NCBI GenBank assembly: GCA_977020255.1
Contig: CDROCS010003925.1
Span: forward strand, 1-64,000
DNA length: 64,000 nt
DNA from: Obrimoposthia wandeli
Lineage: Eukaryota
Reading direction: 5' to 3'
Positions within the stretch are counted from its first letter, which is position 1. Every line of letters begins with the position of its first letter. The notes under the pieces are model-generated. The model searched no databases. It was not told the origin of the DNA and worked only from the letters and a program-made list of their open reading frames with translations. The position numbers and the translations under genes were made by a program. Shown one piece after another: positions 1 through 64,000 of this stretch.

Positions 1-110
1 TTTACCTTCACAACTACAAAATGTAAACGACCCGTGTCATGCCCTAACATATTTACCACCCGTCCCTTCGGGACGGGCTTCATTCTTGATCTATAGGCAC
101 GAAAAAACAT
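1..110 (+). repeat. Left terminal inverted repeat (partial; continues left of the window)
   Basis: Reverse complement of 1-110 aligns with 12947-13053 at roughly 90% by eye. Contains the hairpin CCCGTCCC-TTC-GGGACGGG (59-77). Confidence 0.92.
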
Positions 111-222
111 TACAAAAAATAAATTATTTGAATAAGAGGCTCTCATTGGACAATAAAAGAGGGTTAGTAAGATGTTTGTGTATATAAAGACACCTCCGTT
201 CATTATTTTTCATAAAATCAGC

Positions 223-1050
223 ATGCCATTCTACAACAACGTTGACCTAGACGAAGAGACGGAGGTTCGCTTCTATGGGGATCTCTCCGGTGAAGAAGGA
301 ACGCCACCACTGTCGCAATACATTGACTTAGATAGTCAAGAGTCATCGGTGGTGAGCGAAGGAGAAGCAGCAGCAAGAGCGAACCTGTTACAAGAAGAAG
401 CCTCATTGGCCAGCTCAACTCCAAGAGAAGAACCAATGGACGTGAGAGGTGGGGTACAGAGATCCCAATATATCGATCTGACTAGTCAGGATTCGATAGA
501 GAATTGGGAAGACTGTACTCCCAGGCAAAACATAGAAGCTGTTCGTCCAACAACGTCGGCAGTAGCAGCAAGGAGATCCTGGCCATGGAAATTGATCCCG
601 CTGTCTCAGCCGGAGAAAGTCCTCGCACCAGACTCAGACGAGGAGCTGTTCACCGATGATGTACCTTCGGATTGGGAGGAGGACTTGACTCCATTCATCG
701 ACGAATGGATACAGCCAAGTTTCGGAGCCCGGTAGAGCCAACGATTCGATGGTAGCAGAATTGGACGAGGATGCGGGCGCCTTCCGTTCACCGACGATTG
801 GGATGGTGTCACTCCCTCTACAACTCCAACTCCGATAGCCGACAATACGGTGCCAGATTCATTCAAAAGACCGCAATCTCCGATACGTCCTGTTAGGAGA
901 ATAAAGGCGACGAATGAGGTTAGACATCATTTATTTAAAATGTTTTTTAATTTCATTTTTTAGAAACTTCAACTGGATTTGGCACCGTCAGTAATCACGA
1001 TTGAGAGGCTGATTGAACTGCAGTACTTGACGAGTCAATGTAGCCAGGAT
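223..1050 (+). pseudogene. 5' part of the Polinton left-arm gene: acidic disordered protein with repeated SIM-like motifs, disrupted
   Basis: ORF 172-735 (better ATG at 223, after TATA at 181) with NVDLDEE, SQYIDLDSQE and SQYIDLTSQD. After TAG 733-735 the frame continues (DDWDGVTPS...RRIKATNE) to a GT..AG intron at 919-963, and homology to 2038-2280 ends at ~1050. Confidence 0.6.
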
Positions 1051-1097
1051 GATTGATCTTTCACCCAAATTTTCAAATACCGTAATTGATTGACTAC

Positions 1098-1337
1098 TAT
1101 AGATGTGTTGGTCAACTATAGTTGACCACAATTATACATTCAAACCTTCAAGTCATAACTGAACCCAACCCTTTCATCAATGGTCGAGCCTAACCTTTAG
1201 ATGTGTTCGTCAACTATAGATGGTCACAACCATACCTTCAAGTCATAACTGAATCCAACCATTTCATCTATGGTCGACCACAACACCTAGGGTATATTGG
1301 CCGACCATTTACGGTCACGATTATACCTTCATAACCT
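1098..1337 (+). repeat. Degenerate tandem repeat, ~90-98 bp unit x ~2.5, containing a 20 bp palindrome
   Basis: Units start at ~1100, 1198 and 1288 (tagatgtgtt.gtcaactatag...accttcaagtcataactgaa.ccaacc.tttcatc.atggtcga). Perfect palindrome TGGTCAACTATAGTTGACCA at 1109-1128. Confidence 0.8.
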
Positions 1338-1459
1338 TTCTCAGCCAGACTCTTATGGTGAGACATCCTTATGGCGTGACACTCTTGTGGTGTGGCACAC
1401 TTAAACATTGTGTGCGCACACAGGGAGGTCAAGTGATCTAGATTCCATCCTTATACCTA

Positions 1460-1553
1460 CTCCTTGATGCTACTGCCGAGGTTGTTGGACGAGCAGCTTC
1501 TGTATTCCGTCGGGAGTACAGTCTTCCCAAATCTCAATCGAATCCTGACTAGT
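1460..1553 (-). repeat. Inverted, diverged copy of 481-575
   Basis: Reverse complement actagtcaggattcgattgagatttgggaagactgtactccc...cggcagtagcatcaaggag matches 481-575 at ~85-90% by eye. Confidence 0.85.
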
Positions 1554-1687
1554 AATTTTTAAGGGTGTTGGTGGGTGGGGTAAATAGAAAAAACATATAA
1601 AGTTACTCTATATAATTCATAAAGTCATATATAGGGATTTATTGGCAGTAGTATGGCACGGTCGGACAAATTGGTGAATTTCAGAAG

Positions 1688-2007
1688 TTAAATGGTAAGA
1701 CCAGGAATCGTATGAACCTGCTTGAATTCGCTATTGACGGAATTCAAGTATCCCATGCGCTTAAGTTTCCAATTCCGTTTCCCCACCTTGACCACCGTAC
1801 CATCCACCGCCAGTAACTGTACTTGTGCAGTTGAAAGGTGTATAATCGTCTCAGGACAAGTATATATTTTTTCACTCCATACACATTCCCGAAATTTGCC
1901 TCCACATACATACAAGGTTTTAAAGGACAGTAGTAGCCTCCCCCACTGGTGGGAGGGGGGATTAGAACGGACATATCCACCTTTAAATGTATATTGAATT
2001 ATACGAC
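1688..2007 (-). CDS. Unidentified terminal exon or ORF (~105 aa) inside the left-arm insertion
   Basis: An acceptor-like cttaacttttcag precedes an open frame TYSRIIQYTFKGGYVRSNPPSHQWGRLLLSFKTLYVCGGKFRECVW...PGLTI*. No family recognised. Confidence 0.35.
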
Positions 2008-2037
2008 TGTATGTCTGAAAAGTTAAGAATAGTTAAA

Positions 2038-3210
2038 AACGATTGGGATGGTCTCACTCCCTCTGCTACTCCGAAAGCAGATAATACAATGCCTGAATCA
2101 TTCAAAAGGCCGAAATCTCCTGTTAGGAGAATAAAACCGACGAATGAGGTTAGACATCATTTATTTTAAATGTTTTTTAATTTCATTTTCAGAAACTTCA
2201 ACTGGATTTGGCACCGTCAGTGACCATGGTGGAGAGGCTAATTGAACCGCAGTACTTAGCGAGTCAATGCAGCCAGGAGCTGCCAAGGAGTCAGCTCCGA
2301 TACCTAGCATCTCCAGATAATTTTAAGGTAAATTATTTAGATATTAAAGTTAATAATTCATATAGATGGAGAACATTCACAAAGAGGCGACGTCTATTCA
2401 ACCGGTGGATAAGAAGCAAGCGGCAGTTAAGAAACCGCAACGCCATCGGGTCAAAACCCTCACTCGGAAGAAGGCCAAGTTGGTGAAACAGGCTAACATG
2501 CCCATCATTGAGGTAAATTCATTATATGTTTAAATTTTATTAATATTTTGCAGGAACCCGTCCAGATATTTGAGGAGACTTGGGGAGAAGTTACTCCTTT
2601 CTCGCGGAAACGGACGAAGAGGGCAGAGGTGAAGAAGACGAGGCGCTCGAGAAAATATAAAACCTCAATTGGTCATTATTCTGAGACGGTAATTGGCCAG
2701 CAAGAGATTCTCCCATCTCCAGTGGACGACGGTCCAATCCTATATGAGAGGATCCCAGTCTCACCGATCAAGATAAGTCCGCCCTCAAGTCAACGACGCC
2801 TGCATGAGACTGCTTCTCCTCATCCAACAACCAGCTAGAACTTAAAGAGGGCCTGGGATGAAGCAGGATTGGACGAATTCCTGGCGGAACTGGATTTACC
2901 GGCAATGCTTCCAGATTCGCGTGGGCAACAGGATGCCGTCTCACGCCAGCTTCAGCGTGAGAAGGAGGAGAAACAGAAGAAAGCTCCGCGGAAGAGGACT
3001 TCTACGTCGGAACCATCAACATCGACTGCACCTCCTTCCAAAAAGTTGCGGCAACTATTGCCAAAATCTGAGGGAAGGACAATTGCTACAAAGCAACCGG
3101 TGAAGCCGAAAAAGAAACCGGGCCGGCCAAAGAAGAAGGAACCAGTACCGCTTTCTCCTATAATACTTAGTCGGAGGGATTTCGATCCGGATGATCCCAA
3201 TGATGACTTT
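2038..3210 (+). pseudogene. 3' part of the left-arm gene: spliced basic/Pro-rich disordered protein with NLS-like clusters
   Basis: Phase-0 GT..AG introns at 2149-2192, 2328-2365 and 2513-2553 join ORFs 1987, 2208 and 2548 into one frame. A single in-frame TAG (2836-2838) separates this from ORF 2869, which is in the same frame. 2038-2280 duplicates 793-1050 at ~80%. Confidence 0.7.
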
Positions 3211-3438
3211 GTAAAAATGTTTAAAAATATAATTTATAAAAATTAATTTCATATGTTTTCTTCTTAATATTTATTTTTTTAATTTAGAAATACTATCTTT
3301 AAGTTTATTAGCAATGATAAGTTATAGATTTATTAAACACTCATTTGATAAATAAAAATATATCATTTAATTGGATTAAGAAATATCTTTAATTTATATA
3401 TATAGGTTCAAATTTATTAACCTCTTCATAATTAAAAA

Positions 3439-3801
3439 ATGGAATTCATTAAAATGAAGAGTCTGGTGACGAAGATTGAAGCAAACATCAGAATAAATGA
3501 GAAGAAAGGGGACTTAAGAAAGAGGGTTCTCAATCAAAATTTGTATACTGCTATCGCGACAGAGTGGAATCATCGGGTGGAGATACAGGATAGGAGGCTA
3601 GCAGAACGCCGTCGAATCGTGGAGTGGAATAAGAAGATCGAATTGGAAAAAAGGAAGGTGGATGAAAAAAGAAGAGAAGAGATGGAGGATGTTCGGCGAG
3701 CAGCAAGAAAAATAATCCTCCAGATTAAACCGGAAGAGGGTCCTTCTACAAAAAAAAATACTTTTGATTATTATTTTGTCTTTATTGATTATGTTACATA
3801 G
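3439..3801 (+). CDS. Charged, coiled-coil-like hypothetical protein of the element (120 aa)
   Basis: Intact ORF rich in K/E/R, preceded by ATTGG (3370) and TATATATATAG (3395). No family recognised. Confidence 0.55.
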   Translation: MEFIKMKSLVTKIEANIRINEKKGDLRKRVLNQNLYTAIATEWNHRVEIQDRRLAERRRIVEWNKKIELEKRKVDEKRREEMEDVRRAARKIILQIKPEEGPSTKKNTFDYYFVFIDYVT

Positions 3802-3901
3802 GAGAATTGACAAAATATACCAATCTTATCATGAAAGTACTTTGTTATTTTAATAAATTTTTTCGTTATAAACAACGCGATTGCTGCAAATTTAGATAAT
3901 T

Positions 3902-4390
3902 ATGCAGGAATATATCATAGATTTTGAGGTTTTCATTAACAAAAATGGTGATTATATTATAAAAGAATTATGTATTATGGATGTATGCAACGTTTTTCAT
4001 CCTTTGCATTTCATATTTAAAATATATATACCGTTTAAAAGTTTAGATTATAAGAAAAAATTTACTAATTTATATCTAACTAATTATTTTCATTTATTAA
4101 AATGGAAAGAAGGACATAAGGCTTTTTGTGAAATATGTATTTTCGATACAATAAAATCTAATTTTGATATTGAAAATGGAATTTTTTATGTTTTAGATGA
4201 AATGGATGGCAAAAAATATAAGACTTTAAAAAAATATTTTTCTAAATTGAGATTGAATACTTTAAATATTTCACGTGATCATCTATTAAAAATTCCAGAA
4301 AATATTTGCTGTCCATATCGCATTCATAGTGACCATTGCGCATATAAAATATGTTTAAGTCTTTCTTATTATTACTTGACATGTAGATAA
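3902..4390 (+). CDS. DEDD/RNase T-fold exonuclease-like small protein (162 aa)
   Basis: N-terminal IIDFEVF...YIIKELCI (ExoI-like DxE), central YFHLLKWKEG and C-terminal CCPYRIHSDHCAYK, a pattern I associate with small exonuclease-like ORFs of invertebrate Polinton-type elements. ORF is intact. Confidence 0.6.
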   Translation: MQEYIIDFEVFINKNGDYIIKELCIMDVCNVFHPLHFIFKIYIPFKSLDYKKKFTNLYLTNYFHLLKWKEGHKAFCEICIFDTIKSNFDIENGIFYVLDEMDGKKYKTLKKYFSKLRLNTLNISRDHLLKIPENICCPYRIHSDHCAYKICLSLSYYYLTCR

Positions 4391-4605
4391 ACAAATTTTC
4401 TAATTGGAGAAATTCATTATTAAAATTTTACAATTATTTACAAATAAGCCATTTGATTGGAGGAATAAAAAATAAATTTTTCGACCATTTAACAGATAAA
4501 CAATTCTTCTCAATTTTTTAATCCAATAGGAAAAGAGCATGTGTGCATAAATTTTAGTATATAAGCAAACACTTTCTTCATTTAAATCCCCGACAATTTG
4601 AAATT

Positions 4606-7093
4606 ATGACTATGGTAAGAATCTATACTTATTATTTCCTTATTAATATTTATTATTTCAGATTACGTGTAACCTATTCCCTGCGTATTGTGGTGCTTCG
4701 GCTCCGCATGGAGGAGAGTCCTGCATGGAGACAATGTCTGCATACTACCGGACAAAGTCTCGCGGGCTTCACTTCTTCGTCTGCCCCTTCTGCAGAACAA
4801 TGGAGGAGAAGGAGTTTCGAGACTTATTCTGTGAACATCGAGCTCACCTATCGTGTTTCACGGCCAACAACAAGAAGAGGGATATCGTGCAATTGGTGCG
4901 CGATTCGCAGGCCGCTCCACCTCCAATTCCAGTTGCAGTCGATCAACCCTTTTACGGTCCTGCAATTGGTCTCCCGGCTCCTGATTCTGCCCCATCCACT
5001 CAAATGTCTAACAATGAGTGGATGAATGACATATCCCAGTCAGATTTCGAGATAGAGCAGTGGAGCAATAACTCATGGTTGGAGACCATCGAGGAATCCG
5101 ATTTCGTCGAGATATCGGACGACAGCTGGATGGATTCCATCAATGAAGAGGACTTCATTCCAGCTCAACTTGGATTGCCTTCATTAGGTTTTTTTTTTTT
5201 TTTTTGTAAAAATTATATATTTTATTTTTATTTTTTATTCAGGAAATACCGTTCTACAATCGTCATCTGCTACAACAGATATGCCTCCACCATCGCGAGT
5301 GCCTACATCGATGTTAGCAAGCCTTAGAGGTAATAATTTTACAAAATATATTTATTTTTTAATATATTTATACAGCACTAACCTCTACAACAGCCGCTTC
5401 TTCGTCGGCAAGATCAGCGGTCCCTTCAACATCAGCTACAGTTGCCTCAACATCGGCAGCATCAACAATAGCAGCAGCTTTCACATCAGCTGCAATTGCC
5501 TTAACTATTAATATAAATAGTTGTCTTCCCGTTCAATTAGGGGGAGGTTTGTCAGCGACAAACGAAAGAAAGAGGCGAGGCCAATTTCTTAATAAGGTCC
5601 CACCCAAAAAACGTAGAGAAAACGGTGTTACTATAGAGTATCACCTAAATAATAAATATGTTATAGTTAAGGTGCCATTAGAAAATGAAATTTTAATAAA
5701 CGTAGGTGTAGATTCAAATATTGAAAATCTTTTAAAATCAGAAGTGACTAAATTAGGACAGGCTAAGGTTCAATTTTGCGCAACAGTGCAGTTTAAAAAT
5801 GTCAATGAGGAAACTAAAACTTGGGTAATTTCACATAAAGCAACTGTTTTTATGATAATTTTGTAACTGAAATTGGAAGAAACCTGGATGAAAAAATTGC
5901 TAATTATAGCGAGTTAAGTAGTGGATGGACTCTAGTTAGAATTCACGATGTTAGCTTTGTTCTAACAAAGTTCACTGACATGATATATCTTTCGGGGAGT
6001 TCATACATTCCTTCACCTAGATCTCTTCAACTTTCACGTTCCATTGTTAACGTACAAAACAGTGATAACCTTTGCTTTCTGTATAGCGTGTTGGCCATCC
6101 TCAAAAGGGATGTAATTACTGAGCATAGAGAGCGTGTCAGTAAATATACCCCTTTTTTAAATGAATTGCAGTATCATGGAATAATTTTTCCTGTTAAATT
6201 AACTGCGATATCAAGATTTGAACATCTTAATAACTTGAGTATTAATGTATTCAAATATAATACTGATATCCCAGTTAATGTAGAAATATTTAAAAATCCT
6301 TTTGTAGATGTAATTTATAGGAGCAAAAATGAGGAGACTCAGGTCAACTTAATTTTGCTCGAACAGAATAATAAATTCCATTATGCTGCAATTCCCAGTT
6401 TAGATCGTCTTCTAAATTTAGATAATGGAGCCTTACCGGTTAGGATAAGGTGTAAGTGGTGTCATAGATGTTTGCATGGATTCCGATCCGAGCTCTCTTA
6501 CAGCAAACATCTGACATTATGTTCACTGAATCCTGATGACAATACGCTATATAGCATGCCTAAGGATAAGGATTTAAAATTCAGGGATTGGGCAAAATGC
6601 ATACCCGTGGAATTCAGGGTGTATGCAGATTTTGAGTCAATTTTAGCATTGCACGACCAGTATGAGAGTATTCACCTACCGGCTTCGACAGGACTACTAT
6701 TCTTAGGCCCCAATATTACTCAGTATCATAAATTTTCCGGTCCAAATTGTATTTTAGATTTTATGTTAAAATTAGAGGAATTAGGAACAACAATTGTCAA
6801 ACCGTGGTATGATCTCAATGCTCATCAAGCAATGATCATGACAGGCATAGACTGGGTTAATTTTAATTCTTGTAGATTATGTTATTTGTGTGGAACCCAG
6901 TCTAAGTTAGTCAGAGATCACGATCATGTTACGGGGCGATACTTGGGAGCGGCGTGCAACCTCTTTAACATTGGCCGTCGTCTCCCTAAAAAACCACGTA
7001 TAACTGAATTTGAAAGTGTAAGTCTTCAAGACTATAAATTGTCTTATGTCTTTTATTATTTTACCCTTATATTTTTAGAGATTTAAAAAATAA
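4606..7093 (+). pseudogene. Spliced pPolB-derived gene: RING-H2-like + acidic Trp repeats + S/T/A linker + pPolB N-terminal region + ExoI + EndoVII Zn module; no polymerase core
   Basis: Exons 4606-4614, 4662-5187, 5243-5329, 5376-7017 and 7079-7093 are phase-consistent, with one frameshift near 5850. Motifs SSGWTL..I, SGSSYIP, IVNVQNSDNLCFLYSVLA, HYAAI..L.RLL, WCHRCLHGF..HLTLC, VYADFES, CYLCG..VRDHDHVTGRYLGAACN are typical of Polinton pPolB N-terminal halves. Confidence 0.85.
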
Positions 7094-7123
7094 TTCAAAA
7101 TAAAACATTTAAAATTTTTATTT

Positions 7124-7492
7124 TTATAACACACTAATTGTTTTGCAACGATAACCAACGATAATTTTTAGCTTCTTTTTACTTTTAAATCCACTACCTC
7201 CTTGGCTTTTATTTGATTTGCGTTTTCTAATCAAATTAGCAACTTCAGGTAAAACATTATCAAGTTCATCAAGTGCATGCTTCTTAAAAGTTGGTATTAG
7301 TTTGTTGTCCTTTGATGAAAGGTAATCCTTTCCTAATTTTGATATAAATCGCCCGAGGCTCTTTAAAAGAGGAAAGGCAAATCTACCTAATGTTCTAAGC
7401 CAGCCAGATCCGTATTGTTTACCAACAAAATATGGTAATTCTCCACCTTGTTGGCTTTGACTATAAGCTTCAATTATTGCTGGATTCGCAAT
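7124..7492 (-). CDS. Conserved Polinton small virion-type protein (PZ/PW class, amphipathic, QxGG motifs), ~122 aa; not in the ORF track
   Basis: Hand translation: (I)ANPAIIEAYSQSQQGGELPYFVGKQYGSGWLRTLGRFAFPLLKSLGRFISKLGKDYL...SQGGSGFKSKKKLK...VL*. Starts at ATT overlapping the penton 3' end, probably a mutated ATG. AATAAA follows the stop directly. Confidence 0.75.
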   Translation of the reverse strand: MANPAIIEAYSQSQQGGELPYFVGKQYGSGWLRTLGRFAFPLLKSLGRFISKLGKDYLSSKDNKLIPTFKKHALDELDNVLPEVANLIRKRKSNKSQGGSGFKSKKKLKIIVGYRCKTISVL

Positions 7493-8527
7493 TTTGTTTT
7501 CTTAAATGTATTGTTAAACTTGTCTTGGCCCCGTACGTGAAATCTATTAGTTGTCCGGAATCATCTCTAATATTTACTTCAATATTGTTTATAGAAAAGA
7601 GAGAAACTGGAAGATACATTGGTTGATCTATACACATACCGACAGTGTCCCCATCTCTAGTTTCATTTTTAGATATCCATATTGTTCTCAAAAGTGGAAC
7701 TCGCTGTCCTCCTACAAGCGTTGGTTCTATTAAATTAGTATAAATATATAAATGATTAACAGCATTTAAAAGTTTTGCCTTATTTTTAGCTTTTATGGTT
7801 TTTATTGTATGGGTTTCAAAGGTATTTCTGTTTAAACCAAGGTTTTTAGCGAGTTTATCATCAAATGAAACTCGTTTTATATTGCTCTTTACTGTAAACG
7901 TTAATTTACCATTTAATGTTTCACATTTATCCAAATATTCACTACATTCCTTCTGTATTAATTTACAGAAATTCACTTCACTATCTATTTTATAATCTTT
8001 TGAAAATGTTTTCAGTTCCACTACAGTCTTTGGTCTCGTCTCAAGTAACAACACTTTTGCTACTCTACCAGGAACATTTCTAACCGAATTAGATGAGATA
8101 ATATCCCGTTTATTACGAGCTACTGTTTGTTCACTATCAAAACTGAATTGAAGAGCTTCTTTTTTAGATTCAAAATTAATTTTAATAACTTGAAGAAATT
8201 TTAATCAATTTTTAAATCTGACTTTGTTATTTTCAAATATTACTTTCACTTCTTTATCACTACAATTGTAATAGAATTGTCCTTTACTATCAAACCCGAT
8301 CACAACTTCAGTTGTTTTTTCATGATCAACTTCTTTGTAAATGAAATATGTGAGTTTTTTTTGATAGTAATTGGAGAATAATAAAAAGAAAATTCTGTTA
8401 AAGCCGCTTCCCATTCTCCTTGGAGATTTATAGAATTTTCCCAATCGATAATAAAGCTACTAGCGTCATTATCTGGTTGAGTCTTCGGACATCCGTTACT
8501 TGGTAAAACCATATACATAGAATTCAT
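7470..8527 (-). pseudogene. Minor capsid protein (penton, PX-like), frameshifted
   Basis: N-terminus MYMVLPSN..PDNDASSFIIDWENSINLQGEWEAALTEFSF and C-terminus HLYIYTNLIEPTLVGGQRVPLLRTI..PMYLPV..INNIEVNIRD.SG..IDF..TSLTIHLRK are characteristic. Split over ORFs 8300-8527, 8205-8444 and 7470-8054. Confidence 0.85.
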
Positions 8528-9552
8528 ATTATTTTAGATGCTGATATCCAAGTTGGGTCTGAATAACCATGCCATTTAACAAAGTATTGTTTATGTTTAC
8601 CTGTACCCTTAGATTTTAATATTTTTTGAATACGGAAAACGCTAGGTTTATTTGATATTACTTGTAGTTCTTGCTCGTAAAATTTATCGTGAACGATATT
8701 ATTGTCAGCATCTTTAATAGTATACATTATTGGATTACTCTTTTGATCAATTTTACTTATACAAAATATTTCATCACTCCAATTCTGATCAAAGTTTTTA
8801 ATAAATGGAGTAGAGCTAATTTTCGAAATTCGAACATATTCGTTTTTCTTATATTTAGCTTTTTTAATATTTTCTTTTTTATTCCTGTTCATCCAAATAT
8901 CTATAGAATTTTTATTAGTAACATCAACAGGTCTCATTCCCTTGAGACCTCTATGTTCCAAGTGATTATATGCATGTATTATTTTAGGTATAACTTGGAT
9001 CCATTTTTTATTTCCTTCTTTTGTGAAATACTTTTTTATTCGATCTCTTAAAGTACGATTAAATCTTTTTACTACTGCTGCTTTATACTGTGAAAACACA
9101 GAGTAGTGATTTATATTATTTTGTTTAAATAATGATTGAACTTGCTTATTATAAAATTCTTTTCCTAAATCAGTTTGCACATTTTGTGGAATGTCCTCTT
9201 TTAATATTTCTTTAATGGCTTCAAGCATAGCTATTAAAAACTTTGCTTTAACTGGAATTGCACGAGCAAACCTGCTAAATACATCAATACATGCTAAAAT
9301 ATATCGATATCCCTTATTAATGGAAGAATATGGGATCATCTCCATCAAATCCATTTGCCATAAATTATTAGGACCGCTGGTTTTGTAATCTCTAGTTGGA
9401 AACCTTCTTCTCATCGGCTTGTTCAGACTGTACGCTAACTGGTCGCTCAGCCATTTCTGAGTTTTCTTGTAATTTTGTTTTGTTCTTTTTGCTAATTTTG
9501 AAACTCCTGTGTAGCCAATTGGATCTTTTGGATTGAACCATATCTTCTCCAT
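8524..9552 (-). CDS. Polinton retroviral-type integrase with C-terminal chromodomain; third catalytic residue appears E->K
   Basis: MEKIWFNPKDPIGY start; LWQMDL (D1), ILACIDVFSRFA, VQTDLGKEF (D2), AAVVKRFNRTL (K where ERFNRTL is expected); chromodomain QYFVKWHGYSDPTWI. Stop overlaps the penton ATG (ATGA). Confidence 0.92.
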   Translation of the reverse strand: MEKIWFNPKDPIGYTGVSKLAKRTKQNYKKTQKWLSDQLAYSLNKPMRRRFPTRDYKTSGPNNLWQMDLMEMIPYSSINKGYRYILACIDVFSRFARAIPVKAKFLIAMLEAIKEILKEDIPQNVQTDLGKEFYNKQVQSLFKQNNINHYSVFSQYKAAVVKRFNRTLRDRIKKYFTKEGNKKWIQVIPKIIHAYNHLEHRGLKGMRPVDVTNKNSIDIWMNRNKKENIKKAKYKKNEYVRISKISSTPFIKNFDQNWSDEIFCISKIDQKSNPIMYTIKDADNNIVHDKFYEQELQVISNKPSVFRIQKILKSKGTGKHKQYFVKWHGYSDPTWISASKII

Positions 9553-9638
9553 TACAACAATTTGAATAGAAAGAAAATTTAAGTTTAGGTAAAGAAGGGC
9601 TAGCACCCATATCTTTAGCTGATTTTAGAAATAATTGT

Positions 9639-9969
9639 TTATGAACGTGTCGCAGCTATAATACTACTGATAATTGAAGCAACAACTGGAATAACAGCCC
9701 CTATGAAACCGCCATTATGTTTAAGAATAATATTTCGTTTCCTTTTTTTACTTTTTACATTAGCAATATCTAGAAGAGTTTTTCTATATTTCTTTAATAT
9801 ATTTTTCCGATTTCCAACTTTTACTCGACCCAAAACTATATTATACAAAACTTCCAATAAATCATCTACAACAAAGGATGGAAATGCTTTAAGAATAATC
9901 ATTCTCTTATTAGAAGAGGCTTTGACTAAAGCTTTAAAATAGGGTATGCTTTTTTTATATTTTCTTCAT
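9639..9969 (-). pseudogene. Conserved Polinton small basic protein ending GGF + hydrophobic helix (PW/PZ class)
   Basis: ..KALVKASSNKRMIILKAFPSFVVDDLLEVLYNIVLGRVKV..KRKRNIILKHNGGFIGAVIPVVASIISSII. The likely ATG at 9969 is out of frame across an A-run. Confidence 0.75.
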
Positions 9970-10172
9970 TTTAATAAAAAATGTTTAATTTAAATATTGT
10001 TTATATACGAAGGCATTTAAGTCTTTTTTATTTTTAATTACTAATTTGATTTATTTGTATATTTGTATTTTCTTAATGATCTTTTTTTTATTTCTTACAT
10101 ATTACTTTACGTTTTACTATCAACTTTGTAAAAGGCATTGCGAATTTATTTTTATAATTGTTCTCTATTTGT

Positions 10173-10789
10173 TTATAAACAGTTACTCCCTTTAGAATTA
10201 AATATGTCTGTTAAAACACGTAAATCATCTGGGCAAGCTTGTGTAAAGTCAATAAATATATACCCATGTGCTTGTTTAGCAGCATCGTGGAATGAATCAA
10301 CTAGAAAGTTCTTATTTTGAGGAAATGCCTGTCTGGCCACAAAATCAACAACTGTTTGATCTCTAGGATTTTTAAATAAAACTAAGTAATGTACATTAAG
10401 ATTTCTTGTTCTATGGTGACCTCCTTGGTGAAACAGATTTTGAGTGATAAATATAACTGTAACTTCACGATGTCTTGCAATCTTTGTAAATAAATTATTA
10501 AAGTCCGATTCCTTGTTAGCCTCCTCATACAAATCATCAATTATTATTACATCTTCTTTTTTTCAATCTTTCACACCAATTTGCATCAAATCCTTCAATA
10601 AATTTTATACCCTTCAACTTACAAACTTCTGTTTTGGTTAACCCGCTTTCCTGCACCATGATGCCAATAAATATTTTTGAAACAAGATTTGAAAAGAGAT
10701 TCATTTTGCAACAATTTACAGACGAAATGTGTCTTTCCACTTCCACTTGGGCCAACTATTTGAAATACAGCATTATTATTTAGCTCCAT
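10173..10789 (-). pseudogene. A32/FtsK-like genome-packaging ATPase, two frameshifts
   Basis: MELNNNAVFQIVGPSGSGKTHF (Walker A), VIIIDD (Walker B), FTKIARHREVTVIFITQNLF, RTRNLNVHYLVLFKNPRD, AAKQAHGYIFID. Three different frames are needed to read it through. Confidence 0.9.
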
Positions 10790-10864
10790 TGCATATACTC
10801 TTTCATTTTTAATATTGTTTATATTATCATAGAAGTTTCCTTATTGAAATGTACAATGTTAGAG

Positions 10865-11098
10865 CTATTGTAGATGAAATACAAAATTAATTAATGAATA
10901 TTTGGCTATAATTTTATTTATTTGTGTACGATTTCTAAATTCTCGAATAACGTGTGATCTAACCAATATTTCAATGTTATCTCTTGTTATATCATTATTT
11001 TTTAATTCTGATAAAATTTCTTTACCCCTAATTTTTCCAGAAAATATTTCATCGGCAAGCCGATCCACTTCATTGTCTCTATTTATAGTATTATTCAT
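10865..11098 (-). CDS. Small helical hypothetical protein of the element (77 aa)
   Basis: Intact ORF co-oriented between the TBP-like gene and the ATPase. No family recognised. Confidence 0.4.
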   Translation of the reverse strand: MNNTINRDNEVDRLADEIFSGKIRGKEILSELKNNDITRDNIEILVRSHVIREFRNRTQINKIIAKYSLINFVFHLQ

Positions 11099-11126
11099 TC
11101 AAAACAATAAGTTTAAACGGGTTTGT

Positions 11127-11625
11127 TTATAGAAAAGATAACAAGATGTAATAAGATATATTTTCTAAAATAAAATCAACTATGTCTGGATAATCAAAAT
11201 TTTTCAATCCCAATATCATAACTTTACCACTGGAAAATATATTTACACATAGCGGTTTAAACTTCAAATAACTGAGAGCAGGAAAAATTTCTGGTTCAAA
11301 CATGCATTCTTCTTTCATTTTCTCTGCAGTTTTAAAAAGATTTATCTGTTTCCCGAGATTAGCCGAAATCGTGATTGATTGTATTGCAGTGATTTGAATT
11401 CCAAATGGTAAATTGAACCTAAGCATTGGTATTTTGCATCCCATAACACGACAATTTCCTAAAGAATTCAATATGAAAATAAAATAAAAACTAACCTGTA
11501 GGAAAAATAACAACTGTGAAATTGTCAAACTTTTCTACATATTGTCTCGGCTTTCATTCATTGAATGGTAAGTACGAAACATCATCTTCTGTTCTACCTT
11601 TATAATTTATATTTACGAGTTTCAT
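11127..11625 (-). pseudogene. TATA-binding-protein-like gene (2 exons, ~153 codons, one in-frame TGA)
   Basis: Exon 1 11625-11496, intron 11495-11459 (GT..AG, 37 bp), exon 2 11458-11127. Translation MKLVNINYKG..PFNE*KPRQYV..VVIFPTG|NCRVMGCK..IQSITISANLGKQINL..CMFEPEIFPALSYLKFKPLCVNIFSSGKVMILGLK matches both TBP pseudo-repeats (LIFxSGKxVxTGAK; YEPELFPGL). Confidence 0.8.
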
Positions 11626-11654
11626 TAGACTGAAATTGTATTCTGTAAAGTCTT

Positions 11655-11832
11655 CTTTATATATGTCTGAACCTGATTTTTTATTGCACGTTTCTTGTAA
11701 TTATCTTGCAAACCTATTATAATTGGATGATATATTTAGTCCAATCAAATTCAATGCTTAGTCCATTCAAATTCAATGCTTAGTTATATTAACCAATGAG
11801 ATTCATGTCTTTGTTAGAAATTAGTATAAAAG
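11655..11832. promoter_or_regulatory. Bidirectional promoter between the TBP-like gene and the paralog pair
   Basis: Minus-strand TATATAAAG (11663-11655) with CCAAT (11726-11722); plus-strand CCAAT (11793) with TATAAAAG (11825); a 22 bp tandem duplication tagtcca(a/t)tcaaattcaatgct at ~11737-11780. Confidence 0.55.
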
Positions 11833-11862
11833 AATGCGCCATTGGAGGACAAATCACAGTAA

Positions 11863-12339
11863 ATGCATTCATATCAAAGACAATTATCAACGATGGACGA
11901 TAGCCAACGGGTATTAGGCGATGACGAAGAAATGTTTGAAGAATCGGATAAGGATATGTATGAAGAAGTGAAACAATATTTCCAATACAAAGTCAGATTC
12001 TTGAAGAAGGCTCAACTGATTGCTTTAGTAAATCCTGTGACAATTGAAAGAAGAAAGTTCAGCTACTATCTATCAGGTATTCAAAAACCTGATTTTCAAT
12101 ATCTTAAACAGAAAATAGAAAAGGCAGTTCCGAATTTTACTTTCAATAAGAACGAATTTTATATCCGAGGAGCCGATGAAGCATTTCTAGATGACTATGG
12201 AAGATATGTTGATATTGATGCGTTTCCGAAAAAGAAGCAATGGACTGTAACAATTCGACTTTATGGTTACAAGAAAGATGAAATGGGAACAAAGTTGCCT
12301 ATGTGGAAAATTGAACGTGCTCATATTTCTATGTTTTAA
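11863..12339 (+). CDS. Hypothetical protein A of a tandem paralog pair (possible OB-fold/SSB-like)
   Basis: Intact 158 aa ORF with an acidic N-terminus. Aligns by eye with 12485-12877 (LK..Q.I...NPV.I, DF..LK, F.DD.G, W...IRL.GY..D, P.W....A). The fold is an inference. Confidence 0.65.
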   Translation: MHSYQRQLSTMDDSQRVLGDDEEMFEESDKDMYEEVKQYFQYKVRFLKKAQLIALVNPVTIERRKFSYYLSGIQKPDFQYLKQKIEKAVPNFTFNKNEFYIRGADEAFLDDYGRYVDIDAFPKKKQWTVTIRLYGYKKDEMGTKLPMWKIERAHISMF

Positions 12340-12484
12340 CTTTTGTGTGTAATAAATTGTAATCGGTTTTACTATGTTTCTTTCATTTAATAATCAGTTT
12401 TATTTGTATCTTATTTGTATCTTATGTGTATTTTTTATAAAACATTGTTTTTAATCAGTTTCCTTATTTTAGAATGGATAAGAG

Positions 12485-12877
12485 ATGTGTAGCAAATTTT
12501 ATTATCCAGAAAGAATTTCAAAAGGAAAACTATGTAATATATTAAAGAGGCATCAAATTATACGAGTTATGAATCCTGTGAAAATATCAAAAGTGGAGAA
12601 AAAATATCTCATCGAAATTTTAACAACAACTGATTTTGATCAACTGAAAAATATTTTGGGATTTTACATTCCTGATTATGTATATGAAGGAAATTGTTTC
12701 GAGCTTGAAACTGATCCCAGTCTGGATTTTAAAGATGATCTAGGATATTTGATTGCTCCAATTCTAGATGAAGAACTATGGAATATCTCAATACGTCTGA
12801 ATGGATATTTTGCTGATGACGGGAAAATGCAGCCTCTCTGGACTTTAAGTGAAGCCAATATGTTGTTTTATGTTTAA
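12485..12877 (+). CDS. Hypothetical protein B of a tandem paralog pair (possible OB-fold/SSB-like)
   Basis: Intact 130 aa ORF sharing the motif series with 11863-12339, followed by AATAAA. Confidence 0.65.
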   Translation: MCSKFYYPERISKGKLCNILKRHQIIRVMNPVKISKVEKKYLIEILTTTDFDQLKNILGFYIPDYVYEGNCFELETDPSLDFKDDLGYLIAPILDEELWNISIRLNGYFADDGKMQPLWTLSEANMLFYV

Positions 12878-12946
12878 TAAATATTGTGAAAAATAATTTT
12901 GTCTCGTATTTTGTTTTTGCTCCTCTAAATTATATAGATCTGACCG

Positions 12947-13113
12947 ATGTTTTTCGTGCCTGTAGATCAAGAATGAAGCCCGCCCCGAAGGGACGGGTGG
13001 TGTATGTTAGGTTATGACACGGGTCGTTTACATTTGTAGTTGTGAAAGGTAAAGTGATACTGTAGCGCATGTTTTTTGTAGTTATTTTCGCGAGAATGGA
13101 GCCCGCCCCGACG
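12947..13113 (-). repeat. Right terminal inverted repeat (runs into the assembly gap)
   Basis: atgtttttcgtgcctgtagatcaagaatgaagcccgccccgaagggacggg...gtgaaaggtaaa mirrors 1-110. A second copy of the gaatg(a/g)agcccgccccga motif begins at ~13094. Confidence 0.9.
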
Positions 13114-13263
13114 NNNNNNNNNNNNNNNNNNNNNNNNNNNNNNNNNNNNNNNNNNNNNNNNNNNNNNNNNNNNNNNNNNNNNNNNNNNNNNNNNNNNNNN
13201 NNNNNNNNNNNNNNNNNNNNNNNNNNNNNNNNNNNNNNNNNNNNNNNNNNNNNNNNNNNNNNN
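13114..13263. other. Assembly gap (150 N)
   Basis: Run of N. It hides the right terminus and TSD of the Polinton. Confidence 1.
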
Positions 13264-13272
13264 CTCCATTAG

Positions 13273-14228
13273 TTTGCAAAGAATCACTCTGACTACTTTA
13301 GTTCACGAAGAAGCACTCAGACAGGAATACTTCGAGACGCAGCCGCCATCTCCCATCTTCAGAAGCCGCGAGAAGTGAGAGGAGTAAATTTTATATAAAA
13401 AGATAAATTAATTCTTGGTTATTGCAGAAAAATATCAGAAGAGCAGAAAAATTCGGAACTACAGATATTCAAGTTAGTAAATTGGGAACTACAGATATTC
13501 AAATTAACAAATTCGGAACTACAGATATTCAAATTAGTAAATTTGGAACTATATATATTCAAATTAACAAATTTGGAACTAAAGATATTTAAATTAGTAA
13601 ATTTGGAACTACTGATATTTAAATTGAACTGGTGAGCAAAAAACACAACTTACATAAAGTACATTTTGAGTAAAGATGAATTTAATTTTCAAGTACATTA
13701 TTGAGTAAAGAAGAATTTAATTTTTAAGTACATTTCAAGTAAAATACGTTTAAATTTGAAGTATATTTCAAGTAAAATACATTGAATTTTACGTACATTT
13801 CGAGTCAAACGACGTTAGTGAATTAGTCGACAATAACATATTAAATTAAAGAGTTAGATAGACGGGTAGAAAGGCACTGGGAATAATTTGAAGGGTGATT
13901 ATAGCAGGAGGCCTGTAAAAGTATACGCATATAAAAGTGTCAACCCTATTGTGTTTTCTGTAGTAATTTGAGGAAGTTTTAAGTGTACTAACTTAAATAG
14001 TTATTTTAGCGAAATCAATAGAAGATTCATTCCGAGTTAAATTCTCTGTGAAATTCGTGTGCCCCTAAAATATAGATTAGCTGAGTGACAACCAACAAGA
14101 CAATATTGCAGGTGCTGACAGATTCAGATAAGTATTGTCTACGTCAATTGGTCCCGGTTCTGTTTCATCGATATTCGATCTTGATGTTGCCAGACCCTTC
14201 CGACATAAAAGCTAACTCAGCTGAATAA
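13273..14228 (+). CDS. Last two coding exons of an unidentified host gene
   Basis: Exon 13273-13374 (AG/GT, phase 0-0, FAKNHSDYFSSRRSTQTGILRDAAAISHLQKPRE) and terminal exon 14112-14228 (VLTDSDKYCLRQLVPVLFHRYSILMLPDPSDIKANSAE*). Both are GC-rich islands like other host exons; AATAAA at ~14455. Confidence 0.55.
13449..13628 (+). repeat. 30 bp tandem repeat x6 with alternating variants (60 bp higher-order unit)
   Basis: aaatt(c/t/g)ggaactacagatattcaa(a/g)tta(gt/ac), with unit ends alternating ttagt and ttaac. Confidence 0.9.
13656..13810 (+). repeat. Degenerate ~32 bp tandem repeat x ~5
   Basis: Recurring aagtacatt(t)..(g/a)agtaaa..(g)aatttaa.ttt. Confidence 0.7.
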
Positions 14229-14484
14229 CTATCCACTCTGTGTTACATCACACCACACTTGCTTTGGGCCCCTGTTAGCTATTCTGTGAACATAACTCCT
14301 TGAACACACCACAAATCAGAAAGACACAAAACCTTCAGATTGAGACTAGAATTAATTAGGACAACAACAGGTAGGCCACATCCATCTGTAAGCCCTATCA
14401 ATACAGAACTCACGTTGTGGGCCTCCATACGAGGATCTATTTGAAGAGTTTCAAATAAAACCCACAACAAACTTAAGGATTTTG

Positions 14485-14920
14485 CTTAAGGATTTGAACC
14501 TCTACTTTTAGTATTTGCTGACTTTGAGAGTTTGCTTGAGCCAGATCGTGATTATAATCAACAACACGTACCTATTTATGTTGGTTTATTGCTTAAACAT
14601 AATATTGATGATGTGAGAGAACATTATTCTTTTTAAGGTTGTGATTTTGAAAATGATTTATTTGATAAATTAAACGAAAATCTCATAAATAAAGTAGTGA
14701 CTTTTTATAATGAACATATGAATGCAAGCATGGTTTATATTAATTCAGGTAAACTTAATCATTTCAATGCTACTCAATGGTACTTGTGTAAGAAACCGCA
14801 ACCCTATTATGTCCGCAAAGTCCCTCTTGCTTTGAAGCCTGGATAAAAATAAATAAAAATTTCAATTCTTTTTAGAATTGAAATGTTTTTTGTTGAAATA
14901 ATTTATGTTTATAGGATGCT
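14485..14920 (+). mobile_element. Dispersed repeat copy 1, derived from a different Polinton pPolB (ExoI to EndoVII start)
   Basis: Translates VFADFESLLEPD..QQHVPIYVGLLL..NATQWYLCKK with a stop. Highly similar to 31879-32284. Confidence 0.75.
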
Positions 14921-16084
14921 TTGCTAGTGTTCTTGAATATTAGAATTTGAGCGTAATACATTCTACATACATTTTTGCAGATTGTAAACTTCAGATTAAC
15001 AATATCATGAAGTTGCTAATGAAATTAATTAGTTGAGTACGAAAATCATAAAAAAATGTTATATTGTTTTATGTTTTACATTTTGAAAGCATTAAATATT
15101 TTAAAAAATCTGGACGCAAGGGTAAAGATAATTATATTAGCTCAAGAGCATCCTAAAGCTTAAATCCGGTCCTGGATGTTCTTATGATAATTAATTGTTT
15201 TTTCGATTTACTTAAAATGTAGTGACGCGTTTACTTAGGTAACTAATTATTTTTTGATTTACATTTTTAAGTACGGAAGATTTTATCTGTGTATAAATGA
15301 TGTAATATTGACAGTGTCAATTTGGAAAACTTTCTAAAGTAATCCTTAAAAGAATTACCTCTAATTATAAAATTCCTGTACTTATGAGATAGACAAATCT
15401 TTAAACAGATATTTAAAAGAAAATACTATATAAATCTTTGATGAATATTTTCATAAAATATAAAAGTGTTAAGGAAAGAAACAATAGGAACTGGTTGTTC
15501 TGCAAAAAAATCGTTTTTTATTTATGTGAAAATTTGTGTCTTTTCATTCGAAGGACTTAAACAAATTTCAACTGTTAGAGTCAGATATAAGAATACGAAA
15601 AATAACAAAAATATAAAGTTATTTACAAAATTTATTTACAAAAAGGCTAAAGTTTAAAAGTTACAAAAGTTTAAAAATATTAATTAATTTTAAATACAAT
15701 TCTTTATTTTGTGAAATAAGTTTTGTGTCATAAATTTATTTGAGAATTAGAACTATGCTAAAATGATTAAAGAAATATTCTTTCATTTCATCTTTGATTG
15801 AAAGTTCTTAAAATTCTGTATTAAATTAATTCACAAAAATGTAATTTTTGTTTTTTAAAACGTTAAATAATTTAACTTTATAAATGAATTTCTATGCGAT
15901 AAAAAGTCTTTAATTAATGATTCAAGTTTTATTAAAATGGATAAATCAATTCAAATTCAATAAAGTAAGTTTTCCAAAAAGTACCCTTGCTTCAGAAACT
16001 CTTATAAGAAGTACATAAAACTTTACAATACTAACATGCAGGCACACCTTGAGGATGACAAATAGCAGTTGATTAGTGGAGACA

Positions 16085-16190
16085 GTTGCTTTCTTAACAG
16101 TGTGTCTTTCAGATGAGGCTACGTTTAAACTCTATGGGTCGATGGAAACATACAACTATAGGATTTTGGGATTAATAAATCCGTATGCTT
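16085..16190 (+). mobile_element. Tc1/mariner (DD37D-like) transposase remnant
   Basis: FLNSV.FSDEATFKLYG..YNYRILGLINP resembles the FSDEAxFHLxGxVNxxNxRIWGxENP motif. Boundaries approximate. Confidence 0.55.
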
Positions 16191-17692
16191 ATCTTACAGT
16201 CAACTAGAACATGTCACTGAATTATTGGACTGTACTTTTCAAAAGAAAGGTAAATGGGAAAAAGTATTTTTACTCCATTACATATATATAAGACGACTCA
16301 TCACTACATTCTTACAAAATAATGAGGGATATCATCAGTGGGATCTTGAAGTTAGAACATTTCATAACTCCAAATTTTATTCTTGTTGAATATAAAGAAA
16401 TCCTTCATTTACTCTGCCTTACGAAACACTGATTTAATTCTGATATACTTTTTCCCAAAGGATTGTGTTAAAAAATTGAATGAAATTCTAATAAAAAATA
16501 GTTTTATGGCCTTATTAATGATGTTAAATAAGTGTATTTTGTAATTTTGAACGTCATTGAAGTTATACTTGCATTAATAAAATTGCACAATCAAATGAAA
16601 ATACAGTCAAACCCTCATATTAAATGAATAAAGTAAGTCTGAAACAAAATGAGATTTTAAAACGAATTGAAATATTATACAATTATAGGACAAATTATTA
16701 AATTTTGCACATAAAGAACTGTCAAACAGAATAAATTAACCATGTTTGTCGCGGAAATACAAATTTAAAACAATTCAATATCAAATTAAGAGAATTTAGA
16801 AACAAAATTTGTCAAAAGAAAAGAGGAAAAAGGTCTAGCTAAAATATATTCAATACATTTTCATATATTTTCTATATAATTAAGTGCATTGTTGCTAATG
16901 TTTTGTAGTCAATGTGTGCTGATTACCTAATCATATTCATTGTTTTCACTTTTAATTTTAAACAATCTATTTTTATTGTAATTTATAATTTAATTAAATA
17001 ATGTAAATCTAATTCTTTATAAAAAATAAGATTTGATCAAAATTGTTTTCAAAACAACTTTTTGTTTTCTAAAACGAAACTACCTTGATTCCTGCTTCAT
17101 ACTACATCATATAAAAAAATTACATGTAAATTTGACAAATGTTTATAAAATGAAGAATGTTACGTGTTTCAAAAGCTTTTCCATTATGAAGTTCAACAGG
17201 AGTTAGATGATTTGACAGACTTGTCATGGCTGTTTCACCCCATTAAAAAAACTTGTAATTTTATCGAGTTTGTTAGCCATGAAAAATGATGCAGAAATTA
17301 CTCTGCAGAAAAGTTTTGTAATTGTGACAATACACGCATGCCTCAATTAATTGCATTAGTGTGTGCCTTTATTTCTATCGCGCACACACACGGCTCTTTA
17401 TTTACAGAGTTACAGAGTTTAGATCACACAACTGTACGATATGAATCACTTGTTAGTCAATCTCTACATTCAATCGTAGTCACAATCACAAAACAATTCA
17501 ATAGACATTCTGCTCAATTCAATTGAATCTTGGTTCTGAATTGGCATCAATAATTGTACAACAATATTGTGGGTTCAAGAGTGACAAAAATTGATTCTAT
17601 AAATATACGTTAAATGTAGGTAGATACATTTAAGGCTGTCTGATTATTTTATATGGATTTTTTTATTGACTTGTAGATTAATTTAATGCAAA

Positions 17693-20600
17693 ATGGAAAA
17701 TAACAACGCTTCGTCAATTATTATTGAAGACTATGTAAAAACATTCTACGTCAAATCTCAAGTAGAATACAATTCAAACCCAGAATATGGATTACCAAAA
17801 AAGGTAAGTTTTTATTTTAAAGCAAATATATACAAATGTATTGTATGTAAAAATTTTTGGAATTAAATATGAATTTGGAAGTTAAAAATATTTTTCATAA
17901 TTTTACATTTCCACAGCTACGTACTAAAATAATAAATTTGTTGGGGTAAATGTACATAAAATGTGTATGGAAGTTAATTTACAGAAAAATTATTTTATGG
18001 TTTATAGAATTAGTTAAAATTTGAATACATGTGTGGTTATTTTAATTTCTAATATTTAGATGCTGTTATCAAACAAAGTTAAATGCTACTGATAAGAAAT
18101 CCGGAAAGTAGTTGAAAATTGAATATGAAAATTAAATTGCAGTTAATTTTGATTAATAGCGTCGTAGAGTAAAAATCAAAACTTTCTATGTTTATAATTT
18201 TCTAATCTTAATTATTTAGAAAAATTATCTTATCTAATACATTGATACATTCATACGTAATATTGGTAAAATGATAATAAATTATTATATGCAGGTATAT
18301 TTAATAAAATGTCATGGGAATCAATATTGCACATAGTAATTTTTAGATATTTTTTTGTATTTCTTTGAATCTTATCTATAAAGATGATAAAATATCACTT
18401 ATACTTTGAATGTAAAGTTAAAATAAAAAAAGTCTTAGAAGGAATGTACGAATAACTTAAAGATTACTTTTTAAAATAAATATTTATATTCGATAAAGAA
18501 ATATATTTTAATAAGAAAAAATTATTTGTAAGTACAAATATTTTAAATACGTATTAAGTTTTTTCAGTTAAAATTCACACTTTTTTGAGACTACCTGATG
18601 TATATTAAATAAATATAATACACATAAGTATAACGTATGATTATTCAGTCACAGCCAACTACACCTAATCCAACTGATTAGTGCCGTTATAAAGAGTCGG
18701 CATGTAATCCTATAGTATAAGATGAAATTAGTATTAATAAATAGCAAAACTTACCGATAAAAAACAGCATCTATCCAAAATGAATGTTGCCGTAAAAACT
18801 GAATAATACTCTACTATAGAATCATGCAGTCGCACACATCTACAGGGCAGAAAAAAAAAATGTGTTTGTGATTTTTACTATAGGGGTGTGTTAACAAATT
18901 GAATAGTGCCGTAAAAAGTCATTAGGTACCCGTTTTTTATTAAAATACATAGAAAATATACCCCCCTAACGATGAAAGGATGGTACTTTAAGAACTATTA
19001 AATGTTTATGAAGATTTGGAGATTATGTTTTATAATATTATATTAAAAAAAACTTTATAACTGACCGTAACTGATGTTAGTCGTTTTCAGAAAATCATAG
19101 GAAGAAATGGGTTTTTCTTCATAATTAAAAGAATATTCTCTGAGCTCCAAGGCCTTGATTGAAGCATGAGACTGGAATCTTCTTTTTATAAAGGCACAGT
19201 TAGGGGAATTGTTTGCAAACCATGTAATCAATCTAATAATATCAGCAGGAGCTCCAAGGAGTATTAAAATCAAAAAATCCAAAACAGGCAGTAAATTTGT
19301 TATTGGAGGCAGAGATCAAAATCCGTACACGATACTGATAGATATGGCTCAATTTCTCAGAATATTGTTGAGCAATTCAATGTTTGGACAAATATGACAT
19401 TTTTGGTACCTGAGTTCATTTTAATATAATTTTAATAAAATAATCACCTTTTCATGTCTTATTCATGTTTAATAATCCAAATAAATTCTAAAATTATTAA
19501 AAAAACACATAAAAAGTGCAAACTTACTAGTCAACGGCACTAATCATATTGCTATCGGCAATATCGACTTTGATTGGGTGTATAATGTAGAAATTATAAC
19601 TAAAATTTAATATTTTTCATTATTCTTTCTGTATTACAAATAAGAAATGTTTTAAGGAGGTATAAAAATGATCAAAAAAATATATCATGTAATGAAATCT
19701 AAAAGTTATTTACGTTTCTTCTAAATATTGAGAAATAAGCCTCAGATGGACTCTGGAATATCTTCTCTGGACTATTAACATATTATGATAATATACCTTT
19801 ATAAACGTCCTATTAATGTACGTACGACGATCGACTCAAAACCGTTTCCGTTCACCGGAGTTCATATGTTTCTATTTCATATACAGGGTTGTTTGAAAGT
19901 TAAAAAAAAAATTTAATTGCAATATCACAATAAAATGAGGAAATGTTAAAAATACTTTATATAAAATAATTTTTATTTCACTTTTATAAAAAAAACTGTC
20001 CCAAAAACACTAAATTTACATCAATTAATAGATATTAAGCTGCTAGATAAATGCTTGTAGGTAATTCCGAATAATAAAATATAGGTAAAGGGCTGCTTTT
20101 AGGTAATGATTTATTACACTAATCAATGACATCAACGCCTTCAACACAATTTTGGTTACTAAACCTCATGTTTGGCCATTATGGAGAAATTATCTTTCTT
20201 ATATTAGTAACTTTTTAACAGTTTTTCTACAAAGAGATAATTCATATTTGATGATTCAGAAGTTGTTGGTATTAAAATGTCTATAATTAATCTTAATATG
20301 CGACCCAGAATGTGATGTTGACATCCTACGTACAAATGAATGTCGTAAAAATGATTATGAAATTGTTTTTGTAATCCTATAAAAACTCCTGATTTGTTCT
20401 ATGAATTAACATTAGACGTGTCACATATAATCGTCTTTATCGACAGTTATGCATTAAACCCTTCTATCAGATAGATTAATCAACTCAGTGCATACATTTT
20501 TGATCCTATCTTTCATACATTTATGTAAACTTTTTTATCGTTGAACAATTTGGATTTTAGGAGGAATTCTCACTAAATTTGTGATATTGTCGATTGTGCC

Positions 20601-23600
20601 AGACTTATTTCTTGACTGTTTTATAATTTGCCAAATTGTTAGATTTATTTTCCAATGATTCTTTAAACATAAGAAAACATTATAATAATTATTTTAATTT
20701 GACTATTATTAGTTATGATATTAACAAAATAATTGCATAATATTTAATTATTTTCCGAAAAGTTGTTTTGAATCAATAAATTAAATTAAAAATAATTGTT
20801 TTAGGTAGACGTTTATTTTGTCAACCGTAATATACATATATAAAATTATATTTTAACCTTATCATTAATGCATCGATGTCTTTCATTTGAACAAAGTATT
20901 CTCGATGGCACCTGAAGTATCTATAATATTTTCAGGGTCTGAACTTCGGATCTGGGGATATTCTGCTTATCCGGAATGCCAACGACGAAAATTGGTGGTC
21001 GGCACGAAAATTGGAATTTCAGCACAATTGGAAGACGGACATAAAAAGGTTTGTGGACTTGAACAATAATTTCATAAATCTAGATTAATAATTTTTAACA
21101 TTAACAAAATTAACTTGTTATTTAAAATACGAAAAGTATGTTTTATCTGGCTAGGGAATATTTTGTTCTACAACCAAAGGAGAATGAATGAATATTTATA
21201 TTCTAACATCTGATACACCAAGAAGAGACTCATTTTAACTATTCGTAAATTTCATACTATGAATCATAATTAATTTATATTTGACAGTAATATCGAATCT
21301 TCTAGGTTAATATTTTTTGTATTATATTTTAACCCTAAAAATCATTAGTGTTTAAAAATAGAAACAATTAATCAAAAACAGCTACGTTTAGTGATTGGCA
21401 GAATCTATTCAGACAATAGTGAAAATGGCAAAAACCTTTTTGGGTTCGACATTTTGTGGAATTGAGAATTCAAAAGCCTCCGTAGAATATTAAATTGAGA
21501 ACCGATGGATAAAACTGCAGGAATTGGAGGTTTCATCTGTGAAGCTGATGATAAAAAGCAAGGAAAACGCAAAAATCCCGTGAAACATAAAACAGGAAAG
21601 CCGGCATCAGAGTGTTAACCAATCAACAATTTCTCGTACAATTGCAAAGCGTAGAATACGATGTTTCAAATGCAAGAAGGTTCCTCTAACATCTGCTAAA
21701 CAAAAGGCAGTCCAGAAACAAACAACTATAAAAGGAATACCAGGTAATTTAGGATTTTTAAAGGTAGTATTTACGAGACATCTAATTATGTAAAGTGTTA
21801 TAGGAAAAGAAGTACAAAGACGAGTAAAGGTTGGGTGCGTAATGGGTGAGAAAGTGGTTAGTAATATAGATTTTTTTGATGATGGAGAAAGTCTCAATTA
21901 TGCAAGTTATCTTAAGATTCTTAATAATTATCCATTGCACTTTATCGACTCCAATTATATCAGAAGTGAAACTATTTTCTTGTCACATTTAGCAAAGTGT
22001 CACTATCATAGAAATGCTTATGACTGTCTGACAAGCATTAAAATCGAATTAATATTGTAAAAAACACGGATCATTTTTACGAAAATATAGTGAAATCTCT
22101 ATAATTTGATTGTAAAAAGTGCTCAGATGAGAGGTGTTCAATGTAGATGCTACAGTGTTGTACAAACAGTTTGATAACAAATTTCAATTTGGCTGAGAAT
22201 ATTATATTTATAAAGCAAAAAAGTGTTACTAAAAAGAACGATTCAACGAGGTCTGCAAAATAAACACCTACTACTTCGAAACCCATTGTATCTTAATGAA
22301 GTTGAGCTCCCTGGTAGGTTTACTCAAACAAACATTAGCCATTCATTTTAACTCGACAACATAGGTTCATCTGAGGACTGTATCTTATTTTTCTCCACTA
22401 CAATAAATATAGAATGAATGGCACAATGTAATCTTTGGTATGCTGATGAAACATTCAAATGTGCTGTCCATTATGAAAACCTTCTTTTTGTTGATGTCAA
22501 TTAAAACTCATTCTTAGTGTAATCGTTTATTCTCAATTCCTAAAAATTTAAATCAGCATTGATTTCAAGCGACATTTTATTTCCTCTTTTAAAGAGGCCT
22601 TTCCAAATGATCGTCGACGTGATTGCTTACTTCATTTATGTCAGTGTTTAAGATTGTATGAAAATTATATGAATGATCAAGATAAAAGTATAAAAATATT
22701 TTGGATGAGGCTGCTTGCGAACAATGGGTATAACTCATTATTTTGGCATATTTTGAAGGCGGCAAATTAAAACAGAATATCCGGATTCTTTAAGCAATTT
22801 ATTTCGATTCAATTTCAAAAACTTTTAAGCTAACGTTCAAATAATTTTTTTTTAGCAAAGTCCAAGCTAACTTTTTGAATCTCAAACTTTGACAACCGAT
22901 AGCTAATTAAAACAAGTCAATACCCATTGACTAATAATAATGAAATATTATTATTTTTACATTTATAATACACACATACTATACCCTCCGATTCTTTTGC
23001 AATTTAGCCCCTGTTTCAAAACATCGACCTCACCTCAAAACACTCATAATGCATGTGGGAATTCGGTGTTCCTATTTATATTCAGATTCTCACATTTGAA
23101 AATCCAAACAAGTCTGAGGATAATGTGGTCATAATTTTGGTCGTGGTTTTCAGATGTTAAGGTAAATCATGGCACCGTCTGGGCAGTACACAGTTTCAAT
23201 CTGAGTGTGAGTCTGGAGCTACAATTCACTGATTGACTAATCCAGCACTGCCCGCTCTGTTTCTCCTGCAGGATCCTCAGTGGTTTCAATAGCAGTGAAG
23301 GTCTTGTACCGAGTGCAGAACGCCTGGCACGGCAGCACAGGAACCGCGATGTTGCTGTTGAGTTCACTGAAACCGCTACCGTCATCGAGTCCAACGGCAG
23401 CTTCACCTCCAACCGAATCCAGTCCGATGCAGGCGGCTTCGCGACCCCTGTACCTGGTAGCGGCTCTCTCGACCTCAAGAAGCGCCGGCAGATGGCCTAC
23501 ATGCAGAATTTGGCCGGCAACAAGGAAACCATAAAGTCTAGTGAGTGAAACCGATTAACCGCCAACGTTCCAATATTGGAACATCATTTCAGATATAAAT

Positions 23601-26600
23601 TTAAGTTATAACTAATTGTATTTCTAAGATTTGTTTTTCCATTTTTTATTATTGACTGTTTGAAATTATAATAATCTAAATTCAAAATATTATTTTCAAA
23701 GAATTGATTTACAAAACTCTTAGAATGTCTAGTTAATCATAATAACTGCAACAAGTAGCGACGGCTAAATGGTTATCCTTCAAACTGTATTGAAAGAATT
23801 CGTATTATCACACTGCTTCCTAACAATATTGCATACTTTTTAAAGTGAAATGATTATAAGAAAAATATAAAACATGCCCAACTGCTTAATAAAATGTAAA
23901 GTCACTTGATGCAATTTGAGCTAGTGATATAACATTTTGAAAAGGATGAATATATGTGACGTAATTAGAGTTGCGATCATTAGGTTATGTTTAATAAATG
24001 GATAGTCTCCAACTGAAGTTGTGCGTCTATACCAGAAAGAGAATGATGATTTATTGTCATGGTATAACAATATTCAGAATAATTTCTTCAGAAACAAGTA
24101 AGTAAGAACTTTATACAGAAGTTTCCCTCTAACTACGGATCCCGACAATATTTTTCTCAGTGTCCTCCAAGTGACTTCGACTTGAAAAACAATTATGTTT
24201 TCCGATGGGGCGTTATTTTCTTTGAATAGATCCGTACAATCCCTAAGAAGGATCATTTGATCACTGAAGTCTAAGCCAATTTTAGAAAATTCTTTACAGG
24301 ACGAAAATAAAGATATTTATTTGAAAATGTTGAGAAATAATATTGCACTAATTCTTGGACGAACAAGTCTTATTTGACCTACAATTTATCACCAAGGCAC
24401 TGCCCCACCACATATAAAGAGGTGCGTAATCGTTTATTTCAATCAGACATTTTCTTCGAAAATGTCATCCGTCGGTTTTTGTGACTTTACCTGACAACCA
24501 CGTTCTCTGGATCTAAACCACGAAGAGGTTTGACCTGGGTTATGTAAAGAGCAAGGGTTTAGGGAGATGCAAATTTCGGAAACAAGGAATCACTCATACA
24601 AGAAAGCGTAAAAATCGACCAATAAATGTTATCAATAATAGTTTATATCGTACCATCAAGATTGTAGGTTGTAATTTAAGTCAATGGCAATCCGTTTCAA
24701 CGCTTCTGACATTAAAAATTGAAATCGAGACTCTTTTATTCAAATTTTATATAAATCTATTCGGAATTTCAAAAAATTGAAGCTTTTGAAATTTGATAAT
24801 ATTTTTGGGACTTAAAATGATTTTCTAATGAAATTCCTAAAAGAAACACTTCTGTAAGCAAGGAATTTTGAATAAAAAGAGAATATAAATATAATAGTTG
24901 TAACCTTACGAATATTTAAATTTCTAAAATTTTCATACATGATCAGTTACTTTTTGTAACATAAAGTAGTACTTTGTCATGCGATATATATTACAGCAGA
25001 GCGTAGTGATCGAATATTTTAAAATATACGTATAGTAAAGTAGTTTTGTGTTATATTACGTTTTAAATTGTATTTGTCAACTTATTGCTGATAATATAAA
25101 TAGGAAGAATTGCTTAAAATAATCATTGAAAACGAATACTGTGCGAAAACTAAGAAAAGAAAAAATAATAAACATAAACGGCAAATAAAATAATAAATTG
25201 AAGCAATTTTTTATGAATACTTTGGGTTTTTTACTATAAAATTACAAGTAAATACTCGTTGTCTAATTTGAATAACATCTCTAGCTGTTCGAATTTTGTT
25301 CTCAATATGAATTGATCAATTTGAACCGTCAAATTATGTATATGGTACAAATACACCCATAATGAATAATAACAAAGTACTGACTGAATCCTACAAGAAT
25401 ATTCATGACATCATTATATATCTCCCAAACCGTTCAACTAAGTGAATACAATATTACATTATCCAATCAGTATTGATTGACAACGGCACAAAGATGCTTG
25501 CATGAACTATTTCAATATGACATCCAGTGCGGCTCTTCGTTCTTCTAAGTTCAAATGAAAAAAATACACTTGACGATAAGATACGATACGTGCACTTAAT
25601 TTGATGCTTATTTTAGTCAATCTTTAGTAGCTTGCTTTTTCAATGAGCCAGAAATGGTCCCTTGGCACGAATAGTTGGAGATCCGCAATATGACGAACTA
25701 CCAGAAATTATTTAGTAATGCAGAAGTTTCAGATTACAAAGTGTCAGTGCCCGCAACATTGTAAACATGAACGAAGCATATGATGAAGGTATTGACGGAA
25801 ACATTACTTTCCACTCTGGGACGAAGTGACTGATAAGTCCGCAAAAGATGAATGAGAGCAACCGATTATATTACGATCTGACCATATATGGACCATAACA
25901 GAATCGCAATTGTGAGTTTGCTGCAGTGAAATATTTTCAACCCGCGTGATTTAGAATTTAGAAGAGGGTTTCGACCTGATAGTCAAACAGAATCCTTTCC
26001 TATCTTGTTCGAAGAAATTATTGAAGTAGCTGATGTATAGGCAAACCTTAATGGAATGGTGCTCTTTCAATATTGACGTCCGACTACAGGTGAAGAGACG
26101 AAGAACGTTTTTGGTGTACATAAACTTACAGAAGTATTCAGGGCACAAGATAATTAAAATCTTCTTGCGATGAACATCCTTTATTTGTGCTTGTAAGAGC
26201 AATGAGAGATTTGCCCAAATGAGCACATGTCTGCGATTCGACGATCCATTACGACAAGACAAAAGACACGAATCAGCTTCAATTCGGATTATCGTTGATC
26301 AATGTAATAAGTCTCTCTGAATTCCATCGACCTGGTCCGCTTATAGCTGTCGACGAACTGTCGAATGGATTTCATGGACGAATTAGATTTCGTTAGTACA
26401 CGCCTTCTAAATCCGGTAAATATCTTCTCAAACGAAATCCAATTGGCGTCTGAACTTTAATGACCTCTAATTAACTTGAGACAGAGCAGCCCAATGCTCG
26501 TCCCGCTACCAACAAGGCAATGCAGCAGAAACGATGCAGCAGAATGTCTCGAGCAAGGTGCAGAACCGCCTAACAAATGTTTCTTTGCAATCTCAAATAT

Positions 26601-29600
26601 CGAAATTCTCTAATCGTGTATGGTTTTTGCAGGCTCATTTCCTCAGATACAACGTTTACTATTATTTCTGTTGAGTTTATAAGGCAGCTGAGACACTGTG
26701 GGCGGGGTGTATGCGTACCTCAAAGGTACACAGCACATGAAACAATAGAACATCATTTAACATCTAAGTAGTAAAGCTCTTTACTGTACACTTAATAATA
26801 CTTGAAAACAGGTATCACAGGACATGTTGTTAATTAAATATTATGATATCATATTATTGCTATAGTAAAAAAAAAAAATACTTTTATTTAATAGAGTTTA
26901 TGTATTAGTAGTCTTTTTTAATATTGTTTAGGAAATTTAAATAAGACATGTTAAAATTATTTTAATCCAGATAATAAAATTCAGATCTAACCTTATTTAA
27001 ACCATTTTATTTGACAGTTAAGATTTACGTTCTAATTAAATATAGATTCAAATGTATAATCTTTGTTGACATTACCGCGTGTATCTTTTCCATGCACTAT
27101 CGGGGCTTGTGCATTCACAAGGAGGGCGATATTATTAAAGTAAGTAAATACATGTAACCTTGATATCACGACATTTAATGGACTGAGAAAATCGCTTCGT
27201 CATATTGCGGCTTCACTGTATTATTAAATTATTATTATTTTAGGCCCCCATGACATATAATACGTCTGTTACCCGTCGTTAATTATCTTTCTTACCTTCA
27301 GTTTGCTTTCAATGGACAATTATGGACATTCCCAAAAGGAATTTAACTAAACATTAAACACAACGAATGATTTTTTTGTTTAATACTGATTTAATTTTTA
27401 CCAGGAACAACAAATTGCAGCAACTAAATAGCTTATTTCATTCTAACCTGAATTATGAACTGGTCTCGATGTTTATCTAATTGAAATCGAGCCAGACAGA
27501 ATATCGTGCTACCAGATAGTTATAAATACATCATTTTTTTGTACTTCAAGCCTGTTTTAGTTCAAATTTTGTCGATGTATATGAATATTTTATTAAATAA
27601 GTTTCAACTAAAATTTACAAAATACAAAAAACAGAATTGGAAATATCGATATTTTTTTCAAAATACACATGATAACAAATACAGGGTGTCCTATTGAATT
27701 TGAACTATTTCTTATGTAAATAAAAACACACAATTTTTAATAAATATTGATTTTTATATTTTATAAAGTAAGGGTTTTTATTTTATTATACAAACAATAT
27801 ATATAATAGGTTATTATGGAAAATATCGATCGTGACATCATAATTTTATATTAGGAAAGTAACAGGAGTATAATTTCGACTATTAGAGCCTACAATAAGA
27901 AATATAAATTGAAGTACAATATCTTTGATAAAAATAAAATTTGGAGAATAATAAAGAAGTTTGAAATTGGAAATTTAAAATTAATTCGAAAAATGGGAAG
28001 TGGTGGGAAAATGAAGTGTCCAATGGATTTTTACTTCTGGGGATACCTGAAATATAAAGTGTATGAAAAATCATTTAACTCATTGGATCAATTAAAAGAA
28101 AGAATTAAATTCCTTATTGAAGAAATAAAACTATTAGATTTCGAAAAAGTGATAAAAAATGTACCGTTAAGACTTAGAGCAATTATTGAACAAAATGGCG
28201 GACATATTGAACATTATGATAGATTTATATAAATCCATTTTTGTCTACAATCTGTTTATTAGTGTTTTTATAATATATATTATATTGCTTTGTGATTTTA
28301 ATTTATAATAGTTTGTTTTTCTGTGGGACATCCTCTATTACCGACTCACCCATAATACCCTCTCAACCTTAAAAGCCTTCAAATTCGAAGCACAATTTTT
28401 ATCGACATCCACACCACTTAATTCAGTTTAATGTTCTAATTTCCTTGTTATTTACACCATGATCCTATTTATTCTCTCGTTTTACTCCTTCTCTGTTACT
28501 CCGTAACTTAGGCGAAAAGTTAAATGCTGTGACTTAATTTCAAATAGAATTGTTAATAAAATCGAATTAATTAAATGAATAATGATGAAGTTGATGATGT
28601 GTGTGATGATCGTAGTAATACCTGAAGGCAAAATGTAAAAAGGAAAGAACTGATTTGGAATAAAATTTAATTTATGTAATAGTATCGAATAATATTGATA
28701 CATTGTTTGACATAAAACCGTTGCTAATTTAATTATCAGAAAAGCAAGTAAATTAAAACAAATTCAAATAAATATATCGCCAAGAACATAATCAAAAAAC
28801 AATCCCACAAAACAATCAACCACAACAACAACTCGACCACTGTAAATAAACCACAACAACTACTCATCCCTTTTGTTGCTCTTCCCACAATCCGAAACAG
28901 AATAAACTGACACATATGTGTTTGAATAACCTCGGTTTCAGATTCCTTTTTTATTGTTGGGATCCATAAATTCAAAATTGACTAAAGCTTCTAACATTTA
29001 TTAAAACCTTGACTTCAAACATTGTGGTAAACAAAAATTGATATTGTTTTTGAATTGTCAATTGTGACAAGACAATGTCTGCCTTGTCTATTTATAAAAA
29101 ACAACTCCCATATTAGACTTAAAATTTAAAATCTTTTAATTATTTTAATGCAATTTTAATTGTAATATATATAAATATATATAGTTTTTCGTTGTTGTAT
29201 TTATTGAAAAAAACATCAAGTTGCATTGTGAAAACTCTGAAGTTACCGTGTGGCAAAAATAACGTAAATATTTACTATGAAGACTTTATTTTATTTACTT
29301 ACAAAATTTTTTGCTCTTGCATTAAAATAGAAGCTTTTATTTGTGACTATGTACCACACGGATGGAACACATCAAAACTAATCCAAAGATTAACTGACAG
29401 AGAAGCCCAATCCAGAACGCACAGACCAGAAATGCCAGTCTTAGAAACTTTCTTAAGCTGAAAAATACGGCAAATTGCCACCTGTTAAGGGTAAATCAAG
29501 CATCAAGAACTTCTCAAATCGTATTAAGATGAGACATCCCTTGAAAAGGTTTGATGATAAACATTAATGTTAAAAAACCCACCACAATTAGCCTTTTTGA

Positions 29601-32600
29601 ACAAATAGAACCCTTACCAAATTTGACATATATAGAAATCCATATGCCAAAGGGTCGTGGATTCTTGGAAAGCAGATCGGATAAACACTTTAATGTTCTC
29701 CTGTTGCAGAACCACTATGATAGGTTGACTAGGCATCAATAGTTCTCGGAGGAGCTAACACGATGTTCATAGAACAAAATTTGAAACTACGACCGATAAG
29801 ATATTTAAATATTTATGATACCAAATATTTATTTTTTAGACTGAAATGGTCTTTAAAATGATTAAATAACCAACATTGGCTAGTGTATCCATAATGTATT
29901 TAAAAGGATAAATAATCTTACATACACTATACGCAAGTAGATATAGGATACGTCGGAACTGTAATACCATGTCAGAAGTAAACGAAAAAATCCTACGAAG
30001 ACATGTTGATGCCGTACAAGTAGTAGAAAGAGTTCAAGCATTAGTAAGAGAATATTTTAGTAGACACAGTACTAGCAAATGATCTGAAAGTGCAAAGCCT
30101 ACAAAAAAGAACTTTTCTGCTATCGTCGACAGAGTTTTGTTTTTGCTATACACGATAAGTAACAGAGTAAAAACGGAGTAACCGTGATACACATTATCTC
30201 TTTTGTTACCAAAACGTGGGAGGTTCGACTTGATTTACTCCGATAGGATTGTTGGGATTTAAACAAATTGAAACCTAATTATTTAAAATACAGACACGTT
30301 CTGAAATGTTAAAATATAAACGATAAGTTAATAAACGAGTAAATAGTTAGCAAATTTTAATATGCTTATGTAATAAATTAGATGTGTTACAAATCTGTAA
30401 AGATAAAATAATAATACTTTCTTAAAATATTTATGTATCCATTAACGTAAAAATGATAAAGCAATATGCATTTCCTATATTTTGAAGTCCCCATAAACTG
30501 ATTTAGAGTTTTATTCGGTTTATAACAGTGGGTTCAAATTTGGGAATTTAATAAGTTTTACATGAATATTGAGAATTAAACAAATTGATCCCATATAATC
30601 AAATCTTAATTAACTAAAAATGCCCACAATCTGGGAGGTAAATTTGATTCAGACTCGGAACCACCTTTTCGGAAAGTGCGCTTGAAGCATCAAACATTTA
30701 TCTGAAATTTTGTCTGTGTTTCTTTATCTTTCATAAAACAGCAGTTCTACTGCCAGAAGACACAAACAAAAATGTATTAAATTTGTAACTAAAAATAACC
30801 TGAACCAAAATTTTCTTATTGAAAACATTTTATTTATTGGTATCAATCAAAATCAAACTGAATACAAGACTGATACAATTATTGAGAATTTGACACCATT
30901 TATGCTTTATTTCTAACAGAACGGATTTTTATTCTGCCAATTGTGAATCTATTACCGTTTGATTTTTTTTATATTACCAGTACAATTTATAACAAATGGA
31001 TTAGTTGGAAATAATTATACATTAAAATATAACAATTATTTAATATAAGATTTTTTTAAAATTCAGTTGTGATAAATTAAATAGTTACATTGAAAATTAT
31101 TCTAAACAAAGTAACATATGGTTAGTACAGAAAATATTACAGATTAGTTTTAAATTCACGACTTTTTCAACAGTGTCTGGTTCATATTATGTTCCAAAAC
31201 CACCGTAATGATGCAGTTGATTTTCAAAATGACGATAATAAATGTTTTTATGTGCATTACTAGCATATTTGCATTATAATGAACTCTCTAGAAATGCGAG
31301 AAAAAGACAATGAATTAAATTGTGATGTATTTCCAATGACTTAAAATTATATACCTAAATTTGAGAGTGACAATAAGACAGAGATTTCCGATCTAAAAAA
31401 CCTAAACTAGCTTCGATCGATATGATGACTTAATTTAAAATTCCTGGTGTAATATTCAGATCTAAATTAGTTAATTGTGAAAGAATTGTTAATTTATTAT
31501 TACTCGAACAAGGTGATATTCATCATCATATAGACAATACAAAATAAAATAGACTACTAAGTTTTAGATCAGCGCCCGGGAAAGTCCGGCCCGCGGTGTG
31601 GTTTAATCCGGCCCGCGTAACAGTCTTTTTAGCCCTGTCATGTGATTGTTTTAGGGATTTTTTATGAACTGTGGTTTTTTTTCGCATTTCTGGCCCCGAG
31701 CGTTCAAAAAATCTACATTTTGGTCCGCCAAATGAAATGTTTCCCGGGCACTGTTTTAGATAATAGAATATACAATTAAAGTATTTGCTTGGAATCTGCT
31801 TTTTAAAACATATTGTTCAATTGCAATTTGATAACAGAAACTACTATACTTTATTTAATTCCTAGATATGAATATTATAAACTTAAGGATTTGAACCTCG
31901 ACTTGTAGTATTTACTGACTTTGAGAGTTTGCTTGTACCAGATCCTGATTATAATCAACAACACGTACCTATTTATGTTGGTTTATTGCTTAAACATAAT
32001 ACTGAAGATGTGATAGAACATTATTTTTTTACGGTCGTGATTTTGAAAATGATTTATTTGGTAAGTTATTCGAAAATCTCATAAATAAAGTAGTGCCTTT
32101 TTATAATTCAGGTAAACTTAATCATTTCAATGCTACTCAATGGTACTTGTGTAATAAACCGCAACCCTATTATGTCCCCAAAGTCCCTCTTGCTTTGAAG
32201 CCCGGATAAAAATAAATAAAAAAGTTCAATTCTTTTAGAATTGAAAGGTTTTTTGTTGAAATAATTTTAGGTTTATAGGATGCTGATGCGGTAAAGGAGA
32301 GAGACGTGTAATTCTTTACAATCTCATCTTCAGTTAGCTGGCCACTGGGTCATTTTATCCGTCATTTTTTAAGATCACATATGATTCGTTCACTACAATT
32401 CTGATCAGATCATCAAACAATTTCGTTACCAAAGGTAGAAACTGGTTGTCGGCTGGTGCAAAATAGAAAACACCTGAAGCCCAGTATTCAATAATCTCAA
32501 CACTTCCGTTTTTGTTAACGTAACAGCCTCAACTGATCAGGCTCCATATCTCCGACCGATGTGTTATAAAGCCGTCAGTTCTATCCCACACTTTCAACAG

Positions 32601-35600
32601 CCGGATAGTAGCAGCGATTCCCATTGACATCACAACGATCTATCTAACTAGTTGTAATGAAATATCATGAAATTTTTTATATCTATACGGAGAAATGTTT
32701 CTAAATATATTTTAAATTATCCTTATATGGGATTTAGAAATGGGTGTCTCTTTAGGTTTTCTGTTTTATTAATGTAACATATACGAGCGATGTTGAACAT
32801 AAAATAGGTGCATGGAATTATAATCTATTTGTCACTAATTTACAAAGATAGCAGGCAAATTTTGTGCATTTATTTAACTTTTAATTGATTGTTACAGTTT
32901 TATTCAAGCCTCGTTTCTTTGCTCACAGACGCTGACGTAAAGAAACTGCCCACCGAAATCTACACTATTGTGACCCCTAAACCGCATGCACTGTTGCGAC
33001 CTGTTGTGGTCGTTGGTCCCGGTCGCAATGTGGTCTACAATCAGCTCACAAGGCGATATCCAGAACTTTTCTCTAGCCCCGTAAATCGTAAGTTCCGTGA
33101 TCCCAGTTGGTGCTGCTAACCCATTCGTTATTAAACATGATATGGAAAGATTATTGCATTAACTATTAATAAACTGAAGCTTATAATAAAGAAATACATG
33201 AAAAAATAAAATCAGATTGTCATTAAACGGGTGAAAGTAGTTTATATTTCATTATAAACTGTCAGGACCGAAGGCTAATTGATGGTTGATGAAATGAAAT
33301 ACGAAAGAGAGTCTATTCTAAGGCCCGATTACAACATGAGATAAATAAAATCATTTAAATAGTTACATGTACTTTTAAATGACATTCACGCTCTATGGCT
33401 TATTCTTTGTAGAAATGAATTCAAATAGTCACACGTTGAAATTTTTTACATGATATGTAGAAAATGAAAAATACCATCATCAATTTCTAGTACATGTCGT
33501 AGATAAAATTATTCGCGAACATCCTGTCCACATACATCAATATCAACACGTTTAATACAGACATTGAAATTTTAAACTTGGTCCTAGTAACTAAAATATC
33601 ACTAAAAATGATAATAATAATTTTGTATTTTTTCAACTCAAATCTCAACTACTAGGAGTTTTAAACAATAAGTCATAGGCTATAAATTTTACTGTTTATT
33701 TAAATTAATCGTATATAGCAATAAATATGCATCAACTTCAAACATTCTATCCTTCAAAAGACCGCAACAAACTAAATTGAGTTTACTTACAAAATTATTT
33801 CTGTTTGTTTTATTAAATGTATTTGATAGTAGTATTGAAATGATAAAAAGTTTTCTAACATGATGTTTGCACAATTAAATATTTTGGTTATCTGTGGAAG
33901 ATCATCATCAAAAGCCTGTTCACAGTCCTGGGAAACTGATATATACGTGGCTCATTTCACATATCAGATCTGCTTAAATCGTGCGACTTCAATGAAAAAA
34001 GCCCCATATCGTACCCATTTAAGTTTGAGAATAAGTTGAGGACGTTACATCCCAAGTGTTTCTAACCAATTGATTTACCAGATACAACTGCTCTCCAACT
34101 TCGGAGGGAACTAGCTGGATCTGTTTTAATAGTCTGTCGCCTCCACATTTCCTTTCAACATTCGTATTAAATCGTGCGACTTCAATGAAGAAAACCACAC
34201 GAAACTTTTGTATCTTTCTGTTATTCCTAATAAGCTACATTTCATATGCTTCAAAGATAAAAATCCCTGGGTTCAAGATCTTTAAGGTAACGTAGAGGTA
34301 CAGCTGTTCACATCTTGATATGGGACAGAAGCGTTCTCGTACAACTAATACAACTTTTGATTACACTGTTTTTCGCGACCCTGTATTTATATTGATCGTT
34401 GAGCCACCGCGGGTCCAAGGGGCACGCGTTGGCCTTTAGTTGTCCTCTCAGGTACTTGCTCGCTCTATGGGAGCACTATGAGGTTTTCAGTTTTAAAGGG
34501 TGTTAAATGGGGTTGACCAGTTTGAGGAATATAGAAACTCAACAGACAATGTTTGCTAAAGGGGCTGGGACCGAATTAATTTGTGTCACATGGTCAAATT
34601 GTTTTCTGCTTCATCTGAGACGCCATGAAGCGTGTCATGATACCGCTGCACGAGTTTATGATTCCCAACTGGTTCATGAACTGTTACTTTGACCTCATTT
34701 ATATGATTCTGGAAGTTGCAAGATAATTTCTTTATAGACTATTTATCTCAACAAATATAAATACATGTGAAACTGACATAGATAAATAAACAAATTCTAC
34801 GCCATATATATATTATTTTGTAAACTTACAATTTGTTTGCACTGTTATTTTATTTCTTTGATAGTTAAGGACTAATTTAGATATTGATTCATTAATTAAT
34901 GTAAGAAGCGTCCATCTATTTAGTTCATTAACGAACATTTAGTCTATTTTTTCCTTGATTCATTGTTTAATATTACCGTTTTTCTAAAAGATAGTCAAAG
35001 TAAAATTTCAATTTTTGACGCATGAACTCGTGACACCTAACGAGTATTGAATAAAATGAGACATTTTTATACAGAATGATGAGAAGGAAGTTGTCAACAG
35101 GTTGTGTAAGTTTGAGAATCACACGTTCTGGGCTTGCCAATGTTCAAATAAGGGTTATTTTGAACAAAAATTAAGGAAACATCAGTAAAGTCGATGGACC
35201 AGAAACATATATTCACATATTAATTTGTCACAAACAACTTTAAGGAATTGTGCACCCAATATCCTAAAATTTGAGATAATTAAAAGCGAATATCATCTTT
35301 CAAATTTTCATTTGAAATTGAAAAAAGTGTGTAAAAAGTGTTAAAAACGAAAAAATTTAATATGTTTCCCAATTTTTACCTCTTGACTTTTGGGATTTGA
35401 TCATCATGAAACGATAACGTCCCAGATATTTCCTAAAATATTTGAAAGTTTCCATTAATGTCCACAACTTCCGCTAACCGAGGTAATATAAAGTGTCTAT
35501 TTTTGAGTCTTTGGTTATTTTTTGCTTTCAATTTTGCAAAACATATAAAAATCGAGATTTTTTTCAAATTCGAATTAAAGTTTTAAAATGTTTAAAAATT

Positions 35601-38600
35601 TTCAACAAAAAAAACAATGAAACATTTCCCAAATTTAGTTTGTCAATTTTTTAAACATTTTTATCTCTTATAGATAAAATTTCCTCGAATTATAACTCGA
35701 TGTGGAGCTGAACCAAAAAATATTTTTGATTAAAAAATATAAGCAAAGGTGTTACCAACTTTTAAATATATCAATCAAAACTGATAAACCGTGGAAGTGT
35801 TGAGGTCCAGGTCAAATTTTCAGAAATTGAAAAGGCCTTCTCCTGGTACTTAAGAAACTACCACTTTCTTTTTGTTAAAAAAAAACATTGTTCGAAAATT
35901 TTATTCTCATTCACTCCAAGCGATGACTATTTAATGTTTTTGGAAGCCAAATTGTAAGCCTGGCGGTTTGTAATTAGGCCACAAAAATCTTAATTCCGTT
36001 GAAAAAAGGCTTTCCACTAAAACTTTTATAATATAATTAAGTAAAGTTCTTTAAAAATATTCGTAAACACTAACATACAAGAAAAGTAATACAGCAAAAG
36101 TGCATGAGCAATTAAAAAACTCAAAATAACGGGTTTTAATTGATCTTAGCATTAAAATATGCTCCTTTAGTTAAACTAAAACTTGACATCGTCAACTCCA
36201 ACTTTACGAATCAATGTGAGTTTTGACCAGCAATGTATAACCGATAACTAGTTACTTCTGAACCTCGGCACTGCGCAATCTCAGATACCAGTCGACTGCG
36301 GCGGACGGACGAGCGGGATGGTGTGGACTACCACTTTGTGGAGTCGCGTTCCCAGTTCGAGGCGGCTCGCGAAGCTGGCCAGTTTCTGGAAACGGTGCAG
36401 TTCCGACAGAACTGGTACGGTACCAGCCAACTGGCTGTGAAGACGGTTGCTGACAGTCGTCGTCACTGTCTGCTGGACGCTACTGTGGCTATTCTGTCGG
36501 AACTTGCGCGGGCCGGACTGCCGCCGATCGCGGTGCTTATCACTGCCGACTCTAGGGAGCGCGCGACTGCTCTCATGACGGAGGGCCTACCCGGACAAAC
36601 CGAGGTCAGTGACAAGGTAGCCCGCAGCATGATGCAGAATGCTCTTCTTCTCAACTCACGAGACCGGGATCACTTTAATGGTGAGATGCATTTATGAAAT
36701 ATTTCTGGATAAACTTTTGTGGCAATTTTCGAATTCTTTTATTTGTACATTTATGTTATTTTCCATTAAATTGGCGACGTCCAAAAGTTTTATTTAGATT
36801 GACATTCGGCATTTTGAACTTCTGATAGCTGGATTCTTCTTTTTATGTAACTTCTGAAATTTTAACTGAAAATAAGTTATGTTCTTTTTAGCTTACATAC
36901 AATTATGTTTATTTACTTGAAGTAGTACTTTAAAATACGATACATAATTTTGAAATACGACTATGATAAGGTAGTTTTGTGTTATATTAAGTATTTAATT
37001 TTATTGAACAACCTATCGTTAATTATATAAATAGGCAGAATGCTTTAAAAAAATCATTGAAAACAATTATTGCGCGGAAACTAAGAAAAGAAACAATAAC
37101 AACAAAAATAACAAACATTAAAATAAGAACTTCAAGCAAAATTATATATGAATACGTGGATTTGTCTACGATCTTTATGGATCTTTTTCGTTTTAATGTG
37201 ATTTACATCTCTAACCGTTCCAATTTTGTTCTCAATATAAATTGATCATTTTTCTTTCGTAAAGTAAAAAAAGCACGTGTCACAAAACATGTTAAATAAA
37301 ATAAGTAAGAAAACAACTTTTATTATCGTTAAACAATTTAAACACAACGTAATTTTTGTGTTAGCCATTTAGTGACATCGTACGAAATATCATACATTAA
37401 TAAATAACGTCTTCAGAAACTAAGATTAATTAAAGTTAGTGTTTTTAAATTAGACGTGTAAAAAACTATTTGAGAAAATTATTAATGGTGTATATTATAA
37501 GTTATGCGATATGATTGGCGTACATTGGTTAATAAGAGTTTTTATTTTAAAAAGAACATTAAAAAGTCTAATGAGTTAAACGTTTGGTACTATTCTTGTA
37601 TGCCCTTACTATATTCTTGACATTAGTTAAGATTTTCGTTTGAAAACATTCAATAATTCAAGCATCATTTATTTTGTGTAAATTTCTTGTTTTAAAATTA
37701 CCCAAAAGTCTTCAATGTGACGGAGGATTCCAGTCCTTTTTAGCAAATTTTATTGCTTGAGATTATAAAGTTAAAATAATGCTTAGCATAGTGTTTGCTC
37801 GCCAATTTCGCCATTCTGATGTTCTTCTATAAAGGGATGCATATAAATGATTTTTGTGCATAGTTATTTGCAGTTTTAGATTTTTATAATATTTAATCGC
37901 AATATTGGGTCATTGGTGTTAGAAATAAGTTTCGTTCAGGGCAAAAATTTCAAGAAACCTAAATCATGTGACAGAAATAATAACAAAAATAAAAACCTGA
38001 GTATTTTAAGCATAACTTTATTTTCATTAATTATTTATTTATTTTATTCTAAAAAATAATTGATTGTAATAATGTGCCATCAAATTATAGCACGTAAAAT
38101 TTAGAAATGAGAATAAAAAAAAAAAAAACCTTTTACTGGTGATTTAGAAATGTAAATTTTTATTTTATAAACAGAAAATTTAATTATAATATAGAATTAC
38201 GTTAAATTTGTATTTTGTAAAATAAATGTAAACATATGATGTTTATTTTAATAATTTTTAATTGACACAATTAAATCTACAATGATATTTAGTATTATTT
38301 AAAAATACAATTTTGTTTTTAGAAAGTCAGCCGAGAATTTCCTTTTAAAGTTTAAAAAAAGTATTTTTATTTTTTTATTGTTAAATAAAAGTGCAACATG
38401 AAAATTATTCCTTGTAAAAAAAATTTTGGAAATTATTTCGTATCCTGATTACGACAAAAATAATTTTAATGCACTACCACTTCCAAAAAAACTATTATAA
38501 TTTTATGTCTAAAATAATTGTTAATTTTTTAAACTTTTTTATTATTAAATAATAACTCTAATTTTAAAAAAAATGCTATATCAGAGGTGAATATTAAAGA

Positions 38601-39171
38601 CTATTAAGAAAAATTATATTATGAACACATAATTTGAAATGCCTATGTATAGAGAACCTTTATTAATATTTCAGGTTAGTTAAATGTTAAAAGTTAGGTA
38701 AAAGATATTTGAATCTTTCAAATCGGCAAGCTGGAATATTTTTCTCACGTTTACAACAATAGAATCGGTTTGGAACCAATACAAGCATTTCATGTTTTGG
38801 TAACAGATCGTACCTCATAATTATTATAATATTTAGTTTTGTTGTTTCATATATATGTCAAGTCGTTATTTAATGTAAAATAAGCGAATATGTTTAGAAA
38901 AAGGGAAGCAAAGTTATTATTTGTCAATTGGTAAAAAATATTTCACAGCAATGTATGAGAATTGTTTATTATCGCTTATCAATAATACATTATTGTCAGA
39001 TAATATTCATATCAAGTTACAACTTTCTATTTTATTGCAGTTGTGCTCAACAGTCCCAGTCCAGAAGAACTGGTCGACCAGGTCTACAACTGTATCATCA
39101 ACTGTCAGAAAGTCGGCGTTTGGACTCCCGATTCGGATCAAACGGCCCTGACGAATGCCAAAGAACCGTAG
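17693..39171 (+). CDS. DLG1-like: DLG-family MAGUK, SH3-HOOK-guanylate-kinase-like, 392 aa, 6 exons, no PDZ detected
   Basis: Exons 17693-17803, 20936-21048, 23272-23540, 32929-33087, 36285-36680 and 39041-39171, all GT-AG and phase-consistent (1179 nt). Motifs TFYVKSQVEYNSNPEYGLP, GLNFGSGDILLIRNANDENWWSAR, GLVPSAERL, RPVVVVGP, FSSPVNHTSRLRRTDERDGVDYHFV, FLETVQF..WYGTS, HCLLD, PIAVLI and GVWTP match the DLG SH3-GK tandem. Confidence 0.9.
18675..19546. mobile_element. Candidate non-autonomous DNA element bounded by a 14 bp inverted repeat
   Basis: TGATTAGTGCCGTT (18675-18688) and its exact reverse complement (19533-19546). No TSD or superfamily recognised. Confidence 0.3.
20040..20180 (-). 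mobile_element. piggyBac-like transposase remnant
   Basis: Minus frame ..CVEGVDVID*C.. resembles the GGVDxxDQ motif. Short, with approximate boundaries. Confidence 0.3.
21600..21730 (+). mobile_element. Tc1-like HTH remnant
   Basis: SVNQSTISRTIAKRRIRCFKCKKVPLTSAKQK resembles the Tc1 second HTH/linker. Confidence 0.4.
22210..22680 (+). mobile_element. Mutator (MULE) transposase remnant
   Basis: LKRTIQR..VELPGRFTQT..ILFFST..LWYADETFKC and DFKRHFISSFKEAFPN..DCLLHLCQ match the MULE WxxDGTFK and DFE..FP..CxFHxxQ motifs; stops present. Confidence 0.7.
24385..24570 (+). mobile_element. Tc1/mariner transposase remnant (second D and SPDLNP region)
   Basis: YHQGTAPPH..FNQTF..QPRSLDLNH corresponds to FQQDGAPPH..WPxRSPDLNP. 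Confidence 0.55.
25028..25322 (+). repeat. Dispersed ~300 bp repeat, copy 1
   Basis: Collinear with 36957-37252 (gtagttttgtgttatatta..aaactaagaaaagaaa..aattttgttctcaatat.aattgatca), roughly 70% by eye. Confidence 0.75.
25980..26420 (+). mobile_element. piggyBac transposase remnant
   Basis: ERFAQMSTCLRFDD..IR..VDELSNGFHGRIRFR*YTPSKSGKY matches the MSRxRF..LRFDD and VDE..FRGR..RQYxPxKPxKYG motifs. Confidence 0.75.
27682..28335 (+). mobile_element. Tc1/mariner internally deleted element, copy 1 (654 bp)
   Basis: TA-CAGGGTGTCC...GGACATCCTC-TA. An N-terminal HTH remnant is fused to C-terminal CPMDFYFWGYLKYKVY..NGGHIEH. Same family as 57457-58172. Confidence 0.9.
31570..31753. mobile_element. hAT-family MITE (184 bp) with a perfect 8 bp TSD
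   Basis: TIRs CAGCGCCCGGGAAA / TTTCCCGGGCACTG; TSD TTTTAGAT at 31562-31569 and 31754-31761; subterminal CCGGCCCGCG x2. Confidence 0.92.
31879..32284 (+). mobile_element. Dispersed repeat copy 2, Polinton pPolB-derived fragment
   Basis: Same sequence as 14485-14920 with matching ends, lacking ~30 bp (gaacatatgaatgcaagcatggtttatattaa). Confidence 0.75.
32340..32600 (-). mobile_element. Possible PIF/Harbinger transposase remnant
   Basis: EAVTLTKTEVLRLLNTG...CLMI*SEL..TQW weakly resembles LxxTLRYLATG..CxxIW..W. Many stops. Confidence 0.3.
36957..37252 (+). repeat. Dispersed ~300 bp repeat, copy 2
   Basis: Collinear with 25028-25322. Confidence 0.75.
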
Positions 39172-42100
39172 CTTACCTATTCACTGAAATCCACATACTA
39201 CCACATATCCAAACATCGAAAACCGGCTCAATTATTCTTTACTCATAGCAATTTTTTAAACATTTCTATAGCCTTTTATACTGCCATCAGACTGATAACC
39301 GGTTACCAATGCTTTATAGGTAGATCTGGTGATTTATTTATTGACTAACGGAAGTCTATAGTCGAAAACTCACTGTTTTTGATTCAGTTAGATCATGGTT
39401 TTTTAATGTAAATAAGCTTCTACATACAAAAGTATATTTTTACACATTTTCACAAAAAGACAGACAACAAAGGTTTCTTAGTTTCAGTTTAATTAATCAA
39501 ACGTGCTAAAACTATATTTATCTATACTTGATTTAAAAATCAAATGTAGATAAAAAGTTAGGAACAATGATTTTATTGTATTTTTAATTTATTTTTTATT
39601 CCTTTGGTCGATTCTCTTCCAAATTCTCTTTCACCTTGTGTTTTTATTGAATGGGTGTTTTGTTGTGATTTATGACGCTACAAATCTTTGATTTACTTGT
39701 GATAAACATGGGCTTGTGATTTGTGATTGTATTATTTATTGATTTTCAGCTGATTCATGTAGATGACTTGATTTTCTATGGATTTTAATATTCAACTTTA
39801 TTATCGCTTGTGAATGGCTTAGAAAACTTCAGTTTTCATATTCTATTTTTACGTGGAGCGCCCATTAAATAGCAAAGGAGGGGAACATAATTTGAAGCTG
39901 AAATTTGGTCCATTTATTCCCCAAAACATATTGGTTAAATCTAAATAATGAATGGGTTTTTTTGTTTTGAACATTTGATAATTAAAAGAAAATTATATTA
40001 TGTGGATTTTAGAAACATTTTGAAGCCCTTTATAAAGGAGCAATATACATATCTAGGATCATGGTAGAGTTGGGGTGGTCCATCCAGAGGGACTATTTAT
40101 CATTGGGTGAGAAATGTCGGAAATCGGTAAAAACAAGAACGGTGAGCTTTGTGGCTTTTGTGAAGCGTGAAAGGCGGGTGACAGGATAGCATTGTGACAC
40201 TCTTTATTTGAGTAGAAGTTCGTTGTATAACATGTTAAAATCAAATATACTAATAGAATAAACGTCACTTATATAGAAGTTAATTCTAAAATGTATTTTT
40301 TTTGTTTTAAACGTAACTAAAGTTATTGATATGAAATTATACATTTAATATAGATTTAAATTAATTTAATATAAAGTAAGGTACAATTCTTTATTAAGCA
40401 AGCGTCAATATTTTTAAATAACAATTTATTATTAATGTTTAATAAAAAGAGTTTGCCATCAAAGGCACACATTTACGTATTGGTATATTTTAACAGGTTT
40501 TTAACTATACTATAAACACAGAAATATAATTGTGCTACAATTGAAAGAATTTATTTATCCTAAAACTTTCTCCGATGTGTTATTCTATATAATCTTTCAA
40601 TGACTGTTAGATTTTGAATTTAATTACAAGTACTTTATAACTTCAAATTTCGTTTACTGTTAAACAACAAAAATTGAAAAAAAATCATTTGTATTTGTTG
40701 AATTACGAATTTCATGATATGTAACTTATTTATATCAAAATTATTAAATAACTTCCTTGTTCCGAATAAGCTTAAATAATTCTAAAACAAGCAGTTTTTA
40801 GTTTTTAGTATTATATTTGATATTTTAAAGATATGTAGTTTTGAAATATATATGGATAAAATATATTCTGCAAATTTGTAGAAGGTTTTCTCTAAATTTG
40901 TCAGTTTTCAATTAGAAACAATACAATTTCTGAAATATAGATAATTTTTATATCAATAATTGAGATTTTATGATTTTTATTTTTTTTACATAAAACATTT
41001 TTTGAATAAATTTTTAAAAAATAAAGATAATAACTGATTAATTCAATTTAATTCAAGCTAATAAGCATTAATAACATTAGATTTGAATTCAGTTTTATAG
41101 AAGCATTTTTAAGCCAGGCAGGGTGAAACTGGTGATAAACCGATTGGGAACTAACATAGGAAGAATGAGTTGATTTCAAAACCATTTTTAATTAGTCATG
41201 TTACCCCTTATTTTAAACCCATCACTACTGTTCTTTATTTACAACAATAGCAGGTAATTAATTATTTGTAAATAAATCTCTTCCTTTGGTTAAATTCAGT
41301 TTCTTTAAAGTTGGAAATATGTCTTTGGCCAATAAACCACATAATTTAGTGAACATTGCTAAGATTTTTGTAAAATTTTGTACGGAAAAAATGATGGGGC
41401 TTAATCATTTTCTTCTTCTATACTAATGTGGTTCATTTACTCGTTAAATATTTTTAAACATATTTATTTGATGAAGGGATTATTTCAAATTGTTTCTGAC
41501 TGACTGCAATGATATCTGTCGCTATCAAATAAGTTATTCTAATACATCATAAATATTTCAATTTTTTTTTTTCATATCGAATTCATTTATAATCAATTTT
41601 GTAAAAAAAACAAAATTAAAAAAAGCTTTAAAAATAAAAACAGTGAAAATATTAAAAGTTATATGACATCACTATATCAAAAATTTTGAAAAGCAAGCAT
41701 TTCTGAATATGTTTTTTTTAAATTAGTTAACGTTGAAATGTCATTTTGTTAAAAAAATATCGAAATTTAATTTGGTTGTAATTTTGAAACTTAATATAAG
41801 TCATATGTGAAAAATCTATTATTTTGTTTAACTTTTATACGTTTGCGTTTTAACAAAATATAACAAATAAAATTAAATATGTAATAATGTTAGAGTCAGG
41901 TCTGAGAATGCGTAGAGTATAGGAATTGTTCAAAGGGTTTTAAATAGGTAAAGTAAGCTTAATGCCTTACCATTTAAATGATAAAATATTTGAAAGGAAT
42001 GACATAAATAATTAAAATTTATACCAAAATAGTCGGAAAAATATTGAAAACTTAGAGCTACGAATCAAACTTAAAACAACTTAAAAAGTTGAGTCTTTAA

Positions 42101-42335
42101 TTAGAGAAAATATAACAAATCGAAGTACACAACAACCTCTCCGCTATATAAAATTCACTAAACCCCCAGGTTAAGGGAAAGTGGGGAATTCCATGAGGTT
42201 TACGAAGGGTAAACAAACAAAAAACGAGTATCGTAAAGAGACTCACTGAGTTGCACCATTTGGTGCGTCAATATTATTGGGCCTGCCTAAGGACCTTAAA
42301 ACTATGAAAGGCATTGGTTTAAACCTAACATAGAC

Positions 42336-42792
42336 CATAGGTTCCCAAAGTGGTCAATATCGATCCCCCAGGATCGACCAGAGTCATCTAGAAGTAAAAC
42401 TTTCTAGGGTTAAAATATAGATATTCTTATAAAAATACAGATAATATCAATTACTGGCTATCCTAGGCATAACTTGAGTTTAACCTTAGCGTGAAAACAC
42501 ATACAATTTAATATATATTTGTATTTATGTATAAGACTCTTAGATAGATCAATAATACTAATTCTAACTCTGCTCTCACGCATCTAGCACCTGTACAAGT
42601 GTTGCACACATGTTATAAACAATCTTGGTTAACTAAACACGAACATACGTTCCGTGCTTGCTATGCATTTGCTCATCATAGTTCGTGCGGGTATATTTTT
42701 ATGTCAATGTTTTTATTAAACTTATCTGGAGGTCGATTATAAGGCAAATATTCTATAAAGGAGTCAACGGGTTAAAAAGTTTTGGACCCTTG
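42336..42792. mobile_element. hAT-family non-autonomous element (457 bp)
   Basis: Ends CATAGGTTCCCAAAG / AAAAGTTTTGGACCCTTG resemble hAT CAGGGGTTCCCAAAC termini. Flanks ACATAGAC / AGATAGAC match at 7 of 8 positions (TSD). Confidence 0.7.
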
Positions 42793-43458
42793 AGATAGAC
42801 AGACATTTTAGAATATAATTTTTTCAAATCCAATTTTTTTAAAAATTTTGACTATTTAACTATTAAACAACAAAAGAGTTTCTAAACTCAAATTTATTTG
42901 TTATTTCAGTTAAAAGTTTCTCAGTGTTTACAGGTATTTAGCAGTTATGAATGATAAAATTATATCTAATAAATATTTACTTTTATTTAAAATTGATTAT
43001 TTTAATATTCTCTGTGCGCAGTTAGTGTAACATGAACATCATTTTTTACTCAAAGAATCAAAAACTAAATGTGCAACTTTCAATTTACAAAGTTTGACTG
43101 AGTGGTGAAAACCGTATAGTTAAACCTGGAACTCAGATTTTATTCATAAATATTTATGAGCTTTAAAAATTGTAGCTTAAGCTTCAACATTATTTTATTC
43201 ACATAGCAATAATAATATTTTGAAACTATAATTTAGTTTTTTTCAAATATATTTTTTGTATAAATATAATTTGAATTTTTAAAGACTATTTAAAATTTTA
43301 TTTAATATTTGTAATAATATATTATACGTTTACTTGTTTGAATATTTCATAACTATAGTTACGATTATTATTTTATTTTAAAAACATCGAAATTACAAGT
43401 TATTTCATTTGAATAATTTTAAATATACAGTTATAAATTGGTCTCCTAAATATTAATT

Positions 43459-46400
43459 ATGAAAGGTAAAAGCATACATTTATCTATTAACTTTAAGTTT
43501 AGCTAAGTCACGCCTTAAAAATAGAAAAGACAATGAAACTCCAGAGAAATGTTCTTCCGATGATAGTCGAGGAATCGCAGAAGTAGTGAACCCCAAAATT
43601 AATGAAACATACTCCGAGTTAAAAGTCACAAAGGAATCTCTTCAAAAGGTTGGGAGGAAATTGCATAAAATTACCAAATGACACAATCATTAGCTTCTAC
43701 GTCGAGAAAGTGTGGATGAGCATGTGTCTGGTGGTCTGAAAAGTCCGCTGATTGTTCGTCGTGATTTACCACTGGATCAGAGAAAGGTTCCCACTATCAA
43801 GTACTGCGTGTTGAGAAAGGCACCGGACGATGCAACTGCTGTGCGACCTACGATGGATCACGGTGGAGTGCGATTGGACGCGGTTGGTCGTGTGGTACCA
43901 CATAGCATTCTCGGTTCGGCAGAGGATTTCTTTAGGATATCCCTGAACAAGGGCCATCTGGCATCTGAGGTGGGATCTTTGGAGCAATTTTTAAAATTTG
44001 GATTTTCTTTATCATTTCACTGTTTCTCTATATTTCTATTATACACTTCATTTCTACAAAAAATCTGTTGATAAGTAGCTTTTTTATTTATTCATTAAAT
44101 TATTTACTACAACCGGTATACTCGTTAGAATGTAACCAGAATGACGTTCTGTAATTGTGTGTGTACAGGTCGCTAGTGCGTTCAGACGTGCTCGAATTTC
44201 AGGAACAGCTTTATAAGGCAAAATATGCATCCTCATGATCACCGGAGTCGTAGACTGATCGAATTCTTTCTCTGTCCGATTGGAGTTCAGATCTGTGTAG
44301 TAAGTATCATCAGGGAGAACGTAGTTAATGCTAGTTTCTTGTGGTACCTCCGTTGACCCCGGTTTATGTATCAATTGTTAGTATAAAACGTCATTTCCGG
44401 TGCCGTTAAGATTGTTCGAAATGTAGCATTTCTTGAAGACAGCGACAGTGACGTCCAACTCTTCTTAATTATTGACGAACCGTTTACCGCTGTCTCCAAG
44501 CTCTGGTTTTCTCATTTTGCCTGTGTAGGTGTCTTGGCCCTCTGTGAATTATTTGGTCCACCTCCGTTGTAGAATACTCTCATTGGTTTGTTGACAGACT
44601 GAATGACAGTAGACATGGTCTTCAATTCTTCAGTCAGCATAGACTTCACTTAAGCGCTTCGTAATTGTCTCTGTTGGTCTTCTCGCTCACACTTTCTATA
44701 TCCAAACGTTGACTAGAGCTTCATTTATTCGACCCTTTTCTTTGTACTGTGCCAAGATCCTTTCGTCACGTAGCGGCCTTGAATAGAGCCTTTCTCTCGA
44801 AGATGACATACTGTAATTGGTAAAAGAATATTTGAAAATCATAATTATAAAGCTTGATTACTATGATTTATTGTCATTTATATCCATGTACCTATTTCTA
44901 ATAACTAATACACCCGGAAAAATTCAATTTTGTTCGGTAAATACACTAGTTGTTTTTGTAATTATCTTGTCAAAGCATTACATAAAAATGTCACACATAC
45001 ATTTGACCTTTAACTTTAATCAATAAACAACCTTCAAATGGACAAGCTAACTCGAAAGAGAGGCGAGATATTGTGGTGGAATTGAAACAGTTAACCAAAT
45101 TGCAGAGGACTTACTAATATCAAAGTATCGGAAGATCGACTATTTACCATATTCTGGGAAAGTAGGCAAAGAGAAACACAAAGTAGAGAAATAACTGAAA
45201 TCAAAGCACCCGAGAAATCAGGAAAAATTTTCAATCGGGAAAAAGAAAAACCAACTAATAGGGATGCACTCCTCAAATGTTTCTTAAAGAGAATTATCAG
45301 CTAATCGTGATATCTGCCTCGTGTCAAAGCATTTGAAATAGCAAAAATTCCAGCAATCACATAAACCTAAATAGCCTCACATAGAACCCGAGTACGTCAA
45401 CTTTACGATGTCAGTTTGTGCAATGAGAATGGTGTTCAGAAATAGTAACGAATGACGAAGCAGTACAATTTCAGCAAATTATGTAATCAAAAAGAGGAAT
45501 CTCCCTGAGAGTGTTCGCTTTGCTAAAATTTAAAAAAGTTAATAATTCAAGCATTCGAAGAAATTGTCAATCTATTGAAGATTTTTGGAGCATACTGAAA
45601 CAAAAAATGTTTGCCAAATATTGGAAGGATAATGTTTATGGCCAGATAAAACGAAGGATTAAGAAATGTTTGAGCGTAACCAATTTCTAAATGGTAACAA
45701 AGATGATGGTTGGAGTCAAAGGGAAACTGTGAAAGGCCACAAGAGAAGGCTGTACTTGTTTTATCATTCTTTTTTAATAAATGTCTCACATCTGAAATAT
45801 ATTTAAGTGTTTTATTATTCAATGAATACGTGCCGATTTTTTACCCGAACAATTGTTATATTAGAACAGATAACATTTTTTACTGTATTGAGTATAAAGA
45901 TTCTTTTGTCCCCGGAGGTGCAATGGCTGTTTCACGACAACGTTCTGAATAGATTTGTAGAATATCTACCAGTTATATTACAATTTCTTGTCATGTGTCA
46001 CGAAGACTTTCTTGAACTTGAACCACTAAACATGTTCAAGTACAGAGTTGGATATCTTCTTGACATCAAGTTGAAGTTCAATGATTTGAACAAGTAACTT
46101 CAAGATAGAAGACTGCTTGTCAGTGACACAATTAGAACTCAACTCCGAAACTTTGATGTGACACATTTTGTTTTTCTTGTTAATCACCGAGGAATTTCTG
46201 GAGATTTACCAATTCGAGTTAACATATTCTTCTTAAATATTTGAAGAGTTTGTTAATCAATTTGAGCGCTGCTTCATCGAATTTGCTTACCTGATTTGGC
46301 CCGTCAAATTATTGTGTCACTCAGTTAACATTGCAGCTGATGAAATTTCATGTTGATGTAGCATTAACAAAATACCCGAAACCTAAAATGAGCTTATTTC

Positions 46401-49400
46401 CCTTTATTATAGTGCTGCGCTCCAACAAAATCAGTCAATGCAAAATCAGCACATCAGCAATATAACAGTTATTTGTATTCGCTTCTGAAAACCGAGATAC
46501 ATCGAGTATGTTTACTACTACACAAATTTGTGAGCAACTATTATCTTGTGTGACAAACATTACAACTTTTGGCAGAAGCTGACCACTTTATAGGGACTTG
46601 AACAATATTCTCATTGCGTCGACCACCACTTATTGATCAGACTGATAATGTGACAAATTGAGGTGTATGTTTTTAATTTTCGATTTACATTCAGTTGTGA
46701 ATTGTGGGGTGCCACATAAATAGAGCAAGGACAAATACAAAAGTATTTTCTTGTATATATAAAGTCCATGAATATAAGCTTTACATTAACCCTTTCCTTA
46801 ACATGATTAAGTTCGTTTATATTTGACAGTCGCTTTCATTCATGGTCTTTTATCAATCATTACATGAAATTAATCTACATGTACTTTGGTTGTTTGAATA
46901 TTTTAGCTGGTACGACAATATTTTAAACAAAATGTGATTTTATTAAATGACATTTATTTACATATAATTTTCATATATTTATGTCATTATTATATCACAT
47001 ATTATTTACAAAGCATTTACATATTGAATTAACTAAAAGATTATGACATATATTTCAAGTTTGTATCATATTATACATTGGTATGATACATGCATCGCCA
47101 TATGATGCATATGTATGGTAACCATTCCTGTTGTATTGCTTGATGCTGATATATTGTGTGTTGAAGTGACATGCATGGATGCTGGCGTAGATGCTTATGG
47201 TGAACAGATTGAGAATATCATTGATCGAATGATAAAGAAATCCTTTATCCAAGTAATACCAACACACGAAATGAAACTCGACACTACATTTCAAATTCCT
47301 AGTAACCTCAAACTACCGCGTCATGCTACCGCATGCAACATCGTACTTCAAAATAGTACAAAGTAATTTTCTTCTGAATTTGGCCATTGTAAATGAATTA
47401 CGACCCACATTGTGATGTAACAAACATTTTAAAAATCAAATCAAAACAATATTGTCACTTTCACACGATTTTGGGAGAAAACCTATGTCTGAATTATTGA
47501 AAACACCACCAGCTAATAAGCAATTCCGAAAAAACACGGCAGTAAAGAGGTAAAGTAGTGCTATGACCAATAAGAATGACGTCGTAAAATACAATTATGA
47601 ACATTTACCACAAATTGTTGATGCTAAGAATCGTCAATGGTTCAAACAATGCAGTACATTGTGCCAGATGAAATGTATAAAGTGTCATGTGTTTTTGTGT
47701 TGCAGACAGAGTAGAAACTGTTATTTAGCTTTCAATTCATACATTTTATCTTCACACATGTTTTTTGGAATATTTCTTTCTTTATAATATTGTATCAATA
47801 TGATACAAAAACAATGTTGGAAATCTGTGAGGTAAAAAATATTTGCATAATGCCACGCAGTTAACTAAGAATAAGTGCGGTATTGAAAGGGTATAAAATA
47901 TAAGTAGGAGAACCATCAAATGAAAAAGGTGACTTGGTTCTATATTTCTTCTATTCATATCGTAACAAAAACAACAATAATGACATTCCCATGACATTGT
48001 TCAGAAATTTATTTTTTGGACTTTTTAACTAAACTGTTGAAAAAATAAAATACGCAAATAATTTTCATTAAAATCGCAGGAAATCCCTCTGGACTATCGA
48101 TTCGATGCAGATTGTGCTCCAGCCAGACGACCCTTTACAGCAGCACTTCCTAGCGAGTCAGAAAACAAGGAGAATCGCTCGTACAGACGAAGCAAAAGCG
48201 GCAGAAACAGCAAGATAGACAGAGAAGCAAAGCTGGCTCCCGACACAAGTGCCCTGTTGTTGTGGCAGAAGAGAATGGCAGAAAGGAGAGCTTTGCAAGA
48301 CCACATTTCTAGTGAGCACGCTTTCTTCTACCCTCTTTCTCTTAAGGATGAAACAGATAAGATAGATAAATTTCAAGTTTCTAGAGAACACAATATATTG
48401 AAATGTTCTGAACATCTCAAAACTGATGTTGGAAAAACTAGACATTTGTTTTCAATGTCATAATCTCGTCAAAAGATTACAATGCAAAATTCTTCACCCC
48501 AAAACATCACATCACCAAAGAAGAACAATTATAATTACTGTTAAATTCAAAAGATCCCATGATAGTTAAACCAGTAGAAAACTTGTAGACTACCTTTGTT
48601 TATAATCTTTATGAGAAAACTGGAAAAATTATTTTAAATCATGAGATCACCTACCATTTGTACACTGACGATACTCCAATATATGCTAAGTTCAATGTTT
48701 GTGATAAAATAAATACCCTGAATAAAGTTAAATTAATTAACAGATGAAATCAAAATGCTTAACACACAATGAATATAAAACTGTAACTATTATTTTATGT
48801 TCAACGATGAATATTGGCAACTTAACAGCGATTAAATCAGGTATATACATATTACATGTGCACTTGCCTCACATCTGACTATAGTTTCACAAAACATGCT
48901 ATTATGAACCGAAGAAAATATTTACAATACGAAACAATACAAACAATATTAATTACACAAATTATTTCGTCATATAAACTAGACATTCAAAAACTAAAAG
49001 AGCATAGTTAGTTACCTGTTAGAAAAATAGTATAGAAGTTTTTATTAAAGAAACATCCAGAATATCTAAGTAATCTAATAACAGAATATGAGATTCAGAC
49101 TGCATTAACATTTCAAGTGTAAAATTATGAATTCTTTTGTAGTGTGTAAAGCTTGTTCCTTAAACTGTTCTCTTAATTCTTGTCGAAATTGTATTTTGAT
49201 CCTCATTAGGAAATAAAAATATAAAATTATTCTTTAGGAGTTTCGAGAGTAAACACTTTTAAATAAGACAAATGTTACAAGTAGAATGAATAGAAATATA
49301 ATGAATACTTAAAATTAACTAAATATATTTTAAAAATCAGTTTTTTTGATTGGTCCTTAAGAAATTAATGATGCACATTTGTCTCATGTACTTCTTATCG

Positions 49401-52400
49401 AAACGCTGTTATAAAATGAACTTTATAAATATATTTTCAAAGAAAAATGAGGCATATTGTTGTAGAAAAAGTGGAACGGACTCCTGAACAGCTGGTATTC
49501 AACACTGGGGAGGTTGTCCGCAGTTACAACGAGGTCAGCAATTTAATTACCAAGAGCATCCCATTTTACGGCTCCGGTTACGGCTGTAAGTTGAGTCTTT
49601 AGTGTTACATATTTAATGTCTGGCCAAAAAGTGTCTTTTCAAAAGTTATATAGATATTTATTATTGGAACAAGTTGTTCTTTTTACTTTATATAATATTT
49701 CAATTCAAAATTGTACTAAATTGTACTAGGGCACGTACTCTAATAGTATTGCCTAAATCGTTGACATTGATATTATCTTCAAATGATATTTAATTCACAA
49801 AGAAACTATGTTTTTTTTCTCTGTCATTTATATAATAAAACAGAAAACTTGTATTAAAATCCATGAAAATTTGTTTCAAATATATGTTCTTTCAAATTTA
49901 ATTATAAATTATTGAATTTGTAATAAGTAATTCATATATATATATATACATAAACATTAGGCTACGAAACTATTTTTTGTAACCAAAATTTCATCTAGTT
50001 TATATTAATATATTATTCAAGTCAATCAAGTTTAAATTACACTAACGAAAGTCATTTAAAAATCACAATATTCAGGTTTAATATATTTTAAAATGAAAAG
50101 TACTATTAATTAATCATTTTTGTACCTTCATATCGTGACTTTCCAATTCATGTTCTTGGTCGACAATTTCTAAAGCTGCATGATTCACGGTTGGTATCCA
50201 TGAAGAATTTGTCATACTGTTTAAATAAAAGATATTTTCATTTTTTTAGAGCTGTGTATTGATAATCTCTACTTTCAATATTATTTCGAATGTCAAAAAA
50301 CTTTACTTTATCAGACATCGATTGATATGTATCCACAATCCAGATATCAAATGTTTTACACGTTGATTTATCATTTATCAAATTTTCATAAATCTTTCAA
50401 AGAATCAAGTTGAATGAATGATGTCGTCTGGGTACATTCCAGTTTCTTTCTTTCTGAGTAATACTTGTATCTCATTTATTCTTCCAAACATAATATTAGA
50501 TGTTTCACTCACTAATCCAATAATTCTATATTTTAATTCGAAATAATCAATTTTTCGTTTAATATTTGTAATTACTTCTTCTTTAACTTCTCTTGTAATA
50601 CGTACTACACTGAGAATTACTTATATTTTTAATACAATTGATAATCTCATATCTATATCCATTCCATCTTCTCGATAAGTACTGTAATCTATACAAAGTA
50701 CAAACATATAATTGCAACTTTTAATATTAAAAACACAGTGTTTAAATTTACGCTGGATCACTTTATTCATTTATAAAGTAACTTTATCTTACTACTTTTT
50801 GGTACTAGATCTGATTTTTGTGTTTTTGACATCAGTTATTTTTAAGTTATAACCATTATTTACCATTTCAGCAAACTTATTATCTTCTTTTAACTTATTA
50901 CTTTTGTCATGTTTAAATCCATTAAACATTTTGGACACACAATTGAAATTCTTCTATTATTAAAGATTAATAATTTGATTGATTCTTGGTGTTTATTCTT
51001 TAAAAATTTTCTTTGTATCTTTCCATAAGCTTTTTAATTTTAACCTTTAACTCTTTATTGCTATTTATATTGACTCCAACTTGCCATGTAAATCTTGTAA
51101 TTATATTAAAATATTATTAGTAGCTTCTTCTTTCAATGAATGATTCCTCAAATCTTTTAATAACCTTTAATAATGATGGTATTTTTTTCCTAACCGAAAT
51201 TCTAAATAGGATCCAACGTCTTGAAAATAAAAAACATTTATTTTCTCTTTAAATTTCATTTTTCGAAGAATAAAATATAGACTATTTAAACAAAGAAATT
51301 TATATTTATTTACTTCCCGCTATGTAAGTACAAAGGAAAATTAAATATTTTGTACACTTTTAAAGTTTTTAAGTAACATAGATAATATAAATATAAACGC
51401 TCAAGGATTTTAGACTGCCATTGCGAATCATAACTAGATGGTTTTATATAATTTCTTCAATTTAATAAAACCTTTGCTTTCAATTTTAATTTTAAAGGCT
51501 TATTTTTTAAAATTAATTGTTTTTGAGAATATTTTGAAATATATATTTTGAAATTTCATATTAAAACAGAAACTACAAATTTTAATTTAAATAAAAATCT
51601 TATTAAAATTAATGTGATACAATAAGTACAAACTTACATTCCTTAATTTCGTTCTAAACAAATCTCGAATTACAAATAAACACGTTTTAAAACAAAAAAT
51701 AAGAATCTGTTCGCTAAATTTCTAAATTAACTGACACATCAAGTTTATGAATTCATAATTTCGAGTTATATATCTATTGTTGCTATTTACAATTGTCATA
51801 TAATGTATATTTCCTTCCAATTAGGTTTTTTTCTAATTTATTTTATTAAAAGACAAATAATTTACAAACACTTTTCAGTTGTAATATTTGAAAATAAACG
51901 AATTTAATAATCCAAATCTATAGATCGTGTTGGCAGTGAATTCTGGAACCAAAATGAAGAGGTCGGAATTGACGAGGACCAATTGATTCAGTAAGTTCTT
52001 CTGACATTGTCTCAACTGAATCTGATTTCAGTATGACCAACACACAGACCCAGAAAGGATATCCACCCTCATTATTGCACGTTGGCGTACCAGACTTTGT
52101 GCAACGGGAGAAAGGTGAGATATAAAATGGATCTTTACATTTCAGAAAAGGTTTTAGACGACAACAGCGTACTGAATGGGTCTTTTTGTCAGTTCCTCTA
52201 GTGTCCTTGGATATGGTCCTTTGTGCAGCTTTTTCGTATGTGTACAAAATATCATAAATCATTAATAAATTCTTCACACGGCCATGTGACTGGACCATAT
52301 CGTCTACATTAAAACAATTTGATTAATAAAAATATTATGAAAATACATTATGCAACTACGCACATCTAAATATGTAGTAATAATATAAAATATGTGATAT

Positions 52401-55400
52401 TAACTAGCAACATTATGGTGATTCTGACGGAAATTACTAGTGGAGAAGCAGTGGTCCAATCCGACGATTAGGCAGAAGTATATTAAACGTTTTACGTACT
52501 AATACTTATTGCCCCATCTTGTTGATACATTTATTTCGATTTATCTAGTGAGTTATCACAGGAATGACATTTGTCAGTAAAATGTCATTGCATCGTTTCG
52601 TGTTTATTATATCTCACATGACACGCCAGGACAGATGATGACTCAACATGTAATTGACGTGCACTTCGATGGTTTTTCATTTGTGGCATGCTGATTTCCC
52701 TGCTTTGAACGAATTTTACGTGTTTTTAGATAGCACCTTTTGAATGGAACCATGCTTCATAACTAAAATTTATGTACCTTATACAATTACTATTTATTCG
52801 GTCTTTGTAAGTATCTGTTGGTAAAACTTTTAGCGTTTCATCAGTAATTCTTCTACAGATGTAATCTTCCGTGACTTCATATCGTCTTAACAGATGAAGC
52901 TGATAAACCAACTTCTTGACTTACTTCACATTGAGTTGTGCAAGGATCATCTGCAAAGGTAGAAACAACCTTCGGTTTTTCTCTTTTGGAAAATCCTCTT
53001 TCCAATACGGTAGTCTGGTTTACACGGAGAGCAGTGACAAAATTAGTAAAAATCGATTTAACCAGTCTAACAAAGTCTGTGCAGTGGTTGCTTGTTAAAT
53101 TTATCGTTAAACATTCGCCAAACGTTATTGCAAAAGAAACAACTAATGCGATTTCTTTCTTATTTAAATCACAGTATTCGATACTATATTTCAATTGTTA
53201 CAAAACCAACAAATTCATAATGTTATTTCATGTTATTTGTTTAGTATATTTATATATTATGCATTATAAATTAAATAGACAAATACAAGAAAAATATTTT
53301 TGTTGTTATATTTAAATAAAGTTAAACTAATTAGGATAAATGCAGTAAAGTATTCTAAAGTATTCCATCATATATTAAAAAAGAAAATATTTTAAAAGTT
53401 GGATAATTTAAAAGTAGGCAAGAAAACTGCTAAAGGATAAAATACTGACATTGATTATGCAACAGCTGACTATTTGTTTTACACATGGAGGGATAAAATA
53501 AATATGTTTCATTTTTATTATTATTTATTATTTTGGTCATGTTTGGACGATTGTGGATTGGTGAAATTGATTTTCTAAATTGGAAAATTAGGAAAATAAT
53601 CAATAATTGAGTGATTTTCTCTTGTAGGCGTACCAGCGAACCTGCCGACTAATGTTCCGGGAGATTTTTTCCATAGAAGACTCAACGAACTGGGGGGTGT
53701 TATCAGGGAGCTTGATCCACATTTACCCGACATGAGGGAGTTGCTTGTTCTTGGAGTACGTATCGACAACCAGACAACAGTCGTAGACCATAATTCAAAC
53801 ATGGAGTAAGTTCTGTTTAGGTATGGTAGACCAGTTTGTTGTTATGAGTGTCACCTAAAGAATACGATGTTGGGAAATGTTCTAAGGTAAGAAGTTTACA
53901 ATTTTGAGAAATAATTACAAGTTTTGGCTCCATTATATTACGTGTTTTGTTGTAAATCTTATCCAGAACTATTTGTATATTCCAATTTTATCAATTTATT
54001 AGAAGAAATTCCATCAAAGTCTACTAGATTCTACAGCCAAATTTTGTTTAATTTAAAAATAAAACCGAAATATTTTTAAAATATAATATAGGTTCAATTA
54101 AGGTTAAATTAATATTAAAACATTCCTAAGTGTTTCAGAACTATATAGAAAGGCATAAAATTTATAAAAAATAAACACAAAACATAAATATATTTACTAC
54201 TCCCTTTTAAGGAATGTTCTTACGCTAAAAAAGAGTTTTGAATGTTCATCTGTGACCTATGATACATAGTTTGAAATATTTGAAGGATATCTTTCTAAAG
54301 TTGTAGTAATATTCGAATGTGTTTTGCCAATATCGTGTAAATAATATATTTTCTATATTTCTTCCAATGTTAATAAATAAAGTCTAAAATATAAGTTAGA
54401 TTTAGGGGTTCATATCTAACAGTTAAGCTTTGATTTATGGATCTAAATCGTTTAAACATATTAATTCTTTAATGTATTTAGACTGATAAATTAAAATATT
54501 TGATAATATATTTTATTATTGTTTTAAACAAGCAATACTTTGTAGCTTTAGCCTGTGAAGCTTTCTACTAAAATAACAGATATTTTAGAATTATGGAAAA
54601 ATCTATTTAGCTTCGAGACAAGGTTTATTAGTAATTTCACTTTTTCATATATTTGTGTTTCAATAATTGGACAGTTGATTTTTATTTCTGATAATTTTGA
54701 TTGATTTGCTCTTTCAATAGTATTCATCAGCTCAATAAAACGCCAATTTGTATGAAAAGTTATCGATGGAATAATTTGGGAAATTATAGTTTCTTGAATC
54801 CTTTTTTTGTATTTTGAAACTACGATATGTTTTTCTTTCAGTCTATACATATGTTTGTTTACACAAGTCCTTATTATATACAAATCTGTGGGTTTTTTTA
54901 CCATATATTTGGAGATATCAGCATTAGACTCAAGTCACTGTTGCAGAGCCTTGAAAATTATTTTGGTTTTCTCAAGCAATCCGATATTTTGATAACTGCA
55001 ACTGTTCTTGATCCAGCAATAAAACTCTAATTTACTGACACTCCCTCAAAAGAGTTCAATTACAGTAAAGAAGTCGTTGTAAAAAAGTTTAGAAGTTTCT
55101 TTCTGAAAGATTTTACTAGTAAGAAATAGTAGGTCGAGATAGGAAAGAAAGTGCTCAAAGAAACACAAATCAATTAAGTTCGACCCATAAATTATAAATG
55201 CAGTATTTGAATTTTTTTTCTATGAAGGTTAGCAGGGTTGTTGTTGAGCTGTTGTTTTTGTGTAAAGATACATACTCTCTAAAAAATAAATGACGTATAA
55301 GTAGTAACTTTAAAACATGTTGCTATGTGGAAATATATAGTTTTTAATACAATTTCTGGATTTGTTTGTTTACTTATATGGTAGTTAATACAATAGTTTA

Positions 55401-58400
55401 AAAAAGTCGTTAATTAATAAATCAAAAACGTTATTAATATAAAAATCGAAAAGCACAAATATTGTTAATATTCAGTGCTATAATTCACTAGTATTTAGAC
55501 AATTAATGTTATTTTTAATTTTTCTACAAAATATTGAAAAGTTAAACTTAAGTTAATCACAAATATATTACTTATACATTTATGTAGTATATTATACAAT
55601 ATTTCTATCTTATATTTCAGACAAGTTGAGAATTTTGAACCTCATGAAAAAGACACAGACATTCATTTGGAAGATGAAATCATTGAAAATATTGATGTCA
55701 CTGAAGCAGTGGTGATGACTGATGCTGATCGTCCAGGCCTTGAAATTGACGGAGTAAGGTTCCGTGTGGGTGACGCCGTTCCAGACGGGAATAACCGCGA
55801 AGTACGGAAGATATTCAATGTAAGCAGTCATCAGTATTTTGGGTGATAATTAGTCTGTAAAGTGCTTAACTTTTTAATTATACTTAGCTTTTTAATTAAA
55901 AAAAAAGATTATTCAATGAATTTTTTGTTTGTTTTTATTTTTCATGCCATTTGAAAACCTTAACGAACCTGTGTGCTATTAATAATATTTAAAACATATT
56001 TTTGTATAATATTATTCAAATGTTTAAAGTGATTAATTATAATTAATTACTAATTAAATAAAGTATTGCAAATATGGCAATAACGTCTTATAAATTACCC
56101 ATGAACAATTTTACACACCAATAGTTTACACATGTAACAAATAATATAATTTCAATCTAAATACAATATATTTTAAAAGCAGTAAAACAGTATACCTCGA
56201 CATTGACGGTCTGAAGTCGCGTTAGTTATGAAAATATTTTGCTTGTGTGAATATTTTAGATAATTTGATCTACATAAAAACACGAAATGCTGTGTTCCTT
56301 CAAAATGATATTTCTTACGCTTTTGGAAGTTGTGAGTGTTGTGTGTATGTTAAACTGGGCTGCTCGATGGCTAGTCATCAACATAATAGAAAGTCTGTCT
56401 TATATTTTGAAGGAAAGGCTGTGTATTACAAACCCAATAATTAAAATTTAGACGGTTCAGGCATTTGAAGAAGAAAGAAAAAAATATTAGTCTTCAACAA
56501 TCAAAAGACTATATGACTACTTATTCGAGAATATGTCGTCATTAGAAAGTTATTCTTAGTTAAGTGTCTTTCTACAAATCTTAGCCTTGATATTTACTTT
56601 CGCTTTTTTAAATATGTAACTAACATTTAAAATAATTTAAATTAATTGCAGATAGTACTTTTTGAGCTGTTTTTTTGGCGCAATTTACACACCATTTATT
56701 GTAATTTGTGATTATTATTCTAAATGCAGAATTTAAACTGTTTAATAAACGAAAACATAACGTATTTTCTCATAAATAATACTACACAATAAATACATTT
56801 GCTGAAAGAGTACCCATACTTATAAAATTTAGAGAGTTTACATGATTTTTACAATATGTAATTTGGTTAATCGGAACACTTTCTGAGATGTACCTATTTT
56901 TAACATTAGATATTTGATTAAGAACTGTAGTATTATCGTCACAATATACATATGTTCTGTGTATTAAATTGAATATTTATTATACATTTGTCTTATTAGT
57001 TGAAAATCATACTAAAAAGAGTATAACATATGTATTTCAAAATTAATTAACAATTACTTTGTTTAGAAAAACCTTTAAATATGATTTAACCAATCTATTA
57101 ACGCAAAATACATATAGGGAAATATATTTCCCAGAATTTTTTCAAAAGCCTTTAGATCTTTTTTAGAGGGGCTTCTTAGAGGATTCAATTCAAACAATAT
57201 TTTAGGGGAATTGGAGATGGTAAGCAGATCCATCATAACATGTAGTTCATTTTTCATTAAAACTAAAACTGAAGTTGATGAATTCTATGGTTAAAAAATA
57301 AATAATTGATCAGAAACCCTAAATAAACTGTTGTATTAATTCTTTACTTTGCAGGGATATGAAAAACATACGACTGTGGAATATCTCAATCTTCACAATT
57401 TGGGCAGTTCTGTTATCAGATTGTGGTGGATGGTGCGTTTCAAAAGATTATATATACAGGGTGTCCCATTGAATTTCAACTATTTTTTACGTAAATAAAA
57501 ACATACACATTTATTCAATTTTTATTGAGTATTGATTTTTATATTTTATAAAGTAAGGGTTTTTATTTTATTATACAGACAATATATATAATAGGTTATT
57601 ATGGAAAATATCGATCGGGACATCATATTTTTATATTATGAAAATAACAGGAGTATAATTTCGACTATTAGAGCCTACAATAAGAAATATAAATTTGAGC
57701 ACAATATCTTTGATAAAAATAAAGTTCGGAGAATAATAAAGAAGTTTGAAACTATAAATTTAAAAATAATTCGAAAAGTTGGAAGTGGTGGGAAAAGGAT
57801 AATTGATGACGATGGTAAAGGATTAGAAGACAGCACAGAAAGTATGCTGAAACAAAGTAATAATGGATTAACAAGCCTAAGAAAGATAGCTGAAAAAGTT
57901 GGATGCAGTAAAAGTACCGTACATCGTCGGCTAAAGAAATTGGCATATAGAAGTTATAGACCAATTTCTAAAAAGTGATAAAAATTTACCGTTAAGACTT
58001 CAAGCAATTAGTGAACAAAATGGCGGACATATTGAACATTATGATATATTTATATAAATCCCTTTTTGTCTACAATCTATTTATTAGTGTTTTTATAATA
58101 TATATATATATATATATTATGTTGCTTTGTGATTTTAATTTATAATAGTTCGTTTTTCTGTGGGATACCCTGTATATATAAAATTTACAATATTCGGATG
58201 GTACTTTTTAAAATTATTTTCCAAATTTAATTGACAACAGTTTTACGCTTCATATTTGCTAAATGTCTCTATTAAAAGAAAAATTAGGATAAAATAACAA
58301 TAAAAAAGGTTAGTTTTAAGTATATAATGTTTAAGATTTTAAATAGTCAAATATAATTTTGAAGTGTAACATAAAATTATCGATTTTAAGATTATAATAA

Positions 58401-61400
58401 ATTTCAAACTTCAAAATAATCCAAAAGCATTTAACATAATTTTACAATTAAGAAATATTTTCAGTGACATTTCCTATAAAAACTCTTAAATAAATCCAAT
58501 ACACAGAAATAAAAAGTAATAACTTCATTTCTACTAAATTATTAAAATACAATTTTACCGGAACAATGGGATATCTGGATAAACCGGATATGGTAATTTT
58601 CTACAGTAAAGTAATCTTAAATTTAAAAATATTTATAATTTTTTCCATTAGTATTACAAATATTACAGAAATGAAGTCTGAAACGGTAATATTAACTTTA
58701 TTTATAGCTGTGTAAATTCATTTAATTTAGATAATAAAAATGAAAAATATCAAATGTAAACAATTACAAAGAAATAGTAAAATGAAATACAGTAATACGT
58801 AAACATGAATTATGATGGGTTGTTTCCTTTCGGTCTCCTTTAGGCTGATATCTTCGAATTCCCAGAGACATCACTGAATATGGAGTTCTCGATCATTCTT
58901 ATTGTTACTCACACGGGACATGAGCCTCCTTTATATCTCCTTATGCACAATATTTCATTGAATTTATTTTGTAACCGCCAGATTTAAACTATGTTCATTG
59001 ATTACCTGAAAAATCTTAATTATTCGATTAAGCTTATTTATTAACATGAAAAGTCGTTCCAACTTATACAAACGTTCAGCTGAATTGAACACGGTTTATC
59101 CGAGTTACAAATGCAAGAGTAAGAAAAAGTTATGTTTGGACGAAAAGAGATCCGGTTTAAACGGAAATGACTGTATCCAGATTTTTTAATGTTAAAATTA
59201 CTCCGTCCTCGTGATAACCTGATTTTAACCCTCAAATTGAAACTTATTAAATTTATTTATTACCATTTACAGTATTTGAATGAGTGTACTTTTATTTGCA
59301 TGAAAACATCATTATATCTGTTTTTTAAATCTGTATTTAACATATAATTAAAGACAATTTTACTTTTAAATGAAATTTTGGCTATTTAAGCGCATTTAAA
59401 CAAATTTTAAGTGACGATTTTTTTCAAAATTTTGCTTTTACTGGTATTTAGCATTTATGAAAGATAAATCTTAACTCGGATTGATATTTACATTTATTTA
59501 AAATGAATTGCTTAACTTTAATATTCAGATACCCATTCGGGAGTATAGTGGTGCAGATAAATCAGATTATTTTATTACAGTAGCTTGATGGACTTATGGA
59601 CCCCGCATCAATATTTTATCAAAACCCTTTAACCAGTACTGTAAATGTTAACACAAAGAGATGGGGTCTCGATGTTAATATAATTTGTTTGTCACCGTAG
59701 TTAACTGTACATACAAATATTCAGAAAATGCCGAATCACAGAAAATGGGTGTGAATGAGCCAGTGAAAGTCCGATGTGTACTTTACAGTGTCTTGTTTGT
59801 AGTTGTGTGTGTTGATTGGCCAATTGGCCATTATTGTGGTGTTAATTGCATGTGTGGTGTATATGTCTGGTCTGAACATTTGGACAGTAATTAATTGGTT
59901 ATTTAAAAAAAAACTTATTTCAGTTTTTTACGTGTATTTTTTTCTTGTTTTTCAGAAAATCGATGCGTATGACCCTTTCGATTTGGATCACAAAAGTGCT
60001 CGACGATTTTACTTTCGAACACAAGACAGTAAGTTTATTTCTATAAAATTTATTTTCTTATATTTTTTAATAAATTAATTATATTTAACTATATTACTAA
60101 TAAAAAAGTAGTATAATGCGCATATATTAATTTTAAAAATTCTATCTATTTTAGGAATTACAAAGTCAGGTACATAAAAAGATAAAATAAGGTTAATTAA
60201 TAAGACAAGTTTATTTAAATTAAATTTTGTTAACAAAAGCTTTTTTGCAAACAATTTTAGAAATTGGAAAAAATGTTTTTTATTTTTTATTCTAATTTTC
60301 CGGTTGATTCCAATTCTGATCTGACAAGGGAAGTTGTGGAAGGGTAAAATCACAGATTTTCATAATTTAAAAAAATTACAATTCGGTTACCAAAGTTTTT
60401 GGTCTGCACCTTCAAACCCCGTAATAAAGGGACCACTCGTCTAAACTATGAACAAATAATATACGTTTGACACTTATAACTCACACACACACACAAACAC
60501 ACACACATAAATCACTCCTCTGTTTGTCGGTAAAAACCGAGAAGACATATAAATAATGTTTTTACATTTTCTGCCGTTCTAATTTAGAGAAATAAATGTT
60601 CTCACTGAATTATTAAAAATAATCTGTATGAATTTGAAGAAAATTTTCTGTGTTTCTCCAGTCATTTTGCTGCCACAAGAACGACTGCAACTGCCGATCG
60701 TGTTCAAAGCAGCTCGGAGTGGAATCTTCACGGAACAATGGCGTCTTTGCTCAATGCCGCTTTTAACAGACAATCTGATCGTCAGTTTGCGAGGAGTTGC
60801 ATTGCAACAAGATCCGTATGGTTCTACCCGGCTTCAGATTCAGGTAGAATTCATACCACTAGTTTTATTACTTTTGCATTATCTACCGATAGCATGTTAC
60901 TTATAATTATCAGCAATGTAAATTATGTTATTTGTTATTTAACAATATTACATGTTGCAATATAAATTGCATTTGAAACTAAGATAGAGCAAAAGCTGAG
61001 GAAGTACATTTTGTTTAAATGTATCACCGTACTTCTGCATTTTCGGTTTCATAATAAACAAATACCAATATGGTACAAATAATGCAATTTCAAATTCACA
61101 ATAACAAAAGTTCAATTCAATTGATTGTTTATTTCAAGTTTAGGTTTCGGTACTATTTTGTAAAACATCACATTTATCACAATTCAGTCGTATCTGCGCA
61201 AACGAGTGGCCGAAAAAGTTTGTCTTGGACTTCTCGACAAGATCCTTCAGGACGTTTTTCACCGTAACGCTGCGAGAGGAAGGGATATTGAAGAGAGTGG
61301 ATTGATGTTTACGGAAGAAGAAGAGTTTGTCAGTTTGAACAATGGCGTAAGATTTTTTTAATTTTTGAAAAATTAGAAACTGAAAGCTATCGTATATCGA

Positions 61401-61740
61401 AAATTTCACAGTAAAATGTTGTTTGAAAGTTTGTGAATAATAATTTTAATATTTTAGCACCTTAATAAATATGTCATTACTGCTATTAATAAAATAAAAT
61501 TTAGTTTTTTGTTGTTACATTTTTTCATTGATACAATTTTAACTTATATAAAAATAACTTTACTGGAGTTTTTAAGTAATCATCATTATCATGTTTATGA
61601 AGAATATTCTATTTTGGCTAATCTAGATACCTTACAACCTGGACGTACTTCAAGGTGTAAAGAAAATCCACGTTGATATGGTAGCAAAAGAGGGTAGTGA
61701 CGAATCTGAATGGGATCTGGATTGTCGAGCATTGAGAAAG
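43459..61740 (+). CDS. MYCBPAP: MYCBP-associated protein, at least 12 exons, 3' end not found in the window
   Basis: Phase-consistent GT-AG exons 43459-43465, 43503-43648, 43694-43969, 48080-48311, 49466-49585, 53628-53805, 55621-55819, 57355-57432, 59956-60028, 60662-60843, 61188-61346 and 61627-61740. Motifs VVPHSILGSAEDF, LWQKRMAERRALQDHI, LNLHNLGSSVIRLWW, RFYF..ILLPQE..IVFKA..GIFTEQWRL..P.L..VSLRGVA.QQD and WDLD..LRK. The first two tiny exons are less certain. Confidence 0.85.
44150..44800 (-). mobile_element. Degenerate retrotransposon-like coding remnant (possibly non-LTR, RLE type)
   Basis: GC-elevated, broken reading frames (KKSW..NATFRTIL.A..; ..MHIL...RARLNAL). The resemblance is weak. 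Confidence 0.3.
45560..45700 (+). mobile_element. Tc1-like transposase C-terminal remnant
   Basis: SIEDFWSILKQKMFAKYWK..IKRRIKKC resembles PIExFWxxLKxxVY. Confidence 0.5.
45900..46720 (+). mobile_element. hAT (Charlie/SPIN/ZBED5-type) transposase remnant
   Basis: EVQWLFHDNVLNRFVEYLPVILQFL..VGYLLDI..FNDLNK*LQ matches EVRWLSRGxVLxRF..LAYLxDI..LNxLN..LQ. End coordinate approximate. Confidence 0.65.
46790..47891 (+). mobile_element. piggyBac deletion derivative
   Basis: C-terminal Cys-rich domain DVVKYNYEHLP..KQCSTLCQMKCIKCHVFLCC..RNCYLAF (47563-47787). The tentative ends TTAA-CCCTTTC and GAAAGGG-TATA match over only 7 bp. Confidence 0.6.
50220..50720 (-). mobile_element. Possible hAT-type transposase remnant
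   Basis: Broken minus frame VLCIDYST..RIIGLVSETSNIMFGRINEIQVLL resembles the DGAxxMxGxxxGV region. Confidence 0.3.
52700..53200 (-). mobile_element. Tc1/mariner (DD37D-like) transposase remnant
   Basis: FADDPCTTQCEVSQEVGLSASSVKTI (HTH) and INFSYEAWFHSKGA (FSDEAxFHLxG). Confidence 0.6.
54548..55100. mobile_element. hAT (Ac/ZBED-type) transposase remnant in two opposite orientations
   Basis: Plus: LENYFGF..ILITATVLDPAIK (ATxLDPRFK). Minus 54548-54904: FHTNWRFIELMNTIER..KLLINLVSKLNRFF (TRWNS..L.PF-like). Confidence 0.45.
57457..58172 (+). mobile_element. Tc1/mariner internally deleted element, copy 2 (716 bp)
   Basis: TA-CAGGGTGTCCC...GGGATACCCTG-TA. ORF 57601-57978 encodes the intact paired-HTH N-terminus fused to the last residues (NGGHIEH); the catalytic core is deleted. 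Confidence 0.92.
60482..60507 (+). repeat. (CA)n microsatellite
   Basis: cacacacacacacaaacacacacaca. Confidence 0.8.
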
Positions 61741-64000
61741 GTTTGTCGGTCTTTGTGCTGCAACAAGAAAATTGTTTTTTTCATAATTTAAAATGCATAT
61801 TCATACGACATTGTCAGTTCTGCTTACATAAAATAACAAACTAGAACTTCGTTTTAAATCGTGTGACTTCAACTTATTCTCAAATTTTAAATAGTTACGA
61901 TGTGTAGCTTTCTTCTTTGAAGTTTATTACGAATTACTCTTTTGTTGTAATTGTTTTTTTTGCTTGAAATAAAATGAAAATATGTTTAGATAAATTTTGT
62001 TTTTCATCCTACTATAAAAATATACAAAATTATGCTTAGCATGAACTTCTTTGCTTTGTTCAGCACACGTGACATCGACAAACATCAAAAACCAAGCGCT
62101 GGAAAGTCACTATAGTGCTTTAATCTGAAAATTCTCAAGGTATCAAATTCAATTCAAAGCCTCATTTTTCAAAGAATGCAATAATTAAATAGAATCAGAT
62201 ATAAATATAGAAATGTGCTTATAAAGGTAACCTAGGGTAGAATTAACTTTGACAGTTTTTTAAAACTATTTAAACCCTGTAAAACCAATTTACGGTTTTG
62301 ACAATTTCATACATGTTGAAAGTTCTATGTGCAAAATATTGCAAAATGCGTATAGGGTTAAGGTTAAAATTTGTGTGAGGTTTACTCGTGTTTGCGTTAA
62401 AGAGTTACTCATCCTCAGAGAAATGAATTTGAGTAACTGTTACACAAAATCTCACGGAAGCTTTTCATTAAGTTTTTTTATATTGTAGTGGGTCGTATTT
62501 GTTAAGAAGAACTGACGATTTGGTATGAACCGAACGCGGTTCAAATTGATCCGGGCCTCCAATAGTTATGTTAGCAGTAGTATTATGCAGCTCCTATAAA
62601 ATAGTAAAAACAAGCCCTACCTATAATTTCTAATAGATGGAGATGAAAGCTACATGAATATGACCCCACGACAATTGGACATTTGTTTTCCTGTGTAATT
62701 TATTTTGAAATCATTTAAGATTAGTAACACAAAATCAAGTATAGCGTACAAATGTATTTTTTTGAAAGTTTCCAATTAAATTGTCATTTGAAAATAGTAT
62801 AATGATTTAATATGATGCTGAAGATCGAAGGTGTTTTTTATTAGTCAGGAACCTATCATGTCAAAGGATTCTTTAAGTGTAAAAACATGGATACTTTAGT
62901 ATTGTGTAACAATTGCTCATTATACTTTTATCTAAACTGTAACCGAAAATATGTAACATGTCATAATTTATATCTGATAGAATAAACATAACAAATTTAA
63001 ACATGTGACTTGATAAATAAATTAGAAAATAAAATAATTATTTTTAATGTAAACTAAATATTATTTGTTTTGTATTTGATGAAATAATTAGGCATTATTT
63101 TGTAATGAAAAGATTAAGCTTTTAATTAATCAAATTCGATTATTTTATAGAGTTTATTATTTGATGATTTTTGCCGTTTATTTAACCAAAAATGACCAAA
63201 TTAGTAAATTCATAATTTTGTGTTCTTAATAAGCATATTTTTAATTTTGACTTTATTTATCAAAATATAAAAATACTTTATTTATAAATATAGTTAAACT
63301 GTCATATTATTACTATAGCATTTTGAAATAAAGTATGGTATAAGAATGGATAATGGATCTTAAATTTTATACATGTCTGTAAAAATATAATTAATATAAA
63401 AAGTAAAATAAAGAACATTGGTTGCGTAATCGATGAAAATATTACAAAGGAATGTCAAAATAATAAAGGGATAGGAAGATGCAACAAAGAAATATAAAAT
63501 GTTTATCCAATAAGAAAATACCGTTCTACTGAATGACTGCAATGCTGACGCATGCGATTATTACATCAATACTTGATTTTCAAAATTATTTAGCTTTTTT
63601 TTATTCTAGCTTGTTACTTAAATCGCTTGCAGAATTTTTTAAAACAACGCTGTCAGAATTATATTCATGTTAAAGTGAACATATAATGAAGTTTCCGAAT
63701 TAAGTTCAAAATTATATTCATTATCAAAAATGTTTTCTCTTATAAAACCAAATTATTTATATAATCTTTTTAAGCCTAGTGCTGTGCAAATGTATATACA
63801 TCGTAGGAGCAACGATCATGACTTCAGATTGATATTTAAAATTTATACCTCATCTTCACACCAATTTACCGATGAGTATAACAAATTGTAACAATGTTGA
63901 AAAATTCAAGAAGCTGCTGAAAACTTTACCATTCAGAAAGTATTATGAAGAATAATGGTAAATAGGATGCGCTTTTGAGTAATAAATTATATAATTATTA

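Follow-up and report, generated by a model that had tools for sequence, protein, structure and literature searches.

The window analysed here is a 64,000-nucleotide stretch of the Obrimoposthia wandeli genome (assembly GCA_977020255.1, contig CDROCS010003925.1, positions 1 to 64,000 of the forward strand). Positions 1 to ~13050 belong to a single Polinton/Maverick-like (adintovirus-like) element, within which the window starts. Besides the gene that is the subject of this work, the element comprises the following features.

19-106, strandless: left terminal inverted repeat; arm 19-51 pairs with 13003-13035 and arm 55-106 with 12950-13001, both in the range 94-96%, the true end lying beyond the window start
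7124-8204, minus strand: two likely virion-module ORFs, a small QxGxG-rich protein and a minor-capsid-like protein
8524-9624, minus strand: rve integrase with chromodomain (PF00665, E 3e-12, above cut-off; PF00385, E 2e-4, below cut-off)
9639-9965, minus strand: pX-like small basic protein (PF05829, E 0.014, below cut-off)
10173-10562, minus strand: piece of an A32-like packaging ATPase (PF04665, E 0.019, below cut-off)
11127-11534, minus strand: TBP-like gene (PF00352, E 6e-12)
12950-13035, strandless: right terminal inverted repeat, partner of left arms 19-51 and 55-106

The Polinton hallmarks present are the terminal inverted repeats and the rve-chromodomain integrase. A pPolB with an OTU-like N-terminal domain is present at the family level (PF03175 in sister copies, Cys/His motifs), the window copy being truncated. 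Target-site duplications of Polinton/Maverick elements measure 6 bp. The ORFs at 7124-8204, which gave no Pfam match and one weak PHROG match of unknown function, are likely virion-module genes. In another copy the small virion gene is followed by capsid-like ORFs, recognised by eye and with no significant profile or PDB match, which the window copy lacks. The element family is very abundant in the 1.35-Gb genome, where scoring 40 candidates of a DNA search yielded 52 matches, and where a protein search for the Cys/His exon described below gave at least 94% identity in 150 of 150 scored matches. Of 50 loci collected, two were the window sequence and one was a duplicate; 47 sister copies remained, 45 of them well covered and 0.5-5% divergent from the window (median divergence 2.3%). 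A second family was found in the same genome by a search with a distant homologue. It also carries a TBP-like gene (PF00352; L081:3368-3874, minus strand, E 5e-11), which lies head-to-head with pPolB, and a literature search on Polintons and the TATA-binding protein yielded nothing beyond a general review.

Elsewhere in the window, GC-rich ORFs with short AT-rich introns lie at 157-3246 (plus strand) and display the acidic-aromatic motifs IDLDSQ, IDLTSQ, DWEEDL and DEFLAELDL. A segment of ~250 bp is duplicated (794-1049 and 2039-2278), coding sequence at 481-575 and 1460-1553 forms an internal inverted duplication, and tandem repeats of 90-98 nt occur near the left end (1097-1331). An ORF of 164 aa at 3896-4390 (plus strand) starts with IDFEVF and appears DEDD exonuclease-like by eye, with no Pfam or PHROG match. 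Close to the right terminal repeat, a pair of ORFs (11863-12339 and 12482-12877, plus strand) look distantly alike (VNPVxI..., IRL.GY..D.G.....W.) and match no family. Outside that repeat, a decayed pPolB-like fragment (FADFES..., WYLCKK) was recognised by eye at 14420-14800 (plus strand). In the genome at large, ubiquitin-family matches (150 of 150 scored, on many contigs, many of them divergent and some forming 89-aa tandem frames) hint at a mobile family of ubiquitin-like sequences, and the host RPA70N domain is split by introns.

The gene under study comprises a leader and the N-terminal part of pPolB, with the following organisation.

4557-4563, plus strand: TATA-like box TATATAA, ~45 nt 5' of the ATG, a putative promoter element by sequence only
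4606-4614, plus strand: exon 1, MTM; length constant in 44/44 copies
4615-4661, plus strand: intron 1, 47 nt, phase 0, GTAAGA..TTCAG; GC 0.17; GT..AG in 44/44 copies
4662-4880, plus strand: module of ~70 aa with eight Cys/His (23 homologues, ligand counts, omega 0.16, model pLDDT 80.5)
4668-4724, plus strand: CCHC half of the module, C6/C13/H19/C24, from conservation in homologue modules
4782-4847, plus strand: C2H2-like half, C44/C47/H62/H65, from conservation in homologue modules
4881-5006, plus strand: Pro-rich linker, variable in length among copies by sequence comparison
5007-5162, plus strand: three acidic Trp repeats, W-[ML]-x-x-I-x-x-x-D-F (units 5019-5048, 5076-5105, 5127-5156)
5188-5242, plus strand: intron 2, phase 1, 55 nt in the window and 46-88 nt among copies, with the weak donor AG/GT[AT]TTT; GT..AG in 42/44 copies
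5243-5329, plus strand: exon 3, Ser/Thr/Pro-rich; 87 nt in 42/44 copies
5330-5375, plus strand: intron 3, phase 1, 46 nt in the window and 34-51 nt among copies; GT..AG in 42/44 copies
5376-5533, plus strand: Ser/Thr/Ala linker, growing in copies mostly by whole codons; omega 0.53, p 0.03
5534-5617, plus strand: QLGGG (5534-5548; 37/46 copies) followed by RKRR..KKRR
5650-5965, plus strand, limits approximate: terminal-protein-like domain of pPolB, SSGW loop at 5917-5928; putative identity from position and the available portion of 10.1101/2024.03.18.585575
6040-6400, plus strand: vOTU-like protease domain, LCFLYS 6070-6087 and HYAAI 6379-6393, aligned to P0025; name adopted from the literature
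6451-7001, plus strand: further pPolB with a Cys/His knuckle, a YADFES exonuclease-like motif and an endonuclease VII-like insert (6868-6969), ending at ~7001

The GC content of the three introns, 7-17%, compares with 37-50% in exons 2-4, and the phases (0, 1, 1) link the ATG at 4606 through exon 4 with the first stop not before 5864. The original prediction had placed introns at 4615-4661, 5188-5242 and 5330-5375, and their GT..AG ends, drop in GC, compatible phases and stop-free join are all present. Intron counts refer to the 44 of 47 copies in which all boundaries are aligned (L019, L020 and L040 left out), and because copies are only 0.5-5% diverged, conservation of GT and AG alone is weak evidence. 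As far as sequence can indicate splicing, free intron lengths set against mostly frame-keeping exons are better evidence than the dinucleotides. The lengths of introns 2 and 3 fall into all three classes modulo 3 in the 44 copies, and indels common to at least two of 43 loci (L004, L019, L025 and L040 left out) are multiples of three in 18 of 27 coding cases versus 8 of 22 intronic cases (p 0.047). In the second family, 28 of 30 loci also have a GTRAG..YAG pattern just 5' of the module. It is thus likely that the leader is joined to pPolB by three short introns at these predicted junctions.

Two other observations concern the surroundings of these introns. In P0011, P0015, P0017, P0018, P0020 and P0023, G-[KNT]-[ILF]-hydrophobic tails follow the module immediately, as expected if a splice donor lies there. 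In most copies the unspliced frame from the ATG (4606-5025) remains open across the module, and three length variants of intron 1 differ by multiples of three. As a coding candidate this +1 frame (plus strand, 139 aa) was rejected as a shadow, with omega ~2 and no counterpart in the second-family locus checked.

A single frame running into pPolB had been proposed, and here the window copy agrees in part: the join holds from ATG 4606 through exon 4, but the copy is frameshifted between 5831 and 5880, its spliced frame meeting a stop at 5866, midway through the terminal-protein domain. The remaining pPolB of this copy occupies another frame, 5839-7086. This frameshift is common only to one 98.8% identical copy, whereas 45 of 46 other copies covering the spot are unbroken, and in two sister copies the frame of exon 4 extends as far as PF03175. 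In the window copy, similarity to a sister pPolB ends at 7001, which leaves this copy without the polymerase core. The window copy is a non-autonomous remnant.

The fusion of module and pPolB is nonetheless real, because the second family and four outside clusters join both in one open frame, which independently supports the proposed attachment to the pPolB N-terminus. In the second family the eight ligands are present in 30/30 loci, 22 of which are open into the SGW loop of the terminal protein and 21 into the LCF motif of the vOTU, and a single natural frame of 1242 aa extends from the module to YGK and DTDS. In the outside clusters P0005, P0019, P0030 and P0009/P0025, the module and the terminal-protein region likewise share one frame. 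The order of the polypeptide is very probably module, Pro linker, acidic repeats, Ser/Thr/Ala linker, QLGGG, basic patch, terminal protein, vOTU, exonuclease/endonuclease VII and polymerase.

A HMMER (phmmer) search of 1.84 billion proteins gave 24 matches, 23 of them with the module; P0024, with Not3-like repeats, was a chance match and was removed from the homologues. None of 20 homologues looked up bears an informative name. Word-index protein searches, viral-contig scans and one metagenome scan revealed no relatives, Pfam gave no match to the window module at E<=1, and a PDB sequence search returned zinc-ribbon noise only (E>=0.15). Homologues are often tandem, with two or three head-to-tail modules, and in P0003, P0007 and P0012 the modules sit behind classical zf-C2H2 fingers.

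Ligands were counted in 41 modules from homologue proteins, P0025 and the second family, P0009 and P0025 being treated as one cluster. Retention is nearly complete at C6 (32/32), C13 (35/35), C24 (37/38), C44 (40/40), C47 (40/40), H62 (40/40) and H65 (38/40), so that CxxC and the two His are conserved as one site. The C47-H62 gap measures 13-14 in 39/41 modules. H19 drifts by one or two columns, and a complete C-C-H-C half is found in 32/41 modules; of the nine others, five are cut by the ORF start and four are internal repeats with the second half only. The resulting consensus is C-x3-7-C-x4-7-H-x2-6-C ... YY-hairpin ... CPxC-x12-15-H-x2-H-x3-F. C60 and C68 behave differently, being kept in 0/40 and 1/40 homologue modules even though the profile was built from the same matches and would favour, not hide, their conservation. 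Among sister copies C60 is Ser or Gly in 13/46 overall and in 8/18 DNA-selected copies. All Cys/His positions listed in the original prediction are present in the window exon, and its side remark that C6/C13/H19/C24 may form a second zinc site fits the conservation pattern. The module is best described as an unclassified unit of a CCHC and a C2H2-like half, predicted to bind two zinc ions.

At the nucleotide level, the substitution pattern indicates that the Cys/His exon is under purifying selection. Counting changes common to at least three of 46 copies, 13 are silent and 6 are replacements (omega 0.16, p 0.0001; other frames 2.1 and 3.2), a value biased down by the choice of loci L022-L050, more than half of the set, by protein similarity. 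The 18 DNA-selected copies alone show 5 silent, 5 replacement, 1 stop and 0 second-position changes in this exon.

AlphaFold2 on 24 aligned sequences produced a model with pLDDT 80.5 and pTM 0.65, as compared with pLDDT 40.9 for the single-sequence fold. The model displays a short helix, a helix at 18-29, strands at 30-33, 36-41 and 46-48 and a helix at 52-63. The structure prediction suggested at the outset was thus obtained, with no significant match to a RING or any other fold: the fold search gave 0 matches at E<=0.001 in the PDB and viral sets, with no RING among the strong rows, an outcome that does not count against any fold family. The best PDB row was Tramtrack (E 1.0), with Kaiso and CTCF among other weak rows, all C2H2 proteins and not significant, and the best Z, 2.6, was to the ARS2 complex, again not significant. 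In the atlas, the two-module homologue P0013 has C2H2 clusters nearby at 0.90-0.93, which are leads only and share 107-155 of 256 features, versus 170 typical for true family members. Similar to classical C2H2 fingers (Tramtrack 2DRP, Kaiso, ARS2 zinc finger), the module carries CxxC on a hairpin and two His on a helix. It differs from them in its H-x2-H spacing and 12-15 residue gap, and it has one more strand and one more helix as well as the CCHC half. The classical consensus spacing, C-x2-4-C-x12-H-x3-5-H, does not fit the module, and in contrast with the beta-beta-alpha arrangement the model has three strands followed by a helix, its best C2H2 rows remaining at E>=1.0 and Z<=2.6.

Downstream of the module, the three acidic repeats, the Ser/Thr/Ala linker and QLGGG that had been read from the window copy were all recovered. 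The repeat tract contains 31% D/E and 31% WFYLIM and no K/R; among 37 in-frame copies, 31 have three repeats, 4 have four and 2 have two. With omega 0.77 (p 0.42) the repeats display no significant purifying selection, and they were observed only in the family of the window copy, with none in 30 second-family loci. Acidic activation or RPA/TFIIH-binding tracts such as the p53 TAD and VP16 are acidic, with spaced Trp/Phe/Leu/Met and no basic residues. The repeats resemble these in make-up, while a search for a sequence-family match to them found none. QLGGG resembles the QxGxG motifs of the element's small virion ORF and of P0016 and P0019, and no motif of this type was found in the second family. 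Judged by motif, QLGGG is a possible protease site and RKRR..KKRR a possible nuclear-localisation signal.

By analogy with these systems, we propose, at roughly even likelihood, that the leader module binds DNA and targets the priming precursor while the acidic repeats recruit host factors. The module would bind DNA and steer the terminal-protein priming precursor to element ends or promoters, the acidic Trp repeats could bind partners or host factors as acidic activation domains do, and cleavage at QLGGG might release the leader. DNA binding is the simplest reading because of the tandem arrays, the company of classical C2H2 fingers and the C2H2-like second half; it rests on analogy because no fold match is significant. 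H-x2-H and the 12-15 residue gap differ from classical DNA-binding fingers.

A less probable but still credible alternative is that the module is a UBZ-like protein binder, with ubiquitin or a ubiquitinated host factor as its most plausible partner, and acts together with the vOTU within the same polypeptide. Homologues gave zf_UBZ matches (4/24, E 0.0024-0.074) and BIR matches (3/24, E 0.0054-0.047), and the TAX1BP1 UBZ is among the weak fold rows (E 7.1). These profile matches, however, all fall far below the curated cut-offs and cover CxxC surroundings common to many zinc fingers, and the helix between the His ligands has no conserved acidic residue.

Whether DNA or protein is bound, the form of the product may vary with splicing of intron 2, the donor of which is weak (AG/GTATTT in 31/44 and AG/GTTTTT in 11/44 copies) and the retention of which leads to an in-frame stop in 30/44 copies. 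One speculative reading, to which we attach a low probability, is that one gene yields two products, intron-2 retention giving a transcription activator (the two-zinc DNA-binding module with acidic Trp activation repeats) and full splicing joining that module to the priming terminal protein, which would provide the replicase with its own origin-recognition domain. Adenoviruses leave origin recognition to host NFI and Oct-1. It is slightly more doubtful still that a short stand-alone regulator (module plus repeats, ~190 aa) made by intron-2 retention is the main product and the long fusion a minor splice form. A zinc finger with an acidic domain is a transcription-factor layout, and the element encodes a TBP-like protein. 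Yet AATAAA is absent from introns 2 and 3 in all 44 copies, the length of exon 3 is constant in 42/44, the Ser/Thr/Ala linker is under purifying selection and relatives carry the module and terminal-protein domain in one frame.

That the leader is a separate upstream gene, joined in frame by chance, with the pPolB start further down, is very improbable: three phases would match by chance about once in 27, but the single-frame fusions in the second family and four outside clusters and the frame-keeping indels of exons 3-4 argue against it. The reading that extends the earlier RING-H2 label to a pPolB-fused E3 ubiquitin ligase is scarcely tenable, since the spacing C44-x2-C47-x12-C60-x-H62-x2-H65-x2-C68 of the window copy, although accompanied by RING-named atlas clusters at 0.77-0.81 (below 0.9 and hence leads only) and by an OTU-like deubiquitinase domain further 3', is a chance arrangement of six Cys/His in which ligands 3 and 6 (C60 and C68) are unconserved and 7-8, the distal CxxC, absent, the RING pattern occurs in 0 of the 25 proteins compared and not in the window exon, and the model is a helix, three strands and a helix around CxxC/HxxH.

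DNA binding by a fused leader remains the preferred reading, and the leader can be placed against published pPolB proteins. In published models of Polinton pPolB, replication is primed by a terminal-protein domain, which a vOTU protease is proposed to cut off, according to the available portion of 10.1101/2024.03.18.585575, and the accessible text of PMC8502044 and 10.1101/2024.03.25.586562 takes an N-terminal OTU domain as the defining feature of adintovirus PolB. As far as the accessible portions of 10.1101/2024.03.18.585575 and PMC8502044 describe them, the published proteins and elements resemble those reported here in the terminal protein with Ser-Gly loop, the OTU-like domain (Cys/His motifs), the exonuclease and PF03175, and in the terminal inverted repeats, rve-chromodomain integrase and A32-like ATPase. 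In the same portions, published pPolB has two N-terminal domains (D1, D2) without a zinc module, acidic repeats or spliceosomal introns, and the present leader precedes both. The module is also reminiscent of adintovirus 'Oncoid' proteins, which, in the accessible text of PMC8502044, are encoded 5' of PolB and carry CXXC zinc motifs and short linear motifs. These are, however, separate ORFs with LXCXE or CR1 (PMC8502044, same portion), whereas the module is fused to PolB, and the window exon translations contain no LXCXE. The module is not described in the literature searched, a scope short of supplements, Repbase and subscription papers, including the accessible parts of 10.64898/2026.10.13.758929, 10.1101/2023.08.22.554363, PMC11296320 and PMC3671162, the last of which, in its available text, reports a different zinc ribbon, stand-alone or nuclease-fused.

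The module adds a domain family absent from Pfam, and in several families it immediately precedes the terminal protein. Short introns conceal such leaders from ORF-based annotation, so that published pPolB N-termini may be incomplete. The module is a candidate for how Polinton polymerases recognise termini and how these elements switch on genes.

Follow-up and report, generated by a model that had tools for sequence, protein, structure and literature searches.

In the window, by which we mean the whole 64,000-nt stretch of Obrimoposthia wandeli DNA analysed here, a TBP-like gene of two exons and 153 codons lies on the reverse strand at 11625-11127, within a 13-kb Polinton stretch bounded by inverted-repeat arms. 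The left arm (19..106, forward strand) is cut by the contig end, and the true end of the right arm (12950..13035, reverse strand) is probably at or under the run of Ns at 13114-13263. Copies of the same family agree with one another to about 12950-13000, after which the sub-terminal sequence differs before the common terminal repeat is reached (window 12950-13113). Polintons are recognized by terminal inverted repeats starting with AG and by a 6-bp target duplication, and the family copy at G000:C181 has a 148-bp terminal repeat, AG..CT ends and a 6-bp target duplication. Near the left end of the element are internal inverted and direct duplications (481-575 / 1460-1553 and 880-1049 / 2110-2278), and just outside the element is a 30-nt tandem repeat at 13449-13628. 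Elsewhere in the window there are two Tc1/mariner-like copies, 83-94% alike (57441-58186 and 27666-28338), with an HTH ORF at 57601-57978.

On the reverse strand, downstream of the TBP-like gene, lie an A32-like packaging ATPase (10176..10789, in two frames in the window copy, with a P-loop and a weak Pox_A32 match), a pX-like ORF (9642..9965, weak adenovirus pX match, E 0.014) and an rve integrase with a chromodomain (8524..9552, Pfam match). These are followed by an ORF at 7473..8533, also in two frames and without a Pfam match, which from its position is predicted to be the minor capsid gene, and by a basic ORF at 7127..7501, presumably core-protein-like, at whose end the window copy has a deletion. 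The forward strand carries the N-terminal part of a protein-primed PolB (5839..7086, the rest being deleted), a conserved 162-aa ORF (3902..4390) that adjoins the TBP-like gene in many relatives, and two ORFs of 158 and 130 aa (11863..12877), neither assigned to a family, that are divergent from the TBP-like gene. The deletion, at about 7000-7160, has removed the predicted major capsid gene, the protease and most of PolB; three of five whole family copies carry about 1.6 kb plus about 2.1 kb extra at window 7160-7000, and this extra sequence is the predicted major capsid gene, the protease and the rest of PolB. The window copy is evidently a deletion derivative, and dead.

Protein-primed PolB is present in family copies and in the related elements L057 and L088, and Pfam scans of the element ORFs found the rve integrase and the packaging ATPase. 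A reading in which TBP-bearing elements have no protease was wrong, since tblastn matches to an adenain-like protease were found in all four TBP-bearing families, as well as in five metagenomic loci. The predicted capsid ORFs have a fitting size (about 410 aa) and position and no Pfam match, and a 454-aa ORF in one IMG/VR element is related to them. Across TBP-bearing elements the 162-aa ORF is conserved, frequently with a place immediately upstream of the TBP gene, and it is a candidate partner; its acidic N-terminal motif is reminiscent of DEDD nucleases, and in the Atlas it matched unnamed clusters (0.96-0.97) and Maelstrom (0.86), the latter a lead only. For the 158-aa ORF the Atlas gave no function (best match 0.82).

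The first exon of the TBP-like gene (130 nt, 11496..11625) encodes the repeat-1 Asn, the shortened repeat 1 and its second Phe, and the second exon (11127..11458) encodes the remainder of repeat 1 and a complete repeat 2 with the Glu-x-Glu stirrup and two Phe. Between them is a predicted phase-1 GT..AG intron of 37 nt (11459..11495). Exon 2 alone matches Pfam TBP (PF00352; E 4e-12, 46.3 bits against a cut-off of 22.9), a family matched by 55 of 55 relatives, and it matched 35 PDB sequences, all named as TBP or TBP fusions except for one unnamed microsporidian entry. The intron is well supported, because six database homologues, 50-54% identical, have the gene as a single ORF and those that span the region join the exon ends as one contiguous peptide, and because a 40-nt GT..AG intron occupies the same phase-1 site in locus L063 and in a second family of the same genome (family C, L115), about 50% identical. 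The first-pass annotation had obtained a protein of about 153 codons by removing this intron, had seen one TGA in the copy and had described repeat 1 as shortened; the comparison with homologues bears out the spliced frame, the premature TGA is at codon 24 in exon 1, and the shortening reappears in the fold described below. The observation of a two-exon TBP-family gene in a deleted Polinton copy is confirmed at the level of sequence.

The family is very numerous, with at least 7,239 copies counted in the 1.35-Gb genome by a 22-base exon-2 string (reversed control 0). The stop codon of the window copy is found at 155 of 7,883 sites in the genome, so that our earlier idea of a stop private to this copy was wrong; the first-pass annotation had proposed to look for copies without the TGA. 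Thirty loci were picked by a neighbouring ORF, of which 29 cover the TBP-like gene; 10 of these are open when tail indels are allowed and three when they are not, leaving 19 of 29 broken. The intron varies between 33 and 43 nt in 28 of the 29, a further line of support for it, and the remaining copy has a deletion over it. Among these copies pN/pS was 0.70 (near neutral) for private variants and 0.54 for shared variants, a pattern as expected for decay after insertion.

Four Polinton families in the genome carry the TBP-like gene, the window family included. In the other three it is about 51-53% identical to the window's gene, without an intron in two and with one in the third. In the second TBP-bearing family (G000:C408, L115:2841-3743) an IAP gene with BIR and RING domains lies directly behind the TBP-like gene, with the octamer YATAAACA, described below, before it. 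Loci L057 (222-719) and L088 (7052-7912, 8996-9397 and 11439-11852) carry ORFs of E2 ubiquitin-conjugating, KilA-N, phospholipase-A2-like and C2H2 zinc-finger types. Polintons were seen within or beside other Polintons in many stretches (G000:C219, C408, C441, C499 and C2441), which may reflect sheer density or a target preference. The host's own TBP set comprises a head-to-head TBP pair, two intronless divergent paralogues and one further spliced gene, and there are several Brf1-like genes (TBP and Brf1-like loci at G000:C238:871000-874000, C60, C1092, C968, C1245 and C1202). The core of the host TFIIB is split over exons, and Pfam TFIIB has 12 matches genome-wide against the 7,239 copies of the TBP gene.

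Relatives were found well beyond this genome. A metagenome scan gave 59 loci, 49 of which encode the element TBP family and 10 a cellular-type or other protein. The first-pass annotation had asked whether homologues are consistently linked to the Polinton integrase and ATPase: among the 49 loci, Polinton core genes stand beside the TBP gene in 15, including all four loci longer than 7 kb; 18 have only a homologue of the 158-aa or 162-aa ORF, and 16 have no match, 14 of these being shorter than 2.1 kb. The 10 cellular-type or other loci had no such match. A profile search (E up to 1e-30) returned 51 clusters, formed at 50% identity. IMG/VR queried with ATPase, capsid and integrase alignments yielded no relative, nor did a scan of phage records, and TBP alignments as queries of IMG/VR gave six weak matches, 27-38% identical, of which the one inspected is of canonical type.

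With the window copy and 19 of the 29 sampled neighbours broken, one may ask if the TBP-like gene is a passenger recently captured from the host and now decaying, and the first-pass annotation had named such a capture, or disruption of all copies with dN/dS near 1, as grounds for giving up its reading. This is extremely unlikely. Between related loci dN/dS was 0.11-0.35 in 15 of 20 pairs (overlapping pairs, four of the 20 being saturated and one having a dS of 0), which indicates purifying selection, and relatives at 40-55% identity are present in four families of the genome and in the 49 metagenomic loci. A clade with host TBPs, in which three element and three host rows were held together, was rejected (p-AU 2.45e-82), and topology test and dN/dS together refute the passenger reading. 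In a quick, unrooted LG+G4 tree with long branches (69 of 168 rows, 158 columns; host rows are single partial frames, and unnamed proteins were grouped by our own reading of the sequence), the 14 Polinton-linked rows are all separated by one branch (SH-aLRT 96) from host, eukaryotic and archaeal-like TBPs. The short forms group together on a branch (99) amid longer ones in which most of the repeat-1 linker is retained, and two of those longer forms are also Polinton-linked. The best sequence matches of the protein are archaeal TBPs, to be read with the unrooted tree and its long branches in mind. Many longer, highly divergent TBP-like proteins (P0113-P0156 and L097) also fall on the element side of the tree and may represent further mobile-element or virus lineages. 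By these comparisons the TBP-like gene is real, conserved and lineage-wide.

For the fold we used L044, a natural intronless homologue 55% identical to the window protein. A model built on a 55-row alignment reached pLDDT 97.3 and pTM 0.87, superseding an earlier fold from a 7-row alignment (pLDDT 72), and it matched human and yeast TBP at Z 14.1 with an rmsd of 2.3-2.4 over 149 aligned residues; the next non-TBP structure scored Z 6.7. The TBP-fold match that the first-pass annotation had looked to is found, for this homologue, and the modelled structure gives the element protein the two-repeat saddle of TBP. The strands of repeat 1 are present in the model, with no helix of at least 4 residues at the H2 position, and the repeat-1 linker is 17-21 residues long compared with 32-33 in cellular TBP; the element proteins measure 144-169 aa. 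Three of the four intercalating Phe are kept (in 54, 55 and 55 of 55 relatives) and the fourth, in the repeat-1 stirrup, is absent; a Phe 5 residues before the conserved Pro, present in 46 of 55, may or may not stand in for it. The repeat-1 Asn is kept in 53 of 55. The first-pass annotation had reported the three Phe and this Asn, and both are conserved across the relatives; it did not contain the change of the repeat-2 Asn to Ser, found in 54 of 55. The features of canonical TBP missing from the element protein are therefore the fourth Phe, the repeat-2 Asn and the basic N-lobe helix H2. The lost Phe and the lost Asn could make DNA binding weaker. Kept are the two Glu of repeat 2 that contact TFIIB (53 of 55 and 55 of 55). 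Pfam scans of the element ORFs found no element-coded TFIIB, several small ORFs being without an assigned family.

On the DNA face, in yeast numbering, F116, F190, F207, N69 and P191 are kept and F99 is lost. V71 is replaced by Asn (54 of 55), V122 by Arg (54), T124 by Met (55), N159 by Ser (54) and V161 by Thr (51). Three further replacements, I194 by Arg (50 of 55, where the window protein has Ser), V203 by Cys (54) and L205 by Asn (55), fall at the three residues changed in TBPm3, a yeast mutant of altered specificity (PMC1636458). According to the same paper, the 5' half of the box is contacted by the C-terminal repeat, and contacts to the 3' half come from the N-terminal one. Retention of the TFIIB-contacting Glu pair with loss of helix H2, one Phe and one Asn would also suit a decoy, or dominant-negative TBP, damping host transcription either by sequestering TFIIB of the host or by obstructing its TATA boxes. 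A decoy has no need of fixed new residues on its DNA face, but 54-55 of 55 relatives conserve Asn, Arg, Met, Ser, Cys and Asn there, and it leaves the element-specific promoter word described next unexplained, so we consider it quite improbable.

The TBP-like gene itself has an ordinary TATA box, TATATAAA, at 11656..11663 on the reverse strand, 38 nt before its start codon. The octamer YATAAACA, on the other hand, is found upstream of the ATPase and integrase genes, of the predicted capsid and core genes and of the pX-like and 162-aa ORFs; this holds for the window as well as for L057 and L088. On the reverse strand of the window it occurs at 11124..11131, overlapping the stop codon of the TBP-like gene and before a 77-aa ORF; at 10816..10823, before the packaging ATPase; at 9998..10005, before the pX-like ORF; at 9636..9643, before the integrase; at 8588..8595, inside the 3' end of the integrase and before the predicted minor capsid gene; and at 7586..7593, inside the 3' end of the latter and before the core-protein-like ORF. 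On the forward strand it precedes the conserved 162-aa ORF (3867..3874), and where the ATPase gene ends (10170..10181) two copies overlap, one on each strand. Over the whole window there is no enrichment (20 sites against 16.4 expected). Inside the elements there are 9 sites against 2.3 expected in the window, 12 against 3.0 in L057 and 9 against 2.35 in L088, and in 19 TBP-bearing stretches, two of them from one family, 60 of 166 ORFs have the word in sense orientation within 110 nt upstream, against 2.7 expected; the word was picked by eye, and the shuffle expectations take no account of that choice. Thirty-seven of the 60 sites start 30-49 nt before the ATG, and 14 start with C. The three short TBP-bearing loci L045, L049 and L078 have no YATAAACA before any ORF. 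Where the word lies inside the end of an upstream ORF, the last 45 codons write 26 of their 47 Ile-Asn pairs as ATA-AAC, compared with 9 of 105 in ORF bodies (9.8% expected), indicating that the word is held there at the codon level by a constraint on the DNA.

The fold search with the L044 model also returned rolling-circle initiator proteins, whose fold is TBP-like (Z 6.7 and 6.0), and the gene is often beside the packaging ATPase, both of which would suit a protein that binds and bends element DNA for a non-transcriptional step such as protein-primed replication, integration or packaging. Such a role is very unlikely in our estimate: the word is in sense orientation before start codons and away from the termini, the TFIIB-contacting Glu are conserved, and the rolling-circle folds score far below TBP.

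As controls we examined Polintons without the TBP-like gene. Six TBP-less IMG/VR elements, some incomplete (a seventh, duplicate element was omitted), have the word before 1 of 81 ORFs against 1.5 expected. The genome of the window also has a TBP-less Polinton family, whose copies together span its full length; there the word precedes none of 47 ORFs, and four of the copies hold 9 YATAAACA sites against 11.8 expected. A common word before the packaging, integrase and predicted capsid genes that the TBP-less Polintons checked do not have suggests that the element likely carries a switch of its own for them, with the reservation that one TBP-bearing clade is here compared with a small number of TBP-less lineages that are distant from it (PolB 31-38% identical), which makes it possible that joint inheritance of word and gene, without interaction, accounts for the link. 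In the TBP-less family of the same genome (G000:C2441:34600-52400, C1961 and C1772), TAAAAA was seen by eye directly before many start codons and is possibly that family's own start signal.

YATAAACA could also be a real promoter element that is read by a host factor, be it the host's TBP, one of the TBP paralogues or a forkhead protein, with the element protein accessory or acting elsewhere. The usual forkhead site is GTAAACA and the forkhead consensus RYAAAYA, which ATAAACA fits; TATAAACA contains TATAAA, and the host has several divergent TBP paralogues that might read it. A forkhead protein is hard to reconcile with GTAAACA before only 1 of 135 ORFs against 60 for YATAAACA, and with a purine at position 1 in just 5. 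Any host factor would have to pass over the TBP-less family, which lives in the same host and has the word before none of its ORFs. For a TBP, C is disfavoured in the 3' half of the box in yeast selections with TBPm3 and TFIIIB (PMC1636458), and the C at the start of 14 of the 60 sites also counts against this reading, which we regard as rather unlikely.

The word might instead be the promoter of a helper large DNA virus, with the TBP-like gene adapting the element to that virus's machinery, as in virophages, which are established to have promoter motifs in common with their giant viruses. Predicted folds of large-virus TBP-like proteins do match the L044 model. The gene, however, contains spliceosomal introns in three lineages, which implies nuclear Pol II transcripts, and there was no sign of a helper, for which an element equipped with its own TBP would have less need; we rate this reading as highly improbable.

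The reading that we favour is that a reduced TBP-fold protein probably binds YATAAACA and probably turns on the packaging, integrase and predicted capsid genes by bringing in TFIIB and RNA polymerase II of the host. The first-pass annotation had suggested that the family supplies its own TATA-recognition factor or a dominant-negative mimic; the first of these fits better, with the difference that the target is likely YATAAACA and not an ordinary TATA box. We infer the steps that go beyond sequence and fold (binding, TFIIB recruitment, timing and cascade) as follows. Host TBP would first transcribe the element's TBP gene, as an early gene, from its ordinary TATA box. The element protein would then read the C at position 7 of the word, its shortened repeat 1 facing the 3' half of the box. 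The N-lobe L2 and H2 form a common site for TFIIA, TAF1, Brf1/2 and Mot1 (Ravarani et al. 2020, PMC7221094), and without H2 the element protein would escape control by TFIIA, TAF1, Brf1 and Mot1 while working through host TFIIB, by way of the Glu pair that is kept, and Pol II. The result would be an early-to-late cascade, with an altered-specificity TBP acting on a private word before the late genes. A dead copy such as the one in the window could be served only in trans, by open copies.

Taking this further, we put forward tentatively, at just short of an even chance, that the elements of a widespread Polinton clade express their genes in a cascade of two steps, by means of the smallest orthogonal pair of TBP and promoter so far known. 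A single TBP of 150 residues, its DNA face rewritten and its regulatory helix gone, would read a private word and work directly with host TFIIB and Pol II, and no other viral transcription factor would take part. If so, these 'transposons' keep a regulated virion programme. If the protein is a promoter factor, an intact family protein would prefer YATAAACA over TATAAAAG or scrambled DNA, with TATAAAAA as a further comparison word beside TATAAAAG, and transcripts starting behind YATAAACA would mark cells with the late programme on. With more than 7,000 family copies in the genome, the factor could also reach promoters dispersed over many sites. Factor and word together open to test the timing of capsid genes in Polintons and whether a virus programme ever runs from integrated copies, and they would offer a natural minimal altered-specificity TBP with which to find the surfaces of TBP that Pol II initiation requires.

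The element is similar to previously described Polintons/Mavericks and adintoviruses (Starrett et al. 2021, PMC8502044) insofar as it has pPolB, an rve integrase, an A32-like ATPase, an adenain-like protease, terminal inverted repeats and a 6-bp target duplication, and it differs in that the TBP-like gene and the common promoter word are outside the canonical set. The first-pass annotation had placed the gene outside that set, which holds, although a TBP on a polinton-like map has been labelled once before: in Starrett et al. 2021 and its preprint, a figure legend on MELD viruses labels a gene 'TBP'. This label was the one relevant item found in the mainly open-access literature searched on Polintons, Mavericks or adintoviruses with TBP or promoters.

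With cellular and archaeal TBP (PF00352; PDB 5fur_A, 7o4i_O and 1mp9) the element protein shares the two-repeat saddle, the Asn of repeat 1, three of the Phe and, in repeat 2, the stirrup Glu-x-Glu-x-Phe-Pro; it differs in being short (144-160 aa), in lacking H2, the repeat-1 stirrup Phe and the repeat-2 Asn, in its conserved polar DNA-face residues and in its separate side of the tree. The TBPs of large DNA viruses (Ravarani et al. 2020, PMC7221094) are alike in being viral and in having lost the N-lobe regulatory signature, for which evasion of Mot1 and other host regulators was proposed. Most of them bring their own TFIIB and lose the TFIIB-contacting Glu, the C.L3.2 Glu being kept in about 40%, whereas the element protein keeps both Glu and no element TFIIB was found; the word 'polinton' occurs 0 times in that paper. 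The herpesvirus TBP mimics, KSHV ORF24 and EBV BcRF1, share with the element protein a virus-coded TBP fold, a polar DNA face, a TATA-variant word before structural genes and the use of host Pol II (PMC12529657). According to the same source, KSHV ORF24 is a large multi-domain protein of a six-protein complex that reads TATTWAA late promoters and binds Pol II directly, whereas the element protein is a bare domain of about 150 aa that keeps the TFIIB stirrup, with YATAAACA as its word and not a TATT motif. The herpesvirus factors are further characterized by an N-terminal domain that binds Pol II, by five partner activators and by expression after DNA replication. In the mechanism proposed here the element protein would work much as KSHV ORF24 does, without being a member of that family. 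If this is true, it would be a third viral solution, beside the herpesvirus mimics and the TBP-TFIIB pairs of large viruses.
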